Source: Escherichia phage RB16. From it: a stretch of DNA of 64,000 bases. Made by a program: the position numbers and the translations under genes. The notes under the pieces were generated by a model. The model was not told the DNA's origin, ran no database searches, and saw only the letters and a list, made by a program, of their open reading frames with translations. Positions 1 to 64,000 of the stretch are shown here, one piece after another. The stretch lies in sequence record NC_014467.1. The stretch is one strand, 5' to 3'. How positions within the stretch are numbered: position 1 is the stretch's first letter; each line of letters begins with the position of its first letter.

Positions 1-1
1 T

Positions 2-1285
2 TACCGCGCTCGTGATAGCCTTACGATTTTCTGGAAACCAGATAACACATTACTGATTGCGGATCTTATTCAGCAGGAAAGGGAACAACCTTATGTACCG
101 GATTTGTCGCCCGGTTTGATTGATCCTGATTTAAGCCATATGATTACTCGCTTTGCACCACAAAGCTATCTGGATCAGGAATATTTCGAGAAGTTTGGTG
201 AATATTATTTGCAGTTCGTTTCGTTGGGTGAAAACACCTACTATAACAAATTGCTGAACCTTATCAGGAACAAATATCCACGCGAGAAGAACTGTGTTGA
301 ATATTTGTGGTCGGAAGTAAACCGACGCAATATCTATCTGGATAAAACGAAGCGTGATCAAGTTGTGCGATTCTTTGAATCCCGTGCGAGTGATTTTTAC
401 TCCACGAAAGGTATCGAGGCAAGTTATAAATTCCTGTTCAAACTGCTGTACAACGAAGACGTATCCGTAGAAATCGAGAGTTCAAACACTCTGGAATATG
501 ATATACTGGTTTCTTCGACTAACATCAGTCAGGACATTGTAGGGCGCACGATTTATACACCAACAGCAAGAGCAAACGTGACATATATCGAACGTGATTA
601 TGAAGACGGGCAATTGCGATGGTCTATGACTCTGCATAACGTGATCGGTAACTTCCTTGAAGGACAGGTTGTTAAGTCAGAAAAGACTAATTTCACGGGT
701 AGTATTCTGCGTGGTGTTCGTGGTAAGCAAATGGCGAACAACTCGATCGACTATTTCAACCGTGGGCGTTCATACTACGTGATGAAAATCCGTTCAAACC
801 TTCCGGCTTCTCGTTATAAAGATGACGTGTTGCGGTTTGTGCATCCGGTAGGTTTTGGCTTTATCGGGATCACTATGCTGACGGTGTTCATTAACTCCGG
901 TTTGTCGATGACCCATAGTGAAACAATCATTGATATCCTCCGAAACTATCGCTTTGATAGCGGATATCCTAAGTATTGGCCCGATCGTGTTGCACGTCTT
1001 GACGGTAACGGAAACCAGACATTTGACCTTGTAACAGGTGAAGCATTATATGAACCACACCCTAAAGCGGGGCAACCGTTCGATGTTCCACCACAATATG
1101 ACATTGATGAACAACCGTTAAACGGTGTTTTGCCGTCTGCGCGTCGATTCGATCAAAGTCCTCTGTTCGATAGTTCAGCGGTTAAATACTCTCAGTTCCG
1201 TAACTTAGTGGAAAAACGATTGAAAGACGATGCGGGTAATCCTCGTGATCCGAATCCACCGACTCAGAGAAAGGTAGGAAAATAA
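2..1285 (+). CDS. gp7: Baseplate wedge protein gp7-like, C-terminal portion; 5' end lies upstream of the window
   Basis: Frame is open from the first bases of the window; the track ORF at 104 begins on an internal TTG. Assigned by position directly upstream of gp8 (TAATG stop/start overlap at 1283-1287); identity not checked by alignment. Confidence 0.55.
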   Translation, partial: YRARDSLTIFWKPDNTLLIADLIQQEREQPYVPDLSPGLIDPDLSHMITRFAPQSYLDQEYFEKFGEYYLQFVSLGENTYYNKLLNLIRNKYPREKNCVEYLWSEVNRRNIYLDKTKRDQVVRFFESRASDFYSTKGIEASYKFLFKLLYNEDVSVEIESSNTLEYDILVSSTNISQDIVGRTIYTPTARANVTYIERDYEDGQLRWSMTLHNVIGNFLEGQVVKSEKTNFTGSILRGVRGKQMANNSIDYFNRGRSYYVMKIRSNLPASRYKDDVLRFVHPVGFGFIGITMLTVFINSGLSMTHSETIIDILRNYRFDSGYPKYWPDRVARLDGNGNQTFDLVTGEALYEPHPKAGQPFDVPPQYDIDEQPLNGVLPSARRFDQSPLFDSSAVKYSQFRNLVEKRLKDDAGNPRDPNPPTQRKVGK

Positions 1286-2277
1286 TGGCTCAACAAAACA
1301 TCTACCGTGCGGTTGTAACAGGAAAATTCCGCACGGAAAACATGATGAACTTTCGTGATATGATCGGGGATGACCCCGATCACAACTCGATTTATATGTC
1401 AATAGGGAGAACTGAACAATGGGCTGATAACGAATCAGATCCTGAATTCGCTCCCCCGTATCCAAACGATGATACAGATGGTATTGTTGATATGTGGACG
1501 CATATGATCGGGGCGACAAAAGTTCCTGGCGAAATGATTGATGCAATCGTTCCGCGTAAAGATTGGGGCGACACTCGCTATCCAAACCCTAAAATATTCT
1601 ATGTGAATGATATCGTGGTTGTCAACTCCGCACCTTACAACCGTACTGACTACGGGAAAGGATGGATGATTTACCGCGTTGTAGACGTTCCTGATATTGG
1701 TTCTTGTTCTATTTCCAGTATCACAGGTAAAGTCGAATGTGTGCGCATTGGTGGTATCTGGACACCGACCCATGAATCTGTTGAACCTCCACGCGGAGAA
1801 GCAAACGGAATTGATATGGGCGACGGGTACAAGTGGGAATATCTTTATACGATCCCGCCTGATGTCGTTATCAACCGATGCACAAACGAACATATCGTTG
1901 TTCCGTTCCCTGATGAACTGGAAGAAGATCCGGTACGCTGGGGTTATGACAACGTGATCAAATGGTATCCAGATATGTATGATCTGGTGTTCCGTATGAA
2001 AGTTCATTCAATGCGATTCCGTGCGTATATGGATTCTCTATTTTTCCCACAAGCCTCGCTACCTGGCAACCGTGGATTCCGTCAAATCAGCGTGATTGTT
2101 AACCCGCTGTTGAAAAAGGCGCAACCAACAGACCCAGAAGTGAAAGCAACCGGACAATTCTATACAAAGGATCAATTCGAACTGGATTCTGGACAGATGA
2201 TCTATATGGAAAACAGACAACCGATTATTCGATCCCCAGATCAGACCGAAGAAGTCAGTATTATTTTCGAATTCTAA
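1285..2277 (+). CDS. gp8: Baseplate wedge protein gp8
   Basis: 330 aa; long stretches match T4 gp8 as I recall it (IYRAVVT.KFRTE..NF, DMWTHM, RKDWGDTRYP, GDGY.WEYL, PGN.GFRQIS, MIYMENR.PII). Confidence 0.9.
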   Translation: MAQQNIYRAVVTGKFRTENMMNFRDMIGDDPDHNSIYMSIGRTEQWADNESDPEFAPPYPNDDTDGIVDMWTHMIGATKVPGEMIDAIVPRKDWGDTRYPNPKIFYVNDIVVVNSAPYNRTDYGKGWMIYRVVDVPDIGSCSISSITGKVECVRIGGIWTPTHESVEPPRGEANGIDMGDGYKWEYLYTIPPDVVINRCTNEHIVVPFPDELEEDPVRWGYDNVIKWYPDMYDLVFRMKVHSMRFRAYMDSLFFPQASLPGNRGFRQISVIVNPLLKKAQPTDPEVKATGQFYTKDQFELDSGQMIYMENRQPIIRSPDQTEEVSIIFEF

Positions 2278-2287
2278 GGAAACCATA

Positions 2288-3151
2288 ATGGCATATCAAA
2301 CAGGTAAAAAATTAATTGACGTGGGGCAGATCGGCAACCCGTCAACTGGTGACCCGCTGTATGACGGCGGTGTTAAACTTAACGAAATCATCACCAACGT
2401 GTATAATGCGTTCGGTGATGTGCGTTTGCTGACTGCAAATGATGGTGTTGGTACAATGCTGCTTCATGCAACTGGATATTTCCAGAAGTTGCCAAGAACG
2501 TATTATTCAGCAAACCCGATCGAACTGGGTTCATTGCATGATATGGATACAGCAACAGGGCCAATTACGGTTGTTCTTCCGTCTGGTAAGGCTGGCGAAG
2601 GGTGCTATTTCATAAATAGTAACGGTAGTATTTCTGTTGATCGTCCTGTTGTATTTCGTCCTCAAGTTGGCGATAACATCAAAGGGGTTCAGGATCAGCT
2701 TTATATCACTTCTCCTTACACCCAGATTAAATTATGGTGTGTGAAGAAAGAAGGTTCAGTAACCACATGGGATTATTCAGTCGAATCTATGTTCGGATCT
2801 AAAACAATGCCCGTGGATACTACCAAACTAATTTTGAAAGCATCACCGACCGCAATTCCTTTATTCGGTTACAGTGAATTCAGCGGGGCTAAGTTGCTCG
2901 TATATGCTGAAAATATGACAGGTACAGTCAACAAAATGGCTGAACTTCTCCTGTCTGTGGATCGTATCGCAAGGGGCGTATATTCTACGGAATATGCTGT
3001 ACTGAAAAATAGCGATGATGACATGTATTCACTTACTTTCACTGTCGGTGCTGGTGACATTGTATATGCAAACGTCCAATCGGTACTCGAAGATCGAATT
3101 AAGTTCTCGATTAAAGCGGTTGACACCATTAAATCAGGGATCGCAGCATGA
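2288..3151 (+). CDS. gp9: Baseplate wedge protein gp9 (long tail fibre socket)
   Basis: 287 aa against T4 gp9 at 288 aa; recalled motifs KKLID.G.IGN.STGD, YNAFGD, HATGY.QK, ITSPY, SEYAV; correct synteny. Confidence 0.85.
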   Translation: MAYQTGKKLIDVGQIGNPSTGDPLYDGGVKLNEIITNVYNAFGDVRLLTANDGVGTMLLHATGYFQKLPRTYYSANPIELGSLHDMDTATGPITVVLPSGKAGEGCYFINSNGSISVDRPVVFRPQVGDNIKGVQDQLYITSPYTQIKLWCVKKEGSVTTWDYSVESMFGSKTMPVDTTKLILKASPTAIPLFGYSEFSGAKLLVYAENMTGTVNKMAELLLSVDRIARGVYSTEYAVLKNSDDDMYSLTFTVGAGDIVYANVQSVLEDRIKFSIKAVDTIKSGIAA

Positions 3152-4965
3152 AACAAGAAATTATTATTGGTAACGTGGTTGATGATGGCGCTGGCGATTA
3201 CTTACGCCGTGGTGGTCAGAAAACAAACGCTAACTTTACCGAACTATACGAAAAGCTGGGTGATGGGGAGATCCCACACCCAGCGGGTGCATGGAAAACA
3301 CATTCAGCACCGACTCTGAACCCGATTTTCGGTGATTCATGGGCGCTGAATACCAGCAACAACCGTATTACTGTAAACCTCCCTAAAGGCGGCGTAGGCG
3401 ATTATAACAAGGTTATTCGTCTGCGTGACGTATGGAGTAAATGGGCTGTAAACAACGTCCGTATTGTTCCTGCAACTGGTGATACCATCAAAGGATCACC
3501 AACTTACAAAGAACTGTACAAAGATTTCATGGATGTTGAGTTAGTTTATTGTGCGCCTGGTCGTTGGGAATATGTCGAAAACAAACAGGTTGACAAAATC
3601 ACAACTTCCGATCTGGCTACTGTAGCAAAAGAAACATATATTGCTACACAAGGACAGACAGATTTCCCGAATGTGTTTGGCCCTGGTAACTCGTACAACG
3701 TCCGTGCTCTGGAAGTTTACTATCGTGGTAACTTGCTGTACATCGACGACAAAAACGGATTTGTTGAAGCAAACAGCGATTATGGTTCACCTGGTACAAA
3801 CCCTGGAGAATTGATTGACCTTGATGGTACTAACATACGCCTTAAACGTCCGTGTAACGCTGGAGACACGCTTCAATTCGTAACCTATATGGATGGTATA
3901 GCGACATGGCGATCGACGTATGAGGCGCATACTATGCGCGTATACAACACGGGTGATACTGAACTGGTAAGCGTACCTGGTGAAATCTGGGTTGGCAACC
4001 TTGCAACCAAAAAAGAATTTACCACTGCTGAATTCGGGATCAGTTCTCGTGTATTGATTAATCCGAACTCTTTCGAACTGCTGTTGAACGGTCGCCAACT
4101 TGTTAAAGCAGGTGACGCGGATCTTCCTACATTCGTGTGTGAAGGGGCAGAAGGTTATGATGAAGATAGCTGTTTAGCTAACTCCGGTGCGTGGGTTCCT
4201 TCTGGACAGGACTACAGTTTGATCTTTGTTGATTCCATTGTAACAGGTATCAAATTCAGTCAACCTCTTGAAAGTCGCGATGTTGTTACGATCCGTTGGT
4301 TCAATAACGATATCGGAACTGTAATGGAATGGGAAGGTGTTGGCGGTATTAAAGAGCATACCGATAAAATCTATCTGAACAACGAAGAAGAGTTAACCCT
4401 AGTTGGACGGATTGAATATACCGACTATAACAACCCGTCGCAGAAAACGATGCGTAAAATTACGGAACCTTTCAGCGGTCGATTGCTGGATCTGCAAGCG
4501 TTTTTTGATGTGATTCATCCGATCGGGACGATCTACGAAAACGCGCATAACGACGCAAACCCAGGCGAATACATGGGCTTCGGTATCTGGAAACGGTACG
4601 CAGAAGGTCAATTTATCGCTGGTTGGACAACTGATGCAGCAGATAGCGATTTTGGTTTAAACAACAACGATTTGGATGGTTCTGGACAGCCTACACACAC
4701 AGCAGGTGGTTCTGGTGGTGAACGTGGTTATGAAATTCATCCGATCAACGTTCCACAAATTGAATCAACCGATAAAGTTCTGATTAAGGACGACAACGGG
4801 ATCATTATCATTGGTGGCTGTCAGGTTGACCCAGATGCAACAGGGCCAGGATACACTAAATACCGTGAGGATGTATTGAAAGTAAATCAGGGTAACACTA
4901 CCCCAGATAAACTTAAAACGCTCCCTCCGTATATTACTGCACATCGCTGGATAAGGGTAGCATAA
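3148..4965 (+). CDS. gp10: Baseplate wedge protein gp10
   Basis: 605 aa against T4 gp10 at 602 aa; ATGA-type overlap with gp9; position between gp9 and gp11. Confidence 0.8.
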   Translation: MKQEIIIGNVVDDGAGDYLRRGGQKTNANFTELYEKLGDGEIPHPAGAWKTHSAPTLNPIFGDSWALNTSNNRITVNLPKGGVGDYNKVIRLRDVWSKWAVNNVRIVPATGDTIKGSPTYKELYKDFMDVELVYCAPGRWEYVENKQVDKITTSDLATVAKETYIATQGQTDFPNVFGPGNSYNVRALEVYYRGNLLYIDDKNGFVEANSDYGSPGTNPGELIDLDGTNIRLKRPCNAGDTLQFVTYMDGIATWRSTYEAHTMRVYNTGDTELVSVPGEIWVGNLATKKEFTTAEFGISSRVLINPNSFELLLNGRQLVKAGDADLPTFVCEGAEGYDEDSCLANSGAWVPSGQDYSLIFVDSIVTGIKFSQPLESRDVVTIRWFNNDIGTVMEWEGVGGIKEHTDKIYLNNEEELTLVGRIEYTDYNNPSQKTMRKITEPFSGRLLDLQAFFDVIHPIGTIYENAHNDANPGEYMGFGIWKRYAEGQFIAGWTTDAADSDFGLNNNDLDGSGQPTHTAGGSGGERGYEIHPINVPQIESTDKVLIKDDNGIIIIGGCQVDPDATGPGYTKYREDVLKVNQGNTTPDKLKTLPPYITAHRWIRVA

Positions 4966-5627
4966 TGACACAATTTATTTCAAAGACAAGGGAGGGGGCG
5001 AAAGTCCCTTCCCGTGAAGCAGACTTTTTGCAATATGAAATGGGTACTAAAGACCCTCTTATCGGTGGTAAACGTACTATCGGTGGTGCAAACGTCGATC
5101 AGCTTCGTAAAGGGGTAGATTATCCCAACGTGCAATCAGCAATCGATGACCTGTATACTCTGTCTCAACAGATCCCGATCAACGGGGTTATCATGATGAC
5201 AGAAGACAGTCCTCCGACCGCTGTTCAGCAGGTAGAGACTATAACTTTTGATGGTACTGTACAAAACACAGATCCAGACCAGACAAAAGCAACAATTCAT
5301 GTTTATGGATTCCCGTTCGTGTTCGATAACACAACGAACGCATCAACCGTATGCGAAACAGTCTACAACAAGTTTACTGAATTTGTCAATGACGAAAAAT
5401 ATTTCGATCTGGTAACTCGCAAGGGCTTGAACGGTGAAATTCTGGAAGTTCGGTTTATTGATTGTGTTCCGCATCCGGTAACAAATACTACTGAAAACGG
5501 AATATCTATGGTAGGAACAATCGATGTACAGGCACGATCTGGTTACGGTACGTGGTCGAAACTGGGTGAGGTGGATCTTGCTGTAACTCCGGCAGTTCCA
5601 ATTTTCTACTTTAAACGTATTGCGTAA
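4965..5627 (+). CDS. gp11: Baseplate wedge protein gp11 (short tail fibre attachment)
   Basis: 220 aa against T4 gp11 at 219 aa; synteny; start overlaps the gp10 stop. Confidence 0.8.
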   Translation: MTQFISKTREGAKVPSREADFLQYEMGTKDPLIGGKRTIGGANVDQLRKGVDYPNVQSAIDDLYTLSQQIPINGVIMMTEDSPPTAVQQVETITFDGTVQNTDPDQTKATIHVYGFPFVFDNTTNASTVCETVYNKFTEFVNDEKYFDLVTRKGLNGEILEVRFIDCVPHPVTNTTENGISMVGTIDVQARSGYGTWSKLGEVDLAVTPAVPIFYFKRIA

Positions 5628-5636
5628 GGATAACCA

Positions 5637-7028
5637 ATGAGTAACAACACAATTAACCACGTAAGCGATGCGTCCGTTTACGTGACTTTTGATCCGGCAG
5701 GTACGCAATGGCCCTCGACTTTCGTCAACGTACAGCAAGCATTAGCCTCTATAGGCCCGTGGGCGCGTACTGATGTTGGTTTGCCTAACGCGGCTCCTGG
5801 TATGCGTGGTATTGCTGCTATTGCTACCGAGGCGATGATTGACGCAGGGACAGACAACGAAACGATCGTTACTCCTGCATTGCTGGCATATCGTTTACAA
5901 AATCCTCATGCGTCACAAACCGTTTGGGGATATACCAAATACGCAACTGATGCGGAAGCGGTTGATGTCGCAAACGATCTGGTTTCATTAACTCCGCGTT
6001 CGATCAATGTGGTTTTCAATACCAGACACGCATCAGAAACCGTGTGGGGTTCTTCTAAACTGTCAACGACAGCACAGGCAACAGCGGGTACTGATGATAC
6101 AACCTCAATGACACCATTGAAGGTAAAACAAGCAATCTCTGCTCTGGTTCCGGTACAATCCAACGCAACAGAAAGCGCGTTCGGTTTGGTTCAGTTGGCT
6201 ACGGTTTCAGAAGTCCGCGCGGGTACTATTCGCGACGGTTTCGCAATTTCACCGTATACGTTTATTCGTCTGAATGCAACAGAAAGCGATCTGGGTATTG
6301 TTCGCCTAGCAAGTCAGGCAGAAGTAAACGCAGGAACTGATGATACCAAAGCCGTTACCCCGTTAAAACTGGCTAACCTTAAAGGCTCCGGTGGTTCTTT
6401 CGGTTTGGTTAAATTATCAACAGAAGTAAACGCAGGGCTGGCTAACACTGCTCTTTCTGCGGGTGCTAACGTAGTACCGAGCAACCGTGACAGCGCTATC
6501 ACTGGTGGTGCATTGTATCAGGGTTCAGTTGCTGCTGCTAATAAATACCAGACACATAGCGATATCGAAGCATCGTTACCGATTGGCTGTATGATGATGG
6601 CTGCATTTAACTCCGATTACGGAAACCTGTGTATTGCCAACGGTCGCGGGATGTATACATACGAATACCCAGAACTGTTTGCACGTATAGGCTATACGTA
6701 TGGCGGTAGTGGTAACATCTTTAATCTTCCTGATATGCGCGGCGTAGTTGCTCGCGGATTTGATGCGGGACGTGGTTTAGACCCAGGTCGTGGATTTGGT
6801 ACATACCAGCATCACGAAGTACAGTCTCATGAGCATCCATTGCAGATGATCTATCAGTCTGGTGGTAACTTACCATCATGGCAGTGTGTTTATGAACTGC
6901 GTACTGCTGAGAAGAATGACCAGAAATTATACTGGCCTGATCCATCACTCAGTAAAGCAATGGCTGTAGGCGGTAACGAAACGCGAATGAAGAACCTTGC
7001 GGTCAACTATGTAATTCGAGTACGATAA
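5637..7028 (+). CDS. gp12: Short tail fibre protein gp12-like
   Basis: 463 aa; repeated tail-fibre motif (A.TD.G..RLA/LAT..EV.AGTDDT) shared with the gp34-like protein in this window; His-rich C-terminal segment HHEVQSHEH; position between gp11 and wac. Confidence 0.7.
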   Translation: MSNNTINHVSDASVYVTFDPAGTQWPSTFVNVQQALASIGPWARTDVGLPNAAPGMRGIAAIATEAMIDAGTDNETIVTPALLAYRLQNPHASQTVWGYTKYATDAEAVDVANDLVSLTPRSINVVFNTRHASETVWGSSKLSTTAQATAGTDDTTSMTPLKVKQAISALVPVQSNATESAFGLVQLATVSEVRAGTIRDGFAISPYTFIRLNATESDLGIVRLASQAEVNAGTDDTKAVTPLKLANLKGSGGSFGLVKLSTEVNAGLANTALSAGANVVPSNRDSAITGGALYQGSVAAANKYQTHSDIEASLPIGCMMMAAFNSDYGNLCIANGRGMYTYEYPELFARIGYTYGGSGNIFNLPDMRGVVARGFDAGRGLDPGRGFGTYQHHEVQSHEHPLQMIYQSGGNLPSWQCVYELRTAEKNDQKLYWPDPSLSKAMAVGGNETRMKNLAVNYVIRVR

Positions 7029-7040
7029 AGGGGTTAATCC

Positions 7041-9329
7041 ATGATTTCAAAACTTAACCCGTTACCAAAGATCCCGTTTGTTGATGGTGTCCCTTCGGAC
7101 ACCACACAAACCCCGATCAACTGGATAATTAACGGCGAAACTCTCGATGGTGCTAAAACCAAAGTCACTAACGAGGGTTCTTTAAACAGGTGCGGTGTTC
7201 TGGTACAAAAGAACGCGGTGCAATTAGAAACCAACACCATTACACAGACTGCAAAAATCAACGAAGTTATCGATCAGGTTAACCTCATTAGTGAAAACCT
7301 CGCGGCTATTTCTGATGAAAGCGTGATTGACAAACTGGATCAGGTTGTTGCTGATGTAGAAGTGTTGAAAGTTGATATGACTGCGGTTCAAGGTTCTACT
7401 GCAAGCAATACCCTGAAAATCCAGGATCTCGATAAAGAGATCGGGACGTGGGACGCTTCAACAGATCCTAAACACCGTACCATTCGAAAAGATATTATTT
7501 TCCTGAAAGGGGAAATGGGTGCGTACCCTGGGTTTAACGAAAACGGCGACGTAGATCCGACATCAACGGGTTCCGGCATGAAATACAAAATCATGACGAA
7601 CGCGCAAGCGATTTCGATTCATGAAGGACGTATTACGCGCCTTGAAGATGATTGGGCTAACTCAGACGTAGGTCATTTAACTGATGAAGTAACCGATCTG
7701 CGTAACGAAATGGGGCCAAAACATTTAGCGACGTTTGAATCTGTATATGTTCGTCTAAACATTATCGGTACTGAGATCACTGGTATCAATTCCGAACTAA
7801 CCAGCATCAACCAATATATCGGTCGTACTGGCACGGGTGGAACTGGTAGTATTTCTGCGCGTATGACTACAGCAGAATCGAATATCGCAACCCTGCAAAC
7901 ACAGATGAATGATTCTGCTACTGGTGTATTACCTCGCGTAATTTCTTTGGAAAATGCTGTCGGTAACTCTCAGATCCCTGGTAGTATTCGTTACGACATC
8001 AGCGCAATCAAACGTGACATCGGTGATATCAACATGATCGTCGGTGAATCAAGCGATGATGGTCTTCGTGGGGAAATGGCTCAGGTTATGACCGATATCG
8101 GTACTGATTCACAGCCTACGAGCATCAAAGGCCGTTTGCTGAACGTTGAGAACACCCAACGTGACGATCACCAGAAACTGATTGACGTTGAATCTGTTGT
8201 TGGTAATACTTCAAGTGGACTCGTTGCGGCTAATATCGCGATGGGTAAAGCTGTTTACGGTGATGCAACGAGTTCTGATCCATTCCTGAAAGACGGTATT
8301 CAGAAAACAGCGCGTGACAGTAAAGCGGCTATCGGTGTAAACACAACCGGATCGGAAACAGGGATCTATAAACTGATTTCAGATTTGACTGCTCGTGTTG
8401 CTGCACTTGAAAGCGGTACTGGTGGCGAACTTGAACAACGTGTTTCTGATTTGGAAACCAATAAAGCATCGCATCAGGACGTTGCAAACGCATTGGTTCC
8501 GTATATTACCGAAGCGGAAGCAGATGTTAAGTACGAACCGAAGAAAATTCCGTTATCGTTTACGCAAAACCTTGTTAGGCGTGGCGATTATATCGAAGGT
8601 GATGACATTTCTTTCATGGTTACGGTAACAGGTGGTAAACTGCCTTATGTCTACCAGTGGAAGAAAGGAACCGCTGATGTAGGTACTAACGCATCGAGCA
8701 TTCTGATCCAAAGCATTACCTCTGCCGACGCTGGCGTGTATAAAGTTGTTGTTACCGATGCAGACAACACCGTAATTACTTCTGACGAAGTGACGGTTGC
8801 TGTTTATCCGGTTCCTCAGTTTGATACTAACCTGGCTGACAAATCGGTGGTTGACGGTGATCCTCTGACTCTGGAAGTTGTATACAGCGGTGGTAAACCT
8901 CCGTACACTTACGAATGGTTCAAAGATAACTCTGTTATCTCTGGGGAAACATCAGCAACATTTACCAAATCTGCTGTTACAAGCGCTGATGCTGGTGAAT
9001 ACTATGTTTCTGTAACTGACGCAATGAACAACCAAAACGATTCAGTGAAAGCAACCGTGACTGTAACACCTCGTCCGGCTCTTGCATTCACTACGGATCT
9101 GAGTGCTACTAAATCATACAGCACAGGTGCTAACATGGATCTTGCTGTTGTCGTGACTGGTGGTAAAACACCATATACGTATAAATGGTTTAAAGACACT
9201 GCGGAAATTTCCGGTCAGACAGGCGCAAGCCTTACCACTGTAGCAGAAGATGGGGTGTATAAAGTCGAAGTGACGGATGCACTAACGACTAAAATAACAT
9301 CAACTGAATGCACGGTAACTGTGGCATAA
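7041..9329 (+). CDS. wac: Fibritin (wac) homolog with a C-terminal extension of three Ig-like repeats
   Basis: N-terminus LP.IPFVDG...INWIINGE resembles the T4 fibritin N-terminus; long coiled-coil-like middle; three ~90-aa repeats GGK(L/P)PY.Y.W(K/F)K...Y.V.VTDA at the C-terminus. Confidence 0.75.
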   Translation: MISKLNPLPKIPFVDGVPSDTTQTPINWIINGETLDGAKTKVTNEGSLNRCGVLVQKNAVQLETNTITQTAKINEVIDQVNLISENLAAISDESVIDKLDQVVADVEVLKVDMTAVQGSTASNTLKIQDLDKEIGTWDASTDPKHRTIRKDIIFLKGEMGAYPGFNENGDVDPTSTGSGMKYKIMTNAQAISIHEGRITRLEDDWANSDVGHLTDEVTDLRNEMGPKHLATFESVYVRLNIIGTEITGINSELTSINQYIGRTGTGGTGSISARMTTAESNIATLQTQMNDSATGVLPRVISLENAVGNSQIPGSIRYDISAIKRDIGDINMIVGESSDDGLRGEMAQVMTDIGTDSQPTSIKGRLLNVENTQRDDHQKLIDVESVVGNTSSGLVAANIAMGKAVYGDATSSDPFLKDGIQKTARDSKAAIGVNTTGSETGIYKLISDLTARVAALESGTGGELEQRVSDLETNKASHQDVANALVPYITEAEADVKYEPKKIPLSFTQNLVRRGDYIEGDDISFMVTVTGGKLPYVYQWKKGTADVGTNASSILIQSITSADAGVYKVVVTDADNTVITSDEVTVAVYPVPQFDTNLADKSVVDGDPLTLEVVYSGGKPPYTYEWFKDNSVISGETSATFTKSAVTSADAGEYYVSVTDAMNNQNDSVKATVTVTPRPALAFTTDLSATKSYSTGANMDLAVVVTGGKTPYTYKWFKDTAEISGQTGASLTTVAEDGVYKVEVTDALTTKITSTECTVTVA

Positions 9330-9333
9330 TTTA

Positions 9334-9355
9334 ACAAGGGGCGCAAGCCCCTTTT
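9334..9355 (+). terminator. Hairpin plus T-run after wac
   Basis: aaggggcgcaagcccctttt directly after the wac stop. Confidence 0.55.
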
Positions 9356-9364
9356 GAGGATCAT

Positions 9365-10288
9365 ATGATTACGAACAATCCTGAACAATTGAAGGATGAA
9401 ATTCTTCGTCGTCTGGGCGCACCAATCATCAAAATCGAAATCACACAAGACCAGATTTACGATTGCATTCAACGCGCACTGGATCTGTATGCGGAATATC
9501 ACTACAACGGAACAAACAAAAGTTACATTATCCTTACGTTAGGCGAAGACAACCCGCGAAACGTATTTGATTTGAGTAAAGAACATATTTTCGCGGTTAC
9601 AAAAGTATTGCGTACAAATATCGGTTCATTGGTTTCTATGGACGGTACAGCGGTTTATCCGTGGTTTACTGATTTCCTGATGGGGCTTACTGGTGGTTCT
9701 CTGGGCGGTCGCTGTGCATCAAGCGTGTACGGTATGAATGCATATGGCGCGGATCTGGGGTATTTTACACAGATGATGTCATATCAACGTTCAATGCAAG
9801 AGTTGCTGGCTCCATTACCTGATTACTGGTACAACGACGACACTGGTCAGTTTTGTGTATGGGGTAAAGTCAACAACGGTGATATTATTGTCATTGAAGT
9901 GATGGTAAGATCCTTTGTCGATGTTCCTAGTGCCGTAGGAAGCGTTGCAGGATACGCTACAGCGGGTTCTAACGCAGTAGAAGACCAATCCATAGCCGAC
10001 ATCTACGATAACCCGTATAACGCGGTTGTGGGCGGTGTACGAGCGGGACAGGGTACAACTGTTACTGGTGGAACCTCTGCATATAACAACCGTTGGGTAA
10101 AAGACTACTCAACCGCGCTGGTAAAAGAAATCAACGGGCAAATTCTGGCTAAGTTTCAGGGTATGCAATTGCCTGGTGGTGTTGCTCCAGATGGAACACG
10201 ACTGATTCAGGAAGCGGAAACCAAATTACAAGGATTGCGCGACGAACTGATTTCTATGTCTGACGCAGTTCCTATTATTATGGTGTAG
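9365..10288 (+). CDS. gp13: Neck protein gp13
   Basis: 307 aa against T4 gp13 at 309 aa; synteny between wac and gp14. Confidence 0.7.
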   Translation: MITNNPEQLKDEILRRLGAPIIKIEITQDQIYDCIQRALDLYAEYHYNGTNKSYIILTLGEDNPRNVFDLSKEHIFAVTKVLRTNIGSLVSMDGTAVYPWFTDFLMGLTGGSLGGRCASSVYGMNAYGADLGYFTQMMSYQRSMQELLAPLPDYWYNDDTGQFCVWGKVNNGDIIVIEVMVRSFVDVPSAVGSVAGYATAGSNAVEDQSIADIYDNPYNAVVGGVRAGQGTTVTGGTSAYNNRWVKDYSTALVKEINGQILAKFQGMQLPGGVAPDGTRLIQEAETKLQGLRDELISMSDAVPIIMV

Positions 10289-10296
10289 GGGGAATA

Positions 10297-11043
10297 ATGC
10301 AAAACTGGGATGAAAGTTTATTCGCTCAGTTGTCAACGGGGGAGGGAGTCGATCGCAACTTAAAGGATCAAGTCACTAACCCGTATGTAAACTGGTACAA
10401 ATATAACCCAACACAACAGCTACATGATTCACTTACAGCAGAATCAATCCAGATGAAATCACCTGATATGTATTATGTCAGACGTGAATTTGTGAATATA
10501 GATAAAATTCTGGGTGAAGACCGAGAGTCTAAATTCACGAAATCGTGGAAGATCGCTGCATATATTGAATCATATGCTAACTATGAAGGACAGCGGGACT
10601 TCTTTAGAAAATTCGGGTTGAGTTCTAACGACGAAATGACGCTGGTACTAAATCCGCGTTTATTTGCACATCAAACTGATGGTGGTATTCCGGTGCTGGG
10701 GGATTTGGTTTATTTCCCAATGGATAACAGCTTGTTTGAAATTACATGGGTGGAAGCAGATCCGTTCTATCAGTTCGGTGATCGTCCTCAACGTAAAATC
10801 AACCTGGCTAAATTCATCTACACGGGCGAAGAATTGGCTCCTGAATTGCAGCGAAACGAAGGAATCCATATCGAACCTGATGCAGAACTGGATCTTGAAC
10901 CTATTCGAAATCTTGACGGGCTGGCAGATATTAACATTGAACAGTACGAAGAAGACAAAGAATTTGAAAGAGAAGGTGACGAGTTTATCGAATCTTTTGA
11001 TGTTGTCAACGGTCGCGGTTCTCCGTTTGCAAGTCTACCATAA
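10297..11043 (+). CDS. gp14: Neck protein gp14
   Basis: 248 aa against T4 gp14 at 256 aa; synteny. Confidence 0.7.
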   Translation: MQNWDESLFAQLSTGEGVDRNLKDQVTNPYVNWYKYNPTQQLHDSLTAESIQMKSPDMYYVRREFVNIDKILGEDRESKFTKSWKIAAYIESYANYEGQRDFFRKFGLSSNDEMTLVLNPRLFAHQTDGGIPVLGDLVYFPMDNSLFEITWVEADPFYQFGDRPQRKINLAKFIYTGEELAPELQRNEGIHIEPDAELDLEPIRNLDGLADINIEQYEEDKEFEREGDEFIESFDVVNGRGSPFASLP

Positions 11044-11052
11044 ATAAGTTAA

Positions 11053-11826
11053 ATGGGTATAGGCGGAAGTCTATACCCTCTTCAAAGAGGGGTTTATGAT
11101 ATGGTTGCAAAAATCTCTATAGAACAACGAGAACATCAATTAAAAGAACGTTGTGCGGAATTAGAACTATCTTTTGATGGATGGGTAGACCAATCAGCGA
11201 TCACAAAATATTCAAAGTTTTATGTTGTTTGCAGTAAAGGACATAGAACAGAAAAACAGATCAAACCATTTGTCAACAAAAGTCGTCCAAACGGATGTTA
11301 TTTGTGTTCTCCTAAGATGAAAATATCAAAGGAAAACAGAATCGAGGAAATCAAAACTCTTGCAGATTCAATTGGATATACATTCATAGATTTCGTTGGG
11401 GTGTATAAAGATGCTCACACAAAAATATCAATGGTTTGCGATAAAGGCCATAATTGGGATGTAAGTATAGTTGCTTTTCTCAATCAAGGTCATCGCTGTA
11501 AAAAATGCGCAACGTCTGGGTTCAATACGAACAAACCAGCATACGTATACGTACAATCACTATCTGGAAAATTTCTGAAATTTGGGATAACCAACAGAAC
11601 ACCAAAGAAAAGAATGTGTGCGCAATCAAATAAATCCGTTTATAAACACGAACTGGTTTATCAAAAATTATTCGATAAAGGTATTGATGCAATGAGTATT
11701 GAACAGAAGATCAAACAATCTCTTGTTTGTGGCGTAGTTGATAAATCAGATATGATGGATGGATATACAGAAACAACAGATATATCCAATTACGATAAAC
11801 TGTTGAATATTATAGAAGGAGTATAA
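11053..11826 (+). CDS. Endonuclease-like protein with two zinc-ribbon-like motifs and a GIY-YIG/T5orf172-like C-terminal motif; probable selfish insertion between gp14 and gp15
   Basis: Two Cys/His motifs (C.KGH...GC..C and C.KGH...GH.C..C) followed by PAYVYVQSLSGKFLKFGITNRTPKKR, resembling the T5orf172/GIY-YIG core. No gene occupies this position in T4. Start may be 11101 (better SD). Confidence 0.45.
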   Translation: MGIGGSLYPLQRGVYDMVAKISIEQREHQLKERCAELELSFDGWVDQSAITKYSKFYVVCSKGHRTEKQIKPFVNKSRPNGCYLCSPKMKISKENRIEEIKTLADSIGYTFIDFVGVYKDAHTKISMVCDKGHNWDVSIVAFLNQGHRCKKCATSGFNTNKPAYVYVQSLSGKFLKFGITNRTPKKRMCAQSNKSVYKHELVYQKLFDKGIDAMSIEQKIKQSLVCGVVDKSDMMDGYTETTDISNYDKLLNIIEGV

Positions 11827-11828
11827 AA

Positions 11829-12650
11829 TTGTTTGGATACTGGTATAATAGTTCGCTGCGTAACTACATTGTTCTTATGGGACAATTGTTTAACCATGTT
11901 CAGGTTAAAAGAGTACGCGGCGATCAAGAAAAATTTATTAAGGTTCCAATTACCTACGCATCGAAAGAGAAATTTCTTGCTTCCATGAATAAACTCAACT
12001 ATGCGTATAGTCAGGAAAACGTAGCAAAGACGGAAACCATTTTACCGCGAATGAACCTATCACTGGTCGATCTGCAATATAACGCAATTCGTAAAACCAG
12101 CATAGCGGTCAACCAAAAAATGACGCAATTGCAATCACCCCGCAAGACGATCACACAGTTTAACCCTGTGCCTTATCGTTTAATTTTTGAACTGGGTGTG
12201 TATACGCGATATGAAGACGACATGTTTCAGATCGCAGAACAGATTTTACCGTATTTTCAACCACATTTCAACTGCAAGATTACCGAACTGCATAAGAACG
12301 AAATCACAGTTGACCGAGACATCAAAATCAGTCTCCAGTCGGTTGCACCAGATACAACGTTTGAGGGCGAAGCATCACAGCGCCGACATGTTGAATGGTC
12401 TTTCATGTTCGAATTGCAGGGTTATCTGTACCCGCCTGTTACTGACGTTAAGGGCGAAATCAGAACAGTATACACGGATTTCTTTGCCAATATGAACCCA
12501 TTGGATAAAGATAACTTTGAATCCGTTGATAGTCAAGCCGATCCGGTAGATCTGCCTTTGCAGGATTACACGGGCGAAGAATATATTCAGACGTATTCGC
12601 ACGATAAGCCGATCCCGTCTGGTGATGAACCTCCTAAGCCGAGGGAATGA
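11829..12650 (+). CDS. gp15: Tail sheath stabiliser / tail completion protein gp15
   Basis: 273 aa; N-terminus MFGYWYNSSLRNY and internal YEDDMFQI..QILPYFQPHF match T4 gp15 as recalled; initiates on TTG with AGGAG 8 nt upstream. Confidence 0.9.
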   Translation: MFGYWYNSSLRNYIVLMGQLFNHVQVKRVRGDQEKFIKVPITYASKEKFLASMNKLNYAYSQENVAKTETILPRMNLSLVDLQYNAIRKTSIAVNQKMTQLQSPRKTITQFNPVPYRLIFELGVYTRYEDDMFQIAEQILPYFQPHFNCKITELHKNEITVDRDIKISLQSVAPDTTFEGEASQRRHVEWSFMFELQGYLYPPVTDVKGEIRTVYTDFFANMNPLDKDNFESVDSQADPVDLPLQDYTGEEYIQTYSHDKPIPSGDEPPKPRE

Positions 12651-12652
12651 GA

Positions 12653-14990
<2,338 letters not shown>

Positions 14991-15008
14991 ATTAGAGGAA
15001 ATTCTATA

Positions 15009-17000
15009 ATGGCTTTACAATCTCCAGGTATTGAAACAAAAGAAACATCGGTACAATCTACCGTTGTTCGAAATTCAACTGGTCGCGCTGCCATTGTTGG
15101 TAAATTTTCATGGGGGCCAGCTTATCAGATCCGTCAGATTTCTAACGAAGTCGAACTGGTAAACTATTTTGGTTCCCCAGACAACCTAACCGCTGATTAT
15201 TTCATGAGTGCTGTTAACTTCTTGCAGTACGGTAATGATCTCCGTGTGGTTCGTGTTGTCGATAAAGATGCCGCAAAAAACGCAAGCGCAATTTTTAACC
15301 AGATCAAAACAACCATTGCTTCGCAGGGTTCCAACTACACCGTTGGCGACGTAATTAAGGTAAAATATAGCAACAACGTAGTTGAAGAAAATGGTAAAGT
15401 GTCCAAAGTTGACAGTAACGGCAAAATCCTTGCGGTAGTCATCCCAAGCGAAAAAATCGTTGCTCGTGCAAAACAAATCGGGACTTATCCAGATATTTCT
15501 ACTGGCTGGACTACTGAAATCGTTTCTCAGTCTTCCGGTGTGTCTGCGTCAATCACGATCGATGGTATCGAAAGCGATTCTGGTATCACTCTGTTGAACC
15601 TGGATATTGCTAAAGAAACCATTCAAGGAACTGCGTTCCAGACACTGACCCAGAAATACCAGATCCCGTCTGTTGTGGCTCTGTATCCTGGCGAACTGGG
15701 TTCTACTGTACAGGTGGAGATTATCTCCAAAGCTGCTTACGATTCTGGCGCTATGATTTCCGGTTTCCCTTCTGGGATCTCCGTTAAAAACAGCGGTCGC
15801 TCTGTGATGACTTATGGTCCACAGACCGAAAACCAGTACGCTTTTGTTGTGCGTCGTGGTGGTATTGTACAAGAATCTTTCATCGTGTCAACAGAAAAAA
15901 CCGACAAAGATATCTACGGCGTAAACATCTATATGGATGACTTTTTCGCTAACGGTGGTTCACAGTACGTATTCGGTACTTCTATGAACTGGCCTAAAGG
16001 CTTCTCCGGTATTCTAGAATTTGGTGGTGGTTTGTCCTCAAACGACACCGTAGGCGCTGATGAACTGATGACTGGTTGGGATATGTTCGCAGACCGCGAA
16101 GCCCTGCACGTTCCTCTGCTGATTGCTGGTGCTTGCGCTGGTGAAACTGTAGAAGTAATGTCAACCGTTCAGAAACACGTTATCTCGATCGGTGACGAAC
16201 GTCAGGATTGTACTGTGTTTGTATCGCCTCCGCGTTCTCTTCTGGTGAACATTCCTCTTGCTCAGGCAGTGGATAACATCATTGAATGGCGTATGGGATA
16301 TACAATCAGTGGTAACACTCCGGTAGACAACAACCTGAACGTAAGTTCAAGCTATGGCTTCCTGGATGGTAACTATAAATATCAGTATGATAAATACAAT
16401 GACGTGAACCGCTGGGTTCCGCTGGCAGGTGATATCGCTGGCCTGTGTGTTTACACTGATAGCGTTGCGCAACCGTGGATGTCTCCGGCTGGTTACAACC
16501 GTGGTCAGATCCGTAACTGCATTAAACTGGCTATTGAACCGCGTACTGCACACCGTGACGCGATGTATCAAGTTCAGATTAACCCGGTAACAGGTTTTGC
16601 AGGTGGCTCTGGTTTCGTTCTGTTCGGTGATAAAACACTGACTAATGTTCCGAGTCCGTTCGATCGTATCAACGTTCGTCGCTTGTTCAACATGATCAAG
16701 AAAGACATCGGGGATAACGCGAAATACAAACTGTTTGAAAACAACGACGATTTCACCCGTGCTTCGTTCCGTATGGATACTGGTCAGTACATGACGAATA
16801 TTCGTGCGCTGGGTGGTTGCTATGATTACCGTGTAATCTGCGATATCACGAACAACACGCCAGATGTAATCGATCGTAACGAGTTTGTAGCGACTGTTTA
16901 CGTGAAACCGCCACGTTCTATCAACTACATCACTCTGAACTTCGTAGCAACGTCTACAGGCGCAGATTTCGATGAATTGGTAGGGCCACAAGCCGTATAA
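15009..17000 (+). CDS. gp18: Tail sheath protein gp18
   Basis: 663 aa against T4 gp18 at 659 aa; synteny after gp17; sheath-like composition. Confidence 0.85.
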   Translation: MALQSPGIETKETSVQSTVVRNSTGRAAIVGKFSWGPAYQIRQISNEVELVNYFGSPDNLTADYFMSAVNFLQYGNDLRVVRVVDKDAAKNASAIFNQIKTTIASQGSNYTVGDVIKVKYSNNVVEENGKVSKVDSNGKILAVVIPSEKIVARAKQIGTYPDISTGWTTEIVSQSSGVSASITIDGIESDSGITLLNLDIAKETIQGTAFQTLTQKYQIPSVVALYPGELGSTVQVEIISKAAYDSGAMISGFPSGISVKNSGRSVMTYGPQTENQYAFVVRRGGIVQESFIVSTEKTDKDIYGVNIYMDDFFANGGSQYVFGTSMNWPKGFSGILEFGGGLSSNDTVGADELMTGWDMFADREALHVPLLIAGACAGETVEVMSTVQKHVISIGDERQDCTVFVSPPRSLLVNIPLAQAVDNIIEWRMGYTISGNTPVDNNLNVSSSYGFLDGNYKYQYDKYNDVNRWVPLAGDIAGLCVYTDSVAQPWMSPAGYNRGQIRNCIKLAIEPRTAHRDAMYQVQINPVTGFAGGSGFVLFGDKTLTNVPSPFDRINVRRLFNMIKKDIGDNAKYKLFENNDDFTRASFRMDTGQYMTNIRALGGCYDYRVICDITNNTPDVIDRNEFVATVYVKPPRSINYITLNFVATSTGADFDELVGPQAV

Positions 17001-17022
17001 GTCAAAGGGGCTTTTCAGCCCC

Positions 17023-17030
17023 TATAAATA
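17023..17030 (+). promoter_or_regulatory. T4-type late promoter TATAAATA upstream of gp19
   Basis: Exact TATAAATA 15 nt before the gp19 start, overlapping a hairpin after gp18. Confidence 0.6.
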
Positions 17031-17044
17031 ATCCGAGGTTAAAA

Positions 17045-17530
17045 ATGCTTACTGACATTTTACGCGCCTTTGAATCCGGTGATTTCGCACGTCCGAACTT
17101 GTTCGAAGTAGAGATCCCGTATCTGGGCAAAAACTTTAAATTCAAATGTAAAGCGGCAACCATGCCAGCGGCTACAGTTGAAAAAGTTCCTGTAGGCTAC
17201 CAAAACCGCAAAATAAACCTTGCTGGTGACCGTACCTATGATGACTGGACAATCACAATCTATAACGATGACGCGCACAATACGAGAAACGCACTGGTAG
17301 CATGGTCAAATATGCTGCACGGTATGGGTGATCAAATTAGCGGTGATATTCCAGCGAACTACAAAAAAACTGCTACGGTGAAACAGAAAAACCGTAACGA
17401 AGAGATAACCGCAGATCACACCATTCATGGTTTATTCCCAACTAACGTGGGTGAGGTTACTTTAGACTGGGATTCGAATAATGAAGTATCAACTTTCGAG
17501 TGTACCTTTGCGCTGGACTGGTGGGAATAA
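17045..17530 (+). CDS. gp19: Tail tube protein gp19
   Basis: 161 aa against T4 gp19 at 163 aa; synteny. Confidence 0.85.
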   Translation: MLTDILRAFESGDFARPNLFEVEIPYLGKNFKFKCKAATMPAATVEKVPVGYQNRKINLAGDRTYDDWTITIYNDDAHNTRNALVAWSNMLHGMGDQISGDIPANYKKTATVKQKNRNEEITADHTIHGLFPTNVGEVTLDWDSNNEVSTFECTFALDWWE

Positions 17531-17535
17531 AGAGT

Positions 17536-17543
17536 TATAAATA
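17536..17543 (+). promoter_or_regulatory. T4-type late promoter TATAAATA upstream of gp20
   Basis: Exact TATAAATA followed by hairpin caggggtagcaatacccctat and a T-run before the gp20 start. Confidence 0.5.
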
Positions 17544-17584
17544 CAGGGGTAGCAATACCCCTATCATTATTTTTCGGAGTTACT

Positions 17585-19159
17585 ATGAACTTTTTGGGCT
17601 TTGGCAATGTACTTAGCTTTTTCAAGAATTTCGCCCGTGAGGATGAAATTGAACTTGAACAGCAATTAAAAAATGATACAGGTTCGGTCGCGCCTCCTAA
17701 AAATAATGATGGTGCTTACGAGATCGAAACCGACCTGAATAACCAGAAATATGCTGGCGTATTCCAACAATTTTATTCTGGACAAGATCCAGCGATCCAA
17801 AACAAAGAACAATTAATTAATACGTATCGCGGTATTATGTCTTATCCAGAAGTTGAAAACGCAGTGTCGGAAATTATCGACGATGCGATCGTTAACGAAC
17901 AGGGTAAAGATATCATCACCCTGGATCTGGCTAAAACGAATTTTAGTAAGGCTATTCAAGATAAGATCGTTGAAGAGTTCGACAACGTTCTAAATATCTA
18001 TGACTTTGATAACATGGGCGCACGTCTGTTCCGTGATTGGTATGTGGATTCCCGTATATACTTCCATAAAATCATGCACAAAGACGAAACCAAAGGTATC
18101 CGCGAACTGCGTCAACTTGACCCGCGTTGCATGGAACTGATCCGAGAATCTATCACAGAAACCCTTGATGGTGGCGTGAAAGTATTCCGGGGTTATCGCG
18201 AATTTTTCGTGTATAGCGCTCCTAAAGCTGGCTATACATACAACGGACAGATCTACCAGGCAAACCAGAAGATTAAGATCCCGCGCTCCGCTATCGTGTA
18301 CGCTCATTCCGGTCTGGAAGATTGCAGCAACAATATTATCGGATATCTTCACCGCGCTGTCAAGCCTGCAAACCAATTGCGTTTGCTTGAAGATGCGATG
18401 GTGATCTACCGTATTACCCGTGCTCCTGAACGCCGTGTGTTCTATATCGACGTTGGACAGATGGGCGGTAACAAAGCGACTCAGTACGTGAATAACATTG
18501 CACAGGGCTTAAAAAACCGTGTTGTGTATGATGCCCGTACAGGTACTGTTAAAAACCAGCAGAACAACCTGTCAATGACAGAAGATTACTGGTTGATGCG
18601 TCGTGACGGTAAAGCGATTACAGAGGTTTCTACGCTTCCAGGCGGTCAGAACTTCTCTGATATGGATGATATCAAATGGTTTAACCGTAAGCTATATGAA
18701 GCCCTGCGTGTGCCATTAAGCCGTATGCCTCGCGATGACGGGGGTATGCAAATTGGTGGTGGTGGTGAAATCACCCGTGATGAACTCAAATTTAACAAGT
18801 TCATACGCACACTGCAAATTCAGTTCAGTCCTGTTCTGTCAGATCCGTTAAAAACGAACCTGATTGCGAAAAAAGTCATCACCGAAGATGAATGGGACGA
18901 GAACGTTAGCAAAATTTCGTTTATCTTCCAGCAGGATTCATATTATGCGGAAGTAAAAGACATCGAGATCATGGAACGCCGTCTAACGTTGATGTCTCAG
19001 GTCGAGGGTGTAGTTGGGAAATATGTCTCCCATAAATACATCATGAAAGAGATTCTTCGAATGTCCGACGAGGATATTGACGAACAAGCGAAATTGATCG
19101 AAGAAGAATCTAAAGAAGAACGTTTTAAAAATCCAGAAGCGGAAGAGGAAAACTTTTGA
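17585..19159 (+). CDS. gp20: Portal protein gp20
   Basis: 524 aa, identical length to T4 gp20; synteny. Confidence 0.9.
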   Translation: MNFLGFGNVLSFFKNFAREDEIELEQQLKNDTGSVAPPKNNDGAYEIETDLNNQKYAGVFQQFYSGQDPAIQNKEQLINTYRGIMSYPEVENAVSEIIDDAIVNEQGKDIITLDLAKTNFSKAIQDKIVEEFDNVLNIYDFDNMGARLFRDWYVDSRIYFHKIMHKDETKGIRELRQLDPRCMELIRESITETLDGGVKVFRGYREFFVYSAPKAGYTYNGQIYQANQKIKIPRSAIVYAHSGLEDCSNNIIGYLHRAVKPANQLRLLEDAMVIYRITRAPERRVFYIDVGQMGGNKATQYVNNIAQGLKNRVVYDARTGTVKNQQNNLSMTEDYWLMRRDGKAITEVSTLPGGQNFSDMDDIKWFNRKLYEALRVPLSRMPRDDGGMQIGGGGEITRDELKFNKFIRTLQIQFSPVLSDPLKTNLIAKKVITEDEWDENVSKISFIFQQDSYYAEVKDIEIMERRLTLMSQVEGVVGKYVSHKYIMKEILRMSDEDIDEQAKLIEEESKEERFKNPEAEEENF

Positions 19160-19404
19160 TGAAAGAATTTATCGAAGCAATCAAAAGCGGCGATCTGGTG
19201 GAGGCTAAGAAGCAATTCTACTCCATCATGGAAGACCGTACCGAAGCCCTTCGCCAAGAAATGCGCGTTGAAATTGCAGAAGCAGTCCGAATCGAAGGTG
19301 AAACCGACGAAGACGACAGCGACGATGATAAAGACGACAAAGACGGCGAAAAAGGCGAAAAAGACAAAAAGCCGTCTGAAAAAGACGACAAAGCCGACGA
19401 ATAA
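19156..19404 (+). CDS. gp67: Prohead core protein gp67-like (small acidic protein)
   Basis: 82 aa, highly acidic C-terminus (D/E/K-rich); position between portal and gp68; ATGA overlap with gp20. Confidence 0.55.
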   Translation: MMKEFIEAIKSGDLVEAKKQFYSIMEDRTEALRQEMRVEIAEAVRIEGETDEDDSDDDKDDKDGEKGEKDKKPSEKDDKADE

Positions 19405-19416
19405 GAGGTGTAAATA

Positions 19417-19824
19417 ATGCAACTCGAACTCGAAGATATTAGTACCGAACTTATCGAACCCCATTTAACCGAAGCGAAAGCCCGTGTTGATATTCTGGGG
19501 ATTGATGAAGGTACAATTAAAATTATCGAAAATTTGGCGGTCGATGAACCTCATTTAGCCCTGGCGATGATGTCCATTGTTGAGGGTTTGAGTTTAGATG
19601 AAGTCATTGTTAAACACGTCGATTCTCGCGGTAATGTGGAACGTAAAAAGGACCGCAAAACCCGTGAACGTAACGCGTATCAAACAACTGGTCTTACTAA
19701 ATCTCAACGTCGCCAGATCGCGCGTCGTGCGATGAAAACAAAACGTGCGAATCCTTCTATTACAACCCGCGCACAACGCAAGCGCAAAAAAGCGCTCCGT
19801 AAACGCGCCGCATTAGGGCTATAA
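19417..19824 (+). CDS. gp68: Prohead core protein gp68-like
   Basis: 135 aa, basic C-terminus; position between gp67 and gp21. Confidence 0.55.
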   Translation: MQLELEDISTELIEPHLTEAKARVDILGIDEGTIKIIENLAVDEPHLALAMMSIVEGLSLDEVIVKHVDSRGNVERKKDRKTRERNAYQTTGLTKSQRRQIARRAMKTKRANPSITTRAQRKRKKALRKRAALGL

Positions 19825-19827
19825 ATA
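19820..19827 (+). promoter_or_regulatory. Late-promoter motif TATAAATA overlapping the gp21 start
   Basis: Exact TATAAATA whose last base is the A of the gp21 ATG; the function of a promoter in this position is uncertain. Confidence 0.35.
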
Positions 19828-20474
19828 TGAATGAATCCCAACTCAATGAAAACGGCGATATGCTGCTAATCGAGGAATGGGGTTTACCTTGTGCGGATAT
19901 TTCCGATTCGATTTTAGAATCGGTCGGTGCGTCTAAAGACGGTAAACTTCGGATTGAAGGTATTTTCCTACAGGCTGAAAAAGTAAACCATAATAAACGA
20001 CTGTACCCGAAAAAAGTATTAGAAGAAGCAGTAAATGATTATATCAGAACTCAAGTTAATACCCGTCAAGCACTGGGTGAAATGAATCACCCTCCGCGCC
20101 CGAATGTGGACCCGCGAAATGCTTGCATCCTCATTGAAAAAATGTGGTGGAAAGGTAATGACGTTTGGGGCCGTGCGGTTGTTGTCGAAGGTGACAACGC
20201 GGATGGTGATAAACTTGCGGCGTTAATTCGTGCTGGTTGGGTTCCTGGTGTTTCTTCTCGCGGACTAGGTAAACTTGCCGATTCCGGTAAAGGTTACGGT
20301 ATCGTACAAGAAGGGTTTAAATTGGCTGTAGGTGTTGATGTAGTTTGGGGGCCAAGCGCTCCAGATGCTTACGTTAAACCAATAACCGAATCTCAGCAGA
20401 CGAAACCGCTTGTTGAGAATATTAGTGCTGATGACGCTTTCAGAAAATTATCTGAACGTTTGAAAGGTCTATAA
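19827..20474 (+). CDS. gp21: Prohead core scaffold protease gp21
   Basis: 215 aa; matches T4 gp21 as recalled (LYPKKVLEEAV.DYI, ALGEMNHPPR.NVDP, WWKGNDV.GRA, AAL.IRAGW.PGVSSRGLG, EGFKL.VGVD.VWGPSAPDA). Confidence 0.9.
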   Translation: MNESQLNENGDMLLIEEWGLPCADISDSILESVGASKDGKLRIEGIFLQAEKVNHNKRLYPKKVLEEAVNDYIRTQVNTRQALGEMNHPPRPNVDPRNACILIEKMWWKGNDVWGRAVVVEGDNADGDKLAALIRAGWVPGVSSRGLGKLADSGKGYGIVQEGFKLAVGVDVVWGPSAPDAYVKPITESQQTKPLVENISADDAFRKLSERLKGL

Positions 20475-20477
20475 ATA
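20470..20477 (+). promoter_or_regulatory. T4-type late promoter TATAAATA upstream of gp22
   Basis: Exact TATAAATA about 28 nt before the gp22 start. Confidence 0.6.
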
Positions 20478-20504
20478 ATATCATATCAAACAGGAAACTT
20501 AGAA

Positions 20505-21296
20505 ATGCTAAAAGAACAACTGTTGGCAGAAGCCCAGAACCTGGATACTCCAGTTGAGTTAGACAGCATTTTCGAATCAGTTGAACTTTCTGATGAAGTG
20601 AAAGCGAATTTCACCACTGTATTCGAACAAGCTGTAAAAGCTAACGCTGTAAAACTCGCAGAATCCCATATCAATCAGATCGCGGAACGTTCCGATGAAC
20701 TGGTTGAAGCCCAGGTTGCCGAAAAAGCTGGCGCAATCGAAACACAACTGTACGAAGATGCAAATAAATACTTCGACCACATCGCACAAGAATGGCTCTC
20801 AGAAAACAAAGAAGCCGTATCCCGCGATATTAAGGCCGACTTATTCGAATCTCTGGTTGCTGGTATGAAAGAATTGTTCGTTGATCACAACGTAATTATT
20901 CCAGAAGCCCAGGTTGATGTTGTTGCAGAACTCGAAGATGAACTGACCGAAAATCAGCAGGAAGTTAAGCGCCTGTTTGAAGCGAATCAGGCTCAGGCTA
21001 AAGAGATCGCCAACATGAAACGCGATACAATCGTTTCAGAAAAAACCAAAGATTTAACCGAATCCCAGGTTGAGAAAGTTCAGAACCTGATCGAAGGTTT
21101 GGAATATTCCGACAAGTTCGAATCCAAACTGACCGCAATTGTCGAAATGGTAGCGACTAAAGCGGAAAAACAGGTTGACGAGAGTACAAATACTCAGACA
21201 ACCACTAAAGACGATTTTGTTCCGGTAAATGAAAATGCTCCGGCAGAGAAATCGAAGATCAATAAATATGTTGAAGCGGCTAAACGCCTTTCCTAA
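20505..21296 (+). CDS. gp22: Prohead core scaffold protein gp22
   Basis: 263 aa, acidic helical protein; position between gp21 and gp23; T4 gp22 is 269 aa. Confidence 0.8.
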   Translation: MLKEQLLAEAQNLDTPVELDSIFESVELSDEVKANFTTVFEQAVKANAVKLAESHINQIAERSDELVEAQVAEKAGAIETQLYEDANKYFDHIAQEWLSENKEAVSRDIKADLFESLVAGMKELFVDHNVIIPEAQVDVVAELEDELTENQQEVKRLFEANQAQAKEIANMKRDTIVSEKTKDLTESQVEKVQNLIEGLEYSDKFESKLTAIVEMVATKAEKQVDESTNTQTTTKDDFVPVNENAPAEKSKINKYVEAAKRLS

Positions 21297-21317
21297 TCTT
21301 TTATAAGGTAAGAAACA

Positions 21318-22892
21318 ATGTCTAAGAAAAACGAATTGATGGAAAAATGGAACGATCTTCTGGAATCTCAGGAAGGTTTACCGGATATCGCTACCAAATC
21401 CAAAAAACAACTGGTCGCTGCCATTCTGGAAGCACAGGAAAAAGACGCTGAAACCGATCCGGTTTATCGCGACGAAAAAATTGTGGAATCCTTCGGTGGT
21501 TTCCTGGCAGAAGCAGAAATTGCTGGCGATCATAACTATGACCCGACCAACATCGCTTCTGGTAAATCCAGCGGTGCTATCACCAACATCGGTCCTGCTG
21601 TAATCGGTATGGTTCGCCGTGCGATCCCTAACCTGATTGCGTTCGACATTTGCGGTGTTCAGCCTATGACTGGTCCTACTGGTCAGGTGTTCGCTCTCCG
21701 TGCTGTCTACGGTAAAGATCCTCTGGCTGGCGGTACTCCGGCAGATGTTCGTGAAGCATTCCATCCGATGTTTGCCCCGGATACCATGTATTCTGGTGAA
21801 GGTGCTCACACTGCATTCTCGAAAATCACCACTGGTACAGCGATCGCTACTGGCGCTATCGTATACCACATTTTCCAGGAAACTGGTATTGCATACTTCC
21901 AGAACGTTACCTCTGGCAACGTAACTGTAACTGGTGCTGATCCGGCTGCTCTGGATGCTGCTGTAATCGCAGAGAACGAAAAAGGTACTCTGGCTGAAAT
22001 CTCTGTTGGTATGGCTACCAGTGTAGCAGAACTGCAAGAGAACTTCAACGGTTCCAGCTCTAACCCGTGGAACGAAATGGCTTTCCGTATCGACAAACAG
22101 GTTATCGAAGCCCGTAGCCGTCAACTGAAAGCACAGTATTCTGTTGAACTGGCACAGGATCTTCGCGCTGTTCACGGTATGGACGCTGACGCAGAACTGT
22201 CTGCAATTCTGGCAACTGAAATCATGCTGGAAATCAACCGCGAAATCGTTGATCTGATCAACTATACCGCTCAGGTTGGTAAATCTGGTTTCACCCAGAC
22301 CGTAGGCTCTAAAGCTGGCTCCTTCGACTTCCAAGATCCGGTAGATATTCGCGGCGCTCGTTGGGCTGGTGAAAGCTACAAGGCTCTGCTGATTCAGATC
22401 GACAAAGAAGCGAACGAAATCGCACGTCAAACAGGCCGTGGTGCTGGTAACTTCATCATCGCTTCCCGTAACGTGGTTTCCGCTCTGGCTCGTATCGACA
22501 GCGGCATCACTCCGGCAAGTCAAGGTCTCCAGAAGACTCTGAACGTTGATACCACGAAAGCAGTATTCGCTGGTGTTCTGGGTGGCACTTACAAAGTGTA
22601 CATCGACCAGTACGCTCGCCAGGATTACTTCACCGTTGGCTTCAAGGGCGACAACGAAATGGATGCTGGTATCTACTACGCGCCATACGTTGCACTGACC
22701 CCGCTGCGTGGTTCTGATCCGAAGAACTTCCAGCCAGTAATGGGCTTCAAAACTCGTTACGGTATCGGTATCAACCCGTTTGCGAACTCTCGCTCTCAGG
22801 CTCCGGCAGATCGTATCACCTCTGGTATGATCAGCAAAGAAATGTGCGGTAAAAACGCATACTTCCGTAAGGTCTGGGTTAAGGGACTTTGA
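21318..22892 (+). CDS. gp23: Major capsid protein gp23
   Basis: 524 aa; near-collinear identity to T4 gp23 as recalled (GPAVIGMVRRAIPNLIAFDICGVQPM, QVFALRAVYGKDP, DKQVIEA.SRQLKAQYS.ELAQDLRAVHGMDADAELS, YYAPYVALTPLRGSDPKNFQPVMGFKTRYGIGINPFA). Confidence 0.97.
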   Translation: MSKKNELMEKWNDLLESQEGLPDIATKSKKQLVAAILEAQEKDAETDPVYRDEKIVESFGGFLAEAEIAGDHNYDPTNIASGKSSGAITNIGPAVIGMVRRAIPNLIAFDICGVQPMTGPTGQVFALRAVYGKDPLAGGTPADVREAFHPMFAPDTMYSGEGAHTAFSKITTGTAIATGAIVYHIFQETGIAYFQNVTSGNVTVTGADPAALDAAVIAENEKGTLAEISVGMATSVAELQENFNGSSSNPWNEMAFRIDKQVIEARSRQLKAQYSVELAQDLRAVHGMDADAELSAILATEIMLEINREIVDLINYTAQVGKSGFTQTVGSKAGSFDFQDPVDIRGARWAGESYKALLIQIDKEANEIARQTGRGAGNFIIASRNVVSALARIDSGITPASQGLQKTLNVDTTKAVFAGVLGGTYKVYIDQYARQDYFTVGFKGDNEMDAGIYYAPYVALTPLRGSDPKNFQPVMGFKTRYGIGINPFANSRSQAPADRITSGMISKEMCGKNAYFRKVWVKGL

Positions 22893-22922
22893 TCCTAAGC
22901 TGTTGAAAAACAACGACTTTTT

Positions 22923-22950
22923 AAAGGGAACCTTCGGGTTCCCTTTTTGT
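22923..22950 (+). terminator. Rho-independent terminator after gp23
   Basis: aaagggaaccttcgggttccctttttg. Confidence 0.7.
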
Positions 22951-22953
22951 TTA

Positions 22954-22961
22954 TATAAATA
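22954..22961 (+). promoter_or_regulatory. T4-type late promoter TATAAATA upstream of the seg-like gene
   Basis: Exact TATAAATA immediately after the gp23 terminator. Confidence 0.5.
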
Positions 22962-22984
22962 GTGAAAACATTCGAGGCTATATT

Positions 22985-23623
22985 ATGAAACACATCATTT
23001 ATAAAATAACAAACACCATCAATAACAAAATATATGTTGGTGCTCACTCAACCGAAGATATCAACGATTCATACATGGGTTCCGGTATTGCAATCAAAAA
23101 AGCGCAAAAGAAATATGGTATGGAACATTTCACAAAAGAAATACTTCATGTATTTGATACCCGTGAAGAAATGTATGAGAAGGAAAGGGAAATAGTTGAT
23201 ATTGAATTCATAAATCGACCAGATACATATAATGCTGGTATTGGTGGTAAAGGTGCTCCAATGGCGTTGATTGGATGGAGTGATGAACAACGCAAGCTGA
23301 TTTCCGAAAATACTTCGAAAGCTATGCAAACTCCAGAAATGCGCGAACGCCTTTCAAAAATAAAAACAGGGAAGAAGCAATCAGAAGAATCCAACAGGAA
23401 GCGTTCAGAGACTATCAAAGCTATGTACAAGGGTTCTGCATTCGACAGAACCGGATCTAAGCTCACAGACGCGCACAAGGCCAAAATAAGCCGTTCTGTG
23501 TCGATAGATGGAGTTGTTTACGCAAGCGGTTCCGATGCTTCTAAAGCGTTGGGGCTTTCTCGATCTGGCCTTGATTACCGTTTAAAGAGTGACAAATTTC
23601 CTGAATGGAAATTCGTTGCATAA
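22985..23623 (+). CDS. GIY-YIG homing endonuclease (seg-like; same position as T4 segD between genes 23 and 24)
   Basis: N-terminal GIY-YIG motif IIYKITN...KIYVGAHS; basic C-terminal half typical of a DNA-binding domain; inserted between gp23 and gp24. Confidence 0.8.
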   Translation: MKHIIYKITNTINNKIYVGAHSTEDINDSYMGSGIAIKKAQKKYGMEHFTKEILHVFDTREEMYEKEREIVDIEFINRPDTYNAGIGGKGAPMALIGWSDEQRKLISENTSKAMQTPEMRERLSKIKTGKKQSEESNRKRSETIKAMYKGSAFDRTGSKLTDAHKAKISRSVSIDGVVYASGSDASKALGLSRSGLDYRLKSDKFPEWKFVA

Positions 23624-23661
23624 ATAAACAATATACTCCCTCTAATTCAGGAACCAAAGAA

Positions 23662-24960
23662 ATGAGTGATAAACACTACACAATTCACAAGTTGATGCGT
23701 CAGTCTGCGCTTCCGTCTGGTAAACGCGAAAAGGTTATCAACGAAGCAACAGGCACGACCGATATCAACGTACAGAACACGCGCCCAGAACTGGTTTCTT
23801 TGACTCGCGCTGTGAACAACCTGATCTATCATGAACTGGTTGCTGTACAAGAAACGGATTTACCAGTAGCTACCCTTTTCGGTGTTCGTTATCGCAACCC
23901 TAATGGGGACATGACTTTCTCCAGCGCTGCAACCTATTCAGGCCGCATATCTGGACGTACAGACATCGACGATATCGATCTGGCTAAGGCATACGTCAAA
24001 GGCGATTTATTCAAGCACGATGTCACTGACGTTGTGTATGAGGTCATCGAACCTGTAAAGCTAAACGCGCTGGATACTGATAAAGACACCGCAATCATGA
24101 AAGCTGTGTTCCAAAGTAAAATTCGTTTGGTTAGCGAAGCCGCAGACACTTCAAAATATGAAACCAGTGAAGATATCGCATCAACCTCTTTCCAGATGGA
24201 TCGTTGGAACATTCCGGTTCGTTCACGTAAGTTTAAAACTGAAATGACCGTGGAATTGATGCAGGATCTGGAAGCAAACCAGTTTGAAGCCGATGGGGTA
24301 ATTGAAGATATCCTGGGTACGGTTGCAAGCGAAGAAGTCAACAAAGATATTATTCAGACGCTGATCACCGTTTCCAAACGATATAACGTTGATGGTGTAG
24401 TTGTCGATGGTATTTTTGACGGTACAACCACATACACTGCGAAGGATGCTCCAGCATTGGGCCGCATACTCTATCAATTAGCGTGCGAAATGGGCCAAGA
24501 AATGAATAGAACGACTTCATTTGATGCAACCTACGTCCTCGCTAGTGCTCGCGTTGTAGGCGTTCTGGCTGCGTCTGGTTGGATGACCGAAACCGACGAA
24601 CAACACCCGCTGGCAACTGGTAAACTTCAAAACGGTTATTATGTCTATACCGACACGAATACACCGTTTGATTATCTGCTTACCGGATGCAAATACGATC
24701 TGGGTGATATGGATCACGTAGGTTCTCTGTTCTTCACTCCGTACACCGAAGCGGATGATGCAGGTTCAATCAAGGTATCCGTAGATCCTGCATCACTGCA
24801 ACCGAAAGTTGCTATTCTGATGCGTTACGGTTTATCTGTGAACCCATACACAACGGAATCCGACTCTGAACGGTTGACCAAAGGCGATGACTGGTCGAAT
24901 CTGGCTGGTAAATCCAAACTCAGTCAAATCGTAGGTATTAAATTACCTAAGCTGGGTTAA
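23662..24960 (+). CDS. gp24: Capsid vertex protein gp24
   Basis: Similarity to T4 gp24 and gp23 as recalled (LTRA...LIY..V..Q.T..PVA, ASARV.G.LAASGW, NPYT); start placed at the ATG at 23662 (MSDKHY) rather than the track start at 23605, which overlaps the seg-like gene. Confidence 0.9.
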   Translation: MSDKHYTIHKLMRQSALPSGKREKVINEATGTTDINVQNTRPELVSLTRAVNNLIYHELVAVQETDLPVATLFGVRYRNPNGDMTFSSAATYSGRISGRTDIDDIDLAKAYVKGDLFKHDVTDVVYEVIEPVKLNALDTDKDTAIMKAVFQSKIRLVSEAADTSKYETSEDIASTSFQMDRWNIPVRSRKFKTEMTVELMQDLEANQFEADGVIEDILGTVASEEVNKDIIQTLITVSKRYNVDGVVVDGIFDGTTTYTAKDAPALGRILYQLACEMGQEMNRTTSFDATYVLASARVVGVLAASGWMTETDEQHPLATGKLQNGYYVYTDTNTPFDYLLTGCKYDLGDMDHVGSLFFTPYTEADDAGSIKVSVDPASLQPKVAILMRYGLSVNPYTTESDSERLTKGDDWSNLAGKSKLSQIVGIKLPKLG

Positions 24961-25180
24961 TCAAGTTTTGAGAAGACCATTATAATAACAAAGATCAAGA
25001 AGGTCAAACGAGCGAAGCGAGTTTTCACGAACGAAGTGAGTGATGGGTACTACTAACTACATAATTATATTTTTATATTTTATATATAGAGAAAAATGTA
25101 GTTTTTGGTATGTTTTTTAACCAGATGTAAACTAACATTCATTCGCTTCGCTCATTCATGTACTCACTTCGTTCGTAGAT
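24961..25180. repeat. Complex inverted-repeat element with AT-rich core (three inverted-repeat pairs)
   Basis: gatcaagaaggtcaaa (24993-25008) vs tttgacttcttgatc (25180-25194); gagcgaagcga (25010-25020) vs tcgcttcgctc (25143-25153); cgaacgaagtgagt (25029-25042) vs actcacttcgttcg (25163-25176); flanking a ~70-nt AT-rich core. Confidence 0.6.
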
Positions 25181-25208
25181 TTGACTTCTTGATCATGATG
25201 GTTATAAT
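25181..25208 (+). promoter_or_regulatory. Sigma70-like promoter upstream of uvsY (TTGACT-N16-TATAAT)
   Basis: TTGACT at 25181-25186 and TATAAT at 25203-25208; uvsY starts at 25232. Confidence 0.5.
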
Positions 25209-25231
25209 ACTACTTTGTTTTGAGGTGATTC

Positions 25232-25654
25232 ATGGCTGAACTAAAACTTGAAGATTTACAGGCTGAACTCGAAAAGGATATGTTGATCGACCCTCTGAAA
25301 CTACAGAGTGAATCAGCAGACATTCCTAAGATTTGGTCTAAGTGGCTTCGATATCATTCGAATGCTAAGAAAAAACTGATCCAGCTACAGGCCAGGAAAG
25401 AAGCAGAAGTGAAAGAACGTCTTCTGTATTACACTGGACGGCATGAGACTGAAATGACTGATGTCATTTACACAGGTTCAGGTGAAATTAAGATTGCGAT
25501 CAATGGCGATCCGAAAATTGTTGAGGTTAACAAACTGATTCAGTATTTCGAACTGATTGCAGAATTCACCAGTAAGGCGCTGGACATTGTTAAGAACAAA
25601 GGATATTCTATCAAAAATATGTTGGAAATCCGAAAACTTGAGAGTGGTGCATAA
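25232..25654 (+). CDS. uvsY: Recombination mediator protein UvsY
   Basis: 140 aa; matches T4 UvsY as recalled (LEDLQ.EL.KD..ID..KLQ.E.A.....SKWL..HS..KK, RL.YY.GR, K..G..IK). Confidence 0.85.
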   Translation: MAELKLEDLQAELEKDMLIDPLKLQSESADIPKIWSKWLRYHSNAKKKLIQLQARKEAEVKERLLYYTGRHETEMTDVIYTGSGEIKIAINGDPKIVEVNKLIQYFELIAEFTSKALDIVKNKGYSIKNMLEIRKLESGA

Positions 25655-25656
25655 AA

Positions 25657-25835
25657 TGTCAGAACAAGAAGACTGCAAATGTGTGGTTTGTAAAAATCCG
25701 ATTCCTACTGCAACTGGGTTTGTAACTGAATCTGGTCGTGTGTGTGGTGTGATTTGTGCTCAGTATTTGATTGAGCGTAACAAAACCGGATTGAATGAAG
25801 CCGACGATCTGAACGAAGTTCAAATGTTGTTGTAG
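25657..25835 (+). CDS. Small Cys-rich protein (possible zinc ribbon) downstream of uvsY
   Basis: 59 aa from the ATG at 25657 (MSEQEDCKCVVCKNP...CGVIC); the track ORF 25557..25835 is an upstream extension overlapping uvsY. Confidence 0.35.
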
Positions 25836-26134
25836 GTGGAATATGAGCAAAGTTGATTCGGGATGTTTCGAAGACGAACACCCAGATTTTTAGGGTAGGT
25901 AAAAAGTTGCCATAGGCAAGACAAATCAAACTATAGGACAAACTTACGGATAGCCTAACGCCGAGGTGAGAACGTTAACTTTTGTCCGAGGCGGGTTTGA
26001 GTTCGAAACGCAAGGATCGGACGCTCTAAATACTGGTGTACCCCTTGTGGGGCTTGGCTGGCTGATTAATCAGCTTACGCAGTTTAGAATAGCGGTGTCG
26101 TCACCGCGTTAAAAATCAACTATGCTTCAAAATT

Positions 26135-26167
26135 AAAGCCCCTTCCTTTCGGTTGGGGCTTCTTTTT
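26135..26167. terminator. Bidirectional hairpin terminator between the uvsY-side transcript and uvsW.1
   Basis: aagccccttcctttcggttggggcttctttttt; A-rich on the 5' side and T-rich on the 3' side. Confidence 0.6.
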
Positions 26168-26397
26168 TAGAACTTCTCTTCTTCTCCGGTTTCAAGTTCG
26201 GCTTTGAGTTCTTCACGCCGTCCCTTGATCGCGTCACGCATTGAAATGTCATCGGATGCTGCAACTTCAACTTCCTTGACCCGCGTATTGTAATATTTTT
26301 CCAACTCTTTCAAACCGTCCAATGTACGGCACGAAGCAACTTTATTCATGAAATCATCAATTGCGGCTTCGTTAACGAATTCAGTAAAACTTTTCAT
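26167..26397 (-). CDS. uvsW.1: UvsW.1-like small helical protein
   Basis: 76 aa, the same length as T4 UvsW.1, immediately downstream of uvsW; identity not verified by alignment. Confidence 0.55.
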   Translation of the reverse strand: MKSFTEFVNEAAIDDFMNKVASCRTLDGLKELEKYYNTRVKEVEVAASDDISMRDAIKGRREELKAELETGEEEKF

Positions 26398-26406
26398 CTT
26401 AACCTC

Positions 26407-27906
26407 TTAAATTTCTACCTGTTTGATCACGTAGTCGAATCGTTCTTCATTGTAGATCCGCACACGTTCCATAGCATGTTTCATGCCGTAGTTAGTTGCA
26501 CTATATTTATTTTTGGCTGTCTTCGACTTCGCCAGCGTTGCCAGGTTATCGACGATATCCCATACAGTTGCAAGCGCTTTCGAACCATGCTTACGCAACA
26601 CGCGCCCGATCGACTGCTTAACAACAACGGCAGATTTGCAAGGGTGTGCAAAAATGATGTGATGCAGGTTCTTGATTGAAATACCTGTACTCAGTACCCC
26701 GATCGAACCGATTACAATCAAACCCTTTGTTGATTCCGCAATCTTTTTCATTTCGTTGCGGTCGTCAATGTCCGTATCGCCGTTGATCAATACAACGTTG
26801 TCATAAACCTTGCTTAACTTCTCGTACAGCCATTTTCCGTGTTCTTTATACCGGAACATCACGAATGTGTTTTCGTTCTTCTCACGGGCTAATTTAAGCG
26901 CTAATTTTAGAATCCATGCGTTGCGCCGTGTATGGCTTGTAACGTATTTGATTTCAGTCTGGTAGTCTGCACCCTTCAATTTCTTGATCTCTTCTTCTTT
27001 GTACCGAAGGAAGATTGTGTTAATTTTCAGGTTGGTGACTTGTCCATCATCCATCAAACGACGCGTATCAACTGGTTTAAAGACTTTACCGAACGCACCG
27101 ATGTATTGCATCATGTTCGTTTTCCCTTCTTTCAGGGAACCGGATAAACCCAGTTTGAAAATGCACTGATCCATTGTGTCGATAATCTTTTTGATGCTCA
27201 ACCCTGTTGATAGGTGGCATTCATCAACCATCAGGCACATGAACTGCTGGAACCACTCAGCAGGCATTTTAACCGCTGATTGCCAGGTTGAAACATAGAT
27301 TAGCGCGTTGCTGTTCTTAGCAGTACCGGAACGAATACCCAACATTGCCGATTTCGGAAACAGTCGATAGTTTGCGATGTCCTCAATCATTTGGTCAACC
27401 AGCGCCGTAGTTGGAACGATAATCAGCACTTTTCCGCTGTAATGTTCCAGACACCAACGGGAGATAAGACCCTGAATTAGAGATTTACCCGCTGACGTTG
27501 GCAGGTTCAGAACTCCTCGACGGTTTTTGATACCGTGGAATACGGATTCGCGCTGATACCAGTAAGGATCGATCTGTTTGTCACCGTCATAAACTGGATG
27601 CTCGTTAACCCACTTGTCAAAATCTTCTTGCGTGATATCCTCTGTCTCGTGGATCTTCGGATCTACCCAGATTGAATAACCGCGTGATTCTGCGAATTTT
27701 GTTACCAGATAGGCTAACCCATACGGGAGTTTTCCGTTGTAGTCCATCAGGTAAATGTACCCGTTCCATCCACCATATTTGTATTTGGCTTGATACTGAT
27801 AGCCTGGAGGCTGGAATGAAAAATAGTCACGAAGTTCATAGACAATGTTTGCTTCTGCCTGAATCTGTACGTGGCTTGTGTTTAAAAATTTGACTTCAAT
27901 ATCCAC
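26407..27906 (-). CDS. uvsW: UvsW DNA/RNA helicase (SF2)
   Basis: 499 aa; Walker A LPTSAGKS, DECH box; matches T4 UvsW as recalled (ILNLPTSAGKSLIQ, KILIIVPTTAL, GLSGSL.DGKANIMQY.G.FG.IFKPV.T..LM.DGQVT.LKIN.IFLRY, TVWD..D); initiates on GTG. Confidence 0.9.
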   Translation of the reverse strand: MDIEVKFLNTSHVQIQAEANIVYELRDYFSFQPPGYQYQAKYKYGGWNGYIYLMDYNGKLPYGLAYLVTKFAESRGYSIWVDPKIHETEDITQEDFDKWVNEHPVYDGDKQIDPYWYQRESVFHGIKNRRGVLNLPTSAGKSLIQGLISRWCLEHYSGKVLIIVPTTALVDQMIEDIANYRLFPKSAMLGIRSGTAKNSNALIYVSTWQSAVKMPAEWFQQFMCLMVDECHLSTGLSIKKIIDTMDQCIFKLGLSGSLKEGKTNMMQYIGAFGKVFKPVDTRRLMDDGQVTNLKINTIFLRYKEEEIKKLKGADYQTEIKYVTSHTRRNAWILKLALKLAREKNENTFVMFRYKEHGKWLYEKLSKVYDNVVLINGDTDIDDRNEMKKIAESTKGLIVIGSIGVLSTGISIKNLHHIIFAHPCKSAVVVKQSIGRVLRKHGSKALATVWDIVDNLATLAKSKTAKNKYSATNYGMKHAMERVRIYNEERFDYVIKQVEI

Positions 27907-27977
27907 TATGATTACCCTATGTACAAAGTATATAGGTATTTATTGCCTAAATATTGAATAAACACTGGAGATAGACA

Positions 27978-28634
27978 ATGAAAATTGATTACGAATTGGT
28001 AGAAGGGTTCCGTGCTCTGCCTACTAAAGAACAGAAAGGCGCACTGGCTGACTACGCTCAAAGCACCTTCGAAGTAAAACTGAACAAACAAAAATCATTC
28101 GATAACATGCTGGCTGATCTGGAAGCTGCTGTACCAGCGGAAGAAAAACCGGAACTGTTGATTGATTCCCCAGAACCAGAAATAGTTTCGTACACTGGTA
28201 GCTCTATGATGGATGAACCTGTTGTTAACGCTCCGAACATTCCTGATGTGGTTGTCGATGTGTCGCAGGACTTTATGAATTACGTCAAAGAAGTTGCGCC
28301 GGAAGTGGCTGACCAGATTCAATTAGTACCTGATGTTGTAGAAGCTCCTGTAACCGCTTCTGACGAGTCCAAAGCTGATACGGCATGGTTGGATGGTTTT
28401 AGTCCTACCATCGTTCTGATGGGGCGTAGCGCTCGTTCTAACGGCTATTATACGTGTCCCTGGTGGATCTATGATTGGATTAAGAAAAATCCAGATTGGT
28501 ACAAAGATCCTGACCAATGTCCACACTACAGCGCACGGGATACCCTGAAATCGCTGGTGTACTACATCAAGCGTGATGGTCAAGTTACTGTGCGTGAAAC
28601 TCGCAACAGCAGTTTCGACACCTTCAAGTTTTAG
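27978..28634 (+). CDS. Hypothetical protein; C-terminal region shares a PWWIYD motif with the 29689..30192 product
   Basis: 218 aa; acidic, Pro/Val-rich middle; C-terminal CPWWIYDWI. Confidence 0.4.
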   Translation: MKIDYELVEGFRALPTKEQKGALADYAQSTFEVKLNKQKSFDNMLADLEAAVPAEEKPELLIDSPEPEIVSYTGSSMMDEPVVNAPNIPDVVVDVSQDFMNYVKEVAPEVADQIQLVPDVVEAPVTASDESKADTAWLDGFSPTIVLMGRSARSNGYYTCPWWIYDWIKKNPDWYKDPDQCPHYSARDTLKSLVYYIKRDGQVTVRETRNSSFDTFKF

Positions 28635-28654
28635 CACTTTTTGCTAAAATCTGG

Positions 28655-28683
28655 TTGACTCATACCCCGCTTTAAAGTATATT
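28655..28683 (+). promoter_or_regulatory. Sigma70-like early promoter (TTGACT-N17-TATATT)
   Basis: Hexamers at 28655-28660 and 28678-28683 upstream of the 28734 gene. Confidence 0.35.
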
Positions 28684-28733
28684 TGTACTCGAAGGCGGGG
28701 GAAAGGCTCTCGCAGTGAAAGAAGGAAAGCAAA

Positions 28734-29051
28734 ATGAAAAACGAAATGATGAAAAATGCTTATTATCCGGTTCTGTTTGTTTGGGGCGGGGAAAAAGTTA
28801 AAACTATCGTTAATTCACAAGCTCCGTATTACACTGTTGGTGAAGCACTTCGTCATGCCGCCGAAGCTGATTATCCGGTATCATTTGAACCTGGTTATGC
28901 TCGTTGGAATGGTTCTAAATGGGTTGCTGATAGCTGGGACAACTACGAAGAATCAAGAATGGAACATGATCCTGATTATGTTTCTCGCCAGATGGAAGCG
29001 CACATGATTGCAGACCGTCGCCTCGATAACGAAGCTCGCGGGTTCTGGTAA
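28734..29051 (+). CDS. Hypothetical protein
   Basis: 105 aa ORF with GGAAAG SD; followed by a hairpin/T-run. Confidence 0.4.
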   Translation: MKNEMMKNAYYPVLFVWGGEKVKTIVNSQAPYYTVGEALRHAAEADYPVSFEPGYARWNGSKWVADSWDNYEESRMEHDPDYVSRQMEAHMIADRRLDNEARGFW

Positions 29052-29056
29052 AATTT

Positions 29057-29082
29057 AAGGGGGCGAAAGCCTCCTTTTTTAT
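29057..29082 (+). terminator. Hairpin plus T-run
   Basis: aagggggcgaaagcctcctttttt. Confidence 0.5.
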
Positions 29083-29091
29083 AGGTGAAGA

Positions 29092-29661
29092 ATGAACAAA
29101 TTAAACCATGAATGTCTGAAAGATTTGTCAGATGGTAAAGAAATCGAGAACGTTATATTCCTCGATATTGACGGCGTGTTAAATAATATGCGCTCTATGA
29201 AATTCGGTGAACATATGGACATCGAATGTGCGCGACATCTACGCCGGATCGTCAACCATGCAAATTGTGATATCGTTGTTTCTTCAACGTGGCGCATGGG
29301 GAACACGACACACACCCTACGCGAAATCCTGTACCCCTGGGGATTGTATCGCGTTATAGGCCGAACCTGTAGCAACATGGTTGGTAATCGTGTGCGTGGT
29401 GATGAAATAAAGGCGTGGATCGATACGTTCGGATGTAAGAACTATATGATCCTTGATGATGATTGTGATATGTTGCCAGAACAAAAAGATCACTTCGTCA
29501 GAACAGATCCTGAAATCGGGCTTACCGAAGAACAATCAACCTTTGCGATCCGCAATATATTTGGAGTAACAACCCCGTTTTGTCCTGAATGCAACGGCTA
29601 CGGGCGCGTGAACCAATACGATAAATGCGGTAGCTGTAACGGTAAAATATTGCGTCTATAA
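29092..29661 (+). CDS. HAD-superfamily phosphatase-like protein with C-terminal zinc ribbon
   Basis: Motif I FLDIDGVL, motif II VVSSTWR, motif III K...ILDDD; C-terminal CPECNGYGR...CGSCNGK. Confidence 0.55.
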   Translation: MNKLNHECLKDLSDGKEIENVIFLDIDGVLNNMRSMKFGEHMDIECARHLRRIVNHANCDIVVSSTWRMGNTTHTLREILYPWGLYRVIGRTCSNMVGNRVRGDEIKAWIDTFGCKNYMILDDDCDMLPEQKDHFVRTDPEIGLTEEQSTFAIRNIFGVTTPFCPECNGYGRVNQYDKCGSCNGKILRL

Positions 29662-29664
29662 ATA
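29657..29664 (+). promoter_or_regulatory. T4-type late promoter TATAAATA upstream of the 29689 gene
   Basis: Exact TATAAATA, then AAGAGG SD, then ATG at 29689. Confidence 0.55.
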
Positions 29665-29688
29665 CAGAAAAACTAAGAGGTTTCAATA

Positions 29689-30192
29689 ATGGCTACTGAA
29701 AAATGGACTACGGTTCACCCTATCCCGTGGCGTAACACCAGCTTTACCTATCTTCCGTGGTGGATCTATGATATCATTGTTGCTGCTAATACGGCAGGTG
29801 GAGATTGGCGTGATTACGCAGAAGAAAAATATGCGAAAGAATTCGACACGCTGAAACAAGCATATATCGACTATACCGATGTTGATTTCATCGAATCTCG
29901 CAACGGCTACCTGTACAAACTCAGTGATTTTACTCCGGCTGATCCGGTTGTTACTATCACCCCGAAAACTGCCCCTGCTGATTTTAAAGTAGGCGATCCT
30001 GACCTTGCTGCAACCGATCTGTTTACTATCGATCCGAGCGGTACGGCTATGACTCTGACTGTGGATTCCTCTGGTCATGCGTCGATCGTTGGCGGTAAAC
30101 TCCACGCTGTAAGCGCTGGTGATGTTGTTGTAACTGCGACCTCCGGTTCTGTTACTGCAAACCTGACTGTAAATGTTAAAGTTGCTCCATAA
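29689..30192 (+). CDS. Late-expressed protein with C-terminal bacterial Ig-like (Big_2-type) domain; candidate virion decoration protein
   Basis: 167 aa; N-terminal PWWIYD motif; C-terminal TVDSSGHASIVGGKLHAVSAGDVVVTATSGSVTANLTVNV resembles Big_2; late promoter upstream. Confidence 0.45.
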   Translation: MATEKWTTVHPIPWRNTSFTYLPWWIYDIIVAANTAGGDWRDYAEEKYAKEFDTLKQAYIDYTDVDFIESRNGYLYKLSDFTPADPVVTITPKTAPADFKVGDPDLAATDLFTIDPSGTAMTLTVDSSGHASIVGGKLHAVSAGDVVVTATSGSVTANLTVNVKVAP

Positions 30193-30207
30193 CTAAGAAG
30201 GTAAAAC

Positions 30208-30708
30208 ATGCTTCTATTCGAATTCAATGATGTATTCTCGAAGTTTAGTGATGCAATTCAGGCAAAATTCGGCAAACGTCCCGAAAACATGACAGAAACA
30301 GAATACAATACTGCTGTTTCGTCCCTGGTTCGTACAGATTTCTATGAAAAGCTGGCGATCGAGGTTTTGGGCTGGGATATGATGAAATGGGGTATGACTT
30401 ATCGCGATCGCGAAGTCGGTTTTATTCTCGTCAACGAGGTTAAAAGCCCGTTGTGGGTGAATAACCAAAAAATTGCATACATGGATAAAGTGTGTGCGGA
30501 AATGGGTATTGTACGTCTGGATTTCTGGATGTGTAAAGATCTGAATGAACTGAAAGGCCATGCTTATCGATGCCCTCTGATTTCTCGCAACGAGAAACAT
30601 CGTCAAGCATGGGATAGCGCTGGCAAGTATCGCAGTGTATATCTGAATGATGACATGAACATCACTATCCAGGATGTGAACCGCGCCTTTGCGGATTACA
30701 CACCATAA
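30208..30708 (+). CDS. Hypothetical protein
   Basis: 166 aa ORF; ends at a bidirectional terminator. Confidence 0.4.
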   Translation: MLLFEFNDVFSKFSDAIQAKFGKRPENMTETEYNTAVSSLVRTDFYEKLAIEVLGWDMMKWGMTYRDREVGFILVNEVKSPLWVNNQKIAYMDKVCAEMGIVRLDFWMCKDLNELKGHAYRCPLISRNEKHRQAWDSAGKYRSVYLNDDMNITIQDVNRAFADYTP

Positions 30709-30713
30709 ACAAA

Positions 30714-30742
30714 AAAGGGAACCGCAATGGTTCCCTTTCTTT
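30714..30742. terminator. Bidirectional hairpin terminator between convergent genes
   Basis: aagggaaccgcaatggttccctt flanked by A-run and T-run. Confidence 0.6.
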
Positions 30743-31205
30743 TTACAGCTTTCTAACTTCTTTCAACGCTTCTTCTTTGCTACCAACGAAGAGGATCGCT
30801 TTTCCTCCCGCTTTCCTGAAAGGTAATACTGCTTTCGCTCTGTCATCGAACAGTACACCCTGACTTGCATAGGCTGCTTTTTCGCCGCTGCTTTTGGTGT
30901 AGTGGAATTCAGGCAGATACCCAAACAGTTTAACAAGCGCTTTACGTTTTTGTTCTGCAACTTTTTCGGAATTGTATTTACCGACACTGGTCAAGATCGC
31001 AACCTCGCCTAATGTTCTCATATGACAGAACAGCGCAACACCCTCTTCAATCGGTTTTAAATTTTCGTAGAAGTCGGTTTTAGATATTGCCTCTTTTGCC
31101 TTTTTGAGTTCATCCTCTGGCATTCTTGCCGGATCACCATACATCGGTATGAAAGAACCTTCCCAATCGAACAGTACACCATCCATATCAAAGAAAAAAT
31201 TTCAT
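30743..31205 (-). CDS. HAD-superfamily phosphatase (5'(3')-nucleotidase / polynucleotide-phosphatase-like); 5' end shows a one-nucleotide frame offset
   Basis: Track ORF 30743..31186 begins MDGVLFDWEG and therefore lacks the nucleophile Asp of the DxDG motif. An ATG at 31205 with a GAGGA SD sits in the +1 frame and reads MKFFL-stop across a T6 run; removing one T gives MKFFFDMDGVL. Confidence 0.55.
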
Positions 31206-31254
31206 ATCAATTCCTCGCTTTGTGTGTGCATCATATTCATATATGTTCTCATTG

Positions 31255-32088
31255 TCAACCCCATGTGTCTGTTTTAGGTGCGTATGCTGCAACTTTAGCC
31301 ACTAATTCCTTATCAAGCTGATCGATAGATTTCTGTGCTTTGCCTTTTGCCTTAACTTTGATGTAGTTAGACTTGACAACGAACATACCGCCTTTGTCAG
31401 ATTTCTTGATTTCGCTATCGATACCAACTTTGTTAAAGCTGATCCAGATATCACCATCCATGTATTGTTTCAGTGAATCACCCATGTTCAGGATCTTAGC
31501 CATAGTAAGCGCTGCTCCTTCGTGGGTATCCATAAGGATCTCTTTAGGAACCACACGGTCACGTTTCAGGTTCTGCTGCATAGCAATATGAACATCGTTC
31601 ATTACCCAAACGATATGGATGTTTTCTTTATGATATCCCAGCGTTTCAACGTCACGGGCAATGCTTGCCAGCTTGCTCATGCTTTTTAGGGTAACGTCGA
31701 AAATCAGGTTTGGTTTGCGGTCTTCTGGTGCTGCTGCAATACCAGCATAAACACGCGCCTGGTTTTTGTTGGATACGTTGAAAACGTCTGCGATCACATG
31801 ATGCAGGGTTGCCACGTTATCCGGGTTTTTCAAGTTCATGGTTTTAACATCATGACCAGTTTTAGCTTTGATTTCTGCCGCCAGTTTGGTGCTACCCATT
31901 ACCAGCTTTTTCAGTGCGTCAACGTCCAGTGTGATTCCTTCGATACCTAACAGTTTTTCGAGGGTAAAACCTTTACCGGAACCCGCACCGCCAGCCAGGA
32001 TCACAACCTGACCAAATTTAGGATATGCCTTGCCGCCAAACGTAATCAACGCTTCGTCAAGGGATACAAAGTCTTTGAATGATTTCAT
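31255..32088 (-). CDS. P-loop kinase with NMP-kinase-like Walker A; putative nucleotide/polynucleotide kinase
   Basis: 277 aa; LAGGAGSGKGF resembles the adenylate/UMP-CMP kinase P-loop GxPGxGKG; immediately upstream, on the same strand, of the HAD phosphatase. Confidence 0.45.
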   Translation of the reverse strand: MKSFKDFVSLDEALITFGGKAYPKFGQVVILAGGAGSGKGFTLEKLLGIEGITLDVDALKKLVMGSTKLAAEIKAKTGHDVKTMNLKNPDNVATLHHVIADVFNVSNKNQARVYAGIAAAPEDRKPNLIFDVTLKSMSKLASIARDVETLGYHKENIHIVWVMNDVHIAMQQNLKRDRVVPKEILMDTHEGAALTMAKILNMGDSLKQYMDGDIWISFNKVGIDSEIKKSDKGGMFVVKSNYIKVKAKGKAQKSIDQLDKELVAKVAAYAPKTDTWG

Positions 32089-32120
32089 CTTAGAACTCCA
32101 GGGTTATTTTAATATATTTA

Positions 32121-32150
32121 TTGACACCGTTTATTGGTTGGGTTTATAGT
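32121..32150 (+). promoter_or_regulatory. Sigma70-like early promoter (TTGACA-N18-TATAGT)
   Basis: Hexamers at 32121-32126 and 32145-32150 in the divergent intergenic region upstream of the 32201 gene. Confidence 0.35.
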
Positions 32151-32200
32151 GAAGTTGTTCGACGGATAGGCCGGAAGAACTTTAACCATAAGGTAAAATC

Positions 32201-33106
32201 ATGAAAATGCAATTGAATCACTTCATCAAATCCGCTGCTGCTGGCGACCAATCAAAATACAAATCAAACCGCAATCATAGTCTGGATAAAGATTTTGCCG
32301 ACTTCCTGGGGTTCAAACGTTGGCATACTCCGGTTATGCGTCCAGACTGCGATCCCAAATACGATTACCCGCGTTGGGGCATGAGTCGTCACGCTGTCGT
32401 TAAAAACATCCGTGTAATGTCGTTCCGCAATCTGTATGGTAGCTGCATCATCGAAATTGCAAACGAGCGAGACATCATTCTTCCTAATGGATGGAAACTC
32501 GCTGATTTAGTAAAAACCCTGATCCAGATACGTAAAGAATATAAAAACGGGTACATCCGTTCTATGGAATCATTGGGGGCTTATAGCGGTGAAGACTATC
32601 GCGAATGGCAATCAGTTGCGAAATACCTGATCAACAGTGTGTTCGGTATTATTTGTAGCAAAGGATCTGCAATCAATCTTGGTGGTCATGAGGTGATTGC
32701 TCGTGCTCGTGAAAAGGTTGCCGAAGCTATAAACCAGATCATTGCTTCCGGTGGTACGGTTCTTCATGTGAACGTAGATGAAATCGCGTATGTTGGTAAA
32801 CAGGTTGATATTCCTAACGTTCATCACGAACGATTCAACAACGCCGTTTTCACTGGCTTCCGTGGTGCTATGTGGGGAGACCATGCCATTATAAGCGGCC
32901 CTGTTCCTACTCTTCGTTTTGATATGGATGATTGGGAACCTAGCAGACATTATCGCCTTTCTGATGAAGAACAACGCGCCTCTGCTCTGCGTATGATTGA
33001 TAGCCGTCGTGATCGATTGGTAAAAGAACTCAATGAGTACATGAACAAAACGAAAGAAGAAGTTTTACGTGAACTTAACGTTGACTGTGATTCCATTTCG
33101 TTGTAA
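32201..33106 (+). CDS. Hypothetical protein
   Basis: 301 aa ORF with SD; no motif I can assign. Confidence 0.4.
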   Translation: MKMQLNHFIKSAAAGDQSKYKSNRNHSLDKDFADFLGFKRWHTPVMRPDCDPKYDYPRWGMSRHAVVKNIRVMSFRNLYGSCIIEIANERDIILPNGWKLADLVKTLIQIRKEYKNGYIRSMESLGAYSGEDYREWQSVAKYLINSVFGIICSKGSAINLGGHEVIARAREKVAEAINQIIASGGTVLHVNVDEIAYVGKQVDIPNVHHERFNNAVFTGFRGAMWGDHAIISGPVPTLRFDMDDWEPSRHYRLSDEEQRASALRMIDSRRDRLVKELNEYMNKTKEEVLRELNVDCDSISL

Positions 33107-33134
33107 GCTGTAGTCTCTAAACAAGGAGATACAC

Positions 33135-33452
33135 ATGAAAACTATTCACTGTCGCGAAGAACACACTGTTTATTACCACGGATCGTGTACTGCTGCTGGG
33201 ATTGAAAGCATGTTGTTACCTCCTTGTGCGTCTGAAACTCTGTCAGAGAAAGGCAGAAAGAAAAACTTAGACCGTGTTTTCTTCACCGCTGATATAGGTT
33301 TAGCCCGTATCTATGCTGGAAGGGCTGCACGGTCAATAGGTGGCGATCCGGTACTGTATCGGGTTGTGTGTCCGGTTGACGCGGTATGTATGAACGACGA
33401 CAAAGGCGCGAGTGTTTATCATGCTGCATGGGCTTTTTGTGAGGAAATATGA
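33135..33452 (+). CDS. Hypothetical protein
   Basis: 105 aa ORF with GGAGA SD. Confidence 0.3.
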   Translation: MKTIHCREEHTVYYHGSCTAAGIESMLLPPCASETLSEKGRKKNLDRVFFTADIGLARIYAGRAARSIGGDPVLYRVVCPVDAVCMNDDKGASVYHAAWAFCEEI

Positions 33453-33616
33453 ATGATCGTGTTTTAGCAATTCTCGTTTTCCTTCTGGGGTATCGGGTTG
33501 AAGTATTGGGTTGGTATATGGCGCTTAATGGTGATCTGACCGCAATTTGGATGGTTTCATTAGGCATTCTGTTTACTTTCTTATCGTGTGATATCGACAA
33601 TAGGGCTACCCAATGA
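33449..33616 (+). CDS. Small hydrophobic protein (about 55 aa, two predicted membrane-spanning stretches); not in the ORF track
   Basis: ATG at 33449 overlaps the upstream stop (ATGA) and its stop overlaps the next gene's ATG at 33613 (ATGA); translation MNDRVLAILVFLLGYRVEVLGWYMALNGDLTAIWMVSLGILFTFLSCDIDNRATQ. Confidence 0.4.
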   Translation: MNDRVLAILVFLLGYRVEVLGWYMALNGDLTAIWMVSLGILFTFLSCDIDNRATQ

Positions 33617-33939
33617 AACTATTTTATGTAGTGTATAGCGGTATGGTTAATGTTGATGTTCCCTTGCTTTCCGTCGAAACGATTGATACACTCGAAGGGA
33701 AGATCGGAAAACGTTTTAAAACTACCGTATCAGAAATCAGTACGGTGTTTGTTGACCATCCGTCAGATCTGGAAAATTTAATCAACACTCTCGATGATTT
33801 GCAAATCCCGTTTGCTGAAATTTATCATCACCAATCGGGGCTGTATTTGATTGTGACATTTGTTCTAAAAAATGTTGACAGCAGAAATCCAGAAGTGCTA
33901 GATTTTATCCGTAACATTGATTCAAATAAAGGAAAGTGA
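33613..33939 (+). CDS. Hypothetical protein
   Basis: 108 aa ORF, translationally coupled to its neighbours. Confidence 0.3.
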   Translation: MKLFYVVYSGMVNVDVPLLSVETIDTLEGKIGKRFKTTVSEISTVFVDHPSDLENLINTLDDLQIPFAEIYHHQSGLYLIVTFVLKNVDSRNPEVLDFIRNIDSNKGK

Positions 33940-34280
33940 TTATGAAAATCGTTCAGCGTAATATCAGCGAAGTTAGCCAGGAAGAAAAAGTTCAGATCCA
34001 TTTCAAATTCAATGATCTGAAACGTGGTTATGCAGAAATTGCCCGTGTTCATAAGTTGGACAATGGCGACATTTATATGATTGTCCAGGAAATTGAACGA
34101 ATCCGCGCTTTCCGTGCCGAAAACCCGAAAGTAAAACGTGTTCTTCGTCGTGTGTATGTGAATAAACATCGTAAAGCTGCGAAACCAGTTAAACCAAAAC
34201 GCGAACCGCGTCCAGACAACAAACGCAAAGCAATTAACGGCGCTATGGCGTTGGCTTTCCAGGAAGCAGGTTTAGTGTAA
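33936..34280 (+). CDS. Hypothetical protein with basic C-terminal tail
   Basis: 114 aa; C-terminus K/R/P-rich (KPVKPKREPRPDNKRK). Confidence 0.35.
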   Translation: MIMKIVQRNISEVSQEEKVQIHFKFNDLKRGYAEIARVHKLDNGDIYMIVQEIERIRAFRAENPKVKRVLRRVYVNKHRKAAKPVKPKREPRPDNKRKAINGAMALAFQEAGLV

Positions 34281-34289
34281 GGGGTTAAC

Positions 34290-34817
34290 ATGAGTCGTAG
34301 AAATATGGAACGCTGGAATACTATTGTAACCAGCAGTATCAAACCTGTTGCGCCAGCGTTCAAGGAAGTTGTAGAAGAAACTCCGGTTAAAACACAGACT
34401 GTTGTATCTTTGAGTGAAGATGATTTAGAGCACCGTCGCCGTGCGAATCAAATTGAATTCGATCTGCGTATTGCTCGTTCATACAACAGCAAAAACGATG
34501 ATGCGCGTAGTCGTAACCTGCAATTTGCTCTTACGTTGGGCGATTGGACTGTGTTAATGAGTCAAACTACTTGTGCGTATTCCGGCAAGGTGTTTAGCAC
34601 TCGCGGAGACAGCCCGAACTCTCGAACGATGGAACGTATTAACCCTATGTTGGGCTATACCCCAGAAAACACGATCGCAGTGACAAAAGCCGCTAACAGT
34701 GAAAAATCATCACTCGACGCGTTCATGAAGGGTTCTGTAATCCTTCCAGAAGTAAAACTGAAACTGTTACGCAAAGCCGCGTACCAAATTGAAAAACAAC
34801 TGAAAATTAAAGGTTAA
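34290..34817 (+). CDS. Hypothetical protein with HNH-like arrangement (uncertain)
   Basis: CAYSGK ... ERINP ... N...V...N.EK spacing resembles an HNH His-Me finger, but with Glu where the first His would be. Confidence 0.3.
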   Translation: MSRRNMERWNTIVTSSIKPVAPAFKEVVEETPVKTQTVVSLSEDDLEHRRRANQIEFDLRIARSYNSKNDDARSRNLQFALTLGDWTVLMSQTTCAYSGKVFSTRGDSPNSRTMERINPMLGYTPENTIAVTKAANSEKSSLDAFMKGSVILPEVKLKLLRKAAYQIEKQLKIKG

Positions 34818-34821
34818 TATT

Positions 34822-35865
34822 ATGTTTGTGAAATATTCTTCTCTTACGAACCATTATGAAGGTAAATTCATCAATGGTGTGATCATGAATGGTTTGACGG
34901 GCGGTGTGTGGGTTGCTCGTGAAAAGATCCACGGTGCAAACTTTAGTCTGATGACTTCTGACGGAGAAAAGGTTATTCCGGCAAAACGTAGCGGTGAAAT
35001 CCTCCCTACTGAACAGTTTTACGGTTGTGAACCTGTTGTTGCTCGATATGCCCCAGCAATCCGTAAACTGTGGGATGCCCTCAATACTGCACAGCAGGTT
35101 AGCGGGATTTACGATGCGCCGCTGGTAATTCAGGTATACGGAGAATTCGCAGGGCGTGGTGTTCAGAAAGATGTTGACTACGGTGAAAAAGATTTCTACG
35201 TGTTTGATATCCGTGTGAATGGTAATTTCCTACCTGATAACGTTGTTGCGACCTATGCCGTTGCTGTTGGTTTGAAAATGGCCCCGCTGTTAGCATACGG
35301 CACTTTTGACGAGATCCGAGCACTTCCGATCACGTTTGATTCAGTGGTTAACCTGGCGAACTCCGGCGCGATTCCTGCACATAACGGGGTTGAACCTGAA
35401 TTCAAAAACTTCATGACGCTGAAAGATGGTGAAGGTGAGAACATCGCAGAAGGTTTCGTAATGAAGCCCGTACACCCTGCTTTCATGCCGAACGGTGACC
35501 GTGTTGCAATCAAATGCAAAACGACGAAGTTTAGCGAGAAGAAAAACAAACAAGCGAACCGCTTCAATGCTCCGGCTGAACTGTCGGAAAATGATAAAGT
35601 TAAACTGGATGTGTTCACCTGCTACCTGACAGAAAACCGCGTTAAAAACGTCCTGTCTAAAATTGACAGCGCGAACCTTACCGCGAAAGACTTCGGTCGC
35701 GTCATGGGGCTGACTGTACAGGATGCTCTTGAAGAAATCGAACGCAACTACGGACCGTTTATCGAACAGTTTGAAAACCCGACGCTGGCGAAGAAAACTT
35801 TCACCAACGAAGCCTCAAGCCTGATTCGTACAAACTGGGGCGCAATCCTGAACAATGAATTTTAA
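34822..35865 (+). CDS. rnlB: RNA ligase 2 (Rnl2)
   Basis: 347 aa; matches T4 Rnl2 as recalled: MF.KYSSL.NHY..KFI, LTGG.WVAREKIHG.NFSL (lysine nucleophile motif KIHG), VDYGEKDFYVFDI, NGNRVAIKCK..KFSEKK, DFGRVMGLTVQD.LEE. Confidence 0.9.
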   Translation: MFVKYSSLTNHYEGKFINGVIMNGLTGGVWVAREKIHGANFSLMTSDGEKVIPAKRSGEILPTEQFYGCEPVVARYAPAIRKLWDALNTAQQVSGIYDAPLVIQVYGEFAGRGVQKDVDYGEKDFYVFDIRVNGNFLPDNVVATYAVAVGLKMAPLLAYGTFDEIRALPITFDSVVNLANSGAIPAHNGVEPEFKNFMTLKDGEGENIAEGFVMKPVHPAFMPNGDRVAIKCKTTKFSEKKNKQANRFNAPAELSENDKVKLDVFTCYLTENRVKNVLSKIDSANLTAKDFGRVMGLTVQDALEEIERNYGPFIEQFENPTLAKKTFTNEASSLIRTNWGAILNNEF

Positions 35866-36439
35866 AACTGTTCTCGAAAACGCAAAAACGGCTACCCTGA
35901 TCGGTAGCCGTGAACCCCCCGAACGTATAGCAAACATCGCTATCAAGATCGGACGTGCATTAAGTGATCGAGGTATTTTAGCTTATTCTGGTGGTGCTCC
36001 TGGAATGGATAGCCATTTCTTGTTTGACTACGCACCAGAAAGACGGCGCATAATTCTCCCTGAAAACGGTTTTAACGGGCTTTGCTCGAATGGTATGGAT
36101 ATTATCGACTATAACGAGTTAGACACGTACAAAGCCGCTGATGAAGCGAGAAAGGTATCTGGGAACTTCGATTACCAAAACGAATGGACACAAAGGCGTT
36201 ATGCGAGAAATGCAGTTCAGATATTGCGCGAAAATTTAGACAGCCCGACTGACTTCGTGTTATTTTGGGCTATCGAAAAGGATTTTTGTGTCAAGGGCGG
36301 TACGGCTATCGCAACACGCCTTGCACGATTATACGGTGTTCCCAGTTTCAACCTGTGGAAAGAAAACGTATTGAATGATGTTTGTGATACTTTGGGGATT
36401 AATATCAAACCTCCAACTTTGGATTTTCTCTGGTGCTAA
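35855..36439 (+). CDS. DprA/Smf-like Rossmann (SLOG superfamily) protein
   Basis: 194 aa; TATLIGSREPP....IG..LSDRGILAYSGGAPGMD resembles the DprA/SLOG nucleotide-binding core (.GSR....G.....A..G....SG.A.G.D); overlaps the rnlB stop by 11 nt. Confidence 0.45.
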   Translation: MNFKTVLENAKTATLIGSREPPERIANIAIKIGRALSDRGILAYSGGAPGMDSHFLFDYAPERRRIILPENGFNGLCSNGMDIIDYNELDTYKAADEARKVSGNFDYQNEWTQRRYARNAVQILRENLDSPTDFVLFWAIEKDFCVKGGTAIATRLARLYGVPSFNLWKENVLNDVCDTLGINIKPPTLDFLWC

Positions 36440-36460
36440 CTCCCGAACAATCACGTAATT

Positions 36461-36934
36461 ATGAACGCCTCTCAGTTGAAGAGGCACTTAAAAAGGTTAA
36501 GAACAATGGTAGAGATCAACGGAATCGGGGTGAACCCGAACGCGGGAATGACAATTTCAAAGAACGATCCTCGTTGCGGTCGTAGTCCTACGCTGGCAGA
36601 ACGTGCGCGTAAGCTGGTAGAGGAAACAAACGGCAAGATGTTTGAAACATGCCGTGAAGAAATCACCCGCAATATTCTAAGTTTCCCAACAAAACAATCA
36701 TACACGTTTGATATGAAACGTTTTGTTGGTACGACGATGGGGCAAGAATGCACCAAACGTGCGTTTGATATGATCGGGGAATGGCTGACCGAAGAAGGTT
36801 TAACCTATGAAACCCAGGCAGGAAGAACGTCTGTCGCAATACAATACGCAATGAGTAGTCGCCGTATTTCAGGAAGCACTACCGTACCTGAAAGAACTGG
36901 GTATAGTGAATACACGTATTTCATCACCTGGTAA
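36461..36934 (+). CDS. Hypothetical protein
   Basis: ORF; the ATG at 36506 (MVEINGIG) has a better SD than the track start. Confidence 0.35.
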   Translation: MNASQLKRHLKRLRTMVEINGIGVNPNAGMTISKNDPRCGRSPTLAERARKLVEETNGKMFETCREEITRNILSFPTKQSYTFDMKRFVGTTMGQECTKRAFDMIGEWLTEEGLTYETQAGRTSVAIQYAMSSRRISGSTTVPERTGYSEYTYFITW

Positions 36935-36952
36935 AAAAGATTGAAATAGTTG

Positions 36953-36980
36953 TTGACGGGAGTTCTGATTATGATAAGAT
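36953..36980 (+). promoter_or_regulatory. Sigma70-like early promoter (TTGACG-N16-TAAGAT)
   Basis: Hexamers at 36953-36958 and 36975-36980 upstream of the 37022 gene; same -10 hexamer as the 45645 promoter. Confidence 0.35.
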
Positions 36981-37021
36981 AGCTCCCGTAGACAAGACAA
37001 CTAACCCAGAAGGAAAACATC

Positions 37022-37291
37022 ATGGAAATCAAATTAATCCCTACTTGCGCTGGTTACTGCTTGGCACTGAACGGTGTAGCAAACAACGGCAAAGGCTTAC
37101 GGGCTAACGTTGAAGCAATGCTGAATGAACTGGCGTTGCGGAGTGAACCTGGGATGCAGTATGAGTATGATGACGTTGCAACCAGCGTTAAAATCTCTAA
37201 TCTGGTAATGGATGGTGTTGACTGTGCGGGTTGGTGGGATTGCTACATCGACTATGCAGACAATCGGGTTTTCTTACTGACCAGCAACTAA
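37022..37291 (+). CDS. Hypothetical protein
   Basis: 89 aa ORF downstream of a promoter-like element. Confidence 0.35.
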   Translation: MEIKLIPTCAGYCLALNGVANNGKGLRANVEAMLNELALRSEPGMQYEYDDVATSVKISNLVMDGVDCAGWWDCYIDYADNRVFLLTSN

Positions 37292-37299
37292 GGAATGTT

Positions 37300-37710
37300 A
37301 TGAAAGATTATATTTCAGAAGCAGAAGCGCTTGAAGAAAGCGGTTTTCAAGTCACCATTGACGATGAAGAAGATGGTGGCTATGATGGCGGTGTTATGTG
37401 GGGGCTTAAACGTCCACAACGTAAAACTCCTGTTCAATATTCTGATGGTTCGGTAAGATACGAAACGGTTGTTAAAGAAGTAAACGGGCGCGTCATTACG
37501 TCCGAACGGCAGAAGGACATTAAACAGTTGTATGATGTCGCAAAAGCCGCTAAAGTAGGAACCGAGATTGTTTGTCCGGTGTGCAAAGAGAAACACAAGA
37601 AGACGACCTATCATAAGGTGTTCTGCTCTAATGGCAAAAAATCCAGGAAAGACTGTAAGAGTAAATACTGGAACACGATTCATCCTGAACGTTTGGATCG
37701 TATCTTTTAA
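37300..37710 (+). CDS. Hypothetical protein with C-terminal Cys cluster
   Basis: ATG at 37300 with AAGGAA SD (track start 37231 overlaps the upstream gene); CPVCKEKHKK...CSNGKKSRKDC. Confidence 0.35.
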   Translation: MKDYISEAEALEESGFQVTIDDEEDGGYDGGVMWGLKRPQRKTPVQYSDGSVRYETVVKEVNGRVITSERQKDIKQLYDVAKAAKVGTEIVCPVCKEKHKKTTYHKVFCSNGKKSRKDCKSKYWNTIHPERLDRIF

Positions 37711-37732
37711 TCAAAACGTGGAGTACGTTTAA

Positions 37733-39166
37733 ATGAAAACTTTTAATGAACTGAATAGCATCATCACCTCAACCGATTCCTACAAAGTGTCCCACTGGAT
37801 GCAGTATCCGAAAGGCACTGACGCAGCGATGTTCTATATTGAATCTCGCGGTGGTAAATTTGATGAAGTCGTAACCGCTGGCGTTAACTACGTTGCGCGG
37901 GTTCTCGCTGAACCAATTACCATGAAGCAGGTTGAGTTAGCGCGGGTACTTTACCGTAAACACTTCGGAAAAGAGATCTTTAACTACGAAGGGTGGAAAA
38001 AGATTGCTGAACTGGGTTATACCCCTGTAATTTTCCGTGCGATCCCAGAAGGTACGGTTGTTCCGGTGAAAAATGCCGTTGCGACTGTGTACGCCGAAAA
38101 CGAGTTCTCGTGGCTGGCTGGGTGGCTGGAAACAATGACGATTCGCGGTATCTGGTATCCGTCATCTGTAGCAACGCTATCGCGTGAGTGTAAAAAGGTT
38201 CTGGCACACTACCTTGATATGACTTCTGACCTTACTGGTGAAGCATATAACATCACACTGGGTACACGTCTGCATGATTTTGGGGCGCGGGGCGCGACCT
38301 CTGCTGAATCTGCTGGCATTGGTGGGCTGGCACACCTTTATAACTTCATCGGCACTGATACCGTAGAAGGGATGATTATGGCAATCAGCCTCTTTGCGGA
38401 TTATCAAACACTGTTTGATGAAGTTGAAAACGTAGAAGTGGCTGGGGTTTCCATCCCTGCTCGTGAGCATTCAACTACGATTTCCTACGGTAAAGAAAAC
38501 GAAGACGAAGCATATAAAAACAGCATTGAAATGTTCGGTGATGGGTTCTACGCTTGCGTATACGATTCATGGGACTACAAAGCCGCTGTTGACCGGATCG
38601 ATAGTTATAAAGAGAAAATCATTGCATCTGGCGGTGTGTTGGTAGTGCGTCCAGACTCAGGGGATATGATCGACAACATCATGTACACCTTGCGCAAACT
38701 GGGGCAAATCTTCGGATATACTGTCAACTCCAAAGGGTACAAAGTTCTTCATAACTCTGTTCGTATCATCCAGGGTGACGAGATCCACGGGCCTGAAACA
38801 ATCAACCGTGTATTAAGCTGGATGGAAGCGAACAAATGGTCGAGCGAAAACATTGCGTTCGGTATGGGTGGCGGTTTGCTGCAAGAAGTTACCCGCGATA
38901 CCCAGAAATATGCTGAAAAACTTTGCGCTATCCGTATCAACGGTGTGTGGAAAGGCGTTTACAAATGCCCGAAAGGTTCGGAATGGAAAAAGAGCAAGAA
39001 AGGTTTATTGATGACCATCACTAACGGGATGGAATTCAAGACAATCGATTCTCTCGAAGAATCTATTCCTGTTGGGTGGTTTGATGCGATGGTAACTTAT
39101 TACGACAATGGTTATCTGAACAAAACCAACACTTTAGGGGGAATTCGTGAGCGTAGCCGGATTTAA
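37733..39166 (+). CDS. nadV: Nicotinamide phosphoribosyltransferase (NAMPT / NadV)
   Basis: 477 aa; N-terminal signature TDSYKVSHW and GARGATS...GIGG..H typical of the NAMPT family; this length fits NadV. Confidence 0.85.
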   Translation: MKTFNELNSIITSTDSYKVSHWMQYPKGTDAAMFYIESRGGKFDEVVTAGVNYVARVLAEPITMKQVELARVLYRKHFGKEIFNYEGWKKIAELGYTPVIFRAIPEGTVVPVKNAVATVYAENEFSWLAGWLETMTIRGIWYPSSVATLSRECKKVLAHYLDMTSDLTGEAYNITLGTRLHDFGARGATSAESAGIGGLAHLYNFIGTDTVEGMIMAISLFADYQTLFDEVENVEVAGVSIPAREHSTTISYGKENEDEAYKNSIEMFGDGFYACVYDSWDYKAAVDRIDSYKEKIIASGGVLVVRPDSGDMIDNIMYTLRKLGQIFGYTVNSKGYKVLHNSVRIIQGDEIHGPETINRVLSWMEANKWSSENIAFGMGGGLLQEVTRDTQKYAEKLCAIRINGVWKGVYKCPKGSEWKKSKKGLLMTITNGMEFKTIDSLEESIPVGWFDAMVTYYDNGYLNKTNTLGGIRERSRI

Positions 39167-39455
39167 TATCCGCGCCAACGATAACGGATCTGTAATCTTC
39201 TATAACAATCAGCCCCTTGTTGCTCGCAAGGGGCTTTTTTGTAAGTTAGTTGGGTATGGGTTCAAGTTGGAACAGGTGGATAACGCAACACTAAAAGAGA
39301 TCGTGCGTATAGCCTATCTCCTGAAAGATAAGAAAGATGAACATAAGGCGGTTGCAATGCTGGAGAAATTGGGAGAAAATCATTGCTTCATCATAAATCG
39401 TGGATACAAATACGATACAATCGCTTTATTTGAAAAAGGGCTTAGTGAACTATGA
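39147..39455 (+). CDS. Hypothetical protein
   Basis: 102 aa ORF (GTG start) between nadV and dam; ATGA overlap with dam. Confidence 0.3.
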   Translation: MSVAGFNIRANDNGSVIFYNNQPLVARKGLFCKLVGYGFKLEQVDNATLKEIVRIAYLLKDKKDEHKAVAMLEKLGENHCFIINRGYKYDTIALFEKGLSEL

Positions 39456-40303
39456 ATTATTTGGGTGTAATACCTTACACGGGCAACAAGCAGAATTTAT
39501 TGCCTAAGTTGTTTGAACTCTTTCCAGATCGCAGACATTATCATCGATTCGTTGATTGTTTTTGTGGTGGATTGAGTGTGTCGCTAAACGTCCCCAAACC
39601 CGTTCTAAGCAACGATTACGATAAGACGCTGATTGATATGTATGAGCGTCTTAAAACGCTTCCTGACCTGTCTCCGGTGCGAGAATTGATTGCATCAAAG
39701 GGGCTGGGGAAAGACAAGAAAGAAGAGTATTTGAAATTCCGTGATGAATACAACCAGAACAAAGATCCGTTATGGCTCTATGTCCTGATCCTGCATTCAT
39801 TCAGCAACGTTAACCGGACAAACGACAAAGGCGATTTTAACGCTGCTGTAGGAAAACGAACCCTCAACTTTATGACAGAAAAACGTTTCGAACATTTCAA
39901 AAAGAATGTGACAGGAATTGAATTTCGTTCTGGTTCATACTCTGATATTGAAATCAACGATAACGATTTTGTTTATTGCGATCCTCCGTATCTAATCACT
40001 GATGCGGTGTATAACAAATTCTGGAACGCAGATCGCGAACGCGAGTTATATGCTTTCCTTGACTCCCTGCATGAGCGGGGCATTTGGTTTGGTTTGTCTA
40101 ACGTGACTCACCATGCCGGAAAACAAAACGATATCCTGATTGAATGGATGAAGAAATACACCGTTCATAACCTGGATAAAAAGTATCTGTTAGGGCAACA
40201 CACAGAATCCTATGAGCAAAACAAAACACAGGAGGTGTACGTGTGCAACTACCAGAAACGAGAAGTAAATACATTCCCACAAACACTAGATGATTTAATG
40301 TAG
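39452..40303 (+). CDS. dam: DNA adenine methyltransferase (Dam)
   Basis: 283 aa; matches T4 Dam as recalled: YTGNKQ.LLP.L...FP, RFVD.FCGGLSVSLN, DFVY.DPPYLIT...YNKFW, RGI.FGLSNV..H.GK.N. Confidence 0.9.
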   Translation: MNYLGVIPYTGNKQNLLPKLFELFPDRRHYHRFVDCFCGGLSVSLNVPKPVLSNDYDKTLIDMYERLKTLPDLSPVRELIASKGLGKDKKEEYLKFRDEYNQNKDPLWLYVLILHSFSNVNRTNDKGDFNAAVGKRTLNFMTEKRFEHFKKNVTGIEFRSGSYSDIEINDNDFVYCDPPYLITDAVYNKFWNADRERELYAFLDSLHERGIWFGLSNVTHHAGKQNDILIEWMKKYTVHNLDKKYLLGQHTESYEQNKTQEVYVCNYQKREVNTFPQTLDDLM

Positions 40304-40309
40304 GTTAAC

Positions 40310-40582
40310 ATGTTTAAAATTTATGGCTATATCCCTTCCGTATACAATTGCGCTCCGTGCCTGAACTCGAAACGACTGTTGGACGCAAAGAAACATGAAT
40401 ATGAATTCTTATCTGTTGCTGATTCCAAAGGCGAAGACGGCAAACCGATCCTGAATGAATCTGTGATTGATGAACTCGAAGCCCTGACGGGTACGCGCAA
40501 AATGTCAATGCCTCAGATTTTCCACGATGGGAAACACATTGGCGGGTTCGACCAACTTCGTGAGTATGTCCGCACCCTGTGA
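40310..40582 (+). CDS. nrdC: Glutaredoxin/thioredoxin NrdC
   Basis: 90 aa; matches T4 NrdC as recalled: MFK.YGY, C..C redox motif, MPQ.F..G.HIGGFDQLREY. Confidence 0.8.
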   Translation: MFKIYGYIPSVYNCAPCLNSKRLLDAKKHEYEFLSVADSKGEDGKPILNESVIDELEALTGTRKMSMPQIFHDGKHIGGFDQLREYVRTL

Positions 40583-40615
40583 TAAATATCTTTACTTATT
40601 ATTGAGGGGATAATT

Positions 40616-41695
40616 ATGCAAGATTACGGACACTGGAAAACTCTAAAGGATGTTGACATTAGTAATTACTTGGGATTTGTCTACGTAATTACATTTGAAA
40701 ATGGTAAAAAATACGTGGGGGCTAAAAAGATATGGAAACGTATAAAAGTTCCTCCATCTTCGTTTAAGCGCGGCCCCCGAAAGGGTTTTGAAGAATCGGA
40801 CTGGAAAACGTATACATCATCATCGAAAGAAGTTAATGATATGATTTCCAGTGGAATACAACCTAAAGATTATTTGATTGTTGGTTGGTATGATTCATGG
40901 GGTAAAACTTTGTTAGCAGAGGCTGAAATGCAATTCTCTAACGATGTTCTCCGAAATCCTGAATGGTTGAACAAGCAAATCGGTGGTCATTTTAATCCTA
41001 ACTGTTTTGATGATTTGACTTATGAAGACATCGAAAGGTACATGCATTTCGATAAAGGGAATGAACACACATCGTGGCCCGTAATGTATCGAGTTGGTAG
41101 TAAAACGAAATATGTTAACCCTGATGAAGTAGAATCACATTTACAGCAAGGTTGGCAGTTCGGAAGAAGTAGATTAGAAAAGTTGTCTGTTGTCTGTGTT
41201 GTTAGCAAATATAAACTTTATAATACAAAAACTGATGAAGTTGTTGAAGTTGTTAATCAAAATGAATTTGCGCGACAGCATAATATAGAATCGGGACACT
41301 TGACAAATTTGTTGAAAGGTTCTACTGATAGTGTGGGTGATTGGACATTATTGCCAGAAGTCAGAAGAAAGAACTATGTCATCGAAGATGATAAAGGTAA
41401 TAAATTCTCGTCTGTGTCTGAATGTGAAAGAGCTAATGGATTGAAACGAGGTGCTGCTACTTCTCTATGTAAAAAAGGGATCTATAAGAAAATGGTTCCT
41501 GAATCCAGGACTCTTTATAAGAAACGGTTATCAACTATTAACTATGTTGAATCTTGTCGTGTTGAATCTGTTTCTAAGATAACAGAAAACAGTTTTCGTG
41601 GTCTTGTTCCAGATCTTGCTGTATTGCATGATTCGAAAGAATCTGTTATTCTGTGGCTTGAACAATACATATCCTATCTAAAGGCAATGAAATGA
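40616..41695 (+). CDS. GIY-YIG homing endonuclease (seg-like) inserted between nrdC and nrdD
   Basis: 359 aa; N-terminal GFVYVITFENGKKYVGAKK (GIY-YIG); long C-terminal region consistent with DNA-binding modules; ATGA overlap with nrdD. Confidence 0.7.
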   Translation: MQDYGHWKTLKDVDISNYLGFVYVITFENGKKYVGAKKIWKRIKVPPSSFKRGPRKGFEESDWKTYTSSSKEVNDMISSGIQPKDYLIVGWYDSWGKTLLAEAEMQFSNDVLRNPEWLNKQIGGHFNPNCFDDLTYEDIERYMHFDKGNEHTSWPVMYRVGSKTKYVNPDEVESHLQQGWQFGRSRLEKLSVVCVVSKYKLYNTKTDEVVEVVNQNEFARQHNIESGHLTNLLKGSTDSVGDWTLLPEVRRKNYVIEDDKGNKFSSVSECERANGLKRGAATSLCKKGIYKKMVPESRTLYKKRLSTINYVESCRVESVSKITENSFRGLVPDLAVLHDSKESVILWLEQYISYLKAMK

Positions 41696-43821
41696 AAGTA
41701 GAAAAACGCGACGGCAAAACCGTTGATTTTGATAAAGAAAAAATCCGTATTGCTGTAGAAAAAGCTGGCGGAACTATGACGGATGCTGATGCCGCAATCA
41801 TGCTGGTTCAGTACAATCAGATCCGCGATGGTAGCGCAATGAAGATCGCCCGTATCCAGGAACTCGTTGAAGAATCCCTGATGAAAACGAACCCAGCGGT
41901 CGCCCGTGCATACATCGAATATCGCCACGATCGCGATATTGCCCGTGAACAGAAAAGTAAGCTGTTCAAAGATATCTCCGGCATGGTGAATCTGTCCAAC
42001 AAAGAGATCACCAACGAGAACGCAAACAAAGACGCACGGGTATTCCCTACACAGCGTGATTTGCTGGCGGGTATTGTAGCGAAGCATTTCGCCCGTAATC
42101 ATATCCTTCCGAAACATATCGTAGAAGCGCATGACTCCGGCGACATCCATTATCACGATCTGGACTATAGCCCGTTCACCCCTTACACTAACTGCTGTCT
42201 GGTTGACCTGAAAGGTATGCTTGAGAACGGTTTCAAGATGGGTAACGCGGACATTGAACCGCCTAAATCGATCGGTGTTGCTACCGCTCTCATGGCGCAG
42301 ATCACCGCACAGATTGCCTCTCACCAGTACGGCGGGACAACCTTTGCGAACGTTGATAAAGTGCTGGCTCCATACGTAGAAATGACATTCTTCAAACATC
42401 TGCGCGATGCTGAACATTATGGTATCGAACACTATAACGATTATGTGTATGCAATCGAGAAGACCGAAAAAGATGTATTCGATGCGTTCCAGTCCTATGA
42501 GTATGAAGTGAATACCCTGCATACTGCCAACGGGCAAACCCCGTTTGTTACCATCACTTTCGGTACTGGTACAAGCGACTATGAACGCATGATCCAGAAA
42601 GCGATTCTGAAAAATCGTATTCGCGGCCTGGGTAAAGAGGGTATCACTCCGGTATTCCCTAAACTGGTTATGTTCATGGAAAAAGGAATCAACCTTGATC
42701 CAGAGGATCAGAACTATGACATCAAACAACTTGCCCTTGAATGTGCTTCGAAACGCATGTACCCAGATATCATTAGTTCAGCTAATAACCGCGCTATTAC
42801 TGGTTCTAGCGTTCCTGTATCTCCTATGGGTTGTCGCAGTTTCCTTAGCGTGTGGCATGATGATAACGGTAATGAAATTCTGGATGGACGTAATAATCTG
42901 GGTGTGGTGACAATCAACCTCCCACGTATTGCGATCGAAGCCGAAGCACAGGAAGAAGAAGACGCACACGATGCATTTTGGCGTATCCTTGATGAACGTC
43001 TGGATCTTTGTTACGATGCTCTGATGACTCGTATCGAAAGCCTACGCGGTGTTAAAGCCAGTGTAGCCCCGATCCTGTACACAGAAGGTGCGTTTGGTGT
43101 ACGCCTGAAACCGGATGATGAAATTCTGGAACTGTTCAAAAATGGGCGTAGTTCTATCAGTCTGGGCTATATCGGGCTGCATGAAACGCTGTTGATGTTT
43201 GGCTCCGGTCAACATCCATTCGATCGCGTTGGCTCCCAGAACTTCGGTAAACACGTTCTGGAACACCTGAAAAACAAAACTGAACGCTGGAAAGCCGAAA
43301 CTGGGTATGGATTCAGTCTGTATTCAACCCCAGCGGAATCTCTCTGCCATCGCTTCTGTAAGCTGGACTTTGAGAAGTTCGGAAGCATCAAAGGGGTCAC
43401 GGATAAAGGCTGGTATACAAACAGTTTCCATCTGGACGTTGACCGCAAGGTAACACCGTTCGAGAAAATCGACTATGAAGCCGATTATCATTACATCGCT
43501 ACTGCTGGTCATATCAGTTATGTTGAATTCCCTGATATGAAAAACAACCTGCAAGCCCTGGAAAAAGTCTGGGATTATGCGATGGATAAACTGGACTATT
43601 TCGGGACTAACCTTCCGGTCGATAAGTGCTTTGTATGTGGCTCTGATGACGAGTTCACGCCTACAGAAGACGGTTTCCACTGCAAACACTGCGGTAATCA
43701 CGATCCGGCTAAAATGAGCGTCACGCGCCGTACATGCGGTTATCTGGGTGCTCCTGCTGTTCGTGGATTCAACGAAGGTAAGAACAAAGAAATGATGCAC
43801 CGAACTAAGCATCAAAATTAA
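41692..43821 (+). CDS. nrdD: Anaerobic ribonucleoside-triphosphate reductase NrdD (class III)
   Basis: 709 aa; C-terminal Cys cluster C.VCG....C..CG and glycyl-radical motif RRTCGYLG; reads as one continuous ORF with no visible intron. Confidence 0.9.
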   Translation: MKVEKRDGKTVDFDKEKIRIAVEKAGGTMTDADAAIMLVQYNQIRDGSAMKIARIQELVEESLMKTNPAVARAYIEYRHDRDIAREQKSKLFKDISGMVNLSNKEITNENANKDARVFPTQRDLLAGIVAKHFARNHILPKHIVEAHDSGDIHYHDLDYSPFTPYTNCCLVDLKGMLENGFKMGNADIEPPKSIGVATALMAQITAQIASHQYGGTTFANVDKVLAPYVEMTFFKHLRDAEHYGIEHYNDYVYAIEKTEKDVFDAFQSYEYEVNTLHTANGQTPFVTITFGTGTSDYERMIQKAILKNRIRGLGKEGITPVFPKLVMFMEKGINLDPEDQNYDIKQLALECASKRMYPDIISSANNRAITGSSVPVSPMGCRSFLSVWHDDNGNEILDGRNNLGVVTINLPRIAIEAEAQEEEDAHDAFWRILDERLDLCYDALMTRIESLRGVKASVAPILYTEGAFGVRLKPDDEILELFKNGRSSISLGYIGLHETLLMFGSGQHPFDRVGSQNFGKHVLEHLKNKTERWKAETGYGFSLYSTPAESLCHRFCKLDFEKFGSIKGVTDKGWYTNSFHLDVDRKVTPFEKIDYEADYHYIATAGHISYVEFPDMKNNLQALEKVWDYAMDKLDYFGTNLPVDKCFVCGSDDEFTPTEDGFHCKHCGNHDPAKMSVTRRTCGYLGAPAVRGFNEGKNKEMMHRTKHQN

Positions 43822-43825
43822 TCAA

Positions 43826-43858
43826 AAAGCCCCTTGCGAAAGTGAGGGGCTTTTGTTA
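43826..43858 (+). terminator. Rho-independent terminator after nrdD
   Basis: aaaagccccttgcgaaagtgaggggcttttg. Confidence 0.6.
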
Positions 43859-43892
43859 TATTGCACATACCGAAACTATGAGGTATTGAAAA

Positions 43893-44375
43893 ATGATGTA
43901 CTGGACAAAAGACTATTTTGAATTTCGCGATGAAGAAAGTTTTGGGACTGTGTACCGCAATTTAGCTTTGCGTGGTAGTCCTCTATCGCCTAATCAACTT
44001 TCATCTGTTGTGTTTCCAATCAAGGTAACGCACTGCAACCGGAAAGGTGTTAGTGGGATCGTTGATGCCAATGGCACAACCTGGTATTCCGAAGATTCGT
44101 ATCTGTTCGATAACGAGGATCGCGGTTTCTTTAAAAAGTTTGTCGCGCTTAAACCTGCTGTCGAAAAAGCCGACGCACAACAACTACTGGATTGTTCTCA
44201 CCTACTGGGACGAATTTACGTAGATGGTAAGCTGGTGACGAAACCAGGTGATCTGGAAAAATTCTTGCGTAAGGCGCGGGAAACTACCCTGAAAGACACC
44301 GAAAAACGTTACGATACCGCAACCGCCAATCTACAGCGTTTATCTGGTGAACTGAAAGTTCTGCGGGGTGAATGA
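43893..44375 (+). CDS. Hypothetical protein
   Basis: 160 aa ORF. Confidence 0.35.
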   Translation: MMYWTKDYFEFRDEESFGTVYRNLALRGSPLSPNQLSSVVFPIKVTHCNRKGVSGIVDANGTTWYSEDSYLFDNEDRGFFKKFVALKPAVEKADAQQLLDCSHLLGRIYVDGKLVTKPGDLEKFLRKARETTLKDTEKRYDTATANLQRLSGELKVLRGE

Positions 44376-44566
44376 TGTTTCCATTAAAGGCGAGAATTCG
44401 CAACAAAACCGGAACACAAGAATGGATGGAGTGCTTGCGCGAAACTAAGCACTACTACATTTCCCAGGCTGTAGGCTATGACGGAAAGAACATTCGTGCA
44501 AAAAGAACGTGCTGGAGAAGTATGATCCGGCGCTCACATACACCAAAATTGATAAAGATCTGGTAG
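44372..44566 (+). CDS. Hypothetical small protein
   Basis: 64 aa ORF with ATGA coupling to the upstream gene. Confidence 0.25.
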   Translation: MMFPLKARIRNKTGTQEWMECLRETKHYYISQAVGYDGKNIRAKRTCWRSMIRRSHTPKLIKIW

Positions 44567-44573
44567 GTGATTT

Positions 44574-44858
44574 ATGCTGATTAACAAAACGCAGTGCAAA
44601 GCGATTAACTTTCTTCTACATGAACTGATTGAAAGCGGTATTCGTTTTGAATTCGTCGATCCGATTAACAGTGATGATCGTCATCTTCTCCGCTGGGTAT
44701 CTGGTAGCAATCCGCTGGATTCAGTATCCCAGGTGGTAGAGTCTGCACTTAAACATATGCCTTGTCGTGTTCTGTTGGGTAGCGTTAATGCCTCCACATG
44801 GAACGGTTCGGATGCTTATTATGTCGGATTCAAAAAAGAGTTGACGGACGACGAATGA
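44574..44858 (+). CDS. Hypothetical protein
   Basis: 94 aa ORF. Confidence 0.3.
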   Translation: MLINKTQCKAINFLLHELIESGIRFEFVDPINSDDRHLLRWVSGSNPLDSVSQVVESALKHMPCRVLLGSVNASTWNGSDAYYVGFKKELTDDE

Positions 44859-44903
44859 TGTTATAATATGCCCCTGTAGACAACAAACTATAGGGGCTAA
44901 ATC

Positions 44904-45098
44904 ATGAAAATCAAAAATACTGCTACTGAAAATCTTTGTAACGAAATCGCGGTGACTTACTGGAAAGAAGGTCACGTAAAAGCAATGAAGGATTTTCAAC
45001 AGTGGTGTGATACCCAGAAGTTAGCCAACTGGGAATACGCCGTAATCGTGGAACGGATCAAAGAACTGATCCTTGAGAAGAAAGGCACTATAAAATGA
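44904..45098 (+). CDS. Hypothetical small protein
   Basis: 64 aa ORF preceded by a hairpin (gcccctgtag...ctataggggc). Confidence 0.3.
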   Translation: MKIKNTATENLCNEIAVTYWKEGHVKAMKDFQQWCDTQKLANWEYAVIVERIKELILEKKGTIK

Positions 45099-45156
45099 TT
45101 CAACTGAAATTAGACACCCATACGCTGAACAATCTGTTCCCAGAGGCAAAAGGCTG

Positions 45157-45648
45157 ATGAACTTTGACCGCATCTACAACATGGATATGGTCAACGGTAA
45201 AGGAATCCGTGTAGTGTTGTTTGTCACTGGCTGCAATCATAAATGCGAAGGTTGCTATAACCGTAGTACATGGAATCCCCGCAACGGTACACCATACACC
45301 GAAGAGACTGAAAACGAGTTGATTAAACTCCTTTCAAATCCCCATGTGGACGGGTTGACGCTTACAGGCGGCGATCCGTTTTACCGCACCAATCATCCGA
45401 AGCTCTTAAAACTGCTCCAGCGCGTCCGTGCGACGTTCCCTGATAAAGATGTGTGGGTTTGGACGGGTTACACCCTCGAAGCCTTACAGGGCGATACAGA
45501 ACGCTCTAAGCTGCTACCATTCATAGATGTTCTGATCGATGGACGGTACGAAAAGGATCTACCGACTAAGAAACCGTTTCGCGGTTCGGATAATCAGCGA
45601 ATGATTGAGTTCAAAAAGAATTCGATAGAAATTAAAAATATCGCTTGA
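45157..45648 (+). CDS. nrdG: Anaerobic ribonucleotide reductase activating protein NrdG (radical SAM)
   Basis: 163 aa; radical-SAM cluster motif CNHKCEGCYN; GLTLTGGDP. Confidence 0.85.
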   Translation: MNFDRIYNMDMVNGKGIRVVLFVTGCNHKCEGCYNRSTWNPRNGTPYTEETENELIKLLSNPHVDGLTLTGGDPFYRTNHPKLLKLLQRVRATFPDKDVWVWTGYTLEALQGDTERSKLLPFIDVLIDGRYEKDLPTKKPFRGSDNQRMIEFKKNSIEIKNIA

Positions 45649-45672
45649 CCTGGTTTGTGGTTCTGTTAAGAT
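45645..45672 (+). promoter_or_regulatory. Sigma70-like early promoter (TTGACC-N16-TAAGAT)
   Basis: Hexamers at 45645-45650 and 45667-45672 upstream of the 45714 start. Confidence 0.35.
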
Positions 45673-45713
45673 ATCCACGTAGCATAAATTTAACCCAATT
45701 GAGAGATAATATC

Positions 45714-46664
45714 ATGATCCTGAATTTCAAAACCCGTAAAGAAGCCCGTGACTATTGCTGGAAGTGGTCGATCCCGCTGAAAAACATCACCAAAGGAAGC
45801 GGTTCACATCCGTGGACGGTGAGAACCAAAGAAACCCGCTTCGAAACTGGTAAAGATTACAAGCTGGTTGATGTCGAAGGTTTCACTGACAACGGCAAAA
45901 ACATTGCGAACAGTGTTCAATCAAAACAGATCCACCAATTGCTGAACGGTGTTGTAAACATCGCAAGCCGTAACGGTGATCGCTACACCTTCAATGCTCC
46001 GGCAGGTGTTGCTATGAACACCCTTCGTGCATGGGAAGCGAAATACTTCACAGAAGTTGCTCCGGCTAAAGCCCCAGCGCCAAAACGCGCTAAAAAACCA
46101 AAACCAGTAGGCAAACCGTCCGCTGCTCCTGTACCAGCTAAACCGGATCTGGATTCCGAACTTGACGGCGGCGTTAACCTCGCTCAGACAATCGAACCAG
46201 TTGCAAAACCTGCTGCACCACAGCCAGCAACGGTTGAAGCGATGCCTGGTAACTTTGTTGCAAACCGTCCGTATGTTCTGGTAGATGAAGCTGGTTTCCT
46301 GCGCTCGCACACTGCAAACAAACGCATTGTGCAACACATCAAAAACAACAACGGCGTTCTGGTGTTTGTTACTGTTGACGGCGACGGTGACGCAACTATA
46401 TCACAAGATCGTAGCCTCCCGTTTGTAATACATCGTGAGCGTAAGTTCTTCCGTGAACTCGGTACTGGCACAGTTCAGGCAGATACCCCAGCGGTTCAGA
46501 CCGTTGATATTGCCAAACAGCAACGCGACAAAGAGATCATCGAAGCTGCACAGGCAGTAGAAGACGCACTGGCAGAACACCAGAAAGCGATCGAAGTTGT
46601 CACACAGAAAGCTCGCGCAGTTCGCGAAGCCGCTGCAAAACTTGCACTACTGGCAAGTAAGTAA
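45714..46664 (+). CDS. Hypothetical protein with Ala/Pro/Lys-rich central linker
   Basis: ATG at 45714 (MILNFKTRK) downstream of the promoter-like element; low-complexity APAKAPAPKRAKKPKP segment. Confidence 0.4.
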   Translation: MILNFKTRKEARDYCWKWSIPLKNITKGSGSHPWTVRTKETRFETGKDYKLVDVEGFTDNGKNIANSVQSKQIHQLLNGVVNIASRNGDRYTFNAPAGVAMNTLRAWEAKYFTEVAPAKAPAPKRAKKPKPVGKPSAAPVPAKPDLDSELDGGVNLAQTIEPVAKPAAPQPATVEAMPGNFVANRPYVLVDEAGFLRSHTANKRIVQHIKNNNGVLVFVTVDGDGDATISQDRSLPFVIHRERKFFRELGTGTVQADTPAVQTVDIAKQQRDKEIIEAAQAVEDALAEHQKAIEVVTQKARAVREAAAKLALLASK

Positions 46665-46673
46665 TATAATTCG

Positions 46674-46702
46674 GGGGTGCTTGTGAGCATCCCCTTTTTT
46701 AT
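46674..46702 (+). terminator. Rho-independent terminator
   Basis: gggggtgcttgtgagcatcccctttttt. Confidence 0.6.
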
Positions 46703-46713
46703 TTGAGGTAATT

Positions 46714-47448
46714 ATGGAATTATTCGCTGGAAAAACTTACGGTTTAACCGTATCCCCTGAAATCTTTGCAGAGAAAACCTGGAAAACAGGTATCGCAAAC
46801 ATCATTCGTGAAAAAGGTTATGTGACGATTGATCGTACCTCGATCGGTGAGTTCGAAGACCGCGCATTTATCATGGACGGTGGCTACGAATATGAACTCC
46901 CTGCATCATTATGGAAATGGTTCAAGGAAGTAACGCCGGAAGATGGTGAATTCACCCCAGAAGAACCAGAAGAAGTTAATCTGGGTAAAGGTGTAGAGGC
47001 TGAAAACGTTATGCGTATTGCTACGCCGGAAGAGGTTTCCGCTGGTGTTGCCGGATCGGATCTGCGTCTGATGGAGATCCCTAAATTCACGTATCGCCCT
47101 GTACAGGAAAATCCTATGCGCGATCTCCGCATCGATCCATCATTCGGGGCTAACCTGGAAACGTTGAGCATCGCACCGATGCCAGTACGTAAATCTGATG
47201 CAATGCTTCGTTTCGCCTTGCAACATGTTTTCAGTGGTGGTAGCATCTATCAAATCAACATGGAATCAGAACTGAATATACAGGAAGACCAGATCGCAAA
47301 TCTGTTCGATTTGCATACACAGTTAACCGCTGTTGAGAATATCGAAAAACTGTTAGGCAAAGAGAAAAAGCGAATTTTGCAGGATCTCAAACCATACGGG
47401 AAGAAGAATGAAAGTCGAAATATACGGAATCCCCGAAAGTCTTCATAA
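46714..47448 (+). CDS. Hypothetical protein
   Basis: 244 aa ORF; 3' end overlaps the next gene. Confidence 0.4.
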   Translation: MELFAGKTYGLTVSPEIFAEKTWKTGIANIIREKGYVTIDRTSIGEFEDRAFIMDGGYEYELPASLWKWFKEVTPEDGEFTPEEPEEVNLGKGVEAENVMRIATPEEVSAGVAGSDLRLMEIPKFTYRPVQENPMRDLRIDPSFGANLETLSIAPMPVRKSDAMLRFALQHVFSGGSIYQINMESELNIQEDQIANLFDLHTQLTAVENIEKLLGKEKKRILQDLKPYGKKNESRNIRNPRKSS

Positions 47449-47686
47449 CTGTTACGGGTGTATACAAGCACAAAAGCTGTTGACAGAAAAAGGGATAGAA
47501 TATACATTTTATCCCGTTCTGAAAGAAGCGAAAAACGATCTGGGCTTTGAATACGATCGCCCACGTATCGAAGAGTTAGCAAAACGGGTAAGGCAACGTA
47601 GTTTAGCGTTTCAATACCCGCGTATTTTTGTCGATAACAAACTTATCGGCGGTTATCTGCAACTGAAACAACTTATTGGTGATTAA
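47408..47686 (+). CDS. Glutaredoxin-like protein (paralog of NrdC architecture)
   Basis: 92 aa; MKVEIYGIP...NCYGC... with CxxC at the same position as NrdC and a C-terminal P.IF.DN..IGGY.QL. Confidence 0.5.
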   Translation: MKVEIYGIPESLHNCYGCIQAQKLLTEKGIEYTFYPVLKEAKNDLGFEYDRPRIEELAKRVRQRSLAFQYPRIFVDNKLIGGYLQLKQLIGD

Positions 47687-48025
47687 ATGAGCCGTGAAAT
47701 TTTACTCCCTGCTGCAAATGCTGTTCATGCTGAAACGATGGAATATATGGAGAAATTTGTTGAACGTGATAAAACCGCGATCATCACTCCTACTCACCTG
47801 GACGCGCTCGAAGATCGTCTTCACAAGCAGATTAAAGATCAATTCCCTGAAAAGGTTAGCCGCAACTTCATTCGTCAGGAAATCGTTGCAATGATTCTGA
47901 AACATTACGGCGTTGAAATCTTCGGTGTAGAACCACTGAAACCGAAGAAACCGCGTCAAATGCCAACACAGATCACCGACGAAGCAATCAAGAAATACCA
48001 GAAGAAATACGCTAAGAATAAATGA
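47687..48025 (+). CDS. Hypothetical protein
   Basis: 112 aa ORF; ATGA coupling with the downstream gene. Confidence 0.3.
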   Translation: MSREILLPAANAVHAETMEYMEKFVERDKTAIITPTHLDALEDRLHKQIKDQFPEKVSRNFIRQEIVAMILKHYGVEIFGVEPLKPKKPRQMPTQITDEAIKKYQKKYAKNK

Positions 48026-49449
48026 TCTTTAATACGATTGAATGTGTTCCGTCAAGTGGTAAAACAAAGGCGATTCTGAACCATATCAATCAAACGGGCG
48101 AAAAAGCAATCATCGCTTCGATTTCCATGATGTTATCAAAACAGTCTTATGACTATTACATCAACCAGGTAAAAGGGAAACGAGCGGTGATTGTGGACAC
48201 GGATCACCGAACCAAAAGAACCAATAACGATGCGCTGCGTGAAGTAGTCAATGATTACGATGTGATTTTCATCACTCATGCAGCACTGAAAAACATTGAT
48301 GACTTTGATTTGTATAAGGATTTTTCCCTGTACATTGACGAAGTTCCTGATTTGGTTGCGTTCGAAAGTCTGCGATTTAATAGCAATATCAAGCACATAC
48401 GCGAGATTTGCTTGCCGTTTAGTTGCAATGCCGATGATATCGTTGATTTAAAACTTGACGAAGAAAAACGAGAACTGGTTACACGATTAGCCTATGATGG
48501 GCTTCGTAAACGTGATGATATCGCAATGAAGATGTTCCCGCTTTACCGCGCTCTGTTAGGGGCTATTCCGGTGAAGATGCAATGTAGCGATTCGGGATAT
48601 GTCTGTTACTTCGTAGAGGATCATGACGTAAGCCAGTGGAAGTTCAAAAATGTAACCATTGCTTCATCCAACATCAAAGACACGATTACGGGCAAGATCC
48701 TGAAAACGTTTCATGATGTGGAGTTCGAAGAATCACCGCTCCAAAAGCTGGTTGATTTTAAGCAATACAAAAACACGGGACGCATACATATACATGTGCT
48801 CGCAGAGGGGGATTATTCGCGTTATACGGGCGATCTCTCTCAATCTGGGACGACAGTATACACCCAGATTAAAAAACGCGTGGAGGCGCTTCTAGGGGGC
48901 GAACAGTTCATCTACTGCACCAACACGTATCGATCGAAGTTTAGCGAGGGACAAGAAATCCCGTATAACTCGCACGGATTGAACTTCTATTCAAGTTATA
49001 CTAACGTGGTAGCATTATTCAGTTACAACCCGTTACCCTGGCTTCGTCAAATGTTGCGAGCGGTTGCGGTGTCCTCTGGACTCGAAGAGGAAGAATTAGT
49101 TGATGCCTATGTTGTCAGTAAATATTACGAACCAGCCTTTCAGTTATGCGCTCGTTCTGATATCCGACACAACAACAGCAAAAGAAAGATTAATTTATTT
49201 GTGCCTGATATGCGGTTAGCGAAATACATGAAGGAAAAATATTTTCCTGATGCCATTATCGAAACCACAGAAGCAGTTCAAACGAAAAGGCAACGCAAAT
49301 CATTTCAGTCTCTTTTCCAGATGACAGCACAAGAAATTAATGCTTTCAACTGGTACAAGAAGAAACATAAACTTGATTTTGCAGATCCTCTTCATCACGC
49401 GATTGTTAAAGATTGGTTGAACAATTACCGTGAGAAAAAGGCGACTTGA
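48022..49449 (+). CDS. P-loop NTPase of unknown function
   Basis: 475 aa; Walker A-like VPSSGKTKA near the N-terminus and Walker B-like LYIDEVPD; no further family assignment possible by eye. Confidence 0.4.
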   Translation: MIFNTIECVPSSGKTKAILNHINQTGEKAIIASISMMLSKQSYDYYINQVKGKRAVIVDTDHRTKRTNNDALREVVNDYDVIFITHAALKNIDDFDLYKDFSLYIDEVPDLVAFESLRFNSNIKHIREICLPFSCNADDIVDLKLDEEKRELVTRLAYDGLRKRDDIAMKMFPLYRALLGAIPVKMQCSDSGYVCYFVEDHDVSQWKFKNVTIASSNIKDTITGKILKTFHDVEFEESPLQKLVDFKQYKNTGRIHIHVLAEGDYSRYTGDLSQSGTTVYTQIKKRVEALLGGEQFIYCTNTYRSKFSEGQEIPYNSHGLNFYSSYTNVVALFSYNPLPWLRQMLRAVAVSSGLEEEELVDAYVVSKYYEPAFQLCARSDIRHNNSKRKINLFVPDMRLAKYMKEKYFPDAIIETTEAVQTKRQRKSFQSLFQMTAQEINAFNWYKKKHKLDFADPLHHAIVKDWLNNYREKKAT

Positions 49450-49462
49450 GGTCGCCTTTTTT
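49440..49462 (+). terminator. Rho-independent terminator overlapping the stop codon
   Basis: ggcgacttgaggtcgcctttttt. Confidence 0.65.
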
Positions 49463-49465
49463 GTT

Positions 49466-49473
49466 TATAAATA
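49466..49473 (+). promoter_or_regulatory. T4-type late promoter TATAAATA upstream of gp34
   Basis: Exact TATAAATA about 32 nt before the gp34 start. Confidence 0.6.
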
Positions 49474-49504
49474 TCAGTATTGAATAAGATAAAGGAAAAC
49501 GATA

Positions 49505-52500
49505 ATGGTAGCTAAATCATTCCGCGCCACAAGTGGCCTTGATGCTGCTGGCGAAAAAGTTATCAACGTTGGTAAAGCATCCCGCTCTGTGTTGAGCGAC
49601 GGCGTGAACGTTGACTTTTTTAACGAATTTAACACGATCCAACAATACGATTCTACCCGTGGTTATGCTGCGTTTATGGCTATCATGTACGCGCGTCGTA
49701 TTTGGTACGCTCGCGCAGATATTCCATCACCAGCGGGTGCTTTCGATGAAACAAAATGGATCTCAACCCGTAACGATCCAAAATGGGTATATAACAACGT
49801 AACCAGCGCTGACGGTCTCCCTATTGAGTCCGGCACGTACTTAATGGCTGATGGTCGTTTCTCTGAACTGACCTATATTCTGCCAGATTCCCCTGTTGAG
49901 GGTGATATTATCACCATTAAAGACGGTGGCGGTCTTGCAGGTGTAAACAACCTGTTGGTTCGTTCAAACACCCGACAGATCCGTTTGCGTGATATTCAGT
50001 CAAGCTCTTATCGTCTGACTCACCCATACATGACCGTAGCGTTTATCTTTAACGGTAACTTATGGCGTGTTGCTGAAATGCGTGATAACCGCGATTCGCA
50101 GTTTGTGAACGCAACAGGCGCGGGTTCTTTCCAACTACAAGCGGGTATGACAACGTTTCGTAATAGCGGTACTGGTAAAATCACTCTTCAATTGCCGAAA
50201 TATGCAAACGATGGTGACTCTATCACTACCTACGATCTCGATAAACTCAGTTCGGTAAACGTTGCAACTTTACAGGTATATCCTGGTAGCGGTCACACTA
50301 TCACTTATGATAGCATTAACGGCGTAACCTCTGTTGCTTCACAGCGTTCAGGTTATGGTGTGTTTATCTTTGATCAGACTAACAACCGCTGGGTTGTCTA
50401 TGATGGGGATAACCGCGTTCGTCTGCGTCGTATCAGTGACGACCTGAACATGCTCCCGAATGATTATGTTTTCGTTACTCCTATTGCTGGGAACCCTCCT
50501 ACAGTACGTAACGTAACATTAACCCTCCCGCAAGATGTTGCAGAAGGGGATCGCGTGTACATCAGTATGTACATGATGGGTAAAACGCAGAACTGTACGA
50601 TCAAGGTTAAAGATGGTTCCGGTGAAACGATCCGCACCAACAAAAACATGATGCAGTTCCCACAGCGTAAGGATTATCCGCCTAATGATTGGTTCAGTGT
50701 TGACACTCTGACTTTCAACGCCGATACTGACTACCTTCCATACATGGAATTGTCGTATCTGAAAGCTACGAAAGAATGGGTAGTTGCACAATATCGCCCA
50801 ATCATTGAACGTGTCGATCCAACAAACCGTTCTCGTCTGGGTGTGATCGCGCTGGCTACACAAGCAGAAGTAAACAAAAACTTGGAAGATTTACCGTCTG
50901 ATGAACTGGCAGTAACCCCGCGCACACTGGCGAATAAAACCGCTACTGAAACGCGTCGTGGTATTGCTCGACTCGCAACGACAGCAGAAGTTAACCAGAA
51001 CACAACGGCTACTTTCTTGGATGACGTAATCGTAACGCCTAAAAAGCTAAACGAACGTACAGCAACGGAAGATCGTCGCGGTGTGCTGGAAATCGCAACC
51101 CAGGCAGAAACAAACGCGGGTACTGATGACACTACCGCAATAACGCCTAAGAAGCTCGATACGCGTCGTGCAAGCGAAACCTTAGCAGGTATCGGAAAAC
51201 TTGTCACAACGGGTGCTACGACAGCGGAGGGGGCTTTACGTGGGGATGCAGGGACTAACGTCTACAACTTCAACAACGGTGTTGATCTGATCACTCCTAA
51301 ATCGTTGAACGAGAAGACGGCGACCGAAAAATCGAAAGGTTTAGTTGTTCTGGCAACGGAAAACGAAGTTATTACGGGCGCTGCTGCTGGATCTGCTACC
51401 ATGCCGATCGTAGTCACTCCCGAAATGCTTCACCGTAAGACAGCAACAGAAACGCGTATCGGTTTGATTGAAATTGCAACTCAGGCAGAAACGAACACGG
51501 GAACCGATGATTTACGGGCGGTTACTCCGAAGAAACTGAATGATCGCAAAGCAACAGAAGCCCTTGATGGTATTATCGCGCTGGCAAGCACTTCCGAAAT
51601 TGCAGCAGGGACAGTAACCAATAAAGCGGTTGTTCCGGTGAAACTGAAAGAGTTCTTCGATGTTACTGGACATATTGCGGTTGCAACTGATGATGGTTTG
51701 ACTCAATCCGGTACTATCTGGACAACGGTTAACCTGGGGATTGCGTCTGCTACTGAAACACAGCGCGGTACTTTACGTGTTGCGACTCAGGGTGAAACTG
51801 ATGCGGGTACTCTGGATACCGTGTTCATTACGCCTAAAAAACTGCAAGCGAAGAAAGCGACGGATACCGCCGAAGGTATTATTCGTTGTGCGACTAACGC
51901 GGAAGCGGGTGCGGGTACTGCTACTAACTTGGCAATTACTCCGGCTACCATGCAGTTCTTGAACGGTACTGATCCGGCTTGGGGTGCTACAACATTGCGC
52001 CGTGGTGCGGTGTTTATCACTACCAAATCGAATACGTTCATCGGTGATAATCTGGTTGGTTCTACTCAGCCTGTAGATAGCTATCTGGAAGATTTCTACG
52101 CTGTATCGCCTCGCGGTCTGAACTTTGCTCTGCAAAACTTCTTACCGAAAATGGCAACAGCACAGAATAGCTTGAGTCTGGGCGGTGTGGTAGCTGCAAG
52201 CTGGATGCGTCGTGATGCGGATCAAACCGTAACGGGCAACAACACGTTCAACGGTACAAGCAACTTTGTTGGTAATGTAACAACTAACGGGACTCTGACG
52301 GCTAACGCTGCGGTAACTGTTAACAACACCGTAACAACAAACAATAACATTAACCAGTCTGCGAAAGCAAACACGGTTTATGCTAATACTGTTTTGAGTA
52401 CGGCAACCGCTGGAACTAAAAACTTGCTTCGTACCTTCCGTGGCGGTGTGACGGATACTACCTGGCATGAAACTGTTCAGGCAAGCGTGTATCGACTGGC

Positions 52501-53164
52501 AACAGGTACAACGGATCTGGTTGATGTTCTGACTGTAGGTGATATCAGTAACGGTGCTCTGGCGTACTACGGTACGAACATTCGCCTGAATGGTAAAGCC
52601 CTGGCTAACATCAACACTGCTGGTGATCTGTTTGTTGCAAGTGATGCGACTCCTACGGTACAATTACGAACCGCTGCAACTAACGGTTGGAACGGTGTAA
52701 CAATCAGTAACGATAACGGGACAACCACTGCAACCGTGATCAACACCCGAAACTTTACCCAGCATCTTGACAGTACCTATGTCAATACAGCGGGTGATAC
52801 TATGACTGGTGCGCTGTCAGTTAGCGTAAACGGCACGGGTGGACGCTTTACCAGTGTGAGCGGTACGGCACATGTTCAGGCGGGTGATTTCTCTGGTAAC
52901 GTCCAGAAGATGCGCTTAACTGGCATTGACGATAAGGTATTGACTGAATTCAATATCAATATCACCGATTACAACAAAGCGATGATCAACGGAAACCTGA
53001 TCTATCATGCAGGTCGTAAACCAACTCCGGCAGAAATTGGGGCGGTTGCGGTTGCGGGTTCAACTGTAGATACTCTGGTTGTTCGTGATTACATCAAAAT
53101 CGGAAACGTAAAAATCTTCGCAAATCCAACAACTAAGACTTGTGAATTTGTGTGGGAGGAATAA
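49505..53164 (+). CDS. gp34: Long tail fibre proximal subunit gp34
   Basis: 1219 aa; matches T4 gp34 as recalled (RLGVIALATQA, TATETRRGIARLATTAEVNQNT, TPKKLNERTATE, ATQAETNAGTDDTT, C-terminal IRDY..IGNV.I). T4 gp34 is 1289 aa. Confidence 0.9.
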   Translation: MVAKSFRATSGLDAAGEKVINVGKASRSVLSDGVNVDFFNEFNTIQQYDSTRGYAAFMAIMYARRIWYARADIPSPAGAFDETKWISTRNDPKWVYNNVTSADGLPIESGTYLMADGRFSELTYILPDSPVEGDIITIKDGGGLAGVNNLLVRSNTRQIRLRDIQSSSYRLTHPYMTVAFIFNGNLWRVAEMRDNRDSQFVNATGAGSFQLQAGMTTFRNSGTGKITLQLPKYANDGDSITTYDLDKLSSVNVATLQVYPGSGHTITYDSINGVTSVASQRSGYGVFIFDQTNNRWVVYDGDNRVRLRRISDDLNMLPNDYVFVTPIAGNPPTVRNVTLTLPQDVAEGDRVYISMYMMGKTQNCTIKVKDGSGETIRTNKNMMQFPQRKDYPPNDWFSVDTLTFNADTDYLPYMELSYLKATKEWVVAQYRPIIERVDPTNRSRLGVIALATQAEVNKNLEDLPSDELAVTPRTLANKTATETRRGIARLATTAEVNQNTTATFLDDVIVTPKKLNERTATEDRRGVLEIATQAETNAGTDDTTAITPKKLDTRRASETLAGIGKLVTTGATTAEGALRGDAGTNVYNFNNGVDLITPKSLNEKTATEKSKGLVVLATENEVITGAAAGSATMPIVVTPEMLHRKTATETRIGLIEIATQAETNTGTDDLRAVTPKKLNDRKATEALDGIIALASTSEIAAGTVTNKAVVPVKLKEFFDVTGHIAVATDDGLTQSGTIWTTVNLGIASATETQRGTLRVATQGETDAGTLDTVFITPKKLQAKKATDTAEGIIRCATNAEAGAGTATNLAITPATMQFLNGTDPAWGATTLRRGAVFITTKSNTFIGDNLVGSTQPVDSYLEDFYAVSPRGLNFALQNFLPKMATAQNSLSLGGVVAASWMRRDADQTVTGNNTFNGTSNFVGNVTTNGTLTANAAVTVNNTVTTNNNINQSAKANTVYANTVLSTATAGTKNLLRTFRGGVTDTTWHETVQASVYRLATGTTDLVDVLTVGDISNGALAYYGTNIRLNGKALANINTAGDLFVASDATPTVQLRTAATNGWNGVTISNDNGTTTATVINTRNFTQHLDSTYVNTAGDTMTGALSVSVNGTGGRFTSVSGTAHVQAGDFSGNVQKMRLTGIDDKVLTEFNINITDYNKAMINGNLIYHAGRKPTPAEIGAVAVAGSTVDTLVVRDYIKIGNVKIFANPTTKTCEFVWEE

Positions 53165-53169
53165 TTTAA

Positions 53170-54771
53170 ATGGCGAATAACGAATTTATGGCGTTATTCG
53201 GCCCTGATAGTTTCACGGCGAATGTGTTTTCAGAAGCAAACGCCGTGAAATATCGCCTTGTTGTCCGTGGAACGAATAACGATTCTGCGGTCAACTCGGT
53301 TGAGGTATCTATTAACGGGGCTGATATTATAAACAGACGAACACAAGCTGCTCGCGGAATTAACCTGGCTGTCATTGATGGAACAACTTTAGCATTATTG
53401 GATTACAAAGCATTCGATATGTATGGTGATCCTGCTACGAACGGGAATGCGATTAAAGACTACCTGAATTCACTTCCAGCGAACAGAATTGTGTGTTTTT
53501 ATACTTTCGATGCTATCAAAAGTGACGATGACTTTTTAGCAACAATGAGGAAAATAGGTTCTGTTGCGTGGCCTGAAACTCGGTTCTTTAATATCCCGAT
53601 CACCACAACCAATTATTCTCACCGTTCATCCTATTCAGCTATCTATTCATCTACGATGAAAAAGATTTGCATGGAAAACTTTGTCGGTGGTGCTGGTAGC
53701 CTGAAAGACAATACGACGAGTTTTGTTGAAGTTGTGTTTGATGAATTCAGTGATATCGGGGTAACTGGTATTCCAGAAAGAATGGTCGATGATGTCCAGA
53801 CATACCAGACATACCAGAATAGCGGGGATCTTTATGGCTTCCACTCTTACGGGACGTGGATTGTTGGTAGTGATGTTTTTCTGGGCGATATCTTCAAATT
53901 CACGGGTGAACTATATTGTTCGCAAGAACTTCGTGATGCAGGGGGGGAAGTTCACCTGTATATGTGGACTGAAAACAGTACCGGACAATGGATCACATCA
54001 ACCATTCTTCGAACAACTGGATTAGCCCCCGATCAGTGGCATTCATTATCAGGATATTTCACTGTTCCGTCAGATCCAGTAAACACCAAAATGGGTTCGC
54101 AGGTATATCATTATCCGTCTACCGTTAAAGTGAGGCTGGCGCAATGTCGCAACGTCCAGATCACAAAAGTACCTCGCGAAGAAATAAACCGGAATGGTGC
54201 TGCGCTTGGTGTGAACGGTGTTCGAATGCAGACACTTTCCGAAGTGGACGCAAGCGGAAATGAGAACCCGATTGATAAATTGCTTTCTCTACCCGTTTCG
54301 CCTACTGGTGTTGCAAGTGATAAGAAAATCATTTCGCATAACTTTGCTGAACTTGATTATATTGTTTCTGATCCGGTTGAATACACTTCGACAAATACAG
54401 CGGAGTACCAGTTCAAAGAATGGACTGCTACCCAGCAAGCGGCGGTAACGAAAGCATCACTAAGCAGTTATGGCTTAAAAGCTGGTGATACGATTCGTAT
54501 GCAATGCCAAATGAAACGCGATGTGAACGCAATCACTAACGGTAAAAGCGCGTATATCATAATACAGTTCTGGGACGCGAATAATACGTATATCTCAGGG
54601 ATCAACATGCGCGATGTTGGTACGATCCCTAACGTATATTCATTCTACAAAAACGAAGGGGTTATTCCTGCTGGTGCTGTTACGTTTGATTTCGGTTTAT
54701 ACCGTTATCCAAACAACACAAACATCGGTACGGTATCGGCTAAAGACGTTAAACTGTCAATCGTGAGATAA
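53170..54771 (+). CDS. Tail-fibre-locus protein in the gp35 (hinge) position; identity uncertain
   Basis: 533 aa ORF between gp34 and the gp36-like distal fibre genes; no motif recognised. Confidence 0.35.
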   Translation: MANNEFMALFGPDSFTANVFSEANAVKYRLVVRGTNNDSAVNSVEVSINGADIINRRTQAARGINLAVIDGTTLALLDYKAFDMYGDPATNGNAIKDYLNSLPANRIVCFYTFDAIKSDDDFLATMRKIGSVAWPETRFFNIPITTTNYSHRSSYSAIYSSTMKKICMENFVGGAGSLKDNTTSFVEVVFDEFSDIGVTGIPERMVDDVQTYQTYQNSGDLYGFHSYGTWIVGSDVFLGDIFKFTGELYCSQELRDAGGEVHLYMWTENSTGQWITSTILRTTGLAPDQWHSLSGYFTVPSDPVNTKMGSQVYHYPSTVKVRLAQCRNVQITKVPREEINRNGAALGVNGVRMQTLSEVDASGNENPIDKLLSLPVSPTGVASDKKIISHNFAELDYIVSDPVEYTSTNTAEYQFKEWTATQQAAVTKASLSSYGLKAGDTIRMQCQMKRDVNAITNGKSAYIIIQFWDANNTYISGINMRDVGTIPNVYSFYKNEGVIPAGAVTFDFGLYRYPNNTNIGTVSAKDVKLSIVR

Positions 54772-54792
54772 AGGGGCGAAAGCCCCTTTTTC
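54771..54792 (+). terminator. Hairpin plus T-run
   Basis: aaggggcgaaagcccctttttc. Confidence 0.55.
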
Positions 54793-54799
54793 ATAAATA
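54792..54799 (+). promoter_or_regulatory. Late-promoter variant CATAAATA
   Basis: CATAAATA about 24 nt before the 54823 start; one mismatch to TATAAATA. Confidence 0.35.
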
Positions 54800-54822
54800 C
54801 AGTCATTACAGGAGAAATTTTT

Positions 54823-56970
54823 ATGGCTGATTTGAAATTAGGCACAACGCTGGGTGGTGCGGGTATCTGGAGTGCGTCAAACCTCCCTCTGTTGCCCTCT
54901 GGCGACAGATTGACGTATAAAGGGTGGAGAGTATACACCGAAAACGATCGTCCAACAGCGGAGGATATAAACGCCCTCTCGACGATCAACGGCGGTACTG
55001 TTGCGAAGAACACCACGTTCAACCAAAGCGTGACCGTAGGTATTAACTTAACAGCGAACACGCTGTATTCAAAAAGTTATGTCGATATCACCACGGGCGG
55101 GGCTGCTCCGGGTATATTGTTTAAACGTTCTGATGTGACGGGAACACCTTCAACCGAACAGGGCATTATGCAAATCACTGGGGTTAATGCTTCCGGCGTT
55201 GCGCTGGCAACTCTGAATATTAACGCCCGTGCTGACGGTGGTAACAGGATCTATCTGAACGCATACAAAAACGGAACAACAAATACTTCCTTTGTTGTTG
55301 ATTCTGCGAATCAACAGGTATCCGTTGAACTAGGTTCTTTCCGTGTAGCCGGATCATCGACCTTCGCTGCGGTGAGCGCAACCACGTTAAACGTAAGCGG
55401 GGCAATTACTGCTAATACGGTAACTCCTACTGATTGGACAAACCACGATAACCGTTATATCACGGGTATTCCTCGCAGTATGCAGGGAAACAGTTTTGGT
55501 GCTGCTGTTGTAACCGAAAAGAACGATGTTCTGTCAGTTGGTGGTAACGTGATCGATGGGCCTTATGGTAACACTACATATTCTGGTCAGGTTTCGACAT
55601 ATCGACGCACGTTGAATAGTGGTGTATCACTGGTTCAAACTTACTATGACACAAATTCATCATGGATTCGAAGCGGTTCTGGTTCTCCTGGTGCTTGGTC
55701 TTGGTCTGCTGGCGACGCTAATGGTTGGCGACGGATTTATGATACTGCTACTCCGCCAACTCCGGCAGAAGTAGGGGCAGTAAACAAAGCTGGAGATACC
55801 ATGAGTGGTGTTTTAACACTGGCACCTATTTCTCAACCGCTTAAAACGCAAGGCGGTGGTGTTTTTGCGAATGACGGAAACGTGTATATCAATAAAGGAG
55901 GATTTGCTGGATGGATTGATGATTTGTTCTTTAAAAATACAGGAGGTGTTGTAACAGGGACAATCAACCAGGACGGCCTTAATTCTAATGTTTATTGTAC
56001 TTCTGCATTGAGCATAACCGCAACAGGTTCGAAGAATTATCTTCGTCGTTTCCGTGGTGGTAATGGCGACCAGATCTGGCATGAAACTGTTCAGGGCGGC
56101 ACGTATCGTTTAGCAACAGGTGATACAGACTCTGCAAATTTACTTACTATTGAAAGTTCTGGCAACATGATTCTTAACGGTTCTCAAGGTGGTTCATCAA
56201 CCCTATTCCTTGATGCTGACAGTAACAGTGTAGTTTGGTATCGTATGATTAATGGTACGGAAAAGGCAGTAACCTTTGCAAGTAATGACGGTGTATACCA
56301 TATCAGAACAAATAACGTCAGATCAAATACTTGGGATTTTAGAGCGGGTATGATTCTGAACCTGGGCATTTGTTCTGGTTCAGATTATGCATTGATTCGT
56401 GGTACTCCTGATGGTGGCGGTTTGGATCAGTGGCGTGAGCGTTCCTCTGGTTTACAGATCGATATGCCTAACGGTTCTACCTCAGCATATAACATCTGGA
56501 AAGCTACCGTATGGGACGCAACTCATGTTGCTGCTATGGATGTGCATATTCCAAATAATGATGGCGCACAAGCTCGCGTCCGATTGATTCACCAAAGCGG
56601 TGCATATTATCACTTTGATGGTAGCGGTCAATTTACTGCATCTGGTAATGGCAACTTCAACGATGTTTATATTCGTTCTGATGAAAGACTGAAAAGTAAT
56701 CTCAGTAAGATCGAATCTGCATTGGATAAAGTCGATTTGTTGGAAGGTGTGATCTATGATAAAGCGGATCATGTCGGCGGTGAACCTACGTCCCGCGAAG
56801 CTGGTTTGATTGCACAACAACTGCGCGAAGTATTACCGGAAGCGGTTAAAACTGGTGAAGACACCGAAAGGAATGAAATCTTAACGGTTTCTCCGACTGC
56901 GGTTATTGCCTTGCTTGTCAACGCAATTAAAGAACTCCGCGAGGAAATCAGGGAACTTAAATCCCGCTAA
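54823..56970 (+). CDS. Distal long tail fibre protein 1 (gp36-like N-terminus, C-terminal intramolecular chaperone domain)
   Basis: 715 aa; N-terminus MADLKLGTTLGG..IWSASNLPLLPSGD.LTYKGWRVYTENDRPT resembles T4 gp36; C-terminus NDVYIRSDERLKSNL...GLIAQQL resembles the S74 self-cleaving chaperone motif. Confidence 0.7.
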   Translation: MADLKLGTTLGGAGIWSASNLPLLPSGDRLTYKGWRVYTENDRPTAEDINALSTINGGTVAKNTTFNQSVTVGINLTANTLYSKSYVDITTGGAAPGILFKRSDVTGTPSTEQGIMQITGVNASGVALATLNINARADGGNRIYLNAYKNGTTNTSFVVDSANQQVSVELGSFRVAGSSTFAAVSATTLNVSGAITANTVTPTDWTNHDNRYITGIPRSMQGNSFGAAVVTEKNDVLSVGGNVIDGPYGNTTYSGQVSTYRRTLNSGVSLVQTYYDTNSSWIRSGSGSPGAWSWSAGDANGWRRIYDTATPPTPAEVGAVNKAGDTMSGVLTLAPISQPLKTQGGGVFANDGNVYINKGGFAGWIDDLFFKNTGGVVTGTINQDGLNSNVYCTSALSITATGSKNYLRRFRGGNGDQIWHETVQGGTYRLATGDTDSANLLTIESSGNMILNGSQGGSSTLFLDADSNSVVWYRMINGTEKAVTFASNDGVYHIRTNNVRSNTWDFRAGMILNLGICSGSDYALIRGTPDGGGLDQWRERSSGLQIDMPNGSTSAYNIWKATVWDATHVAAMDVHIPNNDGAQARVRLIHQSGAYYHFDGSGQFTASGNGNFNDVYIRSDERLKSNLSKIESALDKVDLLEGVIYDKADHVGGEPTSREAGLIAQQLREVLPEAVKTGEDTERNEILTVSPTAVIALLVNAIKELREEIRELKSR

Positions 56971-56971
56971 T

Positions 56972-56999
56972 TAAAAGCCCTTCGGGGCTTTTTCTTTTT
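56972..56999 (+). terminator. Rho-independent terminator
   Basis: ttaaaagcccttcggggctttttctttt. Confidence 0.65.
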
Positions 57000-57006
57000 A
57001 TAAATA
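56999..57006 (+). promoter_or_regulatory. T4-type late promoter TATAAATA upstream of the second distal fibre gene
   Basis: Exact TATAAATA about 27 nt before the ATG at 57033. Confidence 0.6.
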
Positions 57007-57032
57007 TCATAAAAGCATTTGAGGATCTAATA

Positions 57033-59492
57033 ATGGCAGATTTAAAAGCGGGTACTACCATCGGTGGTAATACTATATGGAGTCAGGCTAACTTGCCTTT
57101 GCTCCCAACTGGAAACACATTAACGTATAAAGGCTTTAAAGTCTATACCGAAAACGACAAACCGACAAAAGCCGAAATCGGTCTGGGTAACGTAACAAAC
57201 GACGCACAGGTCAAAAAGTCCGGCGACGATATGACAGGCGATCTGACGTTAAAGAACAACACACAATTGACTGTTCCGCGTCGTATTAACCTGGTTGCTG
57301 ATACTGCTGCTGTAGCGCCTGTTCTTTTGGTTACTCGTTCAGACAATAACGCGATTACTGATCCGTTTCCTTCTTCTGAAACACGCGTGTATACGTTTTT
57401 GGCAAACACAACGTCGAACACCTCAGATCCGTCTGCGGGTGCTATTTTGACTGCTCACGTTGTCAACCAGAAGCCTAGTGGTGCTGGTGCAATGGAATTT
57501 CAAGTATATGCAGCACCAAATAAGACAACTGGCGCAAGTGGTCGGTTAACATCAAAGTTTAGAATGAGCGGTGATGATGGCGCGGTTTCTCTAACAGGTA
57601 GCTCTTTTACTGTTGGAATGACAACGACAATTAACTATAATTTATACGCGAATGAACTCATTTCGAAAGGGGCAGGAAACCGTAACGTAACTATGCAAGA
57701 CACAAACGGCAACGAACTAGCTATGCTGTTTGCAGATACGGGTAAGAACCTGTATGTTCGTACTGGTGGTTCATATGTATCTCGTTTCGCTGCTGATGGC
57801 ACTCTTATTCTGGCTAACGGCTTGACTGTTCCGCGTCAGGTATTTGTTAACGGTGCTTCACTTCCAGTGAACAATGGTCAAGTTCGACTTGATACAAGCG
57901 CTGATGGAAACGCTGTTGGTGACGGTGCAACGCATCTTGGTATGAAATTAGAAGATGGGAAATATTATCATTATTTCCGTGGTGCTGGTGTGATGTACAT
58001 TGACATGAAAGGTGGAATATCTTCTTCAACCCCGTTGTATATGAATGGAGTTGATCAAGCAATACCTAAAGTTGAAATGCTATCTACTGGTGCTGCTGGT
58101 GCTAAAAACTTTTTGCGGCGGTTCCGTGGTGGTCTTGTTGATACCATATGGCATGAAACTGTTCAGGGTGGTGATTACCGATTAGCAACAGGGGATACCG
58201 ATGCGGATTATCAGTTAAGAATTACTGCTGATGGTGCTAATAGAGGTGGTTATGTATTTGGTGGTACGTTTACGGCTGATCGCGGTAATGATGGATTCAA
58301 GATCCGTTATAAACCTGATACCGAATCAGCAATGTTCCAGATCTGGAACAGGGATACATCAGTATTGAACTCTTATTTCGGATACGGGTCAAGTAATCAG
58401 GCAACAGTTAGCCTGTATAACCGTTTAGGTGATATTGGCGTTTCTACTCCAAACGCGGCGTTCCGTCTGGATAATACTACGTTAACTCTTGGTAACTCTT
58501 CATCTGCGGAAGCCAGTCAACGTGCGTTTACTATCAGGAACTGGGGTGATGGTGAATTTCGTGCTGCGGTTTTTGAAGTCAATGATGGTACTGGTTATCA
58601 TTTCTATAGTCAACGCAGATCCGATAACGTGGTTGAGGCAGCATTCTCCGGCGACCTTTATACCAACGGAACATTACGCGCACAGAACAACATAATTGTT
58701 CGTGGTAGTAATGGCCTAGAAATTCGTTCTGACGGAACCCGTCATGTTTGGTTTAAGGATAACGCGGGAACTGAAAAAGCAGTATTATATGCAGAGAATA
58801 ACGGCAGCGTAAACCTACGTACATCAAACCAACAGTATTCTCTTGCGATTGCTGATGGTATGATCCGAGCAACCGGACAACCAACTACAGGGGATTCACG
58901 AGGTCTTATTCGAGGTGCTGTTACTGGTGGTGCGTTTGCCGCATGGCGCGATCGTCCTGCTGGTTTGTTGCTTGATTGTCCAGATTCATATAATCAGGCA
59001 TACAACATATGGAAAGCGACTCACTGGGGTGTTGCTCACTTAGCATCTATGGATGTGCATAACGGCAGTAACTCCCCTATGGTACTCATGCACGTTGGTG
59101 GTGGAGAATTCAATTTTACCGCTGCTGGTACTCTTACTGTCACTGGTGGAATTTATGCTAGTGTTAACGGTGACTTTAACGATGTGTATATTCGTTCAGA
59201 TATCCGGTTGAAATCTAACCTGGTTGAACTGAAAGATGCACTCAGTAAAGTTGAACAGCTTAAAGGTTATATCTACGATAAGAAACTGAATGTCGAAGAT
59301 GAAGAACCACAGCATCGAGAAGCTGGTATTATTGCTCAGGATCTGCAAAAGGTATTACCAGAAGCAGTAAAAGAGAATGAAGATACTGGCATGTTAACAA
59401 TATCTCCTTCTGGTGTGAATGCACTTTTAGTCAACGCAATCAACGAATTGCGTGAACGTCTGGAAGCAATCGAACGGAAAATAGGGGCGTAA
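57033..59492 (+). CDS. Distal long tail fibre protein 2 (paralog; gp36-like N-terminus, divergent middle, C-terminal intramolecular chaperone domain)
   Basis: 819 aa; N-terminus MADLKAGTTIGGNTIWSQANLPLLPTGNTLTYKGFKVYTENDKPT; C-terminus NDVYIRSDIRLKSNL...GIIAQDL; shares the FRGG..D.IWHETVQGG.YRLATGDTD module with fibre 1 and gp34. Confidence 0.7.
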   Translation: MADLKAGTTIGGNTIWSQANLPLLPTGNTLTYKGFKVYTENDKPTKAEIGLGNVTNDAQVKKSGDDMTGDLTLKNNTQLTVPRRINLVADTAAVAPVLLVTRSDNNAITDPFPSSETRVYTFLANTTSNTSDPSAGAILTAHVVNQKPSGAGAMEFQVYAAPNKTTGASGRLTSKFRMSGDDGAVSLTGSSFTVGMTTTINYNLYANELISKGAGNRNVTMQDTNGNELAMLFADTGKNLYVRTGGSYVSRFAADGTLILANGLTVPRQVFVNGASLPVNNGQVRLDTSADGNAVGDGATHLGMKLEDGKYYHYFRGAGVMYIDMKGGISSSTPLYMNGVDQAIPKVEMLSTGAAGAKNFLRRFRGGLVDTIWHETVQGGDYRLATGDTDADYQLRITADGANRGGYVFGGTFTADRGNDGFKIRYKPDTESAMFQIWNRDTSVLNSYFGYGSSNQATVSLYNRLGDIGVSTPNAAFRLDNTTLTLGNSSSAEASQRAFTIRNWGDGEFRAAVFEVNDGTGYHFYSQRRSDNVVEAAFSGDLYTNGTLRAQNNIIVRGSNGLEIRSDGTRHVWFKDNAGTEKAVLYAENNGSVNLRTSNQQYSLAIADGMIRATGQPTTGDSRGLIRGAVTGGAFAAWRDRPAGLLLDCPDSYNQAYNIWKATHWGVAHLASMDVHNGSNSPMVLMHVGGGEFNFTAAGTLTVTGGIYASVNGDFNDVYIRSDIRLKSNLVELKDALSKVEQLKGYIYDKKLNVEDEEPQHREAGIIAQDLQKVLPEAVKENEDTGMLTISPSGVNALLVNAINELRERLEAIERKIGA

Positions 59493-59517
59493 TGCCCCTT
59501 CTTAAAGAGGTAAAATT

Positions 59518-60042
59518 ATGGCAATTGTTGGAGTACCTGGCTGGATCGGGTCATCTGCTGTAGCTGAAACTGGACAGCGCTGGATGTCTGCTGCGGGTAG
59601 TGCTGTTCGTATCGGTGCGCCTTTCTGGATGTCTCAAATGGCAGGTCAATCGGTATATAACATTTATATTCCAATTTACGATCGATATTATAACGGTATT
59701 CGTTATCGTGGGTGTTGGGGGACGGGTTGGAACTTCCCATATTCTAAACCTGGTTGGAACGCTACTCCTGGTGGTAGTTTTAACGGGCTGGCTTACGGGA
59801 CTTGTGTTGCAGTGCAAAACTATCTCGATGGCGAATATAGCGTATTAACTATTCAAAACGGTCCTGCTGCAAACTTCCGACTCACTACTGATGACGGCGC
59901 GGTGTTCAACTTCGTTGATACCGGAAGATATGATTCAGGTTATAGAAACTACAAAATCGATCCGACTCAACATTTTGTATGGTTCAATTATCTTAACGCT
60001 CGTGTAGGACAAATAAGGCAAGGATTGGTAGCTATAAGATAA
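59518..60042 (+). CDS. Hypothetical Trp/Gly/Tyr-rich protein at the gp38 position (possible fibre-associated protein)
   Basis: 174 aa; between the distal fibre and holin t, where T-even phages carry gp38; no sequence similarity to T4 gp38 recognised. Confidence 0.3.
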   Translation: MAIVGVPGWIGSSAVAETGQRWMSAAGSAVRIGAPFWMSQMAGQSVYNIYIPIYDRYYNGIRYRGCWGTGWNFPYSKPGWNATPGGSFNGLAYGTCVAVQNYLDGEYSVLTIQNGPAANFRLTTDDGAVFNFVDTGRYDSGYRNYKIDPTQHFVWFNYLNARVGQIRQGLVAIR

Positions 60043-60090
60043 ATCTAAATATGATCGGGGGGTTGGGAATCCCCCGAATGAGGGTATAAA

Positions 60091-60732
60091 ATGGCGCTAT
60101 TACAAGATAAATTGGCGGTGCTTGAACGGGTAATATCGTTCATCATGGCAGTCAAAACATGGAAACAACTTTTCATTAAATTGGTTCTTATCGTTACTAT
60201 ATTCATTATGTTTGTTACGTGGTACAAGTGGGATGACTTATTCGCAGTCTGGAAATCATCGAGCGTCATAGACGTTCCGACGATGGAGGTTGAAAAAGCA
60301 AAAAAGTTTGAATCCGCATCCATTGAACAGTTAAACATAGTGCATTTAACTACGGGTGCGGATTTTTCGGCAGTCTTTGGGTTCAGACCTAAGAATGTTA
60401 ATTATTTTGTTGATATAATTGCGTATGAAGGGAAGTTACCACACCAGATAAATCCGAAAAATTTGGGGGGCTATCCTATAGACAAAACATCGGAAGAATA
60501 CAACAGACATATAAACGGGCTGTACTACGTTTCACACGTCGCCAGCCCGTATATTCCGACCAAAGATCTTGTTCCGGTTGCCTATACCTTTAGTTGTCCT
60601 TACTTCAATCTCGAAAACTACTATTCAGGATCAATCTTAATGGAATGGTATAAGCAGAAGCCCGAAGTCACCGATATGAAGTTAATGATCGTGTGCAATC
60701 AGGCCGCTAGAATTTTAGGCAGGATTCGATGA
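60091..60732 (+). CDS. t: Holin T
   Basis: 213 aa; single N-terminal TM segment; matches T4 holin T as recalled (EQL.IVH....ADFSAV..FRPKN.NYFVDIIAYEGKLP, LGGYP.DKT..EY..H.NG, SCPYFNL.N.Y.G.I.M.WY, QAARILGR). Confidence 0.9.
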   Translation: MALLQDKLAVLERVISFIMAVKTWKQLFIKLVLIVTIFIMFVTWYKWDDLFAVWKSSSVIDVPTMEVEKAKKFESASIEQLNIVHLTTGADFSAVFGFRPKNVNYFVDIIAYEGKLPHQINPKNLGGYPIDKTSEEYNRHINGLYYVSHVASPYIPTKDLVPVAYTFSCPYFNLENYYSGSILMEWYKQKPEVTDMKLMIVCNQAARILGRIR

Positions 60733-60987
60733 TAATTTCAGTTTTTTACTCAAAGCCCGACTGATGAAGTTTTTAATCTTCGTCATCGGGCTTTTGTCGT
60801 ATATTTCCCATACCCGCATAAGCTCGTAAGGTGTCGGAACGTATTCATCGTTCCAGTATCCCACGTTCCCTATCGTAATGCGCCGGAAACCAGCCTCTGC
60901 GTTGTAATATACAAAGAACCCAGCCTTGCCTACAGGGGATACCTTAAAACCCCGTGTAGCGGCTTTCATTGCCTCTTCGTGTGTCAT
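60715..60987 (-). CDS. Hypothetical protein
   Basis: 90 aa from the ATG at 60987, which overlaps the upstream gene's stop (ATGA); the track ORF 60715..61059 is a TTG-initiated extension. Confidence 0.35.
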   Translation of the reverse strand: MTHEEAMKAATRGFKVSPVGKAGFFVYYNAEAGFRRITIGNVGYWNDEYVPTPYELMRVWEIYDKSPMTKIKNFISRALSKKLKLSSNPA

Positions 60988-61274
60988 CACGCATCCCCGC
61001 ACCACTGGTTGATATGGAACCGGACACCATATGCTTCCATTTCTATAAAATGTAGACAATGCAACCCGTCATGATGATCCTGTTCTGCAACTATATCCCA
61101 GTCGGTTGCCTTTTGTTCTTCAACACTGGCAATGAATACCTGGTTGATTTCAACTTTGCGATGTGACCGACGAATGATCGTATCTCCTTCACGGAAAACG
61201 ATCATATCTGGAACCGTTGGACGGTACGCGGTTTTACCCGCGCACACTACATTTAACATTTCTTCATAAGTCAT
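60987..61274 (-). CDS. Hypothetical protein
   Basis: 95 aa ORF; ATGA overlaps at both ends. Confidence 0.35.
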   Translation of the reverse strand: MTYEEMLNVVCAGKTAYRPTVPDMIVFREGDTIIRRSHRKVEINQVFIASVEEQKATDWDIVAEQDHHDGLHCLHFIEMEAYGVRFHINQWCGDA

Positions 61275-62071
61275 TCTAATACCTTTACTCGCTGAACGAT
61301 TGTTTGTTTAACTTCTTTGTATTCGTTGTGAAGTTTAGGGGTAGCTTTGAATTTAATCATATCACCCTCTTCAACAATTTTGTTACCGTAGTAGATAACC
61401 ACGTTACCACCTACGTTAATTTTGGTCATGAAACGTTCCACTTCGGTGTAATAAGAAACTTGGGTATATCCGAGAGAAATCACTTTCTCAACAACACCGC
61501 TCATTTCCATACGCTTACCGATTTCCCCGATGTGCTGTGCTGCTGCGATCTTCGCCTGGCGCTCTGCTTCCCATTCTGCGCGGATTTCTTCACGTTTAGC
61601 GATATAATCCTTATCCAGTGCTACACCCATGCAGTAAGAGCAAATAGCCTGAAATACTGGGCTATCGTTGCCGTTTTCTTTGCACTGGTCAGCCCACCAC
61701 AGAATCGTATACATCGGCATATCAGCAATCACTTCACCTTTACGTTTACCGATTGGCATGATGCCCTGTTCCAGCAGTTCCAGGTTTTCGGTATCCTGTA
61801 CGGACAGTTTACCGCGACGTTCAAACAGATCGAAATCTGCGAAGCCCTGGAACACCATCTGGAAAGTATCGGTTTGGTTCAGACGATCCACCATGCGATC
61901 GAAGTATTCACGCGCTTTCGCTTCCGCTTTATCTGGGTCAGTAGACAGGTTGCAGATATAGTTATCAGAAGTGAATTCACCTCCACGACGCTCTACACGC
62001 AGAGTGTACATAGCGTTTTTAGCGCCAGAAGAAATGAAATATGTCGCGGTAACTTTAGTCAGGTTAGTCAT
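61271..62071 (-). CDS. Hypothetical protein
   Basis: ATG at 62071 preceded by AAGGAG SD (track start 62137 is an upstream extension); 266 aa. Confidence 0.4.
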   Translation of the reverse strand: MTNLTKVTATYFISSGAKNAMYTLRVERRGGEFTSDNYICNLSTDPDKAEAKAREYFDRMVDRLNQTDTFQMVFQGFADFDLFERRGKLSVQDTENLELLEQGIMPIGKRKGEVIADMPMYTILWWADQCKENGNDSPVFQAICSYCMGVALDKDYIAKREEIRAEWEAERQAKIAAAQHIGEIGKRMEMSGVVEKVISLGYTQVSYYTEVERFMTKINVGGNVVIYYGNKIVEEGDMIKFKATPKLHNEYKEVKQTIVQRVKVLE

Positions 62072-62150
62072 GGTGAATCTCCTTAGTGGTTTCGTTTCGA
62101 CAAAGCCAATATAACAAAAGCCCTCAACCGAAGTCAAGGGCTTTTTATCA

Positions 62151-62480
62151 TTACAGGAAGAAACCTGTTCGAACTACTAAATCGATCTGTTTTTCCGGTA
62201 TCAGTGGCGCTTTATCGTCAACGTTGCACTGATAATACATCCCGACATACTCATGAGGAACGTTGGATTCGCTCGCCCATGCCAGGTTGTCATCTGTACG
62301 CGGCCCTAACATGAGGTTAACGATATTGACAGCGTGATCCTGTTCTGGGGTATTGTTGCATCCGTTCACATAATGTCCGTGAGCGGTTTTGAGGATTTCA
62401 ATGATATCTTCGTCGGCTTCAACGAGATACAGCCCCGTGTTTTTTGGGATTTCCTCAAGAATAATCAAAGCGGTTTTCAT
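62151..62480 (-). CDS. Hypothetical protein
   Basis: ATG at 62480 preceded by AAGGTAAG SD (track start 62567 is an upstream extension); 109 aa. Confidence 0.35.
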   Translation of the reverse strand: MKTALIILEEIPKNTGLYLVEADEDIIEILKTAHGHYVNGCNNTPEQDHAVNIVNLMLGPRTDDNLAWASESNVPHEYVGMYYQCNVDDKAPLIPEKQIDLVVRTGFFL

Positions 62481-62585
62481 CACACTTACCTTTATGTTTC
62501 TGCTTACGTTTTGCTTCTTTAAGTGCTCGCTTGCGATCGCGGTGAGTAGAAGCGCGGTTGAAATCATGTTTCGCTACCAGGTTGT

Positions 62586-62816
62586 TCATCGAGGATATAA
62601 TGGCACATGATGTTGAATACTGACTTCGCCATACAGTTTTACGATAGTTAAGCTATCAGATCCTTTAACAATTCTGTATTTTTCTGGAACAACGCGGTCG
62701 ATTTCTTTTTTGACAAAGTTAAGCAATCCGAAGTCATCTATATCTTTTGGTGCTTTGGAAATAGAAGACAACGATACTCGTTGACGTGAATCATAGTACG
62801 AAGAAATGATAAACAT
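62586..62816 (-). CDS. Hypothetical protein
   Basis: 76 aa ORF. Confidence 0.3.
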   Translation of the reverse strand: MFIISSYYDSRQRVSLSSISKAPKDIDDFGLLNFVKKEIDRVVPEKYRIVKGSDSLTIVKLYGEVSIQHHVPLYPR

Positions 62817-62854
62817 AAATTTCCTTAATGGGGCTTTTCAGCCCCCAGTTTTAG

Positions 62855-63118
62855 TTAATCCAGCAGTTTGCGGATCTTGTCTGCAATGCGTCCGGCACGG
62901 GTTGCGCTTTCGGTGTGGTCGCTTTCTTTGGTAGCCAGTTCAGCCAGGCGGCGCTGATGTTCTTCTTCCGCTGCTTTGCGGTCTGCTGCAACCTGTGCAA
63001 CCTGATCGTTGTCGTGTTGAATACGCGCTTCCAGTTCGGTCAGAGTTTTGTCGAACGTTGCAACGATTTCATCAACAGAGCGGATTTTAGAAGAAAAAGG
63101 ATTCAGTTTCATATTCAT
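62855..63118 (-). CDS. Hypothetical coiled-coil protein
   Basis: 87 aa, Ala/Glu/Arg-rich helical composition. Confidence 0.3.
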   Translation of the reverse strand: MNMKLNPFSSKIRSVDEIVATFDKTLTELEARIQHDNDQVAQVAADRKAAEEEHQRRLAELATKESDHTESATRAGRIADKIRKLLD

Positions 63119-63126
63119 AGTCTCAA

Positions 63127-63567
63127 TTAGTATGGTTGGAATTCAAAGTCAAACAGATCATTTAAAGCACGGTTGTATTCAGTATAGTTCTCACCATCCC
63201 CGAATCGCATCTGAATCGCGCTTTCCGCTATTGTACCAGTAAGATTTGAGAAACCAAAGAGGTTTTTAATCTTATCGTGTGCAACGAAGTACAGAGAAGC
63301 ACTATCCAGCAAGGCAACCATCGCTGATGGTTCGTGTTCGCGGCGTTTGATACGTAACAGAGTACGGTTAGCGCCAGTCTTGCGGCGTTGATTCGGTGCT
63401 ACGTAGAAACGAAATACTACTTTGCCCGTTTTATCATCAACTACCAGGTAGAAACCGTGTTCTTTCAGGTCAACCCCTTCGAACTTGGTGAACTCACCGC
63501 GTTTCATGTCACCTATCTTAACAGCATATTTGTGGATGTCAAGCCTTGTCAGAATTCTTTTCGTCAT
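63127..63567 (-). CDS. Hypothetical protein
   Basis: 146 aa ORF with ATG start. Confidence 0.35.
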   Translation of the reverse strand: MTKRILTRLDIHKYAVKIGDMKRGEFTKFEGVDLKEHGFYLVVDDKTGKVVFRFYVAPNQRRKTGANRTLLRIKRREHEPSAMVALLDSASLYFVAHDKIKNLFGFSNLTGTIAESAIQMRFGDGENYTEYNRALNDLFDFEFQPY

Positions 63568-63961
63568 TTTCTTTTACCAGTTTATTTCCGAATTTGGTGT
63601 TCACACCAGTTTTTGCATTAACGGTCAGCATAACCAGGACAATTGGTGATGATACCAGCAGGATCACAACACCAAAAAACAGACGTATCAAACGTATGGA
63701 TAACGTACCCAGCCATACAAGAGATTTTTCAACCCAGCGATTAACCGTTCCGAGTACCAGCATAGCATATGCTATGTTAAATGCAAGTGCTACTGCGATA
63801 TATCCGTAAGGTTTTTTGAAATAAGTTTGTTTTCCGTCTTCTGAATGTCCAGCAAGAGGGTTTCCGCCGTTCCAGAGGTCTTTAGAATCTTCCAGCGCAC
63901 GTTTACCACGATCAATGTATTCCCAGTAATCGGGAACGCCTTGCAGTAATTTCATAATCAA
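63539..63961 (-). CDS. Putative membrane protein (two hydrophobic segments)
   Basis: About 140 aa; hydrophobic stretches YIAVALAFNIAYAMLVLG and LFFGVVILLVSSPIVLVML; coordinates approximate because of the printed-sequence discrepancy near 63900. Confidence 0.3.
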   Translation of the reverse strand: MIMKLLQGVPDYWEYIDRGKRALEDSKDLWNGGNPLAGHSEDGKQTYFKKPYGYIAVALAFNIAYAMLVLGTVNRWVEKSLVWLGTLSIRLIRLFFGVVILLVSSPIVLVMLTVNAKTGVNTKFGNKLVKENDEKNSDKA

Positions 63962-64000
63962 ATCCTATGCGCCTGAATCGCTCCAGGCGCTGTTGTTGGG

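Follow-up and report, generated by a model that had tools for sequence, protein, structure and literature searches.

The window (the whole 64-kb stretch of DNA that was analysed) contains an identical 19-nt box in three otherwise diverged tail fibre genes, which raises the question whether the box is a dedicated DNA signal or a by-product. The distinction matters for genome scans for 'DNA-level selection'; amino-acid constraint and repeated conversion can together produce a strikingly identical short DNA box that is no signal. The phage is a Pseudotevenvirus of the RB43/GAP161 type (RB43-like, T4-type). Tail-fibre mosaicism sets phage host range. Such mosaicism is common (PMC2993671).

The box, TGGCATGAAACTGTTCAGG, has exactly three exact matches in the window, all on the plus strand, and no further copy was found there even when up to three mismatches were allowed. 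None of 100 dinucleotide shuffles reached three matches. Every copy is in frame and encodes W-H-E-T-V-Q plus the first base of the following codon. The sequence-only reading had described an identical box in three fibre genes, encoding WHETVQ inside a shared protein module and surrounded by nucleotides that differ at synonymous positions. The exact matches, the translations and the alignment of the three genes agree with this description at each point; outside the box, the same codon is used in all three genes at only 5 of the 17 three-way-conserved residues (counted on the alignment).

The peptide module common to the three genes reads K-N-x-L-R-x-F-R-G-G-x-x-D-x-x-W-H-E-T-V-Q-x-x-x-Y-R-L-A-T-G-x-T-D in the alignment, and its FRGG codons form a second box. 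The module occurs once per long-tail-fibre gene (three genes) in Pseudotevenvirus phages. Other T4-type genera and P2-like prophages also have it in gp37 or tail-fibre genes; among the P2-like carriers are Yersinia phage vB_YpM_46 (32 kb) and comparably short records. Six gp36 alleles contain no trace of it. No mention of the WHETVQ motif was found in a literature search. The C-terminal third of gp34 matches 5nxf at E=5e-21, and the fit of the module to T4 VFEVGDDTSHHFYSQ is poor. Judged by its place in a weak HMMER alignment with 5nxf, the module in gp34 may be located around the beta-prism/beta-helix region of T4 gp34, with the domain boundaries of the T4 gp34 C-terminal fibre (beta-helix / P3 beta-prism) taken from PMC5537660.

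Table 1. Fibre genes, modules and boxes in the window.
Feature	Position	Strand	Details and evidence
gp34, long tail fibre proximal subunit, 1219 aa	49505..53164	+	ORF; match to T4 gp34 structures 5nxf/5nxh, E=5e-21; same annotation in relatives
43-codon module in gp34 (GTKNLLRTFRGGVTDTTWHETVQASVYRLATGTTDLVDVLTVG)	52412..52540	+	repeat family D1; HMM match, E=2.5e-24
FRGG box TTCCGTGG(C/T)GGT in gp34, homogenised	52436..52447	+	27 nt upstream of box copy 1; alignment
19-nt box copy 1	52463..52481	+	gp34 codons W987-Q992 plus base 1 of codon 993; exact match, frame, translation
gp36-like distal fibre subunit, 715 aa	54823..56970	+	ORF; C-terminal Peptidase_S74 intramolecular chaperone domain
43-codon module in gp36-like gene	56026..56154	+	repeat family D1; HMM match
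FRGG box in gp36-like gene	56050..56061	+	alignment; genus codon counts
19-nt box copy 2	56077..56095	+	in 715-aa gp36-like distal fibre gene; exact match, translation
gp37-like distal fibre subunit, 819 aa	57033..59492	+	ORF; C-terminal Peptidase_S74 domain
43-codon module in gp37-like gene	58098..58226	+	repeat family D1; HMM match
FRGG box in gp37-like gene	58122..58133	+	site where window-type alleles join Miller/IME-CF2-type alleles (columns 1146-1158; junction at -27)
19-nt box copy 3	58149..58167	+	in 819-aa gp37-like distal fibre gene; exact match

The identity of the three copies is not random. In the full-length alignment of the 715-aa and 819-aa paralogues, 45.8% of identical residues have the same codon, versus 41.7% expected from codon usage, indicating that synonymous sites are saturated between these genes. 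Conditional on the three peptide sequences and on fibre-gene codon usage, the probability that the longest three-way exact run reaches at least 19 nt anywhere in the 45-codon module is 4.5e-4, and therefore the box identity exceeds chance. The probability rises to 0.01 when 30% of codons are assumed to be inherited.

Synonymous diversity was then compared across 27 of at least 62 genus genomes, whose lineages are not independent, with 24 module lineages taken as less than 88% identical outside the boxes. In these lineages, codon diversity at HETVQ was 0.17-0.75 of expectation (mean 0.44) and averaged 0.38 of expectation over both boxes, whereas 14 further conserved columns in these 24 lineages gave 0.59-1.42 (mean 1.0; Mann-Whitney test, HETVQ p=2e-4, both boxes together p=6e-5). 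FRGG codon diversity is low genus-wide, with TTC in 23, CGT in 21 and GGT in 23 of the 24 lineages. The same 19-mer is present in 14 of the 24 diverged lineages, and Karamvirus EnC07 represents a second genus with the same box. In contrast, no reduction was observed in 16 non-genus lineages (1.06-fold of expectation), which indicates that the effect tracks the recombining gene pool and not the peptide. Where P2-like or other T4-like phages carry the module, other codons are freely used at the box. Homogenisation is incomplete in RB43, in which the gp34 copy has ACG and the gp37 copy has ACT.

Different fibre genes are linked by exact tracts of 31-57 nt that are centred on the box and have unrelated flanks. 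The gp36 of the window and leB gp37 share a 48-nt perfect tract that spans box copy 2 and in which 15 codons are the same (P=1e-6 per pair). An exact tract of 31 nt is shared by GAP161 gp34 and leB gp37, leB gp36 and leB gp37 are 88% identical over 105 nt, and EnC07 gp37 and GAP161 gp37 have 19 codons in common (P=2e-8). In GAP161, leB, Maroon and others, gp34 has a haplotype (GATACGATC plus the box) that the distal-fibre genes of leB and Maroon match without a difference, down to a T-to-I replacement. Junctions between alleles were also found at the module. RB43 and Lw1 gp37 start to diverge exactly after CAG (junction +18), PF-CE2 departs from four alleles at +20, gp34 has junctions at -4 and +19, and the gp37 of the window and of Miller/IME-CF2 switches from diverged to near-identical at TTCCGTGGTGGT. 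Upstream of the module, EnC07 gp37 has about 65% identity with gp36 alleles, and from the module onward it has 89% identity with Cronuts gp37 over 546 nt; judged from its sequence, it is a chimera of a gp36-like and a gp37-like part whose joint lies inside the module.

On balance, the box is probably a microhomology under amino-acid constraint that repeated recombination or gene conversion keeps uniform, and it is best read as one of many mosaic joints, a by-product of recombination rather than a dedicated signal. WHETVQ, which the box encodes, is the most invariant peptide of a structural module of about 43 residues. With these residues fixed, both boxes would stay the longest near-identical tracts between saturated fibre genes. 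The phage recombination machinery may occasionally pair such microhomologies, in mixed infection or between paralogues of one genome, and the pairing would give crossovers and short conversion patches. The donor's box would be copied at each event, so that synonymous sites would be homogenised in the gene pool towards the commonest codons, and the homogenised box could in turn keep homology ready for the next event. Chimeras joined at a structurally equivalent position would stay functional and survive host-range selection.

Some observations stand against this explanation. Junctions are no denser at the box than over the whole gene, and more frequent recombination there than elsewhere is not supported. 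In addition, YRLATG, 9 nt downstream, is equally conserved yet not homogenised, and its contrast with the two boxes is not fully explained. By the homology requirements of T4 and E. coli, a 19-nt tract is also rather short for homologous recombination to be efficient.

The sequence-only reading had suggested selection at the DNA level, for example for a recombination hotspot for module exchange. In such a dedicated hotspot, the exact nucleotides would be kept because they promote cassette exchange between fibre genes and improve host-range evolvability. The reduced synonymous diversity specific to both boxes within the genus, the mapping of junctions and the EnC07 chimera to the module, and the occurrence of the same box in Karamvirus are all consistent with this idea, and the non-randomness of the identity and the exchanges at the box edges stood. 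The further step to selection did not. Relatives have variants at each of the five degenerate sites (ACT/ACG/ACC, GTT/GTA, CAG/CAA, CAT/CAC and GAA/GAG), and variants persist in whole clades, such as ACG in gp34 (8 of 19 distinct sequences from the first 20 genomes, 10 of 27 genomes in the extended set) and GTACAA in Lw1 gp34 and GuL6/Xman gp37. Among gp34 orthologues (19 distinct sequences) the box is unexceptional, 26% of 5-codon windows being as diverse or less. Together with the diversity outside the genus, the six codons thus largely show ordinary synonymous variation in relatives, against the proposed selection. Three exact copies exist in only 12 of the 27 genus genomes and none in 4, in addition to the gp36 alleles without the module. 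Breakpoints across related phages did not cluster at the box either: for the recent events that the two-state junction caller detects in 27 genomes, the 60 nt from FRGG to the box contain 2, 0 and 4 distinct junctions in gp34, gp36 and gp37, versus gene-wide means of 2.5, 2.2 and 2.45, and the observed count is reached or exceeded in fractions of 0.76, 1.0 and 0.22 of the windows. Elsewhere, a 2.7-kb block of about 80% identity is common to a 164.7-kb contig (presumed T4-like from its size) and 19-45-kb contigs (presumed P2-like from their size), and in that gene pool the box lies inside the transferred block, not at its edge. Second-order selection for evolvability would also generally be weak. 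A dedicated hotspot is therefore unlikely; homogenisation by recombination is best read as accounting for the data without it, and hotspot selection is not shown. It is likewise improbable that R-x-FRGG and WHETVQ are an actively maintained pair of 'splice points', selected to be nucleotide-identical across gp34/gp36/gp37 in the Pseudotevenvirus/Karamvirus pool for swapping N-terminal shafts and C-terminal receptor-binding parts. If this were true, recoding of the boxes would measurably cut host-range evolvability.

Selection at the codon level would explain the identity in another way: folding-critical residues of the trimeric fibre would use optimal codons for translational accuracy or co-translational folding, and identity would follow. 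Each codon of the 19-nt box is the commonest synonym in the fibre genes (CAT.62, GAA.88, ACT.35, GTT.45, CAG.53), as are TTC, CGT and GGT of the second box, and the homogenised state is always the preferred codon. Because every box codon is the preferred synonym, codon selection may contribute. As the main cause it is quite improbable, since equally conserved residues of the module do not have the preferred codon (ACT in 4 of 21 at T31 and 6 of 22 at T34, CGT in 7 of 20 at R28), and the bias that is needed far exceeds the weak gene-wide bias (ACT 18/23 versus.35; CGT 23/24 versus.48). Module-carrying contigs of 106-172 kb (presumed T4-type from their size) differ at the box, having ACA (L074), GAG-ACG-GTT-CAA (L078) or CAC-GAG-ACG (L060), which may speak against codon selection as well. 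The 31-57-nt exact tracts and the chimera would also be left unexplained.

The identity could also be a coincidence, in which an invariant peptide, preferred codons and residual shared ancestry give 19 identical nucleotides with no ongoing process. A pairwise run of six identical codons over WHETVQ has P=0.0175, the chance of exactly these codons is 4.6% per single copy, and 64 kb were scanned for anything odd. In contrast, the three-way probability of 4.5e-4 to 1e-2 already allows for position within the module, and neither the recurrence of the 19-mer in diverged genus lineages nor the column test is expected by coincidence. A very recent ancestor of the module with accelerated amino-acid change is contradicted by the 1.0-fold diversity at the other conserved codons. 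Coincidence is thus very unlikely.

Dedicated DNA or RNA signals were searched for directly. As a recombinase crossover site (Gin/Cin/Min or shufflon) the box was rejected: the three copies are direct, have no meaningful dyad symmetry, and neither the fibre ORFs nor the larger ORFs that were tested from 45.6 to 63.6 kb contain a recombinase domain. A homing-endonuclease target was rejected as well, the gp34-holin locus being compact with no extra ORF in 27 of 27 genomes and the same ORFs containing no endonuclease domain. The Chi octamer GCTGGTGG has no match in the 64 kb, where the FRGG box reads CGTGGTGG. The T4 ori(34)-type origin-dependent recombination hotspot has a MotA-dependent middle promoter at the site; in the window, the MotA-type pattern (TGCTTYA-N10-14-TANNNT) occurs only at 49557 and 50335, and not near the boxes. 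RNA folding at the three boxes was no better than in shuffles (z +0.49, +1.53 and +0.38), and Rfam gave no match at the boxes at E<=1. Although multiple identical short sites in fibre genes recall the Min and shufflon systems and homing endonuclease genes abound in RB43-type genomes (PMC2993671), a sequence-specific element (site-specific recombinase site, homing-endonuclease site, Chi-like or origin-linked hotspot, or structured RNA) is hardly credible given these results and the absence or alteration of the box in many relatives with the same locus layout.

The natural joints of functional chimeras are useful for engineering the fibres of Klebsiella, Enterobacter, Cronobacter and Citrobacter phages under therapy development. 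The FRGG-to-WHETVQ module, common to proximal and distal fibre genes and across genera, is a candidate for such a joint.

Several known systems resemble this locus. As in concerted evolution by gene conversion, paralogues are homogenised locally, with sharp boundaries and tracts of variable length centred on the most conserved core; unlike concerted evolution between paralogues, the donors may be co-infecting phages and homogenisation is incomplete, as in RB43. Short identical sites within the coding sequence of several fibre-gene segments are also a property of Gin/Cin/Min/shufflon inversion, whereas here the sites are direct, lack meaningful dyad symmetry and come with no recombinase gene found. 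Horizontal tail fibre mosaicism among unrelated phages (P2 H, Mu, P1, lambda and T-even) was reportedly described by Haggård-Ljungquist et al. in 1992 and Sandmeier in 1994. The presence of one module in T4-type gp37 and P2-like tail fibre genes is similar, but large blocks are exchanged in that mosaicism, while a 19-nt core and patches of tens of nucleotides are shared here among three genes of one genome.

The closest system is the shuffling of conserved motifs in T-even distal fibre and adhesin genes (Tétart 1996, 1998, as cited in Trojet et al. 2011, PMC3157838). According to that account of Tétart, Desplats & Krisch 1998 (J Mol Biol 282:543), short conserved motifs lie amid hyperplastic fibre genes, and exchanges within or near them give chimeric fibres, in the same phage superfamily and at the same locus. 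Unlike the motifs described there, the present one is R-x-FRGG plus WHETVQ in the genus Pseudotevenvirus, is known from sequence comparison, and is common to proximal gp34 and both distal paralogues, whereas those are described for g37/g38 only. A preference of junctions for the motif, as in a hotspot, was not seen for recent events in the 27 genomes. Consistent with the T-even system, the motif is conserved at both the protein and the DNA level amid diverged fibre genes, and junctions and chimeras are located within or beside it. The box thus matches the known shuffling of phage host-recognition genes, of which it is a new example and not a special DNA signal.

The phage is T4-like and of the RB43/GAP161 type (genus Pseudotevenvirus), and the three fibre genes that contain the 19-nt box belong to its long-tail-fibre cluster. 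The best DNA match to the fibre region is Klebsiella phage iPHaGe-KPN-12i (92.5% identity, 84% coverage). The gene order annotated in relatives is gp34, gp35, gp36, gp37, then a gp38-like adhesin and the T holin, and the RB43-type locus has a duplicated g37 (Trojet et al. 2011, PMC3157838). Both distal-fibre proteins have a Peptidase_S74 intramolecular chaperone domain at the C-terminal end. When up to 3 mismatches were allowed, no further box was found in the window, and 0 of 100 shuffles yielded three matches. The box is surrounded by a 104-nt repeat family (three copies, 67–74% identity), and all three proteins contain the peptide module K-N-x-L-R-x-F-R-G-G-x-x-D-x-x-W-H-E-T-V-Q-x-x-x-Y-R-L-A-T-G-x-T-D. 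The sequence-only reading, one identical box inside a shared protein module in three fibre genes, was thus confirmed.

Positions of the box copies, their host genes and neighbouring features in the fibre cluster
Feature	Position	Strand	Description
T-rich stretch and TATAAATA cassette	49454–49476		precedes gp34; repeat family D9; presumably T4 late-promoter-like
gp34 ORF	49505–53164		1219 aa
Direct repeats in gp34 (families D3, D5, D11)	50927–51843		several, ~37–98 nt, encoding ...ATE.R.G..E.ATQAE.N.GTDD...TPKKL...
Box copy 1, TGGCATGAAACTGTTCAGG	52463 (start)	+	exact match, in frame, WHETVQ; gp34
gp35-like hinge protein	53170–54771		533 aa
gp36-like distal-fibre ORF	54823–56970		715 aa
Box copy 2, TGGCATGAAACTGTTCAGG	56077 (start)	+	exact match, in frame, WHETVQ; 715-aa ORF
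Terminator-like hairpin	56973–56992		precedes the second T-rich and TATAAATA cassette
T-rich stretch and TATAAATA cassette	56987–57009		precedes the gp37-like gene; repeat family D9; presumably T4 late-promoter-like
gp37-like distal-fibre ORF	57033–59492		819 aa
16-nt direct repeat TTGACTGTTCCGCGTC (family D17)	57267–57282 and 57822–57837		exact; in the gp37-like gene; both copies encode L-T-V-P-R
Box copy 3, TGGCATGAAACTGTTCAGG	58149 (start)	+	exact match, in frame, WHETVQ; 819-aa ORF
gp38-like protein	59518–60042		

The gp35-like hinge protein matches Pfam ILEI (interleukin-like EMT inducer, PF15711) over residues 62–132 (E=1.5e-12), a domain that would not be expected in a fibre connector. 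For the gp38-like protein, the only match is to the 40-residue Gp38_N domain (E=6e-22), and the remainder is unrelated to it, as is also the case for the RB43 gp38-like protein (Trojet et al. 2011, PMC3157838). The direct repeats in gp34 probably correspond to repeats with alpha-helices that are known from T4 gp34 and gp12 (PMC5537660), and the TTGACTGTTCCGCGTC repeat points to repetition within the fibre shaft. The gp36-like gene of Citrobacter phage IME-CF2 (fibre locus L127, 6801–9072) is annotated as three ORFs (70, 218 and 408 aa), which may reflect frameshifts or sequencing errors.

Each box codon is the top synonym in the fibre genes (CAT.62, GAA.88, ACT.35, GTT.45 and CAG.53), and under this codon usage the probability that three independent copies agree at the box codons is 4.5e-4. 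When the three peptide sequences were fixed, the codons redrawn and the longest three-way exact run scored, a run of at least 19 nt occurred anywhere in the 45-codon module with P=4.5e-4, and with P=0.01 when 30% of the codons were inherited. The synonymous divergence of the surroundings reported by the same reading was also borne out, as the two distal paralogues use identical codons at 45.8% of identical residues versus 41.7% expected, which indicates saturation. Because the codon agreement is improbable and the synonymous sites of the paralogues are saturated, the identity of the box is non-random.

Fibre loci were collected from 27 genus members (the window, L001–L005 and L124–L144; 27 of at least 62 genomes) and one Karamvirus (L145). 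A synonymously recoded form would be, for example, TGGCACGAGACCGTACAAG. In 19 distinct gp34 orthologue sequences the box codons are ACT (11) or ACG (8), GTT (18) or GTA (1) and CAG (18) or CAA (1). The mean codon diversity of the gp34 box is 0.145 versus 0.227 for the gene, and 26% of five-codon windows in these sequences are as diverse as the box or less. Variants were also found in gp37 (GuL6 TGGCACGAAACTGTACAAG; Xman ...ACCGTACAAG) and gp36 (EcRAM-01 ...CAAC; WHEAVR in the RB43 type). Three exact boxes are present in 12 of the 27 genomes, two in 5, one in 6 and zero in 4 (RB43, CfP1, GuL6 and Xman). Six gp36 alleles of 721–723 aa lack the module (PF-CE2, EC-F1, Entb_46, EcL22g, Invicta and HMGUkp1; loci L128, L131, L140, L142, L143 and L144), so that it is dispensable in the gp36-like fibre. 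In non-genus sequences, 31 different 19-mers encode WHETVQ-G. These variants, box-free genomes, module-free alleles and non-genus 19-mers indicate that there is no strict DNA-level constraint on the box.

Module sequences were clustered at 88% identity outside two boxes, the WHETVQ box and the R-x-FRGG stretch, of which FRGG lies 27 nt upstream of the WHETVQ box in gp34. The result was 24 lineages within the genus and 16 outside it, the latter chosen by presence of the WHETVQ peptide. In the genus, codon diversity relative to the codon-usage expectation was 0.17, 0.38, 0.51, 0.36 and 0.75 for the H, E, T, V and Q columns (mean 0.44) and on average 0.38 for R-x-FRGG and HETVQ pooled, versus 0.59–1.42 (mean 1.0) for 14 other conserved columns, which include the equally conserved YRLATG-x-TD (Mann-Whitney p=2e-4 for HETVQ and p=6e-5 for both boxes, with lineages that are not independent). 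In the 16 non-genus lineages the box columns had a mean of 1.06 and did not differ from the other columns. Because the columns were compared within the same sequences, relatedness cannot account for the low box diversity. A recent whole-module duplication combined with rapid amino-acid change was rejected, both by the other conserved codons at 1.0 times the expected diversity and by the paralogue-wide codon identity. These results indicate that the homogenisation is real, local and gene-pool-specific, and that either recombination or conversion has given the boxes a shallower genealogy or selection acts on their synonymous sites.

Comparisons within and between fibre genes gave evidence of exchange at the module. 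When the gp37 alleles are aligned, those of the window and Lw1 are distinct from Miller and IME-CF2 upstream, and are nearly identical to them for ~300 nt starting at TTCCGTGGTGGT (window) or at the box (Lw1). RB43 gp37 is the same as Miller upstream and identical across the box, with sharp divergence directly after CAG. Pairwise two-state Viterbi segmentation (20, then 27 genomes), which detects recent events only, placed junctions, counted from the first base of the box, at -26, -13, -3 and +18 (gp37) and at -4 and +19 (gp34). Similarity between different fibre genes takes the form of module-centred patches with unrelated flanks, and no long recent transfer between gp34, gp36 and gp37 was found above ~72% identity outside the module. 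Window gp36 and leB gp37 share a perfect 48-nt patch (15 codons, P=1e-6 per pair, ~3e-4 after 276 lineage pairs), GAP161 gp34 and leB gp37 share a 31-nt patch, and leB gp36 and leB gp37 are 88% identical over 105 nt. The gp34 haplotype of GATACGATC and box (codons 983–992) in GAP161, leB, Maroon, PF-CE2, Cronuts and others (L125, L133, L129 etc.) is identical to the distal-fibre genes of leB and Maroon, Thr-to-Ile replacement included, and suggests that gp34 received a short conversion tract from gp36 or gp37. The gp37 of Enterobacter phage EnC07 (Karamvirus; L145, 4375–7092), which carries the exact box, is chimeric. In the part before the module it has ~65–70% identity to Pseudotevenvirus gp36 alleles and random-level identity to gp37, while from the module on it is 89% identical to Cronuts gp37 over 546 nt, and it has 19 identical codons in common with GAP161 gp37.

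The module is also found more widely. A degenerate IMG/VR scan (TGGCAYGARACNGTNCARG) returned more than 118 loci, mostly the same module in tail-fibre-like contexts, many of them on contigs of ~30–37 kb (P2-like on size alone) and some on contigs of 66–172 kb. Among annotated phages, tblastn with the module found it in all Pseudotevenvirus, gp37 of Phi1 and JSE, long tail fibre genes of Serratia CHI14, Aeromonas phages and short Yersinia phage genomes of ~32–49 kb, e.g. vB_YpM_46 (annotated tail fiber protein). In gp34 it lies in the C-terminal third, which matches the solved T4 gp34 fragment 5nxf (E=5e-21), and its position corresponds to that of the T4 ...VFEVGDDTSHHFYSQR... region, where the alignment is poor. 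The corresponding T4 region is a triple beta-helix interrupted by beta-prism domains (PMC5537660), and FRGG and WHETVQ may belong to the structural core of a trimeric domain of this kind.

The explanation that we favour, with somewhat better than even confidence, is that the box is an amino-acid-constrained microhomology, re-copied and homogenised by recurrent recombination, with host-range selection keeping the chimeras. Amino-acid constraint would fix FRGG and WHETVQ, so that no other near-identical tracts shared by the saturated fibre genes are as long. Recombination in mixed infection or between paralogues would sometimes use these tracts, producing crossovers and short conversion patches. 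Every exchange would re-copy the box, so that its synonymous sites are homogenised within the gene pool and the microhomology is kept, and host-range selection would keep chimeras joined at a structurally equivalent point. The identity statistics, the homogenisation of particular columns, the patches, the junctions and the chimera are observations, and the way the tracts pair, the feedback and the structural role are proposals.

The sequence-only reading had instead proposed DNA-level selection on the exact core, for example as a recombination hotspot. Mosaicism runs through the whole of the fibre genes: gp34, gp36 and gp37 contain 152, 94 and 104 distinct junction positions, respectively. The 60-nt interval that starts at the FRGG box and ends shortly beyond the WHETVQ box has 2, 0 and 4 of these junctions, versus gene-wide means for such intervals of 2.5, 2.2 and 2.45. 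At least as many occur in 76%, 100% and 22% of intervals. Enrichment at the box was found neither with 20 nor with 27 genomes, and a hotspot is not demonstrable. A second gene pool contains a ~2.7-kb fibre block that is shared at ~80% nucleotide identity between a 164.7-kb IMG/VR contig (L078, 5843–8521; T4-like on size alone) and contigs of 19–45 kb (L082, L072, L097 and others; P2-like on size alone), and the WHETVQ box lies in the interior of the block, not at its ends. As the box codons vary in relatives and breakpoints do not cluster there, the proposal was largely contradicted, and a selected hotspot is unlikely. Translational selection on the box codons agrees with the use of the preferred synonym at every one of them, but is slightly less likely again, since other conserved module residues are not on preferred codons (ACT 4/21 and 6/22; CGT 7/20) and the long exact tracts are left unexplained. 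Coincidence, rejected in its pure codon-usage form by the codon-redraw simulation and the column test, has a lower probability still. A sequence-specific element (recombinase site, homing-endonuclease target, Chi, origin-linked hotspot or RNA structure) is very improbable, as every test failed: the 79-nt contexts of the three boxes fold no more stably than shuffles and without common structure, the boxes have no match to Rfam, a MotA middle promoter or an ori(34)-like hotspot, the window contains 0 Chi sites, and no nearby recombinase or homing endonuclease was found in the locus, which is compact in all relatives.

The module is a candidate natural joint of practical value for fibre engineering, and the term 'WHETVQ' gave zero matches in the searchable literature. 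Among known systems, the shuffling of T-even g37/g38 at conserved motifs (Tétart et al. 1996, 1998, as cited in Trojet et al. 2011, PMC3157838; see also Petrov et al.) comes nearest to recurrent recombination at a constrained motif, and it follows the same logic. In contrast to the T-even case, the present one concerns another genus and a different motif, which the proximal fibre shares with the two distal paralogues and which extends across genus boundaries.

Follow-up and report, generated by a model that had tools for sequence, protein, structure and literature searches.

Two tandem tail fibre genes in the long-tail-fibre locus of coliphage RB16 as candidate alternative distal half-fibres

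The long-tail-fibre locus of coliphage RB16, a phage of the RB43-like Pseudotevenvirus group, contains two tandem genes, here called A and B, that probably specify two complete distal half-fibres, each attaching independently to the knee and together giving the phage two binding options. The locus lies in a 64,000-nucleotide stretch of the RB16 genome (NC_014467.1), referred to below as the window, and all features described here are on its plus strand. Fibre A (715 aa, ADJ55562.1) is encoded at 54823..56970 and fibre B (819 aa, ADJ55563.1) at 57033..59492; they correspond to the RB43 proteins 'gp 36-37.1' and 'gp 36-37.2', respectively. Each gene would encode the whole subunit of a distal half-fibre, with no separate small gp36. 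On the basis of sequence comparisons, we favour this arrangement over a serial one in which a gp36 is followed by a gp37.

The locus itself is already known. The fibre A, fibre B and gp38 proteins of the window are exactly identical to the RB16 GenBank proteins ADJ55562.1, ADJ55563.1 and ADJ55564.1. The RB43 record AY266307, deposited in 2003, labels the same pair gp 36-37.1 and gp 36-37.2, followed by gp 38, and the gp36-like N-termini, the duplication and the short gp38 adhesin have all been described for the RB43/RB16/RB42 locus by Trojet et al. 2011 (PMC3157838), who left the fibre-gene duplication unexplained and its function open. The duplication has therefore been in print since 2003-2011 but has never been explained. 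A literature search on the name '36-37.1' returned unrelated papers only, and in the literature on Pseudotevenvirus fibres we found no virion proteomics, electron microscopy or genetic data for either A or B. The RB43/RB42 locus has no structural difference from that of RB16 and is the same locus. In RB16 it is a mosaic, with gp35 and A of the GAP161 type and B and gp38 of the RB43/Lw1 type. The same layout, two tandem MADLK-type fibres between a gp35 of about 530 aa and gp38/holin, is found in 13 aligned relatives and about 50 genomes. Note that the phage collection scanned did not include the RB16 accession HM134276, and that a scan of IMG/VR yielded only three Pseudotevenvirus loci.

Upstream of A lie the genes for the proximal half-fibre and the knee. 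The proximal subunit gp34 (49505..53164, 1219 aa, PHROG 972) is 39% identical to T4 gp34 over its full length. The knee protein gp35 (53170..54771; PHROG 1154, Pfam ILEI) is of a long form, 533 aa compared with 372 aa for T4 gp35. T4 gp35 aligns with residues 5-395, and its segment 218-296 aligns a second time, with residues 424-506. A direct BLAST comparison for this internal repeat gives no significant result (E 0.48); the repeat shows up only in the comparison with T4 gp35 and in the predicted structure. The AlphaFold2 model (mean pLDDT 76) consists of a FAM3/ILEI-like domain and two CBM-like beta-sandwich domains, shows secondary-structure elements in the same order in residues 241-334 and 441-532, and is matched by Foldseek to tandem CBM22/CBM51 and FAM3/POMGnT1 stem domains. 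At the other end, the holin gene t (60091..60732; Pfam Phage_holin_T, 9e-54) closes the fibre locus as in T4.

The initial annotation described A and B as tandem paralogues that begin almost identically, diverge through most of their length and end in a conserved domain, and this description stands. Both open reading frames are present, and three regions match when A is compared with B by BLASTP. The one at the N-terminus (residues 1-190 of A, 1-201 of B, E 3e-20) includes the first 45 or so residues, which are nearly identical, and the C-terminal match covers the last 274-282 residues (45% identity, E 4e-65). Between these, the central regions align only at one 52-residue motif, KN(Y/F)LRRFRGG..IWHETVQGG.YRLATGDTD (56008-56163 in A, 58080-58235 in B; E 5e-18), a third copy of which, KN.LR.FRGG..WHETVQ, is found in gp34 at 52394-52537. 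The motifs SD.RLKSNL and G(L/I)IAQ.L, quoted earlier as the mark of the conserved end, occur in both C-terminal regions.

The claim that the N-termini are gp36-like was likewise borne out by comparison with T4 gp36. The N-terminus of A (residues 1-72, 54823-55038) matches T4 gp36 residues 1-72 with 47% identity (BLASTP, E 4e-19), and that of B (residues 1-89, 57033-57299) matches residues 1-80 with 39% identity (E 2e-15). The pattern MADLK.G.T..G..IW...N...P.G is common to A, B and the gp36 proteins of T4, S16 and Karamvirus, while neither N-terminus matches that of T4 gp37. In contrast, PF03903, the body domain of gp36 (residues 56-195 in T4), has no match in A or B even at E values up to 10, although T4 gp36 itself scores 178 bits, and the RB16 fibre locus contains no separate gp36 gene of about 220 aa. 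Of gp36, A and B thus have the N-terminal segment only, and they are not gp36 proteins. Their central shaft segments match T4 gp37. The order of parts in each subunit would thus be a gp36-type segment of about 70 residues, by which the fibre would attach to the gp35/gp34 knee, then a shaft resembling gp37, a variable tip of the T2/S16 type (residues 449-618 of A, 56167-56676; residues 552-721 of B, 58686-59195), and a C-terminal S74 chaperone.

The chaperone domains form the last 97 residues of A (619-715, 56677-56967) and the last 98 of B (722-819, 59196-59489). Alignment to the S74 family agreed with the earlier assignment, since both proteins match Pfam Peptidase_S74 (PF13884) well above the gathering score, A (619-676) with 52.8 bits and B (722-780) with 59.7 bits against a cut-off of 22, and both cover profile positions 1-58 of 58. 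The two chaperone domains are 58% identical, and both C-termini match the S16 gp37 tip (PDB 6F45_A). The predicted scissile bonds are Arg618-Ser619 in A (Ser codon 56677-56679) and Arg721-Ser722 in B (Ser codon 59196-59198). The catalytic dyad has the form Ser-x4-Lys in both, S619-D-E-R-L-K624 in A and S722-D-I-R-L-K727 in B, a spacing equal to that of Ser1264 and Lys1269 in T5 pb1 (PMC4690869). The SD..LK dyad and the S74 domains are invariant in both copies across 13 phages. By homology, each chaperone is expected to trimerise the fibre and then to cleave itself off before Ser619 or Ser722, which would leave mature chains of 618 (A) and 721 (B) residues. The S74 domain had been taken as the mark of a fibre unlike that of T4. 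It is correct that a T4-type tip and a T4-type gp38 chaperone are absent; however, an S74-bearing gp37 is not unusual because it is the norm among T-even-like phages, to which T4 is the exception.

The same contrast with T4 had overlooked an adhesin gene of the T2/S16 gp38 type that begins 25 nt past B (59518..60042, 174 aa, ADJ55564.1; Gp38_N 77.7 bits, 6e-22; PHROG 1121). Since the 25-nt gap has no late promoter, gp38 appears to be co-transcribed with B. The protein aligns to PDB 6F45_D (residues 6-48), and its N-terminal docking domain contains three tryptophans, W9, W22 and W37. It has no polyglycine-sandwich domain: it contains 13% glycine and zero GGG runs, compared with 22-23% glycine and 2-4 GGG runs in the gp38 proteins of S16, JC221, Karamvirus CW742 and UPEC03. 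This short RB43-type gp38 of 174 aa has been described as a distinct kind of adhesin, and in RB43 and RB42 gp38 is an experimentally shown host-range determinant, with mutations at Q100; all host-range mutations published so far are in gp38 (PMC3157838). Fibres of the T2/S16 type lose their S74 domain by cleavage, and the tip is then capped by a gp38 monomer (PMC9569957, PMC6851490). Given the gp38-capped fibre type and the host-range mutations in RB43 and RB42, the receptor specificity of at least B would lie in gp38 and not in the fibre itself; that is, gp38 would cap the newly exposed base of B and read the receptor.

For A, no gp38-type gene was found, and there is no second gp38-like open reading frame within the 64-kb window. 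With one gp38 gene for two fibres that end in S74 tips, A would have to share gp38 or function uncapped. Capping of A by gp38 is possible, as judged from its tip, which is of the 'WKAT.W...H.AAMDVH' type, like those of B and of Karamvirus gp37; in the Karamvirus locus a gp38 gene lies directly downstream. The residues before the cleavage site were considered as a discriminator between capped and uncapped fibres and rejected, since GNGNFNDVYIR is kept in both classes. Across relatives, gp38 covaries with the B tip (r 0.85) far more than with the A tip (r 0.22), a difference that is confounded by physical linkage.

Both genes have their own expression signals. Upstream of A are a hairpin, GGGGC-GAAA-GCCCC, with a T-run (54773-54791; -16.3 kcal/mol, z -5.8), a near-consensus late promoter, CATAAATA (54792-54799), which matches at 7/8 positions, and the Shine-Dalgarno sequence AGGAG (54810-54814), and this arrangement is nearly invariant in 12 relatives. 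After A there is a terminator-like hairpin, AAAAGCCC-TTCG-GGGCTTTT, with a T-run (56973-56992; -11.1 kcal/mol), and then the exact late promoter TATAAATA of B (56999-57006) and its Shine-Dalgarno sequence GAGGA (57021-57025). The 65-nt spacer between A and B is almost identical among 12 relatives. TATAAATA occurs 9 times in the window, all on the plus strand, compared with 2.7 expected by chance; one of these copies (49466-49473) is upstream of gp34. The initial annotation took the promoter of B and the hairpin after A as signs of independent expression. Both elements are in place, but they do not indicate special independent regulation, because the layout is the same in T4, which has one late promoter for gene 36 and another for genes 37-38 (PMC3004832), and A likewise has its own upstream hairpin and CATAAATA.

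Comparison with relatives indicates that the two copies are old and maintained. Loci with two fibres recur across a clade in which gp35 identity is down to 42-48%. In distant two-fibre loci, the first fibre is matched by A (E 1e-64 to 1e-90) and the second by B, with E values of 1e-33 to 1e-138 in four of six such loci and only about 1e-20 in the other two (L054 and L057). By these matches, A and B are positional orthologues across the long-gp35 clade and ancient paralogues of each other. Position is also reflected in N-terminal signatures, W(S/N/H)(A/G)S in the first fibre and W(S/T/N)Q in the second. The ratio dN/dS is about 0.2 for both A and B, and 0.14-0.18 for the chaperone domain of A, which indicates purifying selection on both genes. 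The most variable segments are the tips, with 45-48% mean pairwise identity. At least four unrelated types can be distinguished among the A tips, the N-terminus of B is 94% conserved, and in some relatives the A and B tips are unrelated to each other (18-25% identity). In three of the loci (L055, L057 and L058) each fibre has an adhesin or chaperone gene of its own; in L056 this was found for fibre 1 only, the contig ending inside fibre 2.

A single fused fibre is enough in POP12 and JC221, whose gp35 is of the same long form and which have only one fibre of the MADLK type; because of these two phages, the idea that the long gp35 is an adaptation to two fibres was rejected as a rule. Four viable relatives, RB43 AY967407, Lw1, UPEC03 (a partial genome) and IME-CF2, have a disrupted gene A, which suggests that it is dispensable there, although sequencing or assembly errors may lie behind some of these disruptions. 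Apart from RB43 AY967407 and Lw1, the 13 aligned relatives have an intact A, as do EkoM5VN and two genomes from metagenomes, and among about 50 genomes the 5' end of A is intact with only four exceptions. The N-terminus of B is intact in all 60 of the records listed. Loss of A through growth on E. coli was considered and rejected, as A is intact in RB16 and in three of the four RB43 records.

The database names imply instead a serial fibre, in which A sits on the knee and loses its chaperone, the N-terminus of B docks on the base of A, and B with gp38 forms the tip. This corresponds to T4 genes 36 and 37-38 in gene order and transcription layout, and the summed length of mature A and B, 1339 aa, is close to the 1247 aa of T4 gp36 and gp37, a point that counts against two separate fibres; moreover, the segment NG.FNDVYIR before the cleavage site, kept in all A tips, could be a common docking base. 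Nevertheless, we consider the serial fibre quite unlikely. B has the same knee-type N-terminus as A and as the sole fibre of POP12 and JC221; four viable phages have a disrupted A; and an internal segment would not need the adhesin or chaperone genes that accompany the first fibres of L055-L058. The tips of A are also of four or more unrelated types, in contrast to the conserved N-terminus of B, and identical bases and N-termini would permit uncontrolled A-A or B-B chaining. Finally, Trojet et al. (PMC3157838) report a virion fibre whose size points to just one gp37 trimer. Trojet et al. 2011 raised two other options. In one, only B with gp38 is in the virion, and A is unexpressed, conditional or being lost. 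The disruptions of A, its less than exact promoter beside the exact consensus of B, and the restriction of published host-range mutations to gp38 would all fit, but A has an intact 5' end in nearly all genomes, low dN/dS, an invariant catalytic dyad, nearly invariant upstream signals, and shaft orthologues in distant two-fibre loci (E down to 1e-90), which makes this option very unlikely. The other option, random co-assembly of A and B into mixed trimers of one fibre kind, might be suggested by the similarity of their chaperone domains and last 280 or so residues. It is extremely improbable, however, since a triple beta-helix requires chains in register, whereas the mature chains differ by 103 residues, their central regions cannot be aligned outside the 52-residue motif, and the two tips of relatives are sometimes unrelated or have different chaperone systems.

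A forked fibre, with A and B trimers together on one knee and two distal branches on each of the six fibres, would retain both proteins as complete half-fibres. The position-specific N-terminal signatures, kept across a deep clade, suggest non-identical docking environments, the gp35 of the clade has an extra beta-sandwich domain repeating the second domain of T4-type gp35, and the T5-like phages DT57C and DT571/2 (LtfA/LtfB) offer a precedent. On the other hand, POP12 and JC221 have a long gp35 with one fibre, the duplicated CBM-like domains (best folds tandem CBM22/CBM51) are more simply read as binding sugar or fibritin, and RB43-like phages are described as having the shape of T4, with no report of forked fibres; we regard forking as unlikely. 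The preferred reading is that A and B attach independently to the knee, so that a phage would carry two kinds of distal fibre. Both proteins would then be present in virions, either on separate fibres or together on one, and dual receptor specificity, as proposed initially, is plausible. Extended to the whole long-gp35 clade, the idea would be that two distal halves serve two receptor classes, in its boldest form on a forked knee, with the first fibre lacking or sharing gp38 and the second receptor dispensable on some hosts; in this general form it is quite unlikely.

The T4-like long tail fibre is the textbook example of a serially assembled adhesin with a single specificity and a main target of host-range engineering. 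If RB43-like phages routinely carry two complete half-fibres, their host range, which concerns Escherichia, Citrobacter, Enterobacter, Cronobacter and Klebsiella, would be set by two independently recombining modules, and the names 'gp36 small' and 'gp37 large distal subunit' used in databases would be misleading.

Among known systems, the distal half-fibre of T2/T6/S16 (gp36, gp37 and gp38; PDB 6F45), with which RB16 shares a homologous gp38 N-domain and tip end, also has its chaperone removed, after which a monomer of gp38 uses three tryptophans to dock on the base thus exposed (PMC6851490, PMC9569957). RB16 differs in that its fibres combine the gp36 N-terminal segment and a gp37-like shaft in one protein and lack the gp36 body domain, that there are two such fibres, and that gp38 is only 174 aa long and has no polyglycine sandwich. 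With the gp36/gp37/gp38/gp57A system of T4, RB16 shares the gene order 34-35-(36)-(37)-38-t, the late-promoter layout, and the matches of the N-terminal 72-89 residues to gp36 and of shaft segments to gp37; unlike T4, it has neither a needle tip nor a T4-type gp38 chaperone, and its fibres end in S74 domains. The LtfA and LtfB fibres of the T5-like phages DT57C and DT571/2, which Golomidova et al. 2016 reportedly call branched in their title, are said to be paralogous, to bear chaperone domains and to provide two receptor specificities on one virion. These phages are reportedly siphoviruses, in which LtfB sits on LtfA rather than on a knee protein and there is no gp38-type cap. The Aeromonas phage Aeh1 has a tandem duplication of g37 with a small ORF after each copy (PMC3157838); it is similar to RB16 in duplicating the distal fibre of a T4-like phage, and to the metagenomic loci L057 and L058 in having accessory genes for each fibre, but belongs to a different subgroup with a different tip and chaperone system. 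The K1F endosialidase and T5 pb1 (PDB 3GW6, 4UW8) have in common with A and B the Pfam family, the Ser-x4-Lys spacing and the C-terminal site on a trimeric fibre; the mature tip of pb1, however, binds the receptor itself, whereas at least B of RB16 is expected to be capped by gp38.

Four genes on the + strand separate the proximal fibre gene gp34 (49505-53164, +) from the holin gene t (60091-60732, +; T holin by PHROG and Pfam). PHROG and Pfam assignments identify gp35 (53170-54771, 533 aa) as the proximal connector, ORF A (54823-56970, 715 aa) and ORF B (57033-59492, 819 aa) each as a 'long tail fiber distal subunit' with a C-terminal Peptidase_S74 domain (S74), and a 174-aa ORF (59518-60042) as a gp38-type tail fibre adhesin (Gp38_N, 77.7 bits). 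By exact-sequence look-up, the last three are ADJ55562.1, ADJ55563.1 and ADJ55564.1 of Escherichia phage RB16, which was isolated on E. coli B/5 (PMC2993671); Megablast of the window places it in Pseudotevenvirus, within the RB43/GAP161 group. The RB43 record deposited in 2003 has the same arrangement, with genes named 'gp 36-37.1', 'gp 36-37.2' and 'gp 38' and its own annotation of an N-terminus resembling that of gp36, and Trojet et al. (2011), who name RB16 explicitly, stated that RB43 and Aeh1 'have duplications of g37' (PMC3157838). The locus itself is thus not new, and what had been left open was its function alone. The initial annotation was right on every point of its observation of two fibre paralogues and partly right in its interpretation; its key omission was the gp38 adhesin 3' of B.

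Alignment of A with B yields three blocks: an N-terminal one, in which the ~45 opening residues are near-identical as originally described, a 52-residue motif, and the final ~280 residues, which are 45% identical (E 4e-65) and confirm the proposed conserved C-terminal domain. The predicted gp36-like N-termini are also recovered: residues 1-72 of A and 1-89 of B match the T4 gp36 N-terminus (residues 1-72/80) with 47% (E 4e-19) and 39% (E 2e-15) identity, respectively. Neither protein matches the T4 gp37 N-terminus or contains the Pfam gp36 body domain PF03903 (T4 gp36 residues 56-195), and the central parts of both match the T4 gp37 shaft. Judged by the gp36 matches and the absence of PF03903, what A and B have of gp36 is the N-terminal segment for knee attachment alone, followed by a gp37-like shaft. 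The 52-residue motif, KN(Y/F)LRRFRGG..IWHETVQGG.YRLATGDTD, is the counterpart of T4 gp37 residues 219-273 and has one further copy in gp34. In the looser form KN.LR.FRGG..D..WHETVQ...YRLATG.TD (~50 residues), it occurs once each in gp34 (52394-52537), A (56008-56163) and B (58080-58235) with 58-67% identity, possibly as a recombination linker or a common structural node.

Both C-termini match Pfam Peptidase_S74, the family against which they were to be checked, as well as the solved S16 gp37 tip (6F45_A). The S74 domain begins at S619 in A and S722 in B, each with a lysine five residues downstream, and this dyad is unchanged in either copy across the 13 phages aligned. The spacing equals that in T5 pb1, in which the Thr1263-Ser1264 bond is cut and Ser1264 is paired with Lys1269 (PMC4690869). 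By homology, cleavage at these serines would leave mature proteins of 618 (A) and 721 (B) residues.

A self-cleaving chaperone of this kind is found on gp37 of most T-even-like phages, T4 being the exception, and once it is removed one gp38 monomer binds the exposed base via three tryptophans (PMC9569957; PMC6851490). The RB16 gp38 ORF starts 25 nt 3' of B; its product aligns with S16 gp38 over residues 8-49 and has tryptophans W9, W22 and W37, and it lacks the polyglycine domain (13% Gly, no GGG runs). Since no late promoter lies between B and gp38, the two form one unit. The 174-aa gp38 of RB43/RB42, phages whose receptors are the LPS core and OmpF, is the site of the host-range mutations Q100K/R (Trojet et al. 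2011, PMC3157838). The tip of A, the segment preceding the predicted cleavage site, is of the 'WKAT.W...H.AAMDVH' type, as are the B tip and gp37 of one Karamvirus, in which gp38 directly follows gp37; A may either use gp38 as well or bind unaided.

Other loci show further arrangements of tip genes. In Pseudotevenvirus UPEC03, the gp38 adjoining a B tip of type II is glycine-rich, 270 aa long and of T2/T6 type, rather than of the 172-174-aa type (L049, 8947-9759); therefore, gp38 classes appear exchangeable on the B-type fibre. On a T4-like contig of 171 kb, where gp35/gp36/gp37 are classical, two successive gp38-N-domain ORFs (171 and 214 aa) follow gp37 (L031, 7727-8929) and would be two alternative adhesins serving one fibre. 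Prophage-like loci (L020, 7962-8868; also L021, L024 and L036) encode a ~1120-1176-aa fibre whose tip and S74 domain are ~45% identical to those of A and B, followed, where one gp38 would stand, by three tandem paralogous ORFs of ~100 aa that begin MGYW.., MAGW.. and MAFW.., all contain FDIPNGW and might together make up a tip cap in three pieces. In L023, which belongs to this prophage type too, a single 168-aa gp38-like ORF takes their place.

Homologues of the long gp35 (515-531 aa, identity down to 40%) led to further loci, in which all fibre genes after gp35 open with MADLK.G.T..G..(I/L)W. Two of these loci, from Pectobacterium phage POP12 (800 aa, without S74 domain or gp38) and Yersinia phage JC221 (816 aa, with S74 and a 262-aa T6-type gp38), encode just one fibre of this kind; a whole distal half-fibre is thus built from one fused protein. 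In the six two-fibre metagenomic loci, RB16 A matches the first-position fibres from residue 1 to 333-502 (37-41% identity, E 1e-64 to 1e-90), and B matches the second-position fibres of four over its first 200-400 residues (40-53%, E 1e-33 to 1e-138); in the other two (L054, L057) the match to B is short (E ~1e-20) and no better than that of B to first-position fibres. The N-terminal signatures also differ by position, W(S/N/H)(A/G)S in the first fibre and W(S/T/N)Q in the second. Together with the position-wise matches, they mark the A/B paralogy as ancient; tips and accessory genes have been swapped independently.

We aligned gp35, A, B and gp38 of 13 phages. Mean pairwise identity is 86-94% in the N-termini of A and B and 80-84% in their chaperone domains, and variation is greatest over the 170 residues preceding the cleavage site (45-48% identity; lowest pairs 18-25%), with at least four mutually unrelated tip types in A and two in B. 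RB16 itself is mosaic, combining a gp35 and an A of GAP161 type (94-99% identity) with a B (74-84%) and a gp38 (90-94%) of RB43/Lw1 type. The two similarity tracts overlap at 56647-57818, covering the conserved A chaperone, the spacer and the B N-terminus; the conserved block spanning spacers, chaperone domain and N-terminus is ~1.2 kb. dN/dS is ~0.2 for both A and B, and both are under purifying selection.

Gene A is broken near its 5' end in four phages: RB43 AY967407 (1-nt deletion, L002 ~6330; A is intact in three other RB43 records), Lw1 (net 14-nt deletion, L008 ~2315), UPEC03 (91-nt tandem duplication leading to a stop, L049 4323-4705) and IME-CF2 (two frameshifts, L003 6300-8571). B is intact in all four, and its N-terminus in 60 of the 60 records listed. 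Errors of sequencing or assembly may account for some of these disruptions; as a set, the four suggest that A is dispensable for growth on the propagating host.

We consider it probable that A and B are complete distal half-fibres. Both would attach to the knee through their gp36-type N-termini, and gp38 would cap B, so that the phage would have two binding options. That A and B instead form a fork is unlikely. The serial arrangement implied by the database names, in which A links the knee to B, is somewhat less likely still: the summed length of A and B matches that of T4, but the apparent dispensability of A is hard to square with an obligatory link, and the lone fused fibre of POP12 and JC221 is a whole distal half-fibre. 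Moreover, a subunit lying internally in a serial fibre would have no need of a tip adhesin or chaperone of its own, yet first fibres elsewhere have them. In L055 (9637-14731), an S74 domain and a dedicated 156-aa gp38-type adhesin belong to the first fibre, while the second uses a lambda-gpK-type assembly protein (Caudo_TAP-like chaperone) whose gene lies upstream of that fibre rather than downstream. In L057 and L058 a separate small accessory gene comes after each fibre, and in L056 an assembly-protein gene follows the first fibre, the contig ending within the second.

That just one of the two copies is used is at odds with the long-term conservation of A, and we give it slightly less weight than the serial arrangement; mixed trimers of A and B are very improbable, given that the two differ in length and diverge in their tips. 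The interest that remains is in an old question that can now be tested sharply: do these T4-like phages carry distal fibres of two kinds?

The knee protein itself is longer in RB16 than in T4 (533 versus 372 aa). T4 gp35 aligns to residues 5-395, and its residues 218-296 align a second time, to residues 424-506. An AlphaFold2 model (mean pLDDT 76) predicts three domains: an FAM3/ILEI-like domain (~28-190), a beta-sandwich (~203-334) and, after a low-confidence linker, another beta-sandwich (~395-533) with the same order of secondary-structure elements. This extra domain is absent from gp35 of T4, S16 and Karamvirus. Foldseek recovers FAM3/POMGnT1 stem domains and tandem carbohydrate-binding modules (CBM22/CBM51), the latter and the POMGnT1 stem domain being the best matches, a hint that carbohydrate could be a ligand of the knee. 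The extra domain resembles a module for binding sugar or protein more than a second docking site; single-fibre phages have it as well, so it does not decide between the fibre models.

The spacers before A (54772-54822) and B (56971-57032), each containing a hairpin, a late promoter and a ribosome-binding site, are near-invariant in 12 relatives; among those phages, the fibre genes on either side diverge by as much as 50%. Upstream of A, on the + strand, are CATAAATA and the stronger hairpin (-16.3 kcal/mol). Before B, an exact TATAAATA (56999-57006, +) follows a hairpin and T-run (-11.1 kcal/mol); this sequence occurs nine times in the window, only on the + strand, against a chance expectation of 2.7. 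The late promoter before B and the terminator-like element after A, from which independent expression had been proposed, are both present. In T4, gene 36 is served by one late promoter and genes 37-38 by a second (PMC3004832); A and B-gp38 have the same layout, which therefore says little about special regulation.
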